Notes under the pieces: model-generated
What the model was told of the DNA's origin: nothing
What the model saw: the letters and a program-made list of their open reading frames with translations, nothing else
Databases searched by the model: none
Assembly (NCBI GenBank): GCA_951406725.2
Contig: OX597824.1
Location: forward strand, 69,874,001-69,938,000
Length of the DNA: 64,000 nt
Reading direction: 5' to 3'
Source: Octopus vulgaris
Taxonomy: Eukaryota
Shown: in pieces, positions 1 to 64,000 of the stretch
Numbering within the stretch: position 1 is the stretch's first letter
How the letters are laid out: the number at the start of each line of letters is the position of its first letter
Made by a program: the position numbers and the translations under genes

Positions 1-160
1 AATGCATTTACAATTCAGATCATTGCAGCATATTACAATAACGGAAGCGAAATGAAACGAAACAGAAACAGAAAAAAAGAATTAATTTATAATACAAGCA
101 TACTATTTATAGTACCGCAAAAAAGAAAACTGGAAGTTTATGGATTAGTCAAAGTAATGT

Positions 161-230
161 CCTCATCTTGATAGTTGCTTTCACTACGTTTCGGATGTGT
201 TCGCTCCAGACTGCTTCAGGTGTCTTGTAA
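161..230 (-). ncRNA. Degenerate minimal hammerhead-ribozyme motif in a PLE terminal-type repeat
   Basis: Minus strand reads gacac-CUGAAGC-A-gucug..aucc-GAAA-CG-UA-GUGA. It is homologous to the copies at 3071-3120 and 21916-21961, but the core and stem II are mutated. Confidence 0.5.
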
Positions 231-289
231 TTCATGTTAGTGTGTTGCCTCGATGTGTGTCGTCATGATAGATCGGTAGCCACCACACA

Positions 290-437
290 TTCTTCATTTT
301 CTCTCCTTGTTTCTTTCTATGGAAGAGCGTAGGCTCGAAACGTTAAAGACTTTTTCACTTCCCGAGTGTCAAGCTGATACATTTGTTTGTTGTCTAAACC
401 ACCTGTCTTCGTCTTTTGTTTTTTGTGAATTCTCCCT
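290..437 (+). mobile_element. Short repeat with variant-core minimal hammerhead motif (312-349), ending in (TA)n
   Basis: UCUUU-CUAUGGA-A-GAGC-guag-GCUC-GAAA-CG-UU-AAAGA, with stems I and II intact. Second copy at 48085-48238 and tail fragment at 59000-59052. Confidence 0.6.
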
Positions 438-533
438 ATATATGTGTGTCTGTGTGAGAGAGAGAGAGTGTGTGTGTATGTGTGTGTGTATGTGTGTGAG
501 TGTGTGTGTGCGTGTGTGTGTGCGTGTGTGTGT

Positions 534-888
534 GGAGGTGCAATGGCCCAGTGGTTAGGGTAGCGGACTCGCAGCCGTGGGATCGCGGTTTCGATTCCCA
601 GACCGGACGTTGTGAGTGTTTATTGAGCGAAAACACTTAAAGTTACACGAGGATCCAGCAGGGGCGGTGGCGAACCCTGCTGTACTCTTTCACCACAACC
701 CTCTCTTTCTCTTTCTTCCTGTTTCTGTTGTACCTATATTTCAAAGGGTCAGCCTTGTCACACACCGTGTCACGCTAAATCTCCCCAAGAACTACGTTAA
801 CGGCACACGCGTCTGTGGAGTGCTCAGCCACTTACACGTTAATTCCACGGATCAACTGGAACCCTCGTCGTCGTAACCGACGGAGAGT
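534..888 (+). mobile_element. tRNA-derived SINE, family A
   Basis: A-box-like TGGCCCAGTGG and B-box-like GGTTTCGATTCC. Homologous copies at 3242-3631(-), 13208-13505 and 44143-44338(-). Confidence 0.85.
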
Positions 889-1090
889 CACGATACACAC
901 ACACACACACACACACAATAGAGCAAGAGAAAGACAAAAGAAAGTGAAATGTTTTATATTCTTAAAGTGAGCAATAATAATGTTTCATCTACCTATGTGA
1001 TTTATTATACCTTAACCGTTTTGAACGATGAAGATTTGAAGTAGAAATATAGAAGAATATATGCGAAGATTAACAAATTCCGTACTGGCT

Positions 1091-1274
1091 CTGTGTCAAA
1101 ATTCCCAGATTTTCATTTCAACCGTTTTACTATCAAGGACCCCTTTTAATTTAAATAAGTTTTCCCACGGACCCCAGGATATTGAAAAATCTGTCAGTTT
1201 AACATATTCACGGATCCCCAATACTACCTTTGCGGATCACCAGAGGTCCGCGGACCACAGGTTGGGAATCACTG
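1091..1274. mobile_element. Decayed hAT (Charlie-like) MITE, right end
   Basis: Ends in CAGGTTGGGAATCACTG with repeated cggacccc-type subterminal motifs. The left end is uncertain. Confidence 0.45.
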
Positions 1275-3044
1275 CTCTGGCTTATATCCGAACACATTTT
1301 AACTGAAAGTAGGATCAAATCTTAAAATGCTTCTTGACGTACCTTTACGCTTAAAGATATTGCGTAGTCCTTTTATATTATGGTGAGAAGTACTATTAAA
1401 ACAGGTTTCATCTGAAGACAATGAAAATACACATTAACTTATATGGGATACCAACGTATTCAAAACTGTAATAGGCAGATTAGAGTTCATTATATATTGT
1501 AATTTTTCATTAGGGTTTTCCATAAAGGTAAAACTTATTAGTATCAAGGTTTATAGCGACATCCGATATTCTGACTACACTAAGGCTTCTATGTATCAAC
1601 CACCATTCTTAAATCTAATTCTTTGGATGTCTCTATAAGATCTTTTCTGAATATGTATAAAATGTCACCGTTCATACAACACAAGTCTATTAAACTATTG
1701 TACTTGATTCCAATATTATCTCGTCCTCAGATGATAAACACCATTTATCTTCCATTCAAATAATAGTGCTTCTGTAACTAAATGGTTTCAGCGGCATCAA
1801 CGATGGAAAACATTAAGAATTCACGCAATTCCATGTAATAGAATTTCTTTATAAAGCTTTAGCTTTCGCAAATAATCCTATCTACTTCATAAAAACCTTA
1901 GTTTTCGCTTATAATTATATCTCAATTAGTGAATCTGATATCGGAATTATGCACGCGTGGAAGTCCCTGCCACTCTTTGATAACTCATTTTGAGTTAAAA
2001 ACAACAGTGAGGGAGAGGCATGATATCCCCATGGTGTTTTATAAAGAGGCTCGCATTCAGGAAATTATTGGAATATATATGTGTGTCTGTGTGAGAGAGA
2101 GAGAGTGTGTGTATGTGTGTGTGTATGTGTGTGAGTGTGTGTGTGTGCGTGTGTGTGTGTGTGTGTGTGTGGAGGCGCAATGGCCCAGTGTATGTAGATA
2201 TATACGTATGTATATATATATATACGTATGTATGTATATATATATATACGTATGTATGTATGTATATATATATATATATATTTATATATGTATATATATA
2301 TAGAGAGAGAGAGAGAAAGAGAGAGAGAAATAGTGAGAGCGAGAGTGAGTGAGAGAGAGAGAAAGAGAGAGAGAGGTACACATATATTTATATGTGTGTG
2401 TATATGTATATATATACATATGTATATATGTGTGTATATGTATGTCTATGTAATGTATATGTATGTACATATACGTATATAAATATCCATATATATATAT
2501 ATATTACAATTATATAGTAATATATATATATATATATACACACACATATATATATATAATATATATATATATATATACACACTTGTATGTGACGTGTGTG
2601 TGTCTGTGTGTCTGTATGTGTGTGCACGCGCGTATCTGCATCTGTGTGTGTGTGTACACTCAAAATCGTTAAGCATACAAGAACCTCACAATGGAGAAAA
2701 TCTTAATTTGGCTAATTGAAGCTTTCAATGCTTAAGTGTGCTCAACATCTAAATAACAATTTGTTAGGGGTTATGACCAACACCTAAATGGTTAAACGGA
2801 ATGCATGATTGCCAAATATCTTCACACATCGACTATGTGCATTTATTTTCCTCACACCTGGATGTGTATTCGCCGACATCAAGAGGTAGTTGCGAACAAT
2901 GGCTTCCACAGCCGAGCGGTATACTGGTTACTAGGGTTACTAGGGATTTAATATAAAGGGAAGGAAGCGAATATATTTTAGACAAGAAAAATACACTTCT
3001 ATATTTCTGTTATGAAGACTACATAATATGCATTAGTCGGGATG

Positions 3045-3120
3045 GTGATGTTCTCATCTTCATTGTCGCTTTCACTACGTTTCGGCCTTTGAGCGCTCCA
3101 GCCTTCTTCAGGTCTCTTAT
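3045..3120 (-). ncRNA. Minimal hammerhead motif, left arm of an inverted pair
   Basis: Minus strand: gagac-CUGAAGA-A-GGCU-loop-GGCC-GAAA-CG-UA-GUGA. Core is canonical, stem I is weakened. The inverted partner lies at about 3205-3241 plus 3644-3670. Confidence 0.65.
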
Positions 3121-3241
3121 GATCCACTTTACTGCCATGCCTGAGATTGGACTCGGAACCTTTTTGCGAGTTCACTACATTTCAGCGCCTTTATCCACTA
3201 CGCTACATAAAGAAAACAAGAGCGTACACAGCAGAAACATA

Positions 3242-3631
3242 GTGTAGGAGCACTCCGTCGGTTGCGACGATGAGGGTCCCAGCTGATACGATCAACGGAA
3301 TAGCTTGCTCGTGATATTAACGTGCAAGTGGCTGAGCACTCCACAGACACGTGTACCCTTAACGTAGTTCTCGAGGAGATTCAGCGTGACACACAGAATG
3401 TGACAAGGCTGGACCTTTGAAATACAGGTACAAGAGAAACAGGGAGAAAGAGCGAGAGAAAGTTGTGGTGAAAGAGTACAGCAGGGTTCACCACCACCCC
3501 CTGCCGGAGCCTCGTGGAGCTTTAGGTGTTTTCGCTCAATAAACACTCACAATGCCCGGTCTGGGAATCGAAACCGCGATCATCCGACCGCGAGTCCGCT
3601 GCCCTAACCACTGAGCCATTGCGCCTCCACA
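3242..3631 (-). mobile_element. tRNA-derived SINE family A, full length, with 12-bp TSD
   Basis: Reverse complement of the 534-888 element. AGCAGAAACATA at 3230-3241 and 3632-3643. Confidence 0.9.
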
Positions 3632-3904
3632 AGCAGAAACATACTGAAAGCAACAATGAAGATGAGTATATCTTCATATAAAGAAAAGTACAGTTTTACA
3701 GTGATAGGGAAAACAATTTTAGAGCGCTGTACCAGCAAAGATACTAAGTAAGAAAGCATAAAATACCGTGTAGAAATTAATACGTGATAACTGGAGACAT
3801 AGAGTTTCTTAGGTTATATCTTTATCGTTTTATTGAGTCATCTATACACTGAATAGTGCTCAATAACTAATGTGAATTATTTGGGACGCTGGCCTATCCA
3901 TTTT

Positions 3905-4008
3905 TTTGTTGTTTTTTTTGTTTTTTGTTCTCTTCATCCCCCAAAAGAAAAGCTCTACCTTGTAACTTGTCCCATCTGTGTGCAGCCCTGTGTGGCCAAT
4001 AAAGAAAC
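3905..4008 (+). mobile_element. 3' tail of a non-LTR element followed by (ATCT)n
   Basis: Ends GCCCTGTGTGGCCAATAAAGAAA, similar to GCCCTTGTGGCCAATAAAAGAA at about 39360-39381. Poly(A) signal directly before the microsatellite. Confidence 0.45.
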
Positions 4009-4037
4009 TTATCTATCTATCTATGTATCTATGTATG

Positions 4038-4100
<63 letters not shown>

Positions 4101-4112
4101 GTATCTATGTAG

Positions 4113-4285
<173 letters not shown>

Positions 4286-4455
4286 TAAACAAAAGCGCTC
4301 ACACTCTAGAAAAAAACTTCTTCCCCAAAATGGTTAGTAACATCCTCATAGCAGATTTGATAACATTTACTTCAAATACAATTTGTCTAAAAATCACCTT
4401 TACACTTCAAGATTTGTATTACGTAATTCTCATAGACCTTCACACACACTACCAA

Positions 4456-4490
4456 GGCCTTGTGACGGAAACCGAAAGAAGCCCGTCGTA

Positions 4491-4547
<57 letters not shown>

Positions 4548-4752
4548 CTGTGTTTGTCCCCCCTTACATCGCTTGACAACCGATGCTGGTGTGTTTACAT
4601 CCCCGTAACTTAGCAGTTCGGCGAAAGAAACCGATAAAATAGATACTAGGCTTACACAGAAATAAGTCCTGGGGTCGATTTGCTCGACTAAAACAGGCGG
4701 TGCTCCAGCATGGCCACAGTCAAATGACTGAAACAAGTAAAAGAGTAAAAGA

Positions 4753-4755
<3 letters not shown>
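4456..4755 (+). mobile_element. SINE family B (CORE-like, internal TA/TG microsatellite), 5'-truncated
   Basis: gaaagaagcccgtcg-(TA)n(TG)n-...ggtgctccagcatggccacagtcaaatgactgaaacaagtaaaagag, shared with many copies in the window. Confidence 0.85.
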
Positions 4756-4807
<52 letters not shown>

Positions 4808-5775
4808 CTGCATAAACTATATATTAAATTTAAATATTCGCATTATCACCTTATTTTTTTTTCTTTTTCTTTTTTTTTGTTTGTACTTCTAGCTATGGTA
4901 GAAGAAGGTATTTTGCCCAAGTCTGCAAAGTAGGGTCGAAGGCAGGACAACTTGGTAAGGAAGCGATCTTGTTAACGACACTGCCACGTCTCTGACCATA
5001 TAAGCATCGTTGTTAGAAGAAGAAAAAAAAAGCAAAGACAAAAACAATTACCTTTTTTAGTAATGTTTATATTTTTTCCATGTAATTATATGTCATTATA
5101 AATTGTTTTTAAAATGTTTAGTGAGATTGTTGTCGGAGTCAAAGTTCGTCATGTGATATATTCTTGCACAACGAGCACGGAGGCTGGCAAGTTATGCATG
5201 CAGTTTTTGAGAAGGGAGTGGCGAAAAGAGAAAGAGATAGACTGAGAGAGAGAGGTTGAGAAAGAGCGAGAGAGAGAGAGTGAGAGAGAAATAGTAAGGG
5301 TGTGCGTTTCTATAAGTGAATGAAAGAGAATTAGAGAGTGTATTAGAGAGTGTGAAGGAGTAATGGAGGAAAAGTTAGTGAAGATATTAACGAACAACAA
5401 AAACTCTGTTCATACGATTGAAAAAATGTTTAGACTCAGGAGAATAATCTTATGATTTATAAAATTTTGATCGTGTGCAGTATTTGTACCGTTTTTACTA
5501 AGTTACGTTCGTGTCTGGATACACACATGCATACATACATACATAATACATGCAAACATACATACATACATACGTACACATATATATACATATATATACA
5601 TATATATTTATACATACACACACATATATATATATGAATATATACGCGCATACGATATGTACATAATGCATATAAAATATATATATATACATGCATACAT
5701 ACATATATAAATATGTGTACATGTATGTGTGTTTCAAGGAATATGGTGTGACTACATGCTAGCCTTGTATATATG

Positions 5776-5819
<44 letters not shown>

Positions 5820-6749
5820 CATACATAAATACATACATACATACATGCATACATATACACATATATATATACATATATATATACACACACACACACATAT
5901 ATATATAAATTCATATATATATACACACGCACACATATATACATAATGAGACAAACACATATATATGCATATATACACACGCAAAATTTTATTTTATATG
6001 TACATGTGTGTGAGTAAGTGGGAGCATGGTTGCGACTATATGCCTGGCGGTATGTATGTATGTTATATATGCTCGTGTATGTGCGTCGGTGGAGTAAAAT
6101 TTTCGTGATAGCGCTTGTATGTAACGGTGTGTCCGTGTGACGACAGTGTGCTGTGGTTTTTCCTCTTGTATAAATATGTGTCTATTTATGCATATACGTG
6201 TGTGTGTGTGTGTGTGTGCATTTCTGTGTACCATTGCCTGTGTGTGTATGTGCGTGTATTGTTTGTTCTTCTCTTTCAATTATTTCCCTCTGAAGACGTC
6301 TAGTTCTTATATGGAAGCATTATATGTATTTATTCCTCTTGACTTGTTGTTTTGTGTTGTTGTGTGATTTGGGATTTGTGTTTTACTCCTGAAACAAACA
6401 AAAAAATAATAATAATAATAATTTAACCAAAAAACAAACCATAAAACCATAAAAAATAACCAGAAAATATTTCTAAAAGTATAAATAAAATAAACGAAAA
6501 ACAGAAGAATTATAATTTGAAAGCAAATCATATAACGATTAAATCTATTATACCGCTAATGTTTCTTTTTTGCTATTGTTGTTGTTATAGTTGTTGGGCT
6601 CTTGTTGTTTTTCTTTTTCTTTTTTTTTTTGGTTTTTGGTTTTTTTATATATTTCTTCTCCTCTATAACTCGTCCTTCCATTCGTTATAAATTAAATTTG
6701 ATAAGCCTGAAACTAATTTAAATATTTATCAAATGGAAATTTCAAACTG

Positions 6750-7135
6750 TCTTCTCTAACAGCAATGCCAACATCAACTCCACCACCACCACAACCGCAA
6801 CCACCACTACGACCACTACCACCACAACCACCACCACCACAAGCATCAGCGCCACAACCACAACCACAGCCAACACCGTCACTACCACAACCACCGACGC
6901 CGCCGTCGCCGCCGCTGCCACCGATATAACCAGAAACAACATTAACATTACCACCAGAAGTCCCATCACCATCTCCATCACCACCAGCACCACCTGAAGC
7001 ACACAAGACAAAAGAAAAAAAATGTTAAATAAATATACAAATTTTAATTTTTTTTAAATTGAAAAAAGATTACACATATATACATATACACACATATATA
7101 TATATACATATATGTACATATATACATATATATGT

Positions 7136-7185
<50 letters not shown>

Positions 7186-7215
7186 GTATGTATATATGCA
7201 TTATGTATGTGTATG

Positions 7216-7264
<49 letters not shown>

Positions 7265-7302
7265 TTATATAAATACATGCATATATATATATACATATAT
7301 AC

Positions 7303-7384
<82 letters not shown>

Positions 7385-7627
7385 GGGTCGTATAAAATAA
7401 AAGAACAAACACAACTATAACAAGAGCAATAACAACCATTACAACAGATCAAATGATAAAACATTTTTTTTTTCAAATTAAGCAAACAAAATAATGATGC
7501 TACTACTACTACTATTACTACTACTAATAATAATAATAATAACAACAACAATTATAATGACAATGGCTGCAGCAGCGGTAGTAGTAGTAGCAGCAACAGT
7601 AGCATCAGCAGCAGCAGCAGCAACAGC

Positions 7628-7688
<61 letters not shown>

Positions 7689-8532
7689 TCGAGAATGGTA
7701 ATACTAGTAATAATAAAGCAACAATTACTTTTTAAAAAATATTTACAAAAACTATTTTTAAAAAAAAGACAAAAAGAATGTAAAAAGTTAATTCCAGCTG
7801 ATCTCTTCTTCAATTTTCTCAATCATTTTGATGTCGTTTTAAAATAATTAGTTAACACGCTTAAAAGTATGTAATGGCGACGGTGGTGGTGGTGGTGGTG
7901 GTCGTCGTCGTCGTCGTTGTGGTCGTCGTCGTGGTGTTCATGGTGGTGGCGGCCGCGGCGCCAGTGGTGGTAGTGGTATCGGTGTGGTCTTGGTGGAGGT
8001 GGGGTGGTGGTGATGGTGGTGGTGGTGGTGGTAATCTTTGTAGCTTTTGTTGCTTGCTTTTGGTGTGGGTGAAGTTGTAGGTAGCGTTGTTGTTATTGGT
8101 GGCGCTAATGCATGTGATGGTGGTGGTGGTTGTGGTGGTGGTGGTGGTGGTCTTTTTGTTGTCGTTGTTTGTGTTGATGTGTTTCTTGTTGCTACTGCTG
8201 ACAGAGGTGGTGATGGTGTTATTGTTGTTGGTAGTGGTGGTGGTGGTGGTGCTGGTGGAGAGGACGATGATGATAATGATGGTGGTGATGGCGGTGGTGG
8301 TGGTGGTGGTGGTGTAGGTGGTGGCTATCCTGGCAGGTTGAGGATGGTGATGAGAATGATGATGTTGACAATGATGGTGATGATGATGATGATCATTATC
8401 ATCCCCATCATTATCGTAACTATCATCATCATCAACATCGTCATCATCGCCATGATGATGATGGTGGTGATAATGATGGTCATCATCATCATAATTATTA
8501 TCATCATCATCATTATCATCATCATCATCTTT

Positions 8533-8577
<45 letters not shown>

Positions 8578-9350
8578 TACATCATCTTCATCATCATTAT
8601 CATCATCGACATTGTCATTATCGCCATCATCATCTCCACCCTCTTAACCATTGTGGTCGTCGTCGTCGTCATCGCCATCATCATCATCATCAGCGTCACC
8701 TTCATTATCATCATCATCATTATCATCATCATTATCATCATCACTCCATCAATATCATCAATATCGTCATCATCGTCATCATCATCTCCACCACCTTCAT
8801 CATCATCAACATCATCCTCATCATTGCCAACATCATCACCACCACCACCAGCTTCATGATTGTTATCGTCATTCGTATCATCCACATTTCGTCAAAATCG
8901 CCATCACTAGCCATTATCATTTTTCTTTCCCAGTATCACCCTCATCATCACCATCGCCACAGCGATAATCCTCTTCTTCTTCTTCTTTATCATTATCATT
9001 ATCGTTGCCTACATCACCGCCGCCACCACCACCACAATAACTACCCTCATTTCCATCACCGTCATCCCCACCACCATCGCCCCTACCACCATTATAACAA
9101 TCATCAGTTTCACAACCGTCAGCATCACCACCAACATCATCATAGCCACCAGCATCACCAACATCATAACCATCATCCCCATTTTTACAACCCCAACACC
9201 ATCGCCACAATCACCACCGACACCACCACCAACTCCTTCACCATCATTGCTATCACCATACTCACCATCACCATCCCCACCGTTACCATCTCTACCGTCG
9301 CCACCACTACAAACATCAGTGTCATTACTTCCATCACCGTCTATTTTCTA
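6750..9350. repeat. Compound low-complexity trinucleotide region (ACC/GGT, TAG, CAG, CAT/ATG) with a (TA)n block
   Basis: Directly visible; explains the poly-G/V/I/H/S ORFs. Confidence 0.95.
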
Positions 9351-9706
9351 CTTTCCCCGTTTCCTATAAATATCAGAAAAAATTATAATTTAATTAAATA
9401 TTAAATATTTAAATATTTATATAGTTATTTATTGATTAGAATTTTCCTTTCTTAATTTAAGTTGTATCATATCTATGTAATCATCTGCATTTATTACAGT
9501 GTCTTCCGGTTCCGGTGTGGACGTGATTCCTAAACAAACGCATGCACAAACAATCATATAAGAACACAAGCAATACATACACACACATACATGCATACTT
9601 ACACAAAAATATGTACATGTTTATACATAAATACATATCATATATGTATACATATATATATACACACACACACACACATATATATATATAAATATAAATG
9701 TATATA

Positions 9707-10310
9707 CGCAGTCTGATCACTAAGTATCCGGACTGTTGCTATATAACGAAGCTAAAGCATGCAGAGTGAAGCCGCTTGAACTCTGCTGTGCATGCGCACT
9801 AAGTTTTGACGCTCTAGTTCACTTCCGCTGTTTACAGCAGTACTTGGAATTAAGGTGTGTAGCGTGTGATCGTCGCATTAACTGTGACAAATTTGTCATG
9901 GAGATACCTGCTCAGAGGCCAACGCAAAGTTGCAGAAAGTGTATGAGGAGAAGTGTATGAGCCACACATAAGTGTACGAGTGGTTCAGACGTTTCCAAGA
10001 TGGCCGAGAAAATGATATTGACCCTCAACCAGCAGAACTGAGAAACACATCGCAGATATGTGTGCAGCTGTGAGGAGAAATCGTCGAATCACCATCTGTA
10101 AGTTATCAGGGGATGTGCAGATTCAGTTCAGTCCATTATCACTGAAGATTTGGGTATGAGACATGTGCCTGCCAAAGCTGCTTTCAGCTGACCCAGAAGA
10201 CACTCGGGTTTCAGTTGTATAAAATCTCATTGATTGTATCAAGAATGATGAAAGTTATTTGAAAACTCTGCGTAGGCCTCTGAACAGGTATCGCCAAGCT
10301 TTTGCCAGAT
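9707..10310 (+). mobile_element. Decayed mariner-like transposon, 5' part
   Basis: TA then CGCAGTCTGATCACTAAGTATCCGGACT terminus. Broken frames give VYEWFRRFQDGREN, PSTSRTEKHIADM..RRNRRITI and VQSIITEDLGMRHVPAK (mariner HTH region). Confidence 0.7.
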
Positions 10311-10430
10311 TATCTGTTTAACTTTCTGCTATGGTCTGCGAAAACAAAGACGGAAAAACAGACGATGTTACACAAATATAAATACAAAATACAATGAAGA
10401 AAGTAATAATAATAATAATAATAATAATAA

Positions 10431-11595
10431 AACTTGTCTCAAAACATGAAAACAAGAAAGCATCATACTCAGTAACAAAACAGGCAAAGGAATATTTAAG
10501 TGAATTCCGAATACAACAAATTTCGGAATTAGAGATAGACATACAAGAAACAGGCACAGAAAAAGCTAAGCGCATGAAAACCCGTGCTAAATCTGCGGCC
10601 TTAGATATTCTGAATGATAAATGGCAAGAAAAACCTCTCTATGGCAAATACCCAAAGAGAGCGAATAATGCAGATGTTGACAAAGCCCTGACCCATCAAT
10701 GGCTAATGATCTCTGACTTAAAATCTGAAACAGAGGGGTTTATCATAGCAGCTCAAGATCAATGCCTACCAACAAGAAACTACCAGGCCAACATATTAAA
10801 GATCGGCAGTAGTCCAACGTGTCGTGTATGCCAGCAACAAAACGAAACCATTGATCATGTGGTCTCCAAGTGCAGTCTTCTAGCACCTACAGAGTACCTC
10901 AACAGGCATGATAGAGCTGCACAATATATTCACTGGGTAATCTGCAAAAACCTGGATTTGCCCCATGAAAAAAAACTGGTGGGAACACAAACCACCACCA
11001 GTGCTTGAAAATGACCACATCTCACTCCTCTGGAACTTCACCATTCAAACTGACAGAAAGATAGATGCAAATAGGCCAGACATCATATTGAAAGACTTCA
11101 AAGAACATGCCTCCTCATTGATATGACCGTCCCAATTTATATAAACGTATCTATCAAGACCTACCAAAAACTGAGCAAATATAAAGATCTTGAAATAGAA
11201 ATCAGCAAAATGTGGAACCTGAAGACTAAAACAATACCTGTTGTCATATGTGCCCTGAGAATGATAGCAAAAGGGGCTGATTGCTACCTAACTCAGATAC
11301 CAGGAAACCCAAAAGTGGTAGAAATTCAAAAGATAGTGCTCATGGGAACTGCTCATATCCTACGCAAAATACTTTCTATGTAATCTCAAGGTTTAAAACA
11401 AACATTTTTGTTTTTGTTTTTAGACACCCACCAGTACAACACGTTTTTAGACACCCACCAGTACAACACAAAAAAACAACCAAATATATGGCACACTAGG
11501 AATAACAACAACGTGAACTTCCAACCTGTTGTCTCTTGAGGTCTCCGGGTAAGACTTGGAGCCAACTTGTACAAATATAAAGCAAAAGTCAAACT
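10431..11595 (+). mobile_element. R4/Dong-type RLE LINE, 5'-truncated, frameshifted
   Basis: ETEGFIIAAQDQ, CRVC..ETIDHVVSKC zinc knuckle, RHD, NRPDI and KLSKYKDL endonuclease motifs (ORFs 10394-11008 and 11123-11383). Flanked by (TAA)n on both sides. Confidence 0.9.
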
Positions 11596-11703
<108 letters not shown>

Positions 11704-11723
11704 AAGAAGAAGAAGAAGAAGAA

Positions 11724-12193
11724 GAAAGCAACCATACTCTGGGATATGCCGATACACACAGATAGAGAAATTAAGGCCAACAGATCAGATATAGTTGTCA
11801 GAGATCATGAAGAAAAAAAATGCTTTCTAATTGATGTATCAATACCGGCAGATGACAACGTGTCTCTAAAAGAAATGGAGAAACTCTCAAAATACAAAGA
11901 CCTGGAAATAGAGGTAACTAGAATGTGGAACCTGAAAACAGAAACAATTCCTATCATAGTAGGTGCATTAGGCATGATAAAAAAATATTCAGACAAATAC
12001 ATAACAAAAACACCAGGACTTACAAACACATATAACATACAAAAAATTGCACTACTAGGCACTGCACACATCCTACGCAGAACACTTTCCATACAATAAC
12101 CATCAGAGCATCACAACAAATCACAGCACATACCCAAGGCACACAGAGCTGCGCTCGGTAGTGAAGTGAAAGCACGCTATAAGAATAAAACTA

Positions 12194-12198
<5 letters not shown>
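11724..12198 (+). mobile_element. R4/Dong-type LINE 3' fragment (RLE domain + 3'UTR)
   Basis: ORF 11746-12099: TDREIKANRSDIV..LIDVSIP..EKLSKYKDL. Followed by (AAT)n; same family as 18870-20117. Confidence 0.9.
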
Positions 12199-12283
<85 letters not shown>

Positions 12284-13100
12284 TATAATAATAATAACAG
12301 GACATAACAACAGGTGTCTTTCGACTGGGATCGAATTGAATTCAGCTGGCGTATGTGGAAATGAAGCCTTACGGCAGAGATACAGAACTTTCACAAACAC
12401 AGGGAAGAATATTGATGTGGCAGCAACCATAGTCAGACGCAAAAAAAAGGGCTAGCAGTCTGGCCTATCGGTCACGTGAGAAGAGAAGAGAGAGAAAAAG
12501 AGGAACAAAAGAATTAAGGAGGGGGAAGAGAAGAGAGTGTAGAAGCAGATGGACAGAGGAATTAAGGAGGGGCGAGAAAAAAATGACAGAGTCATAGTGA
12601 AGTGAAAAATGTGTAAGAAAGGCAAAGAAATGTGAGAGAAGGGGAAAGAAGGAACGAAGAGTGGAATGAACGAATAAGTGTGAAAAGGTTGAAAAAGTCG
12701 TACAAAATTTGTCAACCCCACCTCTAAGAAATTGTGAATTGCGTGGAGAATTCATGGAATAAAATTGCCGACAGTTGCTTTTCCAATGCACTACGAACAG
12801 GGTAGTTGGAAAAAAAAGTCTTCAATTATTATGGAAAGTTATATTGCCAAACATGAGAGATTGGGGTCTACAGGAAAAGGGATTTACAAGAAATTCAGTC
12901 TGAAGTTCGGGGTTTGATGACTTATAACGATGTTCCGGAAAAGGAAGAAATGTTTGTACATCACTGAAAACAAGAGGCAAATAAATAAAGTTTTGTTAAC
13001 TAAAAACATGAGTTTCCTTTTAACAATTTTTTGTCCTTTTACTCGAGGACATGAGACTTTTTGTTTTTCTTGGATTTTTTTTCTGCAAAAATATAAAGCA

Positions 13101-13179
13101 CCCCCCGAAAATAAGACCCTGTCTTATATAATTTTGCATCTAAAAATGCACTTGGGCTTATTTTCAGGGAAACACGGTA
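13101..13179. mobile_element. pogo/Tc2-like DNA transposon terminus
   Basis: Ends CTTATTTTCAGGGAAACACGG-TA with an inverted subterminal copy CCCCGAAAATAAGACCC. Confidence 0.45.
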
Positions 13180-13207
13180 TATCCACTCACATACATACAT
13201 ACTTATT

Positions 13208-13505
13208 GGAGGCGTATGGTCTAGTGGTTAGAGCAGCGGACTCGCGGTCGAGGGATCGCGGGTTCGAATCTCAGACCGGGCGATGTGTGTGTTTATGAGC
13301 GAAACACCTAAGCTCCACGCGGCTCCGGCAGAAGGTAAAGGCAAACTTCTGCTGACTCTTTCGCCACAACTTACTCTCAAGCTTTCCTCTTGCAGCTGAC
13401 CTGCGACGGACCGGCGTCCCGTCCAGGTGGGGAACCTATACGCCAAGAAAACCGGGAAACCGGCCCTATGAGCCGGGCGTGGTTCGAGAAAGAGCAAACA
13501 ACAAC
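13208..13505 (+). mobile_element. tRNA-derived SINE, family A head with a different 3' tail
   Basis: TGGTCTAGTGG and GGTTCGAATC boxes, then a body shared with 534-888, then a distinct tail ending in (ACA)n. Confidence 0.8.
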
Positions 13506-14206
13506 ATACATACTTGCGTAGTTGGCAAGAACAGGCGTTTGCTTGAGGTAGAAGATGGTTATATGTCCAGCATTACTTATTCTTCAAATTGCATTGATTA
13601 AAAAAACTTTTATTCAAGATCGTACTAGCCAATTCACCATAGCGTGAATCGTTACAAAGAGCATGGCTTGAAATTAAAGAAGAATCGATTGAAAACAACG
13701 TCAGAATAGGTAACTGAAATACTATTTATTTATTCATCGAAGGGACTCATTAATGCATTTGGCGTCCTCGCGAACCGTTACTAAGATGATTTTTGTTTCC
13801 CTCTGATACACATTGTATTCTGAACACAACACGTCCAACAGAGATATCCCCAGACGATTATCGTTATAGAATACGCCTAACAAAGTATCTATGTTACGAT
13901 TGATAAAAAGCTACAAACACGCACACATGGCGTTTTATTGACACCCAAATAACTTCACAAAATGTTATCCAAAGTTTCTCACAACCGATCGACAGACAAC
14001 CCCGAGTATTTTACTAATACGTGCTTATATTTGTGTTTACAAATCTTTATTACGTGCGACGATGATAAGCAGTTCAGTTACATATACGTAGCTATGTACA
14101 AAGCTAGCCATGTAAATTAATCTACCTACCTAGCCAAGTAGCTACCTACACGTACATACATAGATACATATCTTGTTACCTGCCTACTCTCCTACATAGG
14201 TACATA

Positions 14207-14237
<31 letters not shown>

Positions 14238-14658
14238 CATACATACATACATACATACATACATACATACATACATACATACATGCATACATACATACAT
14301 GCATGCATGCACACATTTATATACATACAAACATACATACATGCACACATACATACATGCATACATATGTACACACATGCATGCATATATGCATGCATGC
14401 CACTACTCGTCTTATACACTACACATCACTCAGTAATTAATTTTTTATTCGATGTGAAAGAGAAATATTTAATGGTACTTTTTGACTACATTTATTGGTT
14501 TGATCAGACATTATTTAATTTTTTATATTTATATATAATATACATACGTATATAAATATATATATATATATACACACACACACTCACGCTCACTCACTCA
14601 CACACACACACACACACTCACACACATTCACACACACACACACACACTCACACACATT

Positions 14659-14726
<68 letters not shown>

Positions 14727-15052
14727 CATATGTATATAGATATATATGTGTGTATATATATTCATATGTTTATATATATATACACACACATACGCACATA
14801 CACAGATACGCACTCGCATATACATTCACACTCACACACATGCATGCATACATACGTACATACATACGCACATACATACATACACACACACACACGTGTG
14901 TGTATGTTTATGTATGTATATGTTCATATGCCGGCTTATTGTTGACAGATAGTCGGTCATCACCTCCATTAACCTCTCAGCTGAAAACAAACCAAAAACG
15001 AACATGGCGGCGGCTGCAGCGATTTGACAGCAGCAGCAGCAGCAGTAGCAGC

Positions 15053-15143
<91 letters not shown>

Positions 15144-15373
15144 TTGGTGGGGGTGGGGGGTACATGCATTGATGGTGGTGAGGACGATGGGGAAGCTGAT
15201 GGCGATAGTGGTAACGGTGATAGATGCAAAGATAACGGTAGTGGTGGTTGCAGTCGTAGTAGCAAAGGTTGTAATGGTGGTTGTGATAAGGGTGGAGACG
15301 GTGGAGCGAGTACTTGGGTCGATTAATGCGTGTTGGAATTTTAAGTCCTGTGGTACTTTGAGAATTCCTGTTT

Positions 15374-15426
<53 letters not shown>

Positions 15427-15427
15427 T

Positions 15428-15476
<49 letters not shown>

Positions 15477-15574
15477 CTGTCGTCGTTATTGTTTAGTCAC
15501 TGTTTAACAATTTCTATAAGCAAAAGCATTCCATCCGTGATAATCCTGTTTTTCTTATTTGTAGGGAACCCAGA

Positions 15575-16110
15575 ATCACGTTACCCAAGATGTCCCGTTT
15601 CGAGACAAGCTTTTGGAATTCATCAAGTAAAACAAGTAAAAGAGTAAAGAGTACCAGGACTGCTGAAAAATATGTGCCCATTGCAGCCGAAATTTCTTGA
15701 CCCGTCGTGAGAAACTATATCCCAAATCTTGAGATCTGATGTCGTTCAGGAAGTGAATTGATTCCAGGTCATTTTCGCCCTGCCCGGCTCCTTCTGAAGC
15801 GGATTGTACATTCAATGCAGAAAAATTTAGTGTGTTTAGAGCAAGCCTTGCCGGCTTGCCGACTTACCATTCCTTGTCCAGGAAGCGCATTGACACTACG
15901 AGTCCTTTCCAAAATGACGCAGCCACACCTTTCGGGCCAGACCTGCCAAAAGACACGTACACCTCAAAAGCTACGTAATCCTCGCGATGAGATGAGAACT
16001 TTCGACTATATCGAACTTTTGCGGACTGAGGTCGTTCAGCAAGTGATCTTGTTTACAACTCAGTCCCAGGGTATGTGCATTCAAGCTACAGACTTTCGGT
16101 TTCGTCATAA
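15575..16110 (-). pseudogene. Possible decayed LINE AP-endonuclease N-terminus
   Basis: MTKPKVCSLNAHTLG..KQDHLLNDL..FDIV resembles the start of APE domains; heavily disrupted. Confidence 0.4.
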
Positions 16111-16127
16111 TATATATTTTAAATTCT

Positions 16128-16410
16128 TTTATTCTATTACTTGTTTCAGTCATTTGACTGCGGCCATACTGGAGCACCGCCTTTTAGTCGAGCAAATCGA
16201 TCCCAGGACTTATTCTTTGTAAGCTTAGTACTTATTCTATCGGTATCTTTTGCCGAACCGCTAAGTTACGGGGACGTAGACACACAAACACACACGTACA
16301 CACAAACATACACACACACACATATATACATATATATATACGACAGGATTCTTTGAGTTTCCCTCTTCCAAATCCACTCATAAAGCTTGGGTCGGCCCGA
16401 GGCTATAGTA
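16128..16410 (-). mobile_element. SINE family B copy
   Basis: Reverse complement of the 4456-4755 / 38453-38870 sequence. Confidence 0.85.
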
Positions 16411-16465
16411 GATACATAGATAGACAGACAAGCAGACAGACAGACAGACAGATAGACAGAAAGAC

Positions 16466-16549
<84 letters not shown>

Positions 16550-16566
16550 TAAAATTAAAAAATTAA

Positions 16567-17086
16567 GGGTACTAACAGGCAGTACCAGCATGCTAACATA
16601 GCAGTCAAAATGACTAAACCACAAGTTTTCACTTAAACACAAAGGTGGAAGCATGCAAATGAACAAAAACCTTAAGAACCCGTACCAATGCCGAAAATAA
16701 CCGAAAATTGAAAAAGCCAGATATTATTATAAATAATATATTCATATATATATATTTATATAATTTTTACTCACTTAGATCGCATTTTTAAAATTTGCTG
16801 CGGTATTAAAAACGGTCAACGCACGCGTTAGTTGAGATGAACAAACCCTTCAGCCCTGTTGTCAGTATGACTTACTGAGGATGAGCTACGGGTATTTCTC
16901 AAACTGCGAAATCACGGTGATAGGGACAGGTCTGACATATTCAGTTTTCGATTATTTTCGTCATTGGTACAGGGTCATAGAGTTTTCTTCATTTGCCGCT
17001 TTCACCTTTCTGTTTAAATGGAAATCTGTGGTTTGGTCATTTTGAATGCTATGCTAGCATGCCGGTATTAACTGATAATTTCTACC
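16567..17086. repeat. Inverted repeat with about 155-bp diverged arms and a central HHR-like motif
   Basis: 16567-16722 is the diverged reverse complement of 16931-17086; mirrored peptides appear in ORFs 16403-16666(-) and 16993-17196(+). CUGAGGA at 16875 and GAAA-UCACGGUGA-UA at 16908-16922. Confidence 0.75.
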
Positions 17087-17125
17087 TGTATTTGTTTTTT
17101 TTACACACTCACACACACACATGTG

Positions 17126-17159
<34 letters not shown>

Positions 17160-17305
17160 CATATACATTATATATAGTGTAATATATATAATATAATATA
17201 TACCTATCAGGTGGTCTTATTAAGTTAGACATGGCCTCGGCCAATCTTTAGCCGAAACATACACACACATAATATATATAAATATATCTATGTATATACA
17301 TGTAT

Positions 17306-17410
<105 letters not shown>

Positions 17411-18278
17411 TGTGCTTGTGTGCGTGTGTGTGCGTGTGTGTATACATTCTTTTATCCTTTTATTCATCTCAGCCATGCTAGAACACACAGTGGGTTTTGC
17501 TGGTTTCCTATTTGCTGAAAAGCAAATAGAAAGAAAGAAAATAAGAAAAAATACATGTAGCGAAATGAGAATGAGTCATTAAGGGTTTACCGGGGTCAAT
17601 TGGTGAACTTCACGGATTCCTGCTTTCCTTGCCTTAGCTTCTGGTTCTCAACTCCTCGTGGGACCGCAGATGTGCCCTCGTAACATATGGTTTGCAGGGT
17701 CATTTTAAAATCTAGTAGACTTCATCTCATATAGTTCTGATAACTGCTGATTTCTTCCAGAAAGAGTGAGACGGGGAGAGAGGGGAGGAGAAATATATAT
17801 AGAGAGAGAGGGGGGAGATAAGGGAGAGCGATGGAGAGAAAGGAGAGCATGGGAGAGAGAAGGGAGAGCGGGGGAGTGAGTGAGGGAAAGACAGAGATAG
17901 AAAGAGAGAGACAGAGAGACAGATGTATATGTATAGAGAGAGAAAGAAAGAGAGAGACAGGGACAGAAAGAGAGAGGGAGAGGCTAAGCACAGTGAGAGA
18001 ACGAGAAGAAGGATTGATTCAGTACAAAATTAATATGTTATTTAAACACCCTTTAGAAAGATCAAAGCTAAAGTTGACCGCGAGAGGATTTGAACTCAGA
18101 GCACAGAGAGCCGAAATAATTAATGCAATCCATCCGTTTCTACCTACTAGCCGCCAAGTCAATCTGATCATAAAGAACAGTCCCTTGTCAAAAGATGTAG
18201 GAATATTCACCGCAGTCATCTCGCCACTCTCTACGTCAACATATTCCATGTGATCTAAGTTATTAGGTACTGCTTGAA

Positions 18279-18512
18279 ATGAAGGTGGCGAGCTGGCAGA
18301 AACGTTAGCACGCCGGGCGAAATGCGTAGCCGTATTTCGTCTACCGCTGCGTTCTGAGTTCAAATTCCGCCGAGGTCGACTTTGCCTTTCATCCTTTCAG
18401 GGTCGATTAAATAAGTACCAGTTACACACTGGGGTCAATATAATCGACTTAATCCGTTTGTCTGTCCTTGTTTATCCTCTCTGTGTTTAGTCCCTTGTGG
18501 GTAGTAAAGAAA
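18279..18512 (+). mobile_element. SINE family C (Meta/MESC-like core) with 15-bp TSD
   Basis: TGGCAGAAACGTT and GAGTTCAAATTCC boxes; core GCCTTTCATCCTTTCAGGGTCGA..AGTACCAG. TAGGTACTGCTTGAA at 18264-18278 and 18513-18527. Confidence 0.9.
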
Positions 18513-18599
18513 TAGGTACTGCTTGAACAGGTGGTGTTGTCTTTTCTTTTCTCACTCTTCACCAACAAATATCATTATCACCTGTAATAAAACATAGGG

Positions 18600-18825
18600 G
18601 TGGCTCTCAGGGCTTCTGGCCTTAACTGATTGGAAAATTCTTAGAGGATCCCACCTGCAAGGCAATGCACTGTTTATCTTGACATGAGATCACCATGTCG
18701 CGCACATGTGGTTGTGATGCATGCGCCTGGTGTACCTTATCAGACAAGTGGTCATGATGGGTATACTGGGCTTTGTATATTTGTACCCGTACCATTTTCA
18801 TGGTACGCATTGGACTCTCACTCAT
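18600..18825 (+). mobile_element. Internally deleted copy of the 25250-25810 repeat
   Basis: Shares ccacctgcaagg..gagatcaccatgtcgcgcacat..ctctcactca with both downstream copies. Confidence 0.75.
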
Positions 18826-18869
18826 CGCCACCACCACCACCAACAACAACAACAATAATAATAATGATA

Positions 18870-20117
18870 TAATAGTAGCTGGACTCTAAATGAACTAATC
18901 AAAATAGACATGAAAACAAGAAAAATAATGACAGGGTTTAGGATGTACAACCCAAAATCTGACATAGAAATGCTATATGTACAACGTATAGAAGGTGGTA
19001 GAGGATTTATACAGCTAGAAAACTGTTTGAAAACAATCACCATAGGACTACAGAAATACCGATTTGAGAAGCAAAGAAAACTAATACAAATAGCCACAAA
19101 GCACGAAGCACGAACAAAACAAAAAAAAAACTGTTTTTAGTCTTTAAGGAAGGTAACAAATACAAAACAAAAGTCATAGTATCTAACAACTATGAAGAAA
19201 AAAAAAGAAACAACAAAAGCTGTAAAACAAATGAAATCCAAACTAATACTGGAACAGCAACGATGACAAGAAAAGCCTCTTCATGGCAAATATTGGGTTA
19301 AGCTAAACAGAAAAGAAATTGACAAAACAATGGCTGAGGACTCATAGCGGAGACTGAAAGATTTTTAATTGCATCACAATATCAAAGCCATCCCATCAGA
19401 AGTCACCAGAAACACGTAAAGAAAAGAAATACTGAAAAGAAATAATGAAAAGAAAAGTAACTGCAGAATATGTGATGGAGAAGAAAGAATACCTTGTATT
19501 ATCTCTGACTGCCCAGTCCTGGCTAAGAAGAAATATATTCACAGACACGACAGAATTGGGATCTATATATGCTGGAAGTTATGCCAATACTATGGAATAA
19601 CAACCGAAAAAAGATAGTATAGGCACACGCCAGAAAAAGGGTCACAGAAAATGAGAAAGCAACCATACTCTGGGATATGCCAAAACGCACAGATAGAGAA
19701 ATTAGGGCTAATAGACCGTATATAGTTGTCAGATACCATAAAAAAGCAATGCTTTCTAATTGATGTATCAATACCAACAGATGACAATGTTTCTCTAAAA
19801 GAAATGGAGAAACTTTCAAAATTCAAAGATCTGGAAATAGAGGTAACTCGAATGTGAAGTCTAAAAATAGAAGCAACTCCTATTATAGTAGGTGCATTAG
19901 GTATGACAAAAAACATTCAGACAAATACATAGCAAAAACATCAAGACTTACAAGTATACCTAACATACAGAAAATAGCACTACTAGGTACCGCGCACAAA
20001 ACACTTTCAATACAGTGAAAATAAGAGCACCACAGCAGACCACAGCACATACGCAAGGCACACAGAACTGCGTTCGGTAGAGTAATGAAAGCACGTGATA
20101 AAAATAAGACTACTGAA
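18870..20117 (+). mobile_element. R4/Dong-type LINE 3' fragment, decayed
   Basis: PKSDIEMLYVQRIEGGRG; nucleotide homology to 11724-12198 including the 3'UTR; multiple stops. Confidence 0.88.
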
Positions 20118-20994
20118 TGCCAAAGGCATCGGAGGGGTGATGCATACCCTGCGTGCAGATAAATGTTTTCACGTATTATAGTGTGGGTTACAATGCGTTG
20201 CTCACCCATGCTTTTTAACTGAACTGAATTAATTCTTTTCTTTTTTTAAGTATCACCATTATAGGTATTTATACTCCGGTGAAATTAATAAATCAACTCA
20301 TAAATAAATGAAACCCTTGAATCCATCAATGTACACACACACATGCACACACAAACACACACACGCACGCACGCACGCACGCACTCATACACAGTTATGT
20401 ATGTATGTATGTATGTATGTATGTATGTATGTATGTATGTATGTATGTATGTATGTATGTATGTATGTATGTATTATGTTTGTATGTATCGACGCACATG
20501 TGTCTACGCGCATAGGTACACCATGAGCTATACACACGCAGATGAGGAGCGATTCATATGAAAAACAAAGTGAACAAAATAATATGACTACTTGCTTATA
20601 AGGAATTATGTAAGTGGGTTTTTTTTAAGATAATCAAACCAAATGTTCATCATTTCGAGCTATTCACCCAATGAGTATTTCTGCTAAATGTGGTGAAAAT
20701 ACGTTCAGCCGTCTTCCAGTAATTTTGAAAATACACAAAGACGATTGATTACAATACTCTGCTTTCACTTGCATGCGGAAGGTAATAATAATATTTTACA
20801 GCAGTGCTCTACCCACAGAACCAAAACACAATAACATTTACATATCAAATTTGGAAGAAAATAACCTAGATAAGGATTTGGATATAGCGATGAACGCTAA
20901 TAAACTAGTTAACATACCGGGATATATTCTCAAAACAATAGATAAATATCAGGAATAGAAATAGAGTACTTAAAATGATGTTGATGATAATGAT

Positions 20995-21180
20995 GATCCT
21001 TTCTACAACATGCATATGTCTTGAAATTTTGGTGGGAGGGGCCTAATCGATTACATCAACACCTGTGCTCAACGGGTACTTATTTCATTGACCTCGATAT
21101 GATGAAAGTCGGCTTCGTGGGTAATTTAAACTTAGAACCTAAAGACGGAAGAAATGCCTCTTAGCATTCTGCCAGTTCGC
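20995..21180 (-). mobile_element. Degenerate SINE family C
   Basis: Diverged reverse complement of 21247-21462. Confidence 0.6.
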
Positions 21181-21181
21181 T

Positions 21182-21242
<61 letters not shown>

Positions 21243-21246
21243 TATT

Positions 21247-21462
21247 AAGGCGGCGAGCTTGCTCAATCGTTAGCACTCTGGATGAAATGCTTCGCGGCAT
21301 TTCGCCCGTCGCTACATTCTTAGTTCAAATTTCGCCGAGGTCGAATTTGCCTTTCATCCTTTCGGGGTCGATAAAATAAGTACTAGTTGAGCACTGGGGT
21401 CGATGTAATCGACTAGTCCCCTCCCCCAAAATTGCTGCCCTTGTGGCAAAATTTGAAACCAG
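21247..21462 (+). mobile_element. SINE family C in (TTA)n
   Basis: Head aaggcggcgagct.., core gcctttcatcctttcggggtcgataaaataagtac, followed by a TTA tail. Confidence 0.88.
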
Positions 21463-21716
21463 TATTATTATTATTATTAAGGCGGCGAGCTGACAGAACC
21501 GTTAGCACGCCGGGCGAAATGGCTAGCGGCATTTCATCTGTTTTTATGTTCTGAGTTCAAATTCCGCTGAGGTCAACTTTGCCATTCACCTTTTTGGGGT
21601 CGATAAATTAATTACCAGTTAAACACTGGAGTCGATACAGCTCTATATTTAAGAGATGAAGAATTATGTACAATATTTACATTTGACGGATATTTGTTCT
21701 CATCTTGTTTGTTGTT

Positions 21717-21762
21717 AACACAACGTTTCGGCTGATATACCCTCCAGCCTTCATCAGATGTC
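21717..21762 (-). ncRNA. Minimal type-I hammerhead ribozyme
   Basis: GACAU-CUGAUGA-A-GGCUG-gaggguauau-CAGCC-GAAA-CG-UU-GUGUU; complete core, 5-bp stem II, 5-bp stem I including G-U pairs. Confidence 0.8.
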
Positions 21763-21811
21763 TTGGGGAAATTTCGAACCTGAGTTCCCATTCCTAAGGT
21801 ATTTTTCGATG

Positions 21812-21851
<40 letters not shown>

Positions 21852-21915
21852 TATTATTATCATAACACCTAAAAATTACCTTAGGAATGAGAACCCTGCT
21901 TCGAAATTTCCCCAA

Positions 21916-21961
21916 GACACCTGATGAAGGCTGGAGGGTATATCAGCCGAAACGTTGTGTT
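21916..21961 (+). ncRNA. Minimal type-I hammerhead ribozyme
   Basis: GACAC-CUGAUGA(21921-27)-A-GGCUG-loop-CAGCC-GAAA(21949-52)-CG-UU-GUGUU; loopless palindromic ACGU helix III; predicted cleavage after GUU (21956). Confidence 0.82.
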
Positions 21962-22096
21962 AACAACAAACAAGATGAGGACAAATATCCGTCAAATGTA
22001 AATAATATAAATAATGTACTGGAGTCGATGTAACTGACTTAGCCTGTCCTCCGAAATTGCTGGCCCTATGCAAAAAGTTTGAAATTATTATTATCA

Positions 22097-22169
<73 letters not shown>

Positions 22170-23496
22170 ACTTTACATGACAGAGATGACAATCGTTTCT
22201 ATGATGAGGAAGAGGTAAAGAGGATCTTCTTCCTCGTAGTTCTTCTCTACATCATCATCATCATCATCATCATTAACATCATCATAAATGAACGTCATTA
22301 TCGCTATACATTGGTTAACATGTTTAACATATGATAGTTATGATACAAAATTTGTTGTAGATGATGAATATGATGATGATGATCATCATCATCATGATCA
22401 TCATCATCATTGTCATGAGGAGGAGGAGGGGAGTCAGTGGTGGTGGTGCTGCTGCTGCTACTGCTGCTGTTGAGGAGTAGGAAGAGGAGGCGGGGGAGAA
22501 AGGGCTGGAGGAGGAGGAAGGGGAAAGGAAGATTTGGAGGGGATGAATGATTGCTGTGATAATGATGGCGGCATTGCAGATGATAAAATAAGCATACAGA
22601 ATGAAATAGAATGAAATCGTATGAAATAGAACGAAACAGAATTGAACAAGAGCAGAACAGAAAAGAAAATAGAGGAGAAGATAGAGAAGAAAATGAAAGA
22701 AAAGACGAGAAGATGAAGCGAATAGAAGAGAAGAAGAAGAAGAAAGCGAAACAAAACAGAGATGATTAGAAATCAATACTTGTTAAAGCCGACGAATCTG
22801 TATTTGGTATTCTCTGTCTGCACCATTATGCTACCATTTAAAACTAAAAATGAAAAAGGATAAAAGAAAAAACCATGTAGAATAATAAGAAGGAAAACAG
22901 ACAAATATAACGACGTCAAACAAACAAAATTTATACAAAATGGCGAACACATAGAAGAAGCAGACGACCGAGAAGATGGTGTAGAAAAAGGGGGAATAAC
23001 TAACTATAAAACACCAACAACAACAACAGCAAAAATATTAATGAAATAAAATAAAATAAAATATAATGCTACAAAACAAAGATATCTCAAAGTGGACGAT
23101 GAAAAAGAAGAAAGAAAATGAAGAAATATTGGTAATTTCATTTAGAAAGCCTTGTTAGAAAAAGGGTAAAAAAAGAAAAAAGAGAATCAAACTTGCAACG
23201 CCAGACATTCAACATGGTATACGTTCCGCTGGTCTTATTATCTCTAACGCAATTTGACGGCTATCCCAAGAGAAGATGATAAATTTATTTCCTTGATCTC
23301 TCAAGCAACGTGGCTAGCTACTTCGAATAACAGTTGAAAGTTGTGTTCTTTGTTCTGGCCTCAGTCTAGCTAGCTTGTTTCAACTGTTGGACTGTTTGAC
23401 TGTATAACTGTTTGACTGTTTGACAAAAGCTGTCTTTTGATATGAAAGAAACGCGGTTGTATGTCTACGTATGAGTGTGTGTCTATATGTAACTCC

Positions 23497-23545
<49 letters not shown>

Positions 23546-23908
23546 TGAGTGAGTGGCGTTTTGTATGTGTGCATGGAAGTAAATGTGTCTGCGTAAATGA
23601 AGAGAATTCTATGTTTGTAATCTTTTTTGAATGCATACATACACAAATGCATACATGTATATATGTATACATACACACACACATTTAGATATATATATGC
23701 ATATGCACATGTATAACATTATATATATATGTACATATACATATATGTAAATATATATGCAACATAAATGTTTATATTCGTATGTGTGTGTACATACATA
23801 TATTTATATACATACATATATACATATGTATATATATATACACAAATACCCATACATTTAAATCCTCTTCTCTCTCTGTCTATCTACACACACACACATA
23901 TATATATG

Positions 23909-23946
<38 letters not shown>

Positions 23947-23980
23947 TATATTTACATATATATATATCAATTTATGTATG

Positions 23981-24035
<55 letters not shown>

Positions 24036-25039
24036 TACATATATATGTACAATATGAATATATTTGCATATATAAATATATACATATTTACATGCATATT
24101 TAATATATATATATATATATACACACACCTGCATACTTACATACATATAAATACATGAATACATACATACATACATACATACATACATACATACATACAT
24201 ACGTACAAATACATATATGCTTAGTATTGTAATATATATACAATGCTATATCTTTTTGATCCAAAATAGAAATGTATGTCAAGATAGTACTCGATATATT
24301 CAGATAGAGCTAATTCAAATATGTTTATAGTTGGACAACTATTTATACTGGAAACAATATATTCCATATGTACAGATAACGAACGGATATTTCAATATCT
24401 GTATATAGAGAGATTATATTGCTTCCAGAATTCATTTCCATTTAACTATAAACATTTTAGACGCGTGTAGTTCAATATCTCCCACGAAACTTTAAGTAAT
24501 GTGGAGCTAAGTCAGACTGTCATTAACTACATGTAAATGAGATGAGTGTCACTTTCTTTCGTTTTCTTACTCACATGTATGGGTGTATGTATGTACGCAT
24601 GTATGCGTGTGCGTGCGTGTGCGCGTGTATGTGTATGCACAAATATTGTAGTAGGTTCGTGCGAGAAAATAAACATTTAGATTAGTTCAAAAATGCTTCG
24701 GACATATTTCGATTCGTACAATGGCGTATTCACTGCCGTTTGACAGTGAGAAGAATTCTCGCTTTTGACAATAGTCGTTAAAAAGAGTACCAACAAAGTT
24801 ATTTTTAGGCGCCGCATGGGGGTACTAATGATAGTCAACAAGCTAGAAATATGTTCAACGCTTATCGTGAAAAAAGCTTCGGTTGAAAACCTTGACATAA
24901 AATTCGGAACTGAAAGCCTTAAAGTCGTTCGCTATTGCTTTCACCATTGTTCTAGCAACTTCTATAACAGCACTGGTGCGATTATCCAATGTAATTTTCC
25001 ATTTTGAAAAGAGTAAAAAAAACGAAAGAAAATTATTCA

Positions 25040-25215
25040 CTCTGTCTTACAGATAGAGTGACCACGTAGAGTACCATTGTTTGGATCTGGCCAACCCCAA
25101 GGAAAAACTAAGCTAAGAGCATTAGATTCCTTGGAAGAAAGCAGCGAATGTACACAAAAGCAAGGACGGAAAAATACGGACAATGTTACACAAATATAAA
25201 TACAAGAGAATAATA
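25040..25215 (+). mobile_element. 3'UTR end of a TAA-associated LINE
   Basis: ..gacggaaaaatacggacaatgttacacaaatataaatacaa followed by TAA/CAA repeats; homologous to 10316-10405. Confidence 0.55.
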
Positions 25216-25249
25216 ATAACAACAACAACAACAACAATAATAATAATAA

Positions 25250-25809
25250 TAAATGCCCTAATGCAGTACCAAGCAGTGGTTCTCATGACTCTTGATCTTG
25301 ACTGATTGGAAGTGTTATCAATTACATTGTTTTGTCTTGGTATAAAAGATAGACTACAGCAAATATTCTGCTCAATATCACAGATTTGCTAGTCAGTTGT
25401 CTGAGCTTAACCAGTTGAACATGTCACTTGGTGGCTGACGATATGTGCATCTCTGATCACAAGCAGAAGTAGTTGGGGAGCATCATAGCAATGTGTTGAG
25501 AGGAATTCTTTGGCGTTTGGATTATTCACCTTTGGAAACATGGGTGTTTCATTCAACATCCTTAAACAACCCTTATCCAGGGACCTTTTGAGTAGAACGG
25601 ACTACTATACCTGAAGAAAATTTTTATTGGGCCCCACCTGCAAGGTCATACGCTGTTTATCCTGATATGAGATCACCATGTCGCGCACATATGATTGTGA
25701 TGCATGTGTCTGATGTAGCCTTACCAGACGGGTAGTCATGATGTGTACACTGGACTTCGTATATTCGTACTCCAGTGTCACTTTGATGGCATGCACTGCT
25801 CTCTCACTC

Positions 25810-25896
<87 letters not shown>

Positions 25897-26450
25897 TTCT
25901 TCCTGGTAAGAATAATAATAATCTCATGGCTTCTGATCTTAACTGATTGGAAGCGTTATCATGTACATTGTTTTGTCTTGGTATAAAAGATGGTCTACAG
26001 CAAATATTCTGCTCAATACCACAGATTTGCTTGTCAGTTGTTTGACCTTAACCAGTTGAGCATGTCCCTTAGTGGCTGACGATATGTGCATCTCTGATCA
26101 CGAGCAGAAGTAGTGGGGGAGCATCATAGCCATGTGTTGAGAAGGATTCTTTGGAGTTTGAATAATTCACCTCTGGAAACATGGGTGTTTCGTTCAACGT
26201 CCTTAAACAACCCTTATTCAGGGACCTTTTGAGCAGGATGGGTTACTCGATCTGAAGAAAATTCTAACTGGGCTCCACCTGCAAGGTCATGTGCTGTTTA
26301 TCTTGATATGAGATCACCATGTCGCGCACATATGGTTGTGATGCATGTGCCTGGTGTGCCCTTATCGGACGGGTGGTCATGATGGGTATACTGGGCTTCG
26401 TATATTTTACCCCAGTGTCACTTTGATGGCATGCTCTGCTCGCTCACTCA
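25250..26450 (+). mobile_element. Two tandem copies (25250-25810 and 25915-26450) of an about 550-bp TAA-tailed retroposon fragment
   Basis: The copies align end to end, each ends ctcactc(AAT)n, and they are separated by (AAT)n. Confidence 0.85.
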
Positions 26451-26464
26451 ATAATAATAATAAT

Positions 26465-26790
26465 CTGGTGCAGAAGCTGCACCACATATCCTTTATAGTT
26501 GATATTGCACGTCCCTTTGACCCACGAATGTTCAGGAAGGAATGCGAAAAGATAGATAAATACAACACTCAGTCGAAACGGCCCGGCTATGGAAAATGAA
26601 GAAGATGAAGAGTGCCTAGTAGAACTGTTACAAAAGGTTTGCCTCCTTGGCATGGCCAGAATAATCAGGAAAGTATTAAACAGCTGAAAATATCGGATAG
26701 CATGGTACCGTAGGCTGCAGGTAGCAAGCCCGCAACGCATACAAGACTCCAGAAGCTCCAACAAAACCAGTGATAAAAAAGAAATAATAT
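26465..26790 (+). mobile_element. R4/Dong-type LINE extreme 3' fragment
   Basis: IVDIARPFD..KECEKIDKY and LQKVCLLGMARIIRKVLNS* match the RLE C-terminus of the other copies; bounded by TAA. Confidence 0.75.
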
Positions 26791-27046
26791 TAACAACAAC
26801 AACAATAATACTAATAATAATAACATGCCAAGACGAAAACTTCATTTGACCTTCGATACACGTGAATTTGTGGAATACCAAATAATAATGAACTTCCCTT
26901 CGCTGATGTCTCCTTCGCTGCTGGAATGAATTTTTTGGTGCGTTCATTTGTCATTCTGTTTAGCTATCATTGGAGGTGTGCTTCATTTTTGATCTACTTT
27001 GATCTGTCCAATAGAACGATCCCCAGCAAATTGATCTATCTATCAT

Positions 27047-27093
<47 letters not shown>

Positions 27094-27187
27094 GTCTATC
27101 TATCTACCTATCTCTATCTGCCTGTCTATCTATCTATCTATCTATCTGTCTGTCTGTCTGTCTGTCTGTCTATTTAAAGTTTACTTT

Positions 27188-27285
<98 letters not shown>

Positions 27286-27530
27286 GGAACCTTGGATTTA
27301 GGTTAGAAACCGACTTCTCTATTGGCAAGAAATCTTGAAATAAAACTGAATGACATACATACATACATACATACATACATACATACATACATACATACAT
27401 ACATTTATATACAAGTTTAAGGATGTTAAGGTTTGAGGAGATTGTATTGATAGTAGTGAAATTATCGATAAATATCGCCAGAATATTGAAACTCAGTTGT
27501 ATATGCATCAGACATTGTATCCCTCTAGAT

Positions 27531-27791
27531 CAGAGGTTCTCAAATGGAGTCCATATGGCCCTTTGTGTTTTATATAAGATTTTGTTGTTAAAATTCATCT
27601 GCAACAGATTGGTTGCATTTCTACTATCCACAAAATATTCTAACAAATTTCTATTATACAATTCCAAATAGCATTTAATCATAAAAATATCATAGGTGTT
27701 TTTTTAACATCAATTGGATGTGACTGTGCACTCGAGTAAAATAGGAATCGAGGAGACTCCATAACTTAAAAAAAAAAGTTGAGAAACATTT
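27531..27791. mobile_element. hAT-Charlie-like MITE
   Basis: Termini CAGAGGTTCTCAA and TTGAGAAACATTT; 8-bp flanks CTCTAGAT (27523-30) and CTCCAGAT (27792-99), matching the NTCTAGAN target. Confidence 0.7.
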
Positions 27792-28378
27792 CTCCAGATG
27801 ATTATTTCCAAAAGGGTTCGTTTTGTTTCTCGACAAGTATTTTCAGTAGAAACCAAAAGGAGATAAGCTTAAATCAATGAAAATGACCAATGTCAACTGT
27901 AAACGTCATGTCCTGAATAAAACTGAATTGTGATCTGTAACCAAGACGAACAGTCTGTGCAGTTTCATAAAAATTGCTTATTCAATAGTAGAATGTAATG
28001 GCTAAAAAACTACAGGCTGCTGAGATTACTGAAATGGTAGAGTTTCCAGAGATGTTGTCACCTACAATTACATTTTCGAAGCAGTTATTGCCACTGATGA
28101 AAGATCGTATGTCGCATACAAACACACTGCGATCACCGAAGCATAGCTGTCCCATGCATCGAATATTGCGACCATCTGCTGCCTGATTGAAAATCAATTT
28201 TGAACAAATACATAAGAACAGAGCTGCTTTTGATAAGTCCTAGACCAAATTCTGTGCAAATTTAAACAAAACTGAGATCAGTGTAGACAACCGACAGTCA
28301 CAAATGGCGGATAATGCCCGCAGCATAAATGCATGTTGGAACAATTGAAGTGGTTGTCATCGAAATCGAATCCACAGC

Positions 28379-28433
<55 letters not shown>

Positions 28434-28794
28434 TGTGTGTGTGTGTGTGTGCGTACGTGTGTATGTGTGTGTTATGTATGTATAAATATGTAAATGTGTA
28501 TATCGGTGTAACTCATTTTTTGATGTTATTCGCTCTGTAAACATAGTCATTGTCATACATACACATATACACATAACCTTTATTCATAACCTCATTTATA
28601 TATACACTCACACACGCACGCATAATCACACGCACACACATTCACTCTCTCACACTCACTCACACACACACGCGCGCACACAATCGCGCGAGTATATGAA
28701 GGTACAGCAATAATATAGTTGAAGTATTGCTTATTGATAACTGGCAGATTAGAGCGTTGGAAGATGTTTGTTCTGATATTTCTGGATATCATAA

Positions 28795-31256
28795 CAATAG
28801 CAGGTAAGCTCTCCAGATATCAGAAAAGAATAGATCATTATCAACAGGATAGATTATTTGAGACAGGACAGAGGAGATTTTATAATCAAATAGAGGAGAA
28901 TAAAGTACTGAAGATGAGAAACTTAATGCAGAAGAAGCTAGAAGGTTCTGGTGTAATATTTGGGATAAACCAGTCAATCATAATGGATATGCAGTATGGT
29001 TAAAGAAAGTGAGGGAAAAAGTAGTGAGTGAGAAGCAGCTCTAAGATCTAAGATTAAATAGTGCATTAATGTGTAAGGTGTTAGGAAAATTTCCGAATTC
29101 CAAGGGACCGCGGCCAGATTTAGTTCAAGAGTATTGGCTAAAGAAATTTAATAGTTTACATGGGAGGCTGAGGGAGCAACTTCAAGATTGCTTTAATGGA
29201 GGAATAATACCAGATTGGATGACTAGAGGAGGACAATACTTATGAAGGATAAGAGCAAGAGTAATACAGCTAGCAACTATAGACCAATCACTTGTTTACC
29301 ATTAGTGTGGAAGCTGTTAACAGGAATGCTCGAAGAGCACCTTGCCAATCAGAATTTACTACCAGAAGAACAGAAAGTTTGCGAGAAGAAGGCTAGAGGA
29401 ACGCATGATCTATTATATAAAGGCAAAGCAGTTCTAAATCAACTAAAAACTAGAAAGAAAAAAATTAACAATGGCATGGATAGATTATAGAAAAGCCTAG
29501 GGCATGATCCCACACTCATGGACAAGTGTTTGAGTATGTTCAGTATAGCAAACAACATAAGAGAACTAATTAGCTTTAGCATGACGAAATGGAAAGTAGA
29601 TCTCTACTCAGGTGACACGCTCTTAGGGAAAGTTAATGTCAAAAGGGGAATTTTCCAAGAGGACTCATTGTCCCCCTTAATATTTGTCTTATGTTTGATC
29701 CTCCTCAGTTTAGTATCAAGGAAAGCAAATGCAGGTATCAGTTCAGAAACAGTAAGGGAAAAATTAACCATTTGCTCTACATGGATCATCTAAAGTTTTT
29801 TAGTAAGAATGAAAAAGAGATAGATTCCTTAATACAGACTGTAAGACTCTTCAGCAAAGATATAGGCATGGAATTTGGCATACGTAAGTGTGCAATATTA
29901 GTCATGAGAAGGGGACAGGTAATCAACAGCGAAGGCATCCAATTACCGGATGGGCAGACATTAAAATCATTGAAAGAAGAGAGTTATAAGTATTTAGGAG
30001 TATTAGAATCTGACAGAGTACTAACTACAAAGATGAAAACGAAAATTGAGAAGGATTACATCAGAAGGGTGAGGAAGATAATGAAGTCAAAGCTAAATGG
30101 ACCGAATCTAGTGAAGGCTGTAAATACTTGGGCAGTATCATTACTTAGATACTCAGCAGCTTTTGTAGATTGGACAAAAACTGAATTAGCAAAGCTAGAC
30201 AGAAGAACTAGGAAGGAATTCAACATGAATGGAGGACTCCACCCAAGGGCAGGAGTAGCAAGCTTATATCTACCTAGAAAGGAAGGTGGAAGTGGGTTAA
30301 TATCAGTAGAAGACTGCGTAGAGTTAGCTAGTGTAGATATAGACTCCTATATAAGTAATAGTGAAGAAAGCTTATTAAAAGCTGCTACAGTCATGGCAGG
30401 ACATAGGGAAACCAAAACACTGAAAAACCAGAAAAAATAACAGAAATTATCTGACTGGCAGGAGAAGACGTTGCATGGTAGATTCCCAAAGATAGTTTCA
30501 GAAAATAGTAGTAGTGAGACATGGTTATACCTGCAAAAAGGAATCTGAAGAAGGAGATAGAAAGTTTGTTAGTAGCTGCACAAGACCAAGCATTAAGGAC
30601 TAAATGGATAAAAGCCAAGATAGATAAAAGTCAAGTAGATTCCTAATGTAAACTATGCCAATCAAAAGAGGAAAGCGTTACTCATATTGTAAATGAATGT
30701 AGCATGCTGGCACAGAAAGAATACAAGAAAAGACATGACAATCTATGCAGAGCAATCCACTGGGAGCTTTGTAGAAAGCTAGGATTTGAACATACTGATA
30801 AATGGTATGAACATGAACCTAGTAAAGTACTAGAAAGTAGCAATACAAGATGTTGTGGGACTTTAACATTCAGACTGACAGAGTAATAGAAGCTAGAAGG
30901 CATGATTCGGTAGCAGTAAATAAAGAGAATAGAAAGTGCTACATAATTGATGTCCCAAATGATGAAAAAATTAATAAGAGATGTATAGAAAAAATAGCAA
31001 AGTACCAGGACCTAGCTATTGAATTACAGAGACTATGGAAAGTGCGGGTAAAATGTATCCAAGTAGTTGAGGTACATGGGGAACTATCCCTAAAGATCTG
31101 AACAGATGGATAGGGGAAATTGGCATAAAACCCAGTTTAGTAAAGCTGCAGAAAACAATGTTATTAGGGACAGCTAGGGTTCTTGGTATCTAAGGTTATT
31201 TGTTGTAACACAATGTTAGGATTGTTTTCATTTCCAACAGTCTAATCTATTGAGTG

Positions 31257-31258
<2 letters not shown>
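28795..31258 (+). mobile_element. R4/Dong-type LINE with RT, zinc knuckle and RLE, 5'-truncated pseudogene
   Basis: NYRPITCLP, RGIFQEDSLSPL, INHLLYMDHLK, YKYLG, LYLPRKEGG, EYKKRHD, LWDFNIQTD and EKIAKYQDL across several frames; ends in (TAA)n. Confidence 0.93.
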
Positions 31259-31321
<63 letters not shown>

Positions 31322-31349
31322 CAACAACAACAACAACAATAACAATAAT

Positions 31350-31731
31350 AATAATCCTTTCTACTATAAGGACAAGGCCTGAAATTTGATGGGGGGAGCC
31401 GGTCAATTAGATAGACCCCAGTACGCAACTGGTATTTAATTTATCGACCCCGAAAGGATGGAAGGCAAAGTCGACCTCGGTGGTATTTGAACTCAGAACG
31501 TAGCGGGAGGCGAAATACCTATTTCTTTACTACCCACAAGGAGCTAAACATAGAGAGGACAAACAAGGACAGACAAACGGATTAAGCCGATTATATCGAC
31601 CTTAGTGTGTAACTGGTACTTAATATATCGACCCCGAAAGGATGAAAGGCAAAGTCGACCTCGGTGGTATTTGAACTCGGAACGTAGCGACATTTCGTCT
31701 GGCGCGCAAACGATTCTGCCACCCCACCGCC

Positions 31732-31732
<1 letters not shown>
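31350..31732 (-). mobile_element. Dimeric or nested SINE family C
   Basis: Two successive cores; the first ends ..gtagtaaagaaata and continues directly into ggtatttcg.. of the second. Confidence 0.85.
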
Positions 31733-31790
<58 letters not shown>

Positions 31791-32491
31791 CATAATAATA
31801 ATAATAATAATAATAATAATCCACACAAACAAGTAGAAACATTAATGATATCTGGAAGAATAAGAACGCCGTCGACATTAACAGCAAGAACAACAACAAC
31901 AACAGTGCCACGAATAACAATTATAACAGCAACAACAACATCTCATTGGTAGATATCAATATAATATTGATAGATGAGGAGAGGCTGCTGGAAGGAGAAA
32001 AAAAATGTACTTATTATGGTCTTTAAGTAAACAAAGACATTTTGTTGGATGCTAGGCGGTGGTGGGCTCGGGTGGGATGGTAACGAGGGGCGTCTTTCTA
32101 GGAAGAAATACGTTAAAGAGCTAAAGAGATAAACATCTAGGGAGAAGAGAAGGGGAAAAGACAGAAGGGGGGGGGGAAGAGAAAAAGATGAGGATGCAGA
32201 GAAAGATGAAAGGTGAAACGGACCGATGTAGAGTGAAAGAATATAGATGAAATATATAGATCATATATATAGATGGTTGCGTGTGTGTGTGTGTGTGTGT
32301 GTGTGTTTGCATGTGTGTGTGTGTGTGTGTGTGTTATTCTAAATGGCTCATGGCGAGAAAGAATTGCGTAGGAGATATGAAAGCTTAAAAAAAAATATAA
32401 CCCGTTATTGTATAAAAAGATGACGGAATATTGCATTGAAAGAACTAGGAAGTAAGTATGGCGACGCGAATGAGTGTGTATGAATGCATAT

Positions 32492-32539
<48 letters not shown>

Positions 32540-32541
32540 AT

Positions 32542-32605
<64 letters not shown>

Positions 32606-32705
32606 ATTATACACAAACACACACGTAGCTATTATTATTGTTATACGCGCACACACATACATAAGTAGCTGTATATATGTATATATATATGGGTATATAT
32701 GGGTA

Positions 32706-32740
<35 letters not shown>

Positions 32741-32934
32741 CAAAATATTTACCGCGAGCAATACATTTCTTAGCTTTGCATTATTGTGGGTGTTAAATAT
32801 AGAACATAGAATATAATTCTACATTCCCACTCTTCCCCCCACCAGCGATTATATATGTATATACATTCGTACATACATATATACATACATACATACATCC
32901 GCATGTATATCTATATTTATACACATATATATAT

Positions 32935-33024
<90 letters not shown>

Positions 33025-33051
33025 GTATGTATCGAAACATATATATGTGTG

Positions 33052-33090
<39 letters not shown>

Positions 33091-33103
33091 CGAAACATAT
33101 ATA

Positions 33104-33193
<90 letters not shown>

Positions 33194-33579
33194 AATATAT
33201 ATACATACATATATATATATTATGTTCAAGATAAAGGAGGGATGAAAGCTGGGAGAGGAGGGGAGAAAGGAAGGAGAAGAAAAAAGAATATAAGGAAATC
33301 TATAAATTACATAAAAGGAATATTAATAAAGATATAATGGCAATTATTCATTGTTAGTCGGACCATTCCACTCATCCCACACCTCCAACCTCTCCTCCGC
33401 CTCCTCTCTCTCCCTCTCTTTTTCGTATTTGCTGTTTCTGCTTTTATTTATCATTAATATTATTATTATTATTATTATTCATATTATTGATTGTATTATT
33501 ATCGCCGTCGTCATTCTCAGGATTGTGATGGTGGAGGTGGTGATGATCCTCCTCCTTTTCATCTTGCTTCCCCTTCTCG

Positions 33580-34095
<516 letters not shown>

Positions 34096-34210
34096 TCTTT
34101 TCGGTTTATTCATTCTATCCTTTACTTATTTGCTTTATTTTCGTAGTATGTTGATGGTATTAATAGCTTTGTTGCTTTCGTTTGTTTAACACACGCATGC
34201 ACACAGACAT

Positions 34211-34267
<57 letters not shown>

Positions 34268-34326
34268 TGTATATATATTATATATATGTACGTATATATG
34301 TATGTATGTCTATATATATGTATATA

Positions 34327-34376
<50 letters not shown>

Positions 34377-34412
34377 TATATATATATATACATACATATA
34401 TATATATGTATG

Positions 34413-34457
<45 letters not shown>

Positions 34458-34527
34458 GCATATATATGCATATATATATATATACATATATATGTATACA
34501 TATATATGTATAAATATATATATATAT

Positions 34528-34588
<61 letters not shown>

Positions 34589-34840
34589 AATCACACACAC
34601 TCACATACATACGCACTCAAATTGATATTCGAACAAAATGAATGAGTTGTACGCCCTTTGCTCTTTTTGTTGTTGTTGTTGTTTCGCTGAACATTATAAG
34701 ATCGTTGTGTTCGGTTCTTTAAACGTCTCTGTTTGTTTATGTCTTTTAATCTAAGCAAAGAATCTTCCACAATGAAATCCAAAGTATCCAAATGGTAAAA
34801 TGGTAAATGGGGAAGAGAATAATAATGATAATAATGTCAT

Positions 34841-34927
<87 letters not shown>

Positions 34928-34937
34928 GCGTGTGCGT

Positions 34938-35016
<79 letters not shown>

Positions 35017-35440
35017 TGTAAAAAAAAAATTCAAAAGCAACATCAAAAATAACGGAAAATAGACGAACATCAAGAGCAGCAGCAACAACAACAACAACAA
35101 CAATTAAATAATAAGAAACGGTATCTCGTAAAAATAATAATTTACCATACACGCACACAGTCACACATACACACTCATGCACACACACGCACATGCACAC
35201 ACACGCGCGCGTGCACTCGTAAATATACGTATGTATATATGTATGCATGTACGTATATGTGTTGTACGAGTGTATGTATGGATATATATTTGGACAAGTA
35301 TATGCCTATATATATATATATATATATAACATATGTATATATATGTGCACGCGTGTTCATATACATGTTCCCACATATGTATATGAACGTGTGTGACAGT
35401 ATGCATATACGTACGATATATATATATACACATATGTATG

Positions 35441-35477
<37 letters not shown>

Positions 35478-35492
35478 ACATACGTATGTACG

Positions 35493-35526
<34 letters not shown>

Positions 35527-35640
35527 AGAGGTACTCTTTTTCTCTTGTAATTATTATTGACTTTATTTTATTGTTGATATTAAAAAAATTCGCCTTGTTA
35601 TTACTATCATTATAGGAAATAAAGATGCTGCTGCTGCTGC

Positions 35641-35676
<36 letters not shown>

Positions 35677-36959
35677 CTTTATTCAATTTGGCCTCTACAG
35701 TCGTTCTTTATATCGCACCAAGTTCGCTGAATGAGATTTTGTTCTCTCTTGATTTATTTCACAAAAATTCGTTTTGGGATCGCGTAGACATGTATTCCCA
35801 CTTCCTGAGGTAGGCAAAATAAATCTGTGCTTTTCATGTATTTAGCATCTTTTTTTCTTTTAGTATTTACTTTCATTTTGATATAGCTTCCAGTTCTAGA
35901 GAAGCAGTAAACACTCCCGAGAAAACTTAAGTTGAATTTTAAAATATGGAGTACAAGTCGATGACAAGATAAACTAAATGTACAGATAGCCATCCATACT
36001 TTGTTGTCAAGCCGAAAATATAATAAGACTTAAATAAATGGAAATATTAATTTACGCACTGAACAGACAATAAAAGTACGGACTCTAGTTGATTTTGGTT
36101 AACAACGCCAACCAAAGTAATAGTTTTTCCTGGAATAGTGTTGCTAACCAAAGAGAATTGTCATTGATTGCTAAACTATCGTTGTTTTCGAAAAAAGAAG
36201 ACAACGTGGCAGTGGTACGTCACTAACATAAGTGCCTCTTTGCTTAAACGATTTATGCAAGGGCAGACAAAAAGGAATGTAAGTCACCTCTGCTTAACAG
36301 AGTAATGAGGGATTGGCTCAAATTGCACCCTGAGAACAACTGAAAGAGACTCTGATGTTTTCTGTATCAGGGCAAAGTGTATAAGAGATTGCGCCAGTGT
36401 TTCAAAACTGATGAGAAGAGAGGGAAATAAGGATAGCTGGATCTTAAATATCAGCACATAAACTGCTGCTCCGATTGTGGATTCTCGTAGCATAACACAA
36501 CATAGGACAATGTGTTGTAGATCCTCGGTATGTTACCACCTGTGAGGCACAAAATGTGCAGTTGGTGAGTGATAGGTTGACACGCAATGACATGCTCTGT
36601 ATGAGTCTACAAGTATATGCAAGTTGTGATAACCTGAAAGACCATGGAACAATCTAAGAACAGCACCTCACTGTGAGCGCAAATAAAAAGGCGTAAAATT
36701 AATGGAGCAGATATACGTGTTGTACGTGTGGCGGTAAAAGCCACTTGAGAGCATTCTTTTATGAGGTACTGGAACAGCAAGGAAAAGAGAACGACTAGCA
36801 ACAGAAAAAGACAGCCACAACAATAGAAACTGTTGTTCAGGGAGCAACAATTCTTGCAGCGTGGGAAATATCGAAAAACTTGCTTATATTTAATGCCAAT
36901 TGCCGACGAGTAGAAAACCGAGAGGCCCTTCATAGATATACTTTTTTCGTAGAAAAACC

Positions 36960-37799
36960 GCAGAGTAGAATGAACGTAGCATTATTTGGCGAATGGGTAA
37001 GATAGAAAGCTGGAGGAGAGGAAACAAGATGCAGTTGAGAGTGGGTCGTGTGAGAGGAGAGAAAGAATGGTGGTGCGACCAATTTCTCGAGAATAGTTTA
37101 GGAGGCTTTGGACATGGGTGGTGAGGAGTTCACGACAATTGAAGAGACGGGTCACGTATTTAGGGTGCGTTGCAAAATCTTGGTTGCGGCTACACGGACG
37201 GCGAAGACGGAGGAAGTGGGAGTAACGGATGGTGTATATGGGGTGGGAGAGGTGGGAGGAGGAAAATTGAGGTAGAAATGAGAGTCGGTAGATATAAAGA
37301 AGGCAGAAATGGTAACAATGATTGAGATTGGCGGTGAGCTGGCAGAGGCGGCGAGCTGGCAGAGGCGGCGAGCTGGCAGAGGCGGCGAGCTGGCAGAATC
37401 GTTAGCAGACCGGGCGAAATGCTTAGCGGTATTTCGTCTGCGTTACGTTGTGAGTTCAAATTCCGCCGAGGTCGACTTTGCATTTCATCCTTTCGGGGTC
37501 GATAAATTAAGCAACAGTTACGCATTGGGATCGATGTAAACGACTTAATACCTACGTCTGTCCTTGTTTGTCCCCTCTGTGTTTAGCCCCTTGTGGGTAA
37601 TAAAGAAATAGGTAACAATGATTGAGATGGTTAAGAGAAATAGAGCTAACTTTAAAGTTAACAGGGTTATCAGTGATGACAAAAGCAAATTCAAAAGAAG
37701 GGTGAAAAAAGAAAACAAAAGAGATGAAGTTATTCAGTTGCTCATGGGAGAGGAAGCTTGTGCGATACAATTATCTATGTAACAACCGCATAGCTCTGG
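36960..37799 (-). pseudogene. Penelope-like element reverse transcriptase relic, interrupted by a SINE
   Basis: In order on the minus strand: PELCGCYIDNCI (YIDD-like), LSHEQLNNFISFVFFFHPSFEF, STDSHFYLNF and IRYSHFLRLRRPCSRNQDF. These match the PLE RT and thumb motifs RYIDD, FHPALKFT, PTDSHSYL and YSQFLRLRRICS. Confidence 0.8.
37329..37610 (+). mobile_element. SINE family C with quadruplicated 17-bp head and 18-bp TSD
   Basis: GGCGGCGAGCTGGCAGA x4 at 37330-37397; GGTAACAATGATTGAGAT at 37311-37328 and 37611-37628. Confidence 0.9.
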
Positions 37800-38233
37800 T
37801 GGTGGTGGTGGTGGTGGGGGCTGTCCGGTGAGCTCAGAGTAGATTTATAATGTGATGCCAAACTTCTTTAATACGTTCACCGGACTTGTACATATTGATG
37901 ACATTTTGCATATATCGCCAGCAAATTATGATTATTATGTAACTCTTGGCTACCTGAAACAGCTGTTGAGATAAGACATTACAAATTTTCTTTATTCTGT
38001 ATTTTTGTTGCTCCATGTAAATATAATATTGAACCTAATTGTGTTTATCTATCTTACCACCTCCATATCAGCGCTATTTGTATTTCTATAATAGTCTGTG
38101 TTGAAGCCGTGAGCCTTTCTCTGGGTGAGAAAGTCGAAATTTAAGTACTAATTCATTCGAGTACTTCTATGTATTTTTAATACTGAGCTTATTTAGCTTT
38201 CCCTTCCTGATTGTATTAATGTATGTATGTATG

Positions 38234-38267
<34 letters not shown>

Positions 38268-38452
38268 TGTATGTATGTATGTATGTATGTATGTATGTAT
38301 GCATGTATACATATATATGTGTGGTTGTGTGAATGTATCATATGTATATATCTATTTTGAGCCTATATATACATATATATGTGTATGTGGGTATGTACGT
38401 GTTTATATGGATATGTAAGTATTAGTATATGTATTTATAAATATATATATAA

Positions 38453-38613
38453 GTGCAGGAGTGGCTGTGTGGTAAGTAGCTTGTTTACCAACCACATGGT
38501 TCCGGAGTCAGTTCCACTGCGTGGCACCTTCGGCAAGTGTGTTTTACTATAGCCTTGGGCCGACCAAAGTCTTGTGAGTGGATTTGGTAGACCGAAACTG
38601 AAAGAAGCCCGTC

Positions 38614-38652
<39 letters not shown>

Positions 38653-38870
38653 TATATATTATATATTATATATATGTTTGTGTGTCTGTGTTTGTCCCCC
38701 CAACATCGCTTGACAACCGATGCTGGTGTGTTTACGACCCCGTAACTTAGCGGTCTCGGCAAGAGAGACATATAGAATAAGTACTAGGCTTACAAAGAAT
38801 AAGTCGTGGGATCGATTTGCTCAGCATGCCCGCAGTCAAATGACTGAAAGAAATAAAAGCAAAAGAAAAT
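38453..38870 (+). mobile_element. SINE family B, near full length
   Basis: tRNA-like head TGGCTGTGTGG..GAGTCAGTTCC, CORE-like caccttcggcaagtg, internal (TA)n and the conserved tail. Confidence 0.88.
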
Positions 38871-38949
38871 ATGTATATATGTATGTATATCGCCTGTACA
38901 AACATGACAAATAATCCGAGAACATAATATATAAAGTAAAGTTTATTCT

Positions 38950-39380
38950 AGTATGGTGAACGAGATCCAAAGAACTGAAGACAGATCCCTTCTCTACAGC
39001 TAAGCCCTCATCGACTTTTTCGAGTTCCATTTCAAAAGGGAAGTGAGGGTGGGGAAGGAAGTTCTGTCCCCACTTCCAGTAAATTTGTTGAAAAGTAGAT
39101 GAATGTGACGATGATGGGCCCTTGTGAACCGGAGGAGTTGAGACAAAGAGAGAGAGAGACGTCTGATGAGGTGCACCAGGCGGTCGGGTTAACCAGGATG
39201 TGTGGGGTTCCCTGGTTGTCTCTGTGAGGTGGAACTCACCACCCTTTTTGGAATTTTTATTAATTGTTTTGTTAATTGTATACTTATTGCATTCACGACA
39301 TTGTTCAACATCCCACTTTTCCCTATGTTATTGCACAGTCCCTATTAGTTTTGTGTTTGGCCCTTGTGGCCAATAAAAGA

Positions 39381-39382
<2 letters not shown>
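38950..39382 (+). mobile_element. Decayed L1/Tx1-like 3' fragment ending at (ATT)n
   Basis: Disrupted VW*TR..ALIDFFEFHFKREVRV..FVEK*MNV, then a T-rich UTR and GGCCAATAAAAGAA tail. The family call is from resemblance only. Confidence 0.45.
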
Positions 39383-39455
<73 letters not shown>

Positions 39456-39520
39456 TACTACTACTAATACTTCTACTTTATTATTATCATTATTGCTATT
39501 ATTATTATTATCATTATTGC

Positions 39521-39557
<37 letters not shown>

Positions 39558-39559
39558 GC

Positions 39560-39598
<39 letters not shown>

Positions 39599-39683
39599 TA
39601 CTACTACTTTATTATTATCATTATTGCTATTATTATTATTATTATTATCATTATTGCTATTATTATTATTATTATTATTATTA

Positions 39684-39729
<46 letters not shown>

Positions 39730-40391
39730 TGTGGTTACACGGAATTTTTAAAGTGTGTGTGCGCATGTGCGCGCAGGCATTCTTCTGTGTGTGTGTGTGT
39801 GTGTGCAAGCGTATCTGCTCGTCTTCTTGGGGAGACAAGGAGGTGTGTTTCATTGCTAATGAGTCACGGTGTGGTGCCTACGAGACTGGTTCAAATTTAG
39901 CGTCACCCCCGCCTAGGTGACTGCGCATCGCTCTTCTGCGTCAAGTGATTCAATTAATCAAGGTGTCACCGTGTGTGGTGGGTAGGAAGTAGGGTTTCAT
40001 TAGTGAAGGTGTCTCTGTTTAGGTTGCGTCTCCACACCTCCACCATGACCAACACTCAGACGCGTGGACAGATGTCATTGCCATTATTATTTTTGCCGTT
40101 GTTGTGTTGTGGAGAGTATTGTTGTTGTAGCTGATATCAATTGTAATGAAAGTGGTGAAGATGGTATGGGTAGTGGTATAGTCGGTATTGGATGAGGTTG
40201 GAGAGGTGTAGTTGGTGGTGTGTCGGCGGTGATGGTGGTAGGGGGTGGCAGTGGTCGTACTTGCGGTGGTAGTGATTGTAGAGGAAGTGACTGTAATAGT
40301 AGTAGTCGTGGTGGTGGTAGTGGTGGTGGTGGTAGTGGTGGTGGCGGCGCGGCGGCGGCAGTAATAGTAGGGAGCGATATTAGTGGCCTTA

Positions 40392-40600
40392 AAGGTGAGG
40401 AGCTGGCAGAATTGTTAAGCTCGCCGGGTAAAATGCTCAGCGGCATTTCGTCCGTCTTCACGTTCAAATTCCGCCGAGAACGACTTTACCTTGCATCCCT
40501 TTTCGGGGTCGATTAAATAAGTACCAGTTGAGCACCGGGGTCAATACAGTCGACTTACCGCCTCCTCGATATTGCAGGCCTTGTGCCAAAATTTGAAACT
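40392..40600 (+). mobile_element. SINE family C, diverged
   Basis: gagctggcagaattgttaag..ttcggggtcgattaaataagtaccag. Confidence 0.8.
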
Positions 40601-41175
40601 GATATAACTGGTCATTGGTTTGTTGCTTGTAGTTCTTGCTGCTGTTGTACGAGAAAGGTCAGTGTTATACTAGTTCTACAACACAGCCCAACCCTGATTA
40701 AATAGACTCGAGGTACAGTGATGTTCAGTGAAACGACTGGACTTGAACTTACAAACCTAGCACTTCGGGTGCATCATATCTCCATTAGGTCACAATGACA
40801 CTGCGCACTGACTCTGATATATGCAACATAAGGGAAGAGTGCAGGATATTTGCTTTCAGCATGTTGCATATTTATGACTGTCTACTCGGGTCTATAATCT
40901 CCTATAAATTACGTTGTTTGATCACAGCGGAGTGCAGCGAGGTGGTCACGGTCAGAGGGGAACAGGTGGTGTGCTTTTAGCTTTTGTTATTGATATTCTG
41001 CGATCCAGTGCACATCGGGTGACTAATATTAGTTTTAGTCCTGATGTTGTTATTTATTTTCTTTTGGAGGGAGATATACGTATATATATATATCTATTTA
41101 TATTCTTTTATTCTTTTATTCTTTTATATGTTTCAGTCTAGTGACCGTGGTCATGCTGGAGCACCGCTATTGGGA

Positions 41176-42515
41176 TCATCTTTCCACTTTCCACCTTTGT
41201 CGGAGCAGTTTTTGGTGAAGGATGGAGTTCGATGATAGTGCCCTCTTTTGAGTTTCTTGCCTAGATATTGGCTCATCCGGGATCTTGGTGAGCCAGAGGT
41301 CAATTTCACGTTTGAAAACATCTACATCCACTCCATGAAGACTCCTCAGATGCTTCGGCAGACAATTAAATAGGTGTGGATCCCTGAAATCCAAGCTGTT
41401 GCAGTACATAGTCCTTGTCCGAGATGAAGCAGTCGACACAATGGAGACAGCACAGTGACGTCCTGTTCGTGATCTGGTATAGCTCTTTATTCCAGAGTTT
41501 GGCACCAGTCCTTCCAGTATCTTCTGTACATATATCACTGCATACTTTTCCCGCTTTCGTTCCAAGGAATAGAGTCGTAGCTCTTTCAATCTATCCCAGT
41601 AGCTCAGTCGTTCCATTGATGCAATTTTCTTTGTGTAATGTCGCTGGACTGCTTCAAGCTCTGCTGTCGTCCTTGTAGTATAAGGTGACCATAGCTGAGG
41701 GCAGTAGTCCAGCCGGGTGAGGATAAATGAATTCCATAGTGTCAACATAGTTTCTTGGTCCCTTGTCCGGAAAGTTCTCAGAATCCAACCGGGCAGTCTT
41801 CTGGATACTGCTACCATTTTGTTGATATGTGCGTGAAATAAAGCATTCTTGCTCATTTCTATTCCAATATCACGAACCGTATTTGATTCTAGTATCGTTG
41901 CTTCACTTCGTCCAACTTACTGATGTGATTCCTGAGCAGTGCTTAACTGGTAGAGGAGGGCCTGAAATTTACTTGCATTAAACTGCATGTTGTTATCCTC
42001 AGTCCATATATAGATGGCATGTAGATCTTTCTGCAAGAGCGTAGCATCAGAGGTTTCCTTGACTGACTGTGCGACTTTTGTGTCGTCGGCATAGCTGGTA
42101 AGCACGGCTGCCTATGTCACTGACGGCATATCTGATAGGACCACAATGAAAAGCAGTTGCCTCAGTACAGTTCCCTGGGGCACTCCACTCACTATTGGTG
42201 TTTCTGTGGAGAGAGCTCCGTTGGCTGCAACAGTTGGCTCCTGTCCTTTAGGAAATCATGCAACCACTCTCCGACTTTACCGGTGATGTCGAGTCCCCGT
42301 ATTTTGTGGCATATCATTCCATTGTCGACCTTGTCAAATGCCTTCGCAAAGTCGAGGTATACAATATCCACCTTTGAACAGTTCTTTAATTGCTTCAGTA
42401 CCCAGTCATAGTGTCGTAGAAGCTGTGTAAGACAGCTCCTTCCCGGGCGAAAGCCATGTTGGGTGTCAGAGAGCAGGTCATTGTCCTCAAGGAACTCGAT
42501 AAATCTTTTCCAGAC
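41176..42515 (-). mobile_element. CR1-group LINE RT and C-terminal region, pseudogene
   Basis: YLDFAKAFDKVD, GVPQGTVL-like, YADDTKV, GWILRTF, LDYCPQLWSP and LEAVQR..LSYWDRLKELRLYSLE. Truncated at (TC)n. Confidence 0.9.
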
Positions 42516-42634
<119 letters not shown>

Positions 42635-42687
42635 CATGTATGTATGTATATATTCATATATATACGTATATATATTTGTATATATAC

Positions 42688-42744
<57 letters not shown>

Positions 42745-42914
42745 TGTAAAAAATATATATATATACATATATGTATATATATATACGTATATACATTGCT
42801 ATGTGTGTTTGCATCAATATATATATATATATATATATATACTGCCGATACATATATACATATATATATATATATCTATACACATATACATATATACATA
42901 TGTTTATATATACA

Positions 42915-42980
<66 letters not shown>

Positions 42981-42983
<3 letters not shown>

Positions 42984-43355
42984 TTGCGTCAGAAATTAAT
43001 TAGCACTTCTCAAATTTCTACATTAAATAGGTTAAATCAATTAACCTTATGAGCTGTTCAAAACGTCTTACGCGATGAGAAAACTTAGTATGGTGTGATT
43101 TCGGTCCTTGCGAGGCGCTACCTATATCTATTAAACAAAGGAAGATTTGTCTGCATCCGCACTCCAAGTTGTTGCACTGCTATGTCAACATCATAAGGCT
43201 GTAGACTCTCAAACTGCTCTGCAAACAAAGTTACGTCATCGTTCTGCGCAACAGTGAACTCGCAACAAAGCAATAGTTCGAGATATGGCCACTAGGTGAC
43301 AGCACATACCTTGAGTGAAGAGCAAATCAAGGGTGATAATTAATTTCTGACGGTA

Positions 43356-43358
<3 letters not shown>
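42981..43358. mobile_element. Tc1/mariner-type MITE (378 bp) in (TA)n
   Basis: Left CACTTGCGTCAGAAATTAATTAGCAC; right end reverse complement CACTACCGTCAGAAATTAATTATCAC; TA on both sides. Confidence 0.85.
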
Positions 43359-43400
<42 letters not shown>

Positions 43401-43546
43401 CATATAATATATATTCATATATATTTGCATATACATATATATACATACACATATACATATATACATATGTATACATATATATATATAAGCATATATATAT
43501 ATGCACACGTACATACAAATACATGCATACACACACGCGCGCGCGT

Positions 43547-43578
<32 letters not shown>

Positions 43579-43749
43579 GAAACATTATTTTTCAGGTCAG
43601 AATGAGATGATGCTATGACTTCATGCGACAAGAAAACTCGTGCTTAATCGAGAAGACATTCAGTGTAGCGTCATGAACTCTTGCATACAAGTGATACATA
43701 TGGTGGACAACATACATACATACATACATACATACATACATACATACAT

Positions 43750-43866
<117 letters not shown>

Positions 43867-44142
43867 GACAAATTTATATGTGTGTATTCATAGTTCTACC
43901 GCTGTTGTTGTTCTTCTTCTTCCAATCAGGACTAACGCCATTAACCAGAAAGAATAATCTCTAATTCGAACCTATTCTAAGCTACTAAGAATGCGTGTGG
44001 CAACTTGAAGATCCACCCACCACACGCGATAAATAGACTGGCGGTTGCACGAGCGCCAAAACTACTTTGTTATCCTCTTTCCTAGGATCTGAAAGTTTAC
44101 CACACCTAAGCGGGCTACACCATGGTTCCTCTGCTTTGTGGC

Positions 44143-44338
44143 AGAAGTAGGAAGAAACAGTGAGAGAAAGTTGTGGGGAAAGAGTACAGCGGGGTTCACC
44201 ACCAACACCCCCGCCGGAGCCTCGTAGAGCTTAGGTGTTTTTGCTCAATAAACACTCACAATGCCCGGTCTTGGAATCGAAACCGCGTTCTTACGACCGC
44301 GAGTCCGCTGCCCTAACCACTGGGACATTGCGCCTCCA
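44143..44338 (-). mobile_element. SINE family A, 5' half
   Basis: Matches 3440-3630. Confidence 0.85.
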
Positions 44339-44371
44339 CTACCACTGTTGTTGCCTGGAGCGTTGTACCTG

Positions 44372-44560
44372 TGTGATCCGTGGAACAAGCTGCCAGACGA
44401 GATGGTGAAGATGCCGACGACCGCTTTGTTCAAAGACTCCCTTGACCTCAAGTGGCCTGAACTCTTTACATGAACACCACCCTGTACTTAACTCCATGTC
44501 CCCCTACATGGCCTTGCTATTTGCTTTTGAGCCAAATTAACTAACTAACTAACTTACTAA
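44372..44560 (+). mobile_element. CR1-type LINE extreme 3' end with (AACT)n tail
   Basis: DPWNKLPDEMV..TALFKDSLD, the typical WNxLP..FKxxLD C-terminus; short UTR and tandem-repeat tail. Confidence 0.75.
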
Positions 44561-44860
44561 CATCTCTGTATATTTTCGTGCAAGAAGCGGCAGCACTATA
44601 AAGAGTTTCAGTGTTCTTCAGCAATGAACTGCATTCATCGTATAACCAAATGGTCTGTAAATATGTTTCGCACTAAAGATAAAATCTATGTACTTGGTTT
44701 TCAGGAAACCTGCGGTGGTTTGAAATGCTATTCATTCGTTAAGTCCTTGGGTTCCATGTGAAGTATAGAACTTCGACAAGCGATTACCATGTCTCTTGAT
44801 CTTTGGCAATGAAGTGTATTTGTGACTTGGTATCTCTCTTTGCATCTATCTATCTGTCTG

Positions 44861-44986
<126 letters not shown>

Positions 44987-45068
44987 CGTCCGTCCGTCCG
45001 TCCGTCCGTCCGTCCATCCATCCATCCATCCATCCATCCATCCATCCATCCATCTATCTATCTATCTA

Positions 45069-45100
<32 letters not shown>

Positions 45101-45172
45101 CCTATCTGTGTGTGTGAGTGTTTGCGCACAAGAATATATTTGCTTGTATCTGTCTGTACCTTTCCGTGTGTT

Positions 45173-45272
<100 letters not shown>

Positions 45273-45337
45273 GTGTCGCATTACATCTGTAACTTCAACT
45301 TGGCATGGTTTCACAGCAGCTATTAATCCTGTCTGAG

Positions 45338-45394
<57 letters not shown>

Positions 45395-45453
45395 CCATCA
45401 TCATCATTATCACCATCATCATCATCGTCAGCAACGTCATCATCCTCATCCTC

Positions 45454-45500
<47 letters not shown>

Positions 45501-45798
45501 CATTATCATCATCATCATCATCATCCTTCACCATCATTGTGATCATCTTCATCACTACCACCACCACCACCACCGACTTTCACGTCTACGTCTTGATGAT
45601 CATTATAATCATCATGATCATCATCATAACCATCTTTATCATCTTCATCATTATTGTTGTCATCATCACCATCAGTATCAACAACGCCATATTCTCCCCA
45701 TCAACATTCTCATCATCTTTATTATCATCGTCGTCTTTGTCATCATCGTCATCGTAGCCGTCGTCATTGTTATTATCACCATCTCGAACACCACCGCC

Positions 45799-45832
<34 letters not shown>

Positions 45833-45959
45833 TCATCAACGTCGTCATCTTCATTATCATATCGAACTACAACCATCACCCTAACTACAACCATCACCAC
45901 CACCAATCACCACCACCTCCACCAGCATCACGTACACAACCACAACGCTCCTCATCATC

Positions 45960-46013
<54 letters not shown>

Positions 46014-46066
46014 GCCATCATCATCGTCATCGTCATCATCATCATCATCATCATCATCACCATCAC

Positions 46067-46119
<53 letters not shown>

Positions 46120-47406
46120 GCATCAGCATCGTCATCAACATCATCTCAGTGCACGGGTGTAACATCATCGCCATTAATGAAAGATGATCGTTTGATGATT
46201 TGATTGGTTGATGATTTAGAGTTTCTTTGTCTTAGATACTCTTGATTGGTCGTCCATTGTTTCCTGATGTTTTGTTTATTTTTTAATTTTGTTTATTGCT
46301 TCTTTTCTTTTTTTTACTTTTTTTTGTTTGTTTGTTTGTTGTTGTGAAGGTTGCTGTTCTTTCGAACATTACATTGATACAGTTGTTGTGTTGAATAACA
46401 ATTATTGCTGTTCTTGTTGCTGGAGTGGTTGTTATTGCAGTCGTTCTTGTTTACCTGTATGCGTGTCTGCTGTTTTGTCACGTGTTCTTTTTTTTCTTTT
46501 TGTGTGTGTGTGTGTGTGTGTGTGTTTGATGTTGTTTTATTAGCCGATGTGTGTATGTGTGTTTGGCTCCTGTTCGCTGGTATTCCTGTTGTTGTTGTTG
46601 GTTGTCATTGCGATCGTTGCTGTTGGCAGGTTAACGTGGAGGGACGAAGAAAAAAAAGAGAACCAAAGAGCAAATAACATGTCTGTCGTATGTAAAACAT
46701 CTAATCTGATTTTTCAGGAACATTGGTGAAGTTCATGTTTGCTTTCCAGTGAGTTTTTACTGACGTAAGTGACATGAAATATGAGTTGTGGCAGACTCCT
46801 TCAATTTACCGACAGCCTGCCTCATTGCTTTACATCACTTACCACAGTAAGATTGAATATATAAACATTCTTTCTATTGGCAGCAAAGGCACGAATCAGA
46901 AACAGGAGGAGCTTATAACAAAGAATCGGGCTCTGCATCTGACTCTATATAGTAAAAGAGGATGTAAACGTTGACTGGTTGCTTGCTTAATTGGTCGGTT
47001 AGTTGCTCAGGTAATTCTTTGGTTGGTTGGCTGTTTCGCTGGTTGGCTGGTTGGTTAGTTGGTTGGTCGGCTGGCTGGTTGGTTGGTTGGTTGGTTGGTT
47101 CGTTCGTTCGTTCGTTTGTTCGTTCGTTCGTCGGTGGGCTGGTTGGCTGGTTGGTTGGTTGGTTGGTTGGTTGGTTGGTTGGTTGGTTGGTTGGTTGGTT
47201 GGTTGGTTGGTTGGTTAGTTGGTTGGCTCGTTGGTTCGTTGGTTCGTTGGTTCGTTGGTTCGTTGGTTTCTCCAGTCATGCTTTTTACATCGTCTAGAGA
47301 AAGGAACTAGAAGAGAGATACAGCGTTAACACAAAAGGTTGAAGAAAAATGCTCATACTCAGCTTGGTAGCGGTGGCGGTGGTGGTGGTTGGTGAGTGTG
47401 ATGGGC

Positions 47407-47462
<56 letters not shown>

Positions 47463-47939
47463 TGTTGTTGTTGTGATGGTGGAAGTGGGGCTAGTTGTGG
47501 TGGTGGTGGCGAGTAGTAGTTGTAGTAGTTGTAGCAGCAGCAGCAGTAGCAGCAGTTGAAGTGGGCATGTGGTTGGTAATGGCACCAGTTTGTTTGCGGT
47601 AGTCTGATCGTTATCAATTGTTATAACTGAAGCCGCCGTTGTTCTTCTCAGACATCCACGTTCCACGCAGCAGACTACCTCCTGTTAGTTTATATCTAAT
47701 GACAATTATACTTCAATATCTCATCTCCCTTCTCATCCTCCTGCTTCTCCCATTTTGTATGTTTTGTCTTATCTCAACCATCGACACCCTAATATGAGTA
47801 ATGACTCACTGCTCTTTCGTTATACTTGAGTCTGGTTCTGTTCATCGTTAACACCGGCTTGGAACGTGCGCGTGCAAGATATGCATTGGGAATATATAGG
47901 TATAAATCACCATATATAAACATCATATGCATACATACA

Positions 47940-48030
<91 letters not shown>

Positions 48031-48033
48031 ATG

Positions 48034-48068
<35 letters not shown>

Positions 48069-48084
48069 CATATATTTTCTATTT

Positions 48085-48238
48085 TCTCTTCCTCTTTATT
48101 TCTGTGTTCCTTCTGTCGAAGAGCGTAGGCTCGAAACGTAAAAGACTGTCTCTCTTCCGGTACGTTAAACTAATACATCTGTTTATTGTTTACACACCCG
48201 TTGTCGTCTTTTGATTTTTTTTGGGGGGGGGATTCTCA
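48085..48238 (+). mobile_element. Second copy of the 290-437 repeat with variant hammerhead motif (48108-48145)
   Basis: UCCUU-CUGUCGA-A-GAGC-guag-GCUC-GAAA-CG-UA-AAAGA. Confidence 0.62.
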
Positions 48239-48284
48239 ATACACACACACACACACACACAGATACATATATATCTTCTTTTAC

Positions 48285-48652
48285 TTCTTTCACTTGTTTC
48301 AGTCATTTGACTGCGGCCATGCTGGAGCACCGCCTTTAGTCGAGCAAATCGACCCCAGGACTTATTCTTTGTAAGCCCAGTACTTATTCTATCGGTCTCT
48401 TTTTGCCGAACCGCTAAGTGACGGGGGACGTAAACACACCAGCATCGGTTGTCAAGCAATACTAGGGGGAAAAACACAGACGCACAAACACACACGCATA
48501 CATATATATATACATATATACGACAGGCTTCTTTCAGTTTCCGTCTACCAAATCCACTCACAAGGCATTGGTCGGCCCGGGGCTATAGCAGAAGACACTT
48601 GCCCAAGATGCCACGCAGTGGGACTGAATCCGGAACCATGTGGTTGGTTAGC
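48285..48652 (-). mobile_element. SINE family B
   Basis: Reverse complement of 38453-38870. Confidence 0.88.
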
Positions 48653-48702
48653 AATACATATGTATTCATACATACATGCAAACATACATAAATGGATACA
48701 TA

Positions 48703-48956
48703 CATATTCTGTTGTGTCTGGGGAGAGTCATTCTCTTTTAGTGCCTTATTATTTAACACACTCACCGGTAAAGTTTCCACTCATTTACTTATTTATTTTC
48801 CATAAAATTTTCGCTACGTCTTGCAACCTTGTCAATAAGTTGCAAGAGGCAACGAAAATTTTAGAAATAATATATAAATAAGTGGAAACTTTACCGGTGA
48901 GTGTGTTAAATAAGGTACCAAAAGAGAATGACTCTCCCCAGACACATCAAAATATG
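48703..48956. repeat. About 250-bp near-perfect palindrome
   Basis: tgtgtctggggagagtcattctctttt..ttaacacactcaccggtaaagtttccact mirrored by agtggaaactttaccggtgagtgtgttaa..aaaagagaatgactctccccagacaca. Confidence 0.9.
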
Positions 48957-49054
48957 CTTCAATACACAAACTCAAAAAGAACCTTGCACACCAAATCCAA
49001 ATACATACATGTGTCTGTGCGTGTGCGCGCGCGCGCGAGTGTGTGTGTGTGTTA

Positions 49055-49410
49055 ATAGAAATGTCAGATTTTCAAAGATGTCGTATTGTTGGGCAATCTG
49101 AGGCTGGTCTTAACCAGCGAAAAATTGCCGAAAATCTTCAAATTTCTCTTGCTACTGTTAATAGAATTATGGTGCAATTCAAAAGCCAAGGAAAAGAATC
49201 AACAGATTCTCATCCCGGGCGACCTGGGCCCTCGGAAAGGAAGCTTCGGTGTTAGAAGAGAAATATGGAAAACGAACCCCGTTCGAAGGCTTCTGACATT
49301 GCAAAACAGCAAGAAGTTAATCCAAGAACGTGTGTTACATATCTGCATAAGCTTGGGTATTATGGACGAGCAACTAGAAGAAAACCTCTCCGTCAACCAA
49401 TTAATATCAA
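49055..49410 (+). pseudogene. Tc1-like transposase N-terminal (HTH) fragment
   Basis: [34 protein letters not shown]; after a frameshift, LHKLGYYGRATRRKP. Confidence 0.8.
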
Positions 49411-50243
49411 ATAAAAGATTTTAAAAATTAAAGGTGTCTATTTACTTCATGCATGTCTGTGTATATATTTGTAGATCTATCCGAGTCAGCTGGAGATGGT
49501 TGCTTCTAGTAGGACCAGATGGAAAGTGTGGTTGAAAGTTCTGCTCTCACGACCCTGCAACCAGGAATAAGTATGAGAAGAAGATGAGATTATATGAGAG
49601 AATGTGTGTGTGTGTGTGTTTCCCAGAGGGGAAATGTACATGAAGGATCTGAAAGTTGAAGTAAAAAACAGTTTGACGATATATAAGCAAAATATTCACC
49701 TAAAACTTCGAAATATGATTTATCAGCAGTAAATTGACAGATGATTAGTTGCGGAAAAAGCAAAAAAGATAAATGCACCGTACATTCATCTCTTTATTGC
49801 AAGTTGTTTAACATATATATTTCAGCCTTTTACGTGAGAAAATATGTATAATTTATTTGTCATTCCTTTGGAATTAACAATAGCTGGTAGAATACTTTAA
49901 CGCTTAGGGTTAGTCCAGCATATTATAAAGCGTTGAAATCATCTCTAACAAGTTTTTATAGCGTAATTATGTATGATCATCAGCTGTAGACAAATTTGTC
50001 AGCAGTCTTAACTTTGAATGTCTCGCCGGGTATTTTCTTATAATTTAATTTTCTTTTGGCAATATAATAAAGAAATTTGTATTCTGATTTCAAATGAATT
50101 TTTTCTTTAGGTCAATGATTTTTTTTTCCGCAACAAATATTCAGTAGCGGTACTCTACAAATTTTTCCGTCTCCCTCTCCCTCCTCATTCTCCCCCCTCT
50201 CACTCTATATATATATACACACACACACACACATATATACATT

Positions 50244-50279
<36 letters not shown>

Positions 50280-50280
50280 C

Positions 50281-50367
<87 letters not shown>

Positions 50368-50476
50368 TACATAGATAACTACGTGTATATATATATGTAT
50401 ATATGTGTGTATATATATGTGTTTGAGAGAGAGAGAGTGTGTGTGTGTGTGCAAGTGTACGTGTGTATGTATCTGA

Positions 50477-50525
<49 letters not shown>

Positions 50526-50764
50526 CGGCGTGTGTCTCCTCGTTTGTTTATCAATATCGATAACGCAACAAATGATTTGAGCTCAAATGCTGGCACTTCA
50601 TTGGTTAAAATTCGAAGAATTAAACTACGTTAAACTCACAAATTACAATTTTCTCGAAAAAGCCAAGTCAAAATAATGTGTTTTTTTTGACACATTCTAC
50701 CAGTATACGAAGTTTCAAATTATTTAGTTAACTAGAAATTCCGTCCATCAGAAGGAAAAGATCA

Positions 50765-50838
<74 letters not shown>

Positions 50839-51379
50839 AATGTATATATATGTATGTATATATATATAAATAAATAAATATACAACATGAGAGAAAGAGA
50901 TGGAGGTACAAGAATATGCGTGAAAGAAATCAAAGATATACGTGAGAGGGATAGAGAGAGGAAGAACAGAGAAACATAGAGAGAGAGTAGCAGGAGGGTG
51001 TGAGTAGAGTGGGGAGAAAACAGAAAAAGAGAGAAATGACGTAAAGAGGGAAGGGGAGAAAGAAGAAAAGTAAGAAAGATTGAGGGAGAGAGATACAGAG
51101 GAAAGTGAGACAGGGTGAAAGTGGCAGGACTGCAGTTAGAAAGCATCACATTATCAGTGACATGTAAATGATAGGAAGCAGACGATAGAAGAGGAGGTAA
51201 CGTGAAGTAGGAGGAATATCAATGGGGTGGAGGGGGGAGTAGAGCTAAGATTATAGAGGAAAGTTAGGGAGTGGGTTGTAATCAGAGTCAAAGGAAGTAG
51301 AAAAGCAAATATGGATAGCATTTCTCGACTAAACGAGAAGTGAATGTGTGTGTGTATGTATGTACACGTACATACATTT

Positions 51380-51412
<33 letters not shown>

Positions 51413-51517
51413 ATATGTGACAATTATTCGGTATTACATAATATTGAGGTATCTTTCTTTCTTTTGTTATCTTACCGTTTTTACCAATACATATACATAC
51501 ATACATACATATATATA

Positions 51518-51585
<68 letters not shown>

Positions 51586-51738
51586 TAACAAAAGCATAAC
51601 CAGGCAATCCTTGTTCGTCCCCTCTTTGTAATGGCTTCATGGCAAATACTTATGAAATAAAGTCAGTTTCTAAAATGGTTATGTATATATAACATACGGA
51701 AGGAAATTGTAGATATAAGAGTTAGTATATATATATAA

Positions 51739-51801
<63 letters not shown>

Positions 51802-53108
51802 CAGTTGCGGCCAAAATGTTCAGAACGGCATTGTTTTCGTCAGAAAAGTAGGTATAAGTTTTTACCAAAGTTGTTTTATATTCTATAATTTTCACAGACA
51901 ATAAATACGATATGAATTGTTATTCTCTGAGATTTTGGTGTAATTTGAGAGGATAATACAAAACTTATGGATGATTTACTGATTTACTGCAAAGCCCATG
52001 CCGGCCAAAATGATCAGAACGGTTGAAAATATAACAAAATAATCAAAAATGACAGAGAATACTGGAATTATTTAATATTTAGTGTGAAGCCCTTTAGCTT
52101 CAATCACACTTTGACATCTTCGACTGCATGAGGAAATGAAATTTTCTATTTCTTGCTGGGTGATCTTATTCCATTCTTCCTGAAGGGCATTCCATAATTC
52201 CTCGGTTGTTTTAGGATTTCTGTCTTTCGAACGTTTTCCTAGAATATTCCACGTATTTTCAATAGGATTGAGGTCTGGGCTTTGAGCAGGCCAATCCATA
52301 ACAATAACCTTTTCAGCCTTGAGGAAGTTCATGATCACCTTAGCCTTGTGACATTGGGCATTGTCCTGCATGAATATGGGTGGTCGCTTAGTTGAATTTC
52401 TCAGCACAGGCAAGGCATGATCTTTTACAAGTTGTTTATAAACTCCTGCATTTACCTTTCCATGTAATTGCATCAAAGGGCCCCACACCATCTCCAGATA
52501 TCATCCCCCAAACCATGACACTTCCTCCACCGAATTTAACACTAGTCTTAAGGCATTTAGGCGACAATTTTTCACCTACTTTTCGACGAACGTACCTTTT
52601 CCCATCTGAGCCAAATAATATAAACTTAGATTCATCACTGAATTGCACTGTTTGCCATTTTTCTTGAGACCACAACACATGTTCGGTTGCAAAGGTAAGA
52701 TGACACTTGTTTTCTTGGAGCTGATCAGTGGCTTCACTGCAGGTGCTCTTGCTTGTAGGCCATGTTCAACTAAACGACGAGACAGTTTTTCGAGATAAAG
52801 TTTTCTTCAGTACAATGCTCATTTCCCGAGAAACAGCAGCAGCAGTTTTAAATCTGTCCTTTTTAACCAATTTTAACATAGCACGATCTTCTCTCTTGGT
52901 CATTTTCTTGGCCTACTTGTAGACTTACTTGCTTCACACGAACCACAATCATCGTAGACCTTAAGAATACCGTGAACAACACTTTTTGACTTGTTAACAA
53001 TCGTTGCAATAGACCCAATACTTAAATTATCCTTCTTTCGAAGCTTAATAATCTGCTGACGAATTGGTAACGGAGGAAGTGGCATTATATTAACAAAGTA
53101 CACTGCAG
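51802..53108 (-). mobile_element. Tc1 (DD34E) transposon with IR/DR-type right TIR, 5' TIR missing
   Basis: HTH ORF 52900-53103, FSDESKF, and QDNA..WPAQSPDLNPIE with 34 residues between D and E. Terminus CAGTTG at 51802; direct repeats at 51808-51828 and 52002-52022. Confidence 0.93.
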
Positions 53109-53604
53109 ATATTCATACTCCATACTTCTGAACCTTTCCCATCGAGTGAAGATGCTTCTCTATAGCAGTGTGGGCGCATTCCATTTTCTCTGCCAGTTCC
53201 CTTGTCGTTTGACGAGAATTTTCGTGCAAAAGTTGGTTTAATCGCTCTTCATCGAACTCAACTGGACGGCTAGAACGAGGTGCGTCTTTGAGGTCAAAAT
53301 TTCCATTTTTGAATTTGGCATACCAATCACTAGCGGTTCTTTCAGCTTTAGCACCCTCTCCATACACAGCACAAATGTCGCGAGCAGCTTTTTCAGCCTT
53401 AGAACCTTGATTAATAGCAAAAAGAAAGAGGTGTCGAAAATGCTAGTTTTTTTTAAATAAGAAATTCCATTTTAATGATCTGAAAATAAGCAAAACTTAA
53501 CTAAAATTAACCAGAAAAAAAAAAAAAAAATAGATTCCAAAATTTAAAAACGCAATAAATTCCAAAATTTAAAAATAACGGCGGGAACTTAGTTGCCAAC
53601 CCAA
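53109..53604 (-). mobile_element. Mariner 5' fragment, mellifera-subfamily-like
   Basis: TA-TTGGGTTGGCAACTAAGT TIR; HFRHLFLF..ICAVYG..WYAKFKNGNFDLKDAPRSSRP..TTRELAEK..HLHSMGKVQKYGV. Confidence 0.88.
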
Positions 53605-53924
53605 TACATACATACATACATACATACATACATACATACATACGTACACACACACACATGTATATATATATAATACGTAATTTTAATATGTTATTTTAAG
53701 ATCCAAAGACCCAGGTTCAGGAAATTAGTAAGCTTCGAGCAATCCGTAATAGGTGGAAAAAAACAACATTCTGCAACAACAATAGTTTATTGGCGTAGAA
53801 GGTTGTAGGGTTTTTTTTATTCCATGTCGATTTTTGATAAGCTGAAAAAAGTTATTTTATATTTCACGGTTAGCATCCAGGGTTGCTTTGAATGCGGATT
53901 GAGGGGATGGAACAGGTAAATTCC

Positions 53925-54192
53925 AGGCTACATATGTTTCCTAGCAATAAGAACTTTGGAAGTTATAATTACTCAACGAGGAATACTCCTCTAGCTACAC
54001 ATCACGCTGAAGGTACCTTAGTTAAATGAAGGATTTTTACTCACATCTCCTGTAAGTTAACCTAGCATTCCTTGACGACAATGAAACCTTCATTTAACTA
54101 AAGTATATTCGGCCTGATGAGTAGCAATTGAGCACCCCTCGTTGAGAAATTATTACTTCTGAGGTTCTACTAGCTGGAAACATATGTAGCCT
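53925..54192. repeat. Diverged inverted repeat with an HHR-like motif in each arm
   Basis: Arms 53925-54032 and 54087-54192. Right arm: GGC-CUGAUGA(54114-20)-G-UAGC..GCUG-GAAA-CAUAUG-UA-GCC. Confidence 0.7.
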
Positions 54193-54527
54193 ATATTTTA
54201 CATACTCTATGCCTTCAATTTCAATTTTCATTAAATTCAAATGTAATTTTTATTAAAGTGGGACATGGCAAATGGCCATGTTTTAAAAAAATGAGATGGT
54301 TTTGAAACTTTTAACACTATTACAAATAAGTAAAAGGTACAATCATATGAATACAAACAATATTTTCTTTTCTCATTAATAATTAATTATTTTCAAACAC
54401 TGAGAATGTCTTTACTCGTCTTGTGTTTTGTTATTATTTGACTCGATCACTCTGTTGTGTTGGGTGTGCTGTCGAGCCTCTCTCCAATGTATATATATTT
54501 ATATACATATATACTTATGTATGTATT

Positions 54528-54581
<54 letters not shown>

Positions 54582-54584
<3 letters not shown>

Positions 54585-54713
54585 TGTTGAATTTGGGGAT
54601 GGTCATGTTGCCAGTGTATCCAATGAAAACACACGCACTATATATAATGCGTGTGTTCTCATTGATTTTTATTGCCTAATCTGGCAACATGACCATCTGC
54701 AAATATAACAATA
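54582..54713. repeat. About 130-bp hairpin/palindrome next to TA/TG microsatellite
   Basis: gatggtcatgttgccag..caatgaaaacacacgca mirrored by tgcgtgtgttctcattg..ctggcaacatgaccatc. Confidence 0.85.
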
Positions 54714-54772
54714 AAATCGGTTTCAACGCACGAATTCACATCAAGAATCTGGCAAAACAAATGTGTGTGTGT

Positions 54773-54817
<45 letters not shown>

Positions 54818-54818
54818 C

Positions 54819-54876
<58 letters not shown>

Positions 54877-54892
54877 TTTATTTAAAGCAAAA

Positions 54893-54930
54893 CTGTCCGA
54901 CGAGCGGAAACGGGAAACTCAGAGTAACAG
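54893..54930 (+). ncRNA. Variant type-I hammerhead motif
   Basis: CUGU-CCGACGA-GCG-gaaa-CGG-GAAA-CUC-a-GAG-UA-ACAG; stems I and III pair, with a U4C core change and one stem II mismatch. Confidence 0.6.
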
Positions 54931-55450
54931 ATTTTGTTGAATTTTCTGCTGCTTTAAATAAAGCATATTACTCTACCACTGGTATTTGAGTACTCTTTTT
55001 TCCACCTTGTTTCACATTTATGTGTTTAGTCCGGTATATATAAATATATATAAAGATAGAGAGAGTGTGTGTGTGAGTGAGTGAGTAAGTGAGTGAGTGA
55101 GAGAGAGAGAGAGAATCAGTGAGAGAGGGAGAATACCTACATGCAAAAACATAAACGTATAAAAGTAAGTGTATATATATATATATATATAAATGAATTT
55201 ATATGTATGTCCATATGCATATAACTATAGATGCGTATGTATAAATGTATATATGTATGTGAGCATGTGTGAGGGTGAAAGTGTGTGTGTCTATGTGCAT
55301 ATATCAGAGTCTACGTAAGCGAACGTGGATACGTGTGTGTACACGTGTGCGCATGTAATTGTCTCTAATAAAAAAAAAAGCATGTCTGCGTTTCTATCTC
55401 GTTAACAGCGTCATACCTACGTAGATAGCCATCGCTAAAGTAATAGACTT

Positions 55451-55495
<45 letters not shown>

Positions 55496-55624
55496 CCGGG
55501 TTGATACGATCAAATAAAACTCATCAAGGAAGTGCTACAGCATGGCCGCGATTTTATGACTGAACAGGTAAAGTTTGTCTACATGAGTGTGTGTATAAAT
55601 ATCCGTATGCTGTATGTATGTATG

Positions 55625-55658
<34 letters not shown>

Positions 55659-56772
55659 CATATATATAAGCATATATATAAGCATATATATATATATATA
55701 TAAGCATATATATATTCATACATGTACATACATATACATACATACATACATACATACATACATACATACATACATACATACATACATACATACATACATA
55801 GGGAGATTGATTGATAGCTATGTGTGTTATTTGTGTATACACACACACTCACGTGTATATATATATATAATTATGGATATAGGTATGTATATGTATGTAT
55901 ATATGTATGTATGTATGCATGCATGTATGTATGCATGTATGTATGTATGCATGTATGTTTGTATGTATGTATGTATGTATGTATGCATGTATGTATGTAT
56001 GCATGTATGTATGCATGTATGTATGTATGTATGCATGTATGTATGTATGTATGAATGTGTGTATGTATGTATGTATGTATGTATGTATGTATGCATGCAT
56101 GTATGTATGTATGTATGAATGTGTGTATGTATGTATGTGTTTGTTGAAGTACGTATATATGTCCGTGTGTGTGTGTATGTTTGTGTGTGCGTGCGTGTGG
56201 GTGTGGGCTTTGTCCGTGCGTGCGTGTGTGTGTAAGTATGTATGTATGTCGATGATGTGTTCTCGTCTCTATAATTGTATGTTATGTATTTATGAATGCA
56301 TGGCTTCCCTTTTATTTTTATCATCACTCTTTCCTGTTCAGTATGACGATATAACGTATATGTATATGTGTGTGAGAAGAAAGAGAGGGCGAGAGACTAA
56401 GACAGAGCGAGAGAGGAGGAGGGGGAGTTGTAGATATAGGAGTTCGCGTATGCGCATGAATGTCAGAGTATATTTGTTGCCTATATATTCGTTTTTTGTT
56501 TACTATTCATCATTTTCTCTCTCCTCCCTTTCCCCCTCTCTCTCTCTCTCTCACTGTCTGCATGTTTTACTGTTTCCTCTCAAATACGTTTTTCTCTTTG
56601 CATGTATGTCTTTCTCCTGCTCCCTCCCTCTCTTTCTCTCTTTTCCTCTTGGCATTTATACAAATGCTTGCCTCCGCCTCTCTGTCTCATTTTAGTATCT
56701 CTTTCTCTGTCTTTCTCTTTACTATCTTAAATATCTCATTTTACTCTCTCTCTCTCTCTCTCTCTCCCTTTC

Positions 56773-56852
<80 letters not shown>

Positions 56853-56880
56853 AAGGTTCAGAAAAATTATATTACATACA

Positions 56881-56974
<94 letters not shown>

Positions 56975-57382
56975 CCTCTCTTTCTCTCATCTAGTCTCCT
57001 ACAAACTTCTAAAATAACGTCGCCGTCCATTTTCTCACGCATGCGTACACAACATGTAAAAAATAAAACAATTAACAGCAGTCAAAAATGAAGTCATTGA
57101 GCAGACGACATTATCCCCCATACAGAAGATGGATGATATGAAAGCCGTCTGGCGTCGGAGCATTAAAAACCTGCTAGTAACGTTACAGGCGACCACAACT
57201 ACAAACCAATGAAATCCTATACTTCTTATAAACCCTATTATCTTCACATTTCACTCATTGTTCCAGCCTCTTTCACTTTTCTCTGCATTTTCTCCTCATA
57301 TATATATGTATGTGTGTGAGTGTGTATATGTATATTTGTATATATATATATGTATATATGTATGTATGTATCTATATATACA

Positions 57383-57680
57383 TGGTTCTGGGTTCTGTCC
57401 CAATGCGTAGCACCTTGGGCAAGTGTCTTCTACTATAACTTCGGGCCGGCCAAATCATTGTGAATTGATTGGTAGACGGAAACTGAAAGAAACCCATTGT
57501 ATGTGTGTGTGTGTGTGTGTGTGTATGTGTGTGTGTGCGTGTGTGCGTGTGAGTGCATTTGCGCCTCTTTAGTGTGTTTAGGTCTCCGTACTTAGTGGTT
57601 CGATTAAACAGACTGATAGAATAAGTACTACACTTACAAAGATTTCTGCGACTAGAGGCGGTGATCCAGCTTGGCCGCGG
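57383..57680 (+). mobile_element. SINE family B, diverged
   Basis: caccttgggcaagtgtcttctactata..gtagacggaaactgaaaga, (TG)n, tail remnant. Confidence 0.8.
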
Positions 57681-57945
57681 TTGATATATATAAATCCATA
57701 TATATGTATAGGTGTATGTATATATATATTATTTATGTATGTATGTATATACATATATATGTGTGTGCGTACGTGTGTGTATGTGTGTACTTCTGTGTGT
57801 GTATGTGTGTGTGTGAGTGCATGTTTTGTATATCTGCATATCCGTGTGTATATATAAATATGTATATTAATTACTCTCTCCTCTCTTTCCACCCTAATCT
57901 TACTCGCTTTGTCTCTATCTAGCTTGCTATCTATCATCTATCTAC

Positions 57946-58009
<64 letters not shown>

Positions 58010-58171
58010 TTATCTATCTACTTAGCTGTCTGTCTATTTGTCTATCTGTCTACCTATCTATCTATCTGTCTCTCTCTCTCTCTATATATATATATATCCC
58101 TCTGTCGATCTATCTTTCTATCTCTACCTATCTATCTCCTTATCTATCTATCTCTCTATCTACCTATCTAT

Positions 58172-58228
<57 letters not shown>

Positions 58229-58950
58229 CATATATATATATCAGAGGGATGACCACTAAGTGGACATCCAGCATAATGGATCTATCTAACTATCTATCTA
58301 TATATCTATTTATCTATCTATCTTTCTATCTATCTAATCCATTTATCTATCTTTCTGCTTATTTTTTTTCCATAGATTGTTACCACATTCTCCGCTTTTT
58401 CCAAGCATTTCTACCACCTATCACTTCCAACCCATCCCCCCACATCTACCTCTCTTTCCCCTCTTTCTCTCTTCCCGTCTCTCTCTCTCTCTCTCTCTCC
58501 TCTCTCTCTTCTCCACCTGTCTCTGTTCATCTATATACTACCATCATTCAACTTTCCTATTCTTTCATTCACCCACTTTAATATCCACTCTCACTATCTG
58601 CTACTCACCCAGCTTTTTCACTCTTACTCTCCCTCTCTCTCTCCCTCACTGTCTCTCTCTGTCTCTGTCACACACGCACACACACAAACACATACACATA
58701 CTCAGACATACCTAAGGATTTTTAATAGCGCAGCAACAGTAGAGTTCTTACGTAAAATGTTTCGTCCACTTCCTTGTTGTCCAGTTTCGCCCTTTATGGC
58801 ACTTTTCCTTCCCAGGATTCTAACATCGACTTTCACCATTGCATTCCACCCCCCATGTCTTTCATGTCTATACATTCACATACACGCATACTCACATACA
58901 TACGTACATGCACACAGATGCATACATACATAATTATATATGCACTCTTT

Positions 58951-59003
<53 letters not shown>

Positions 59004-59059
59004 TTGTACACCACCTGTTTTCGTCTTTTGTTTTTTTCGTAAACTATCCCTATATATAA

Positions 59060-59133
<74 letters not shown>

Positions 59134-59218
59134 ATATACAAAAATGTATATATATAGTTATGTATATATACGTACGTGAATATGTACATATACTTATACA
59201 AGTGTGTGTGTGTGTGTG

Positions 59219-59270
<52 letters not shown>

Positions 59271-59349
59271 TTGTTGTTCCCTCACCTGTCTACTTCTTTT
59301 GTTTTGTGTAAATTTCAACTATACATACACATACATATATTCATGTATA

Positions 59350-59381
<32 letters not shown>

Positions 59382-59436
59382 CATACACACACATTTATAT
59401 ATATACATATATATATTTACACACACACACACACAA

Positions 59437-59470
<34 letters not shown>

Positions 59471-59557
59471 CACATATACATATATACACATACACGTATA
59501 CACATATGTATACGCCCATATATACACACACACATATATATACACACACACACACGC

Positions 59558-59600
<43 letters not shown>

Positions 59601-60224
59601 CGTATGTATGTGTACGTGTATGGTGGGGCGTGCGTGTGTGCGTGCGTACATGTATGTCAGAGTGTGAATCCGCCTTCGGCTTCAATAACCGTTTCAATGC
59701 AGGACCGGAATCGTTGACATGCCTGTACTAAATTCTCTTTCTTCACATCATACATCATCTGGACAATGGCGGCCTTCACTGAACCTATGGCAGTGTATTG
59801 AGAGGATGTCGATTAGTTTCTGTCTTCAATAACGCCACGAACGTAGCAGTAGATGGGATTTAAATTCGACGAGCTTAAAGAACATACATTTATTGTTACA
59901 TGATCGTAAAGATTTTCTAACATTCGTTCTTGGAGTTACTTTGGCTTTCTGTGAAGTATCTGAATCATGATAAAGCTTGTACAGCCTTGTACTGCGTACT
60001 TCATCCATCAAGGATTAAGCAAATGTCTCCAGCACACCAATTAACTTTAAAACCCTGTGGAATCAGGTGAGGTTGCATGACATGACCATCGTCACTCGTC
60101 ACTCGTCACTCGTCACTCCTAACACTTTTAGTATGCATCACTCTGAGGACATCAGAAACATCAGGACATAATAAACTGTCATTTCTCATTTTAGATTTTG
60201 GGGCTTCGTCGAAGTATTTTTTGG

Positions 60225-60376
60225 ATGTGTGGCAAGTAGCTTGCTTACCAACCACATGGTTCCGGCTTCAGTCCCACTGCGTGGCAACTTGGCCAAGTGT
60301 CTTCTACTATAGCCTCGGACCGATCAAATCCTTGTGAGTGGATTTGGTAGACGGAAACTAAAAGAAGCCCGTCGTA

Positions 60377-60424
<48 letters not shown>

Positions 60425-60544
60425 TGTGTTTGTATACGTTTGTGTGTCTGTGTTTGTCTCCCCAACATCGCTTGACAACCGATGCTGGTGTGTTTACGTC
60501 CCCCTTACTTGGCGGTTATATATATATATACGACGAAGCCCGTC

Positions 60545-60596
<52 letters not shown>

Positions 60597-60708
60597 CCTG
60601 CTCGCTTAGCCAGCGGGGTGGCGTCACTTGAAGGCTAAAACAATGCGAAGCGCATTGTGACCAGCGATGTAGCAACATCTGATAGCCTGGTCGGTCACGG
60701 TGACCACG

Positions 60709-60769
<61 letters not shown>

Positions 60770-60990
60770 GTATGTGTGCGTATATGTTTGTGTGTCTGTG
60801 TTCGTCACCCCAACATCGCATGACAACCGATGCTGGTGTGTTTACGTCCCCGTAAACTTAGCGGTTCGGCAAAAGAGACTGATAGAATAAGTACTAGGCT
60901 TACAAAGAATAAGTCCTGGGATCGATTTGCTCGACTAAAGGCGGTGCTCCAGCATGACCGCAGTCAAATGACTGAAACAAGTAAAAACGT
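60225..60990 (+). mobile_element. Rearranged or nested SINE family B copies
   Basis: Head and core at 60225-60375, tails at 60440-60510 and 60780-60990; a foreign cassette at 60593-60712 lies in the (TA)n. Confidence 0.8.
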
Positions 60991-61066
60991 AAAATAATGC
61001 TAGATTCGCGAGGGGATGGGTCGGTTAACCTTAAGTAAACGCTTCGCATGAATCTAATGCTGTTTT

Positions 61067-61127
<61 letters not shown>

Positions 61128-61679
61128 CGTGTGTGTGTTTTGTTAGAATCCTCTTCAAGGAATGTCCGGAGAAACTATGCAAGTGTGGCAGGAAAAATAA
61201 AGATCACGACCATACATTTTCGAAAAATCCTTATTGAGAATGGCTATCCAAAGTCTCCAAGCGCCATGGTATCACCAGACCATCAAAAAAAGAAAAAAAA
61301 AAAAAAGAAAAAAACACCCTGGGGTAACGCGCTTTTTGAAACTTCTACATTTTGACGAACTGACAACTGCTGCAAAACGCCGAGTGATCCTTTAGAATGG
61401 ATTCAATACACGTTGGTGGATGCATGGATGCGGCTGCACGAGCGGTTGCGATGACGACAAGGCTAATGGTGATATTGACGACGACGACGGCGACGACGAA
61501 GGGAAGTGATGAAAGTGATAATGACATTAGGGTTGATATTAATGGTGGTGATAGTGGTGGTGGTGGTGGTGGTGGTTGTGATGATTATATCGACGACGAA
61601 GGGAAGATGGTGACGATGACGACGATCAGAAGGATGACAACGAAGCTACTTACCACACAGCCCACACTTTTATTCTGTT

Positions 61680-61900
61680 ACTTTGTTTCAGTCATTTGAC
61701 TGCGGCCATACTGGAGCATCGCCTTTAGTCGAACAAATCGACCCCCCAGGACTTAGTCTTTGTAAGCCTAGTACTTATTCTATCGATCTCTTTTGCCAAA
61801 CTGTTAAGTTATGGGGACGTAAACACACCAACATCGGTTGTCAAGCGATGGTGTGGGGACAAACACAGGCATACAAACATATATATACACACATTCACGT

Positions 61901-61956
<56 letters not shown>

Positions 61957-62340
61957 GAAGGGCTTCTTCCAGTTTCCGTCTACCAGATCCACTCACAAAG
62001 CTTTGTTCGGCCCGAGGCTATAGCAGAAGACACTTGCCCAAGGTAAGGTTCCACGCAGTGGAACTGAACCCGGAACAATGTGGTTGGTAAGCAAGCTACT
62101 TACCACACAACCTCTCCTGTGTGTGTGAGTGTCTTTCTGTTTGCTTGTCTCCAATCGCCGCTTGAGAACCGGTGTTGGTGTGTTTGTGTTCCCGTAGCTT
62201 AGCGGTTTAACAAAACGGACCGATAGAATAAGTACTAGGCTTAAGAAATAATAAGTCCTAGTGTTGATTTGTTCGACAAAAGAAAATTGAAGGCTGTGCC
62301 CCAGCATGGCCGCAGTCTAATGACTGAAACAAGTAAAATG
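61680..62340. mobile_element. SINE family B: full copy on minus (61680-62120) and tail on plus (62150-62340)
   Basis: Homology to 38453-38870 in both orientations. Confidence 0.82.
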
Positions 62341-62546
62341 TAAATATCTATCCATTCATGCATTCTTATACCCAGCCTCCCAGCCAGCCAGTCAACCATT
62401 CGTCTCTCCATCTAAACCATCCGTCCGTTCATTTAGTCATCCATACATTCCGACATCCGTCCATACATCCAAATGTCTGCCCTGCCCAATTATCGTAGCT
62501 TAGCCAATGCAGTCAACGAAACTCTTTGTGGAAATGAAAGATAGAA

Positions 62547-62589
<43 letters not shown>

Positions 62590-62770
62590 GGGATCGTGAA
62601 AGAGAGAGATTGGGGAATAGAAGGGAGAGGAACAGGGAAAGAGAGAGTAAAGGAGTTAAGTTAAATAAAGAGAAAGACACAGAGACACAATGCGATAGAG
62701 GGAAAGAGAGAGTGAGAGAGAAAGAGAGGGAGAGAGAGATCAGAAATGAAATAAATGACAAGAGATCAAG

Positions 62771-62827
<57 letters not shown>

Positions 62828-62831
62828 ATAG

Positions 62832-62862
<31 letters not shown>

Positions 62863-63488
62863 CAAACATATATATATACATACATATATATATATATACA
62901 TACATATATATATATATATATATACATACATATATATACAAACATACATATATATACAAACATATATATATATACAAACATATATATATATACAAACATA
63001 TATATATACATACATATATATATATAGAGAGAGAGAGGGGGAGGGTGAGAGAGACAAGGGGCAGGGATAAAGAGCGGTAGAGTGGGAAGAGGGATGAGGT
63101 GGTGTACCAAGAGGAGGCGACAATCTAAAGCTAAAGCTAAAAACAAGCTCATCTATTAAAGTAAAACTCTACTGTTTCTTGTCTTTGCGCTTTGCTATTC
63201 ATGGTGTATGTTTATTGTATGTTGTACGTTTGTTGTTGCTGTTGTTGTTATGCTAGTGGTGGTGGTGATGGTGGTAGTGGTGGTGGGGACAAGTGTGGGG
63301 GGGACGGTGGTGGCCGCTGCATTCATTCGTTATTGATAAAATAATGATGAGGCTTTATGTGAAAGAGCGGGCAATATTTTTAATTCACTTAAGTCATCAT
63401 TAAGGAAAGTGGTATGGTGCTAACATAGTTCTGTCTTTGTATCGCGATAACTCATTCTCGCTCCACCTATCTCTGTCTCTTTCTTTCC

Positions 63489-63548
<60 letters not shown>

Positions 63549-63591
63549 ATATATATGTGTGTGTGTGTGGGTGTACACATATTTCTGTCTT

Positions 63592-63622
<31 letters not shown>

Positions 63623-63711
63623 TGCTTTGTCATATTCTGTCGTTGCTGCATGTTTTTGTCTTAGCATGTTTGCCTGTCTGTGCACATCGGTTTCTTCATA
63701 CACGTGTGCGC

Positions 63712-63758
<47 letters not shown>

Positions 63759-63868
63759 AGTGCGTGTGTATATTTCATTTCCCTATCTCTCCCATGCACG
63801 CTCTCTCTTCCTCTGTGTCTCTTTCCCATCCTCTTTCTCTCTCTCTCTCTCTCTCTCTCCCTCTCTCG

Positions 63869-63900
<32 letters not shown>

Positions 63901-64000
63901 ATCAATCAAAGAATCTATCTAGCTATCTAATTATCACTCTATATCTATCAATCTATCTATCTGTCTATCAACCAATCTATCTATCTATCTATCTATCTAT

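Follow-up and report, generated by a model that had tools for sequence, protein, structure and literature searches.

Several features that bear on the present locus are already in print for Penelope-like elements (PLEs). Insertions with an inverted pLTR, an optional tail and a 9-10-bp target-site duplication (TSD) are described in the available text of PMC3846280 and PMC8557442, and the tail itself in PMC3846280 and PMC11167929. Dual minimal hammerheads lying 100-700 bp apart on opposite strands have also been reported (Cervera and De la Pena 2014, PMC4209133). Related minimal motifs are said in these accounts to cleave weakly and solely as dimers or with protein (PMC4209133, PMC11167929). For the Anolis Poseidon element, in vitro experiments found both strands of the target nicked and extended, with reverse transcription starting at two internal sites, one on either side of the tail (PMC11167929).

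Here we describe a 381-bp insert that carries two such hammerhead motifs in a 64,000-nt stretch of Octopus vulgaris DNA (the window). The insert is a known product of a known class and ordinary for that class. It is very probably a single decaying PLE insertion composed of two 5'-truncated pLTRs placed head to head, which likely arose by nicking and priming of both target strands from an RNA that likely started at a tRNA-Arg-derived promoter.

The insert, its site and its two motifs

The insert interrupts a host SINE, and its parts are as follows.

21479-21636, + strand: 5' part of the interrupted host SINE; 78-82% to the window's other copies, continuous with the 3' part once the insert is taken out
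21625-21636, + strand: TSD, left copy; exact 12-mer, repeated at the right end
21637-21812, - strand: left arm, a 5'-truncated pLTR (arm positions 1-176) with the distal ('tailed') 3' end; departs from the column majority at 7 private positions
21637-21662, - strand: 26-nt Penelope 'tail', on the left arm only; within the ORF 5' end in full-length copies
21717-21762, - strand: minimal type-I hammerhead motif of the left arm (sequence motif); predicted cut between 21722 and 21721
21813-21864, no strand: spacer of microsatellite sequence, which on the other strand is the (AAT)n tract of the left pLTR; a full pLTR is head + (AAT)n + arm
21865-22017, + strand: right arm, a 5'-truncated pLTR (arm positions 1 to ~150) with the proximal (tail-less) 3' end; 7 private differences, 0 in common with the left arm
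21916-21961, + strand: minimal type-I hammerhead motif of the right arm (sequence motif); predicted cut after 21956 (GUU triplet)
22018-22029, + strand: TSD, right copy; exact repeat of the left 12-mer
22030-22085, + strand: host SINE, 3' part; 76% to the sister copy at 21393-21458

The first-pass annotation of this DNA had described a SINE split by an element with a 12-bp TSD, and this was borne out. The exact 12-mer stands at both ends, and when the 381 bp (21637-22017) are removed the host SINE is rejoined, gapless across the site against the sister copy that starts at 21247. The 12-mer match stops at 12 with no extension to 13, and its first A may equally be the last base of the arm, giving a TSD of 11-12 bp. 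The two near-identical inverted arms of that annotation were also recovered: they are 93% complementary over 144 nt (21663-21806 and 21872-22015), and differ in the 26-nt extension (21637-21662) found on the left arm only. The junction of the two truncated pLTR copies sits in the spacer (21813-21864). Both arms lack the tRNA-like head described below, and with its head gone the insert would not be expected to make its own RNA. Its reading as a retrotransposition event with a TSD holds, and inverted pLTRs are typical.

Other copies of the host SINE lie at 18282-18439, 21247-21458, 31411-31686, 37380-37535 and 40392-40545 (73-83% to the split copy). Two host SINEs stand in tandem at 21247-22085 with (ATT)n before each, and a partial inverted copy at 21021-21117 (- strand) matches 21342-21431 at 80% over 90 nt, 224 nt from the neighbouring copy. 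The octopus SINEs OR1 and OR2 are called CORE-SINEs in the available text of PMC4824008 and PMC4758252.

The motif CUGAUGA-A-GGCUG...CAGCC-GAAA-CG has two matches in the 64 kb, at 21921-21954 (+) and 21757-21724 (-), and none in 100 shuffles. A generic minimal-hammerhead descriptor returned only these two in the window, one per strand, each with the 5-bp stem I noted earlier and a stem II of 6 bp. Their assignment to the Penelope type also stands, as both have the CUGANGA/GAAA/UH core, stems I and II, the extra base after A9 and the palindromic 15.2-16.2 of PLE-type minimal hammerheads. The Rfam search that had been suggested as a check gave no hammerhead match at the gathering score or at E<=10, its hits being microsatellite or hairpin noise. 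The word 'intact' that had been applied to them holds for the predicted hammerhead as a sequence motif only.

Since the two hammerheads lie on opposite strands, no transcript of the locus would hold two sense copies. A read-through transcript is predicted to form a ~140-bp hairpin (-218.5 kcal/mol, z -27), which would bury its single sense ribozyme. Cofolding of two copies of the motif RNA gave a mostly intermolecular fold that is uninformative on activity.

The parent element, its head and a sister family

Each arm is the 3' part of the pLTR of an autonomous EN+ retrotransposon of the Penelope/Poseidon type, a clade placement made by similarity and domain order. At locus L058 a 75-nt head, then (AAT)n and then the arm come after an endonuclease-like C-terminus, and at L092 the arm end is in frame with the ORF. 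When 30 loci were picked by the EN region, arm sequence came next in 28 and the head in 27, a set in which six loci on contig C31 are copies of one larger duplication. A further 30 picked by the ORF start have arm sequence directly before the ORF 5' end in most cases, and EN-head-arm-ORF tandems occur in L117, L120 and L125. Because head, (AAT)n and arm follow the EN end and the arm is in frame with the ORF, the three together are the pLTR of an EN+ PLE.

Read by column majority, the ORF opens at an ATG within the arm and, with YVDD at 524 and CSC at 714, extends for 817 codons. It is 56% identical to an 847-aa ENA protein, whose N-terminus matches the peptide encoded over the hammerhead, and 37% identical to an 836-aa Anolis protein that we take to be Poseidon_Ac (PAc) or close kin. 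Pfam placed RVT_1 in the element's protein (E 6e-8). The EN piece was not called by Pfam alone; in a feature-based atlas the nearest protein clusters to this C-terminal part are GIY-YIG (0.97). The element therefore has the layout of EN+ Penelope-like elements, namely a single ORF with RT then C-terminal GIY-YIG and a pLTR before and after it that carries its first codons. The earlier proposal of a non-coding, retrozyme-like element moved in trans is largely refuted by this result: the arms belong to the terminal repeat of an element with an ORF, and the insert can be explained with neither a separate non-coding element nor trans action. The predicted hammerhead lies inside the first codons of the ORF, as in Anolis Poseidon. 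A 40-base stretch over it has 1,165 exact genome matches (reversed control, 0) and is carried exactly by 11 of 171 arms not chosen for it, from which we estimate ~18,000 arms genome-wide, within about a factor of two.

The unusual feature of the family is a pLTR that begins with a tRNA-Arg-like head, likely its promoter. Compared with 27 distinct sequences from 30 tRNA loci of the same genome, the head matches tRNA-Arg best (z 8-9), and it contains A- and B-box words. ARAGORN called 0 tRNA genes in 17 loci and nothing on the majority head, lowered thresholds being noisy, and no Rfam tRNA model reaches the head. The head has 260 exact genome matches. Where 30 loci were picked by it, 24 begin within 7 nt of the head, one of them with ORF sequence just past a short repeat, and in the other 6 the sequence runs on into the 3' UTR. 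Of 147 arms, 74 reach the head, and 28 of these stop inside it; of the 46 that extend to its start, 35 go no further. Such a sharp boundary may mark either where transcription begins or where RT halts at a small hairpin present at that point.

The majority sense strand has 0 T4 runs over the 817 codons (2.9 expected by synonymous swaps, P 0.028), against 30 on the other strand; G runs are likewise absent from the sense strand (1.1 expected). The missing T4 runs give a hint, no more, of read-through by RNA polymerase III (Pol III). In three RNA-seq runs of a species in which the family is present, both strands were equally represented, with no pile-up of ends at the head. This is as expected of read-through transcription and does not speak for a discrete transcript. 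Reads aligned to the insert locus were dominated by other copies. The RNA reads also showed A>G/T>C differences, which were not taken as editing, since they are confounded by the diverged reference.

The short head + arm copies share with tRNA-derived SINEs a head with A and B boxes. Such SINEs have a head that is not common to the autonomous partner and a LINE tail, whereas here the head follows the EN end in 27/30 loci and the partner is a PLE. Since the head follows the ORF, an independent SINE with a tRNA-like head and a Penelope tail was set aside as the main explanation. We found no description of a tRNA-headed Penelope pLTR in the openly accessible literature searched.

A second, older family (family B; the family of the insert is family A) is represented in the window outside the insert.

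3000-3215, - strand: family B copy, with tRNA-like head, hammerhead with GUA triplet and tail words

Further family B sequence lies at window ~100-260 (- strand) and at loci L254-L283. Family B keeps the A and B boxes, with a sequence between them that differs and is 10 nt longer. Its order is head, GUA hammerhead, tail and then ~40 nt of ORF start, after which the 3' UTR follows directly. There is no ORF within 1.5 kb in 30/30 loci; one locus (L274) holds a tandem and several have inverted partners. By its layout family B looks like a tRNA-headed, internally deleted, retrozyme-like derivative. Within family A, L109, L118 and L122 (~1500-1860 as oriented) have ~235-255 nt of ORF start and then the head again, a form that is likely a non-autonomous subfamily.

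Two further observations concern the genomic setting of family A. In L046, L057, L054, L059, L056 and L106 a headless arm comes after the (AAT)n tail of another repeat, LINE-like by eye in some cases, which suggests insertion into, or joining at, AAT microsatellites. At L072, L075, L076, L083, L084 and L085 on contig C31, one PLE insertion is present in at least six near-identical copies with flanks in common, a pattern read as segmental or tandem amplification.

The wider set of copies also bears on the hammerheads. All 11 core positions are kept in 80/171 unselected arms, so two complete motifs at one locus are unsurprising. Core positions in genomic copies mutate at the pace of their neighbours, CpG fastest, and within family A a raised non-CpG variant occurs at a single core-strand position, N7. 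In L003, L226 and L253 the same core mutation stands in both arms of the pair, which fits either cleavage that is dispensable for insertion or conversion. Between families A and B, 29/29 positions of the core, helix III, stem II and inner stem I are identical compared with 16/25 others among the 54 positions (Fisher p 0.0004), over a stretch that is also coding in family A. The families differ at N7, N17 and loop II. Selection on the predicted hammerhead is visible between families rather than between copies. The stems are identical in A and B with no compensatory pair change, and B no longer forms two outer pairs of stem I. Metagenome contigs yielded no relatives' DNA for stem covariation or for the head in other species. 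The three RNA-seq runs had no end pile-up at the cut site, and their library type would hardly show cleavage. We propose that the hammerheads are passengers in the pLTR and that their outward facing is a by-product.

These results divide the expectations of the first-pass annotation. Conservation of the core is found between the families and much less among copies, and stem covariation is not seen between A and B. Fold-back of the arms is a fair description of the predicted hairpin; its proposed use as a switch finds no backing, as the free loss of core positions among copies indicates no switch function. The same applies to the account of one sense ribozyme plus an antisense arm per transcript, in which the strand arrangement is right and the regulatory role is not indicated.

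Head-to-head pairs and their formation

To place the insert among its relatives we surveyed 90 loci from among the 1,165 exact matches, taken in their order on contig C1 (matches 1-30, then 60 of the next 68, leaving out two pairs and the last four of the 68); all of these loci are hammerhead-selected. An inverted arm lies upstream in 54/90, or 50 after dropping 4 distant or fragmentary partners, and the head-to-head pair is the most frequent arrangement in this sample. Spans of the 50 pairs range from 174 to 1,132 bp, and the middles differ even at equal spans. In 47 of them one tailed arm (end ~170-176) is combined with one tail-less arm (end ~118-162); of the other three, one is long/long and two are short/short by BLAST. 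We found exact 9-15-bp TSDs in 22/50 pairs versus 1/300 mismatched-flank controls, while 28/50 have no exact TSD of at least 9 bp and 19/50 none of at least 7 bp. An inverted 5'-truncated copy with the tail at one end and a TSD is again what EN+ Penelope-like elements leave.

The junction of the 381-bp insert has no second copy among the 40 scored of 4,552 candidates, where the best other full-length matches reach 79-80% and have other middles. The comparison returned a two-arm layout that recurs with TSDs and arms that match pLTRs, and among the candidates scored did not return the exact unit. Each arm of the insert has 7 differences from the majority, none in common, near the family mean of ~4% outside CpG. 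This copy is old, idle and decaying.

Paired arms have 39 non-majority bases in common against 10.3 +/- 3.0 in 1,000 shuffles (92 pairs from all loci), and about 9/10 of the arm differences within pairs are private. The excess of common variants argues for one source lineage followed by separate decay. Gene conversion could add to, or account for, the common variants. Arm divergence within pairs showed no significant correlation (rho 0.17, p 0.10).

We favor the following sequence of events. The element's enzyme would nick both target strands, the nicks being staggered by 9-15 nt. A cDNA would then be primed at each nick, the distal internal start site serving for one and the proximal for the other, with the tail between the two sites; both cDNAs would end early and be joined, at 21637-22017 within the (AAT)n tract. 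The family RNA would start at an internal promoter of tRNA-Arg origin, where the pLTR begins, and would probably be made by RNA polymerase III. We infer the two-priming step. The paired arms have fixed 3' ends, one at ~175 and the other at ~140-155, and both point outwards, one at each start site, an arrangement that fits two-site priming.

The same pairs can be set against fold-back self-priming of one cDNA, which has been proposed for the Adineta Penelope from palindromes at the junction (PMC3846280, available text). This origin of the inverted pair would agree with the hairpin at the start of the head, where fold-back matches occur in 6/30 loci, and with the excess of variants common to both arms. 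It would also be compatible with 26/47 pairs in which the tailed arm is as long or longer, the insert at 21637-22017 among them. The comparison of 5' ends is less favorable to it: the tail-less arm reaches further 5' in 21 of the 47 pairs, the tailed arm in 14, and the two are alike in 12. In those 21 pairs each arm has sequence absent from the other, which simple fold-back cannot give; neither arm was therefore copied from the other's cDNA there, and we regard self-priming as an unlikely source of the inverted pairs. A yet less probable reading, to which we give very little credence, is that of the first-pass annotation, in which the 381 bp are a palindromic, ribozyme-defined non-coding unit whose fold-back serves as a switch or a source of dsRNA. 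The architecture does recur, thousands of times by estimate, and carries TSDs, and the transcript would fold to the ~140-bp hairpin given above. As an element that moves as a unit, however, it should repeat its junction, and the junction is unrepeated among the candidates scored, spans vary over 174-1,132 bp and middles vary. Moreover, the arms decay independently (7 + 7 private changes, 0 common), core positions mutate like their neighbours in copies, and the hairpin would presumably bury the tail that RT is thought to bind.

A different question is which RNA was copied. The template may have been a short SINE-like Pol III RNA of a solo pLTR (head + (AAT)n + hammerhead + tail, ~270 nt), copied in trans by the Penelope enzyme, with the insert a truncated double copy. 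This departs from two-strand priming by a PLE in the source RNA only, and both can hold together. Short copies far outnumber ORF-bearing ones: 11/147 arms continue into the ORF and 35 stop at the head start. The sense arm is without a T4 run, and ragged 3' ends would be removed if priming took place internally, at the tail (PMC11167929, available text). Internally deleted units recur, in family A at L109, L118 and L122 and in family B with a short junction in 12/30 loci (lenient probe) and no ORF match within 1.5 kb in 30/30. On the other hand, the first pLTR of a full-length RNA together with internal priming would yield the same short copies, and both arms of the insert end short of the head, so that the locus at 21637-22017 cannot discriminate. 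We consider a SINE-like template a serious possibility that falls somewhat short of an even chance.

The pair statistics, that is, the two fixed 3' ends, the independent 5' truncation, the common source variants and the 9-15-bp TSDs, can be read as in vivo footprints that fit two-strand, two-site priming, and they argue against simple fold-back for many pairs. That priming is a step of the Penelope cycle left open by the in vitro study, as far as its available text goes (PMC11167929). A more far-reaching model, which we put forward as a speculation with rather low odds of being right, is that an autonomous PLE is transcribed by RNA polymerase III from a tRNA-derived promoter over its whole 2.7 kb. 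Its headed pLTRs, with RT priming internally at the tail, would be ready SINE-like donors, and family B would be a further-reduced tRNA-headed, retrozyme-like parasite of the same machinery. If true, the family would be a rare protein-coding retroelement under Pol III, and the retention of such a promoter by two diverged families would illustrate how parasites resembling SINEs and retrozymes can emerge from the Penelope enzyme class.

Comparison with described elements

In the available text of the respective reports, the closest layouts are those of Adineta Pen2a_Av (PMC3846280) and the PLEs of PMC8557442 Fig. 2. These likewise have the first ORF codons in the pLTR, an adjacent inverted 5'-truncated pLTR, an optional tail at one end, a TSD of ~9-10 bp, and RT followed by a C-terminal GIY-YIG. 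The octopus pLTR differs in starting with a tRNA-Arg-like head, A/B boxes and (AAT)n, whereas that of Pen2a is described with a TATA/Inr promoter (PMC3846280), and in a tail of ~26 nt rather than the 30-40 nt of Pen2a-type PLEs. Poseidon_Ac of Anolis carolinensis shares with the octopus family the hammerhead over the ORF start and two 3' ends that bound a tail in the ORF 5' end (PMC11167929). The tRNA-like head of the octopus family is not mentioned for PAc in the available text of that paper. Cleavage by the PAc hammerhead has been shown, is protein-assisted and is dispensable for insertion in vitro (PMC11167929), while that by the octopus motif is predicted.

The minimal hammerheads of metazoan PLEs (PMC4209133, available text) likewise have a short stem I, an extra base between 9 and 10.1, G10.1-C11.1, and a palindromic 15.2-16.2 with no helix III loop. 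Relative to them the octopus motifs have a stem II of 5-6 bp and a triplet that is GUU in family A and GUA in family B. Metazoan non-LTR retrozymes, as presented in bioRxiv 10.64898/2026.07.22.740005 (available text), are likewise short, non-coding, derived from PLE pLTRs and furnished with a type-I hammerhead. Retrozymes are same-strand tandem repeats, whereas the insert is an inverted pair of truncated ends. Its motifs lie on opposite strands, and there is no self-replicating non-coding unit, the arm being an ORF start and the junction unrepeated among the candidates scored. The short deleted unit of family B is nearer to retrozymes than the insert is.

For the head, the nearest parallel is with the TRIMp3 elements Cassandra, Helenus and Ajax (PMC10886601, available text), which likewise have a small-RNA-derived Pol III promoter in a terminal repeat, with the boxes kept and the tRNA fold lost. 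That report expects autonomous partners without the Pol III repeat. TRIMp3 are non-autonomous LTR elements, whereas the octopus head sits in the repeat of an ORF-bearing PLE.
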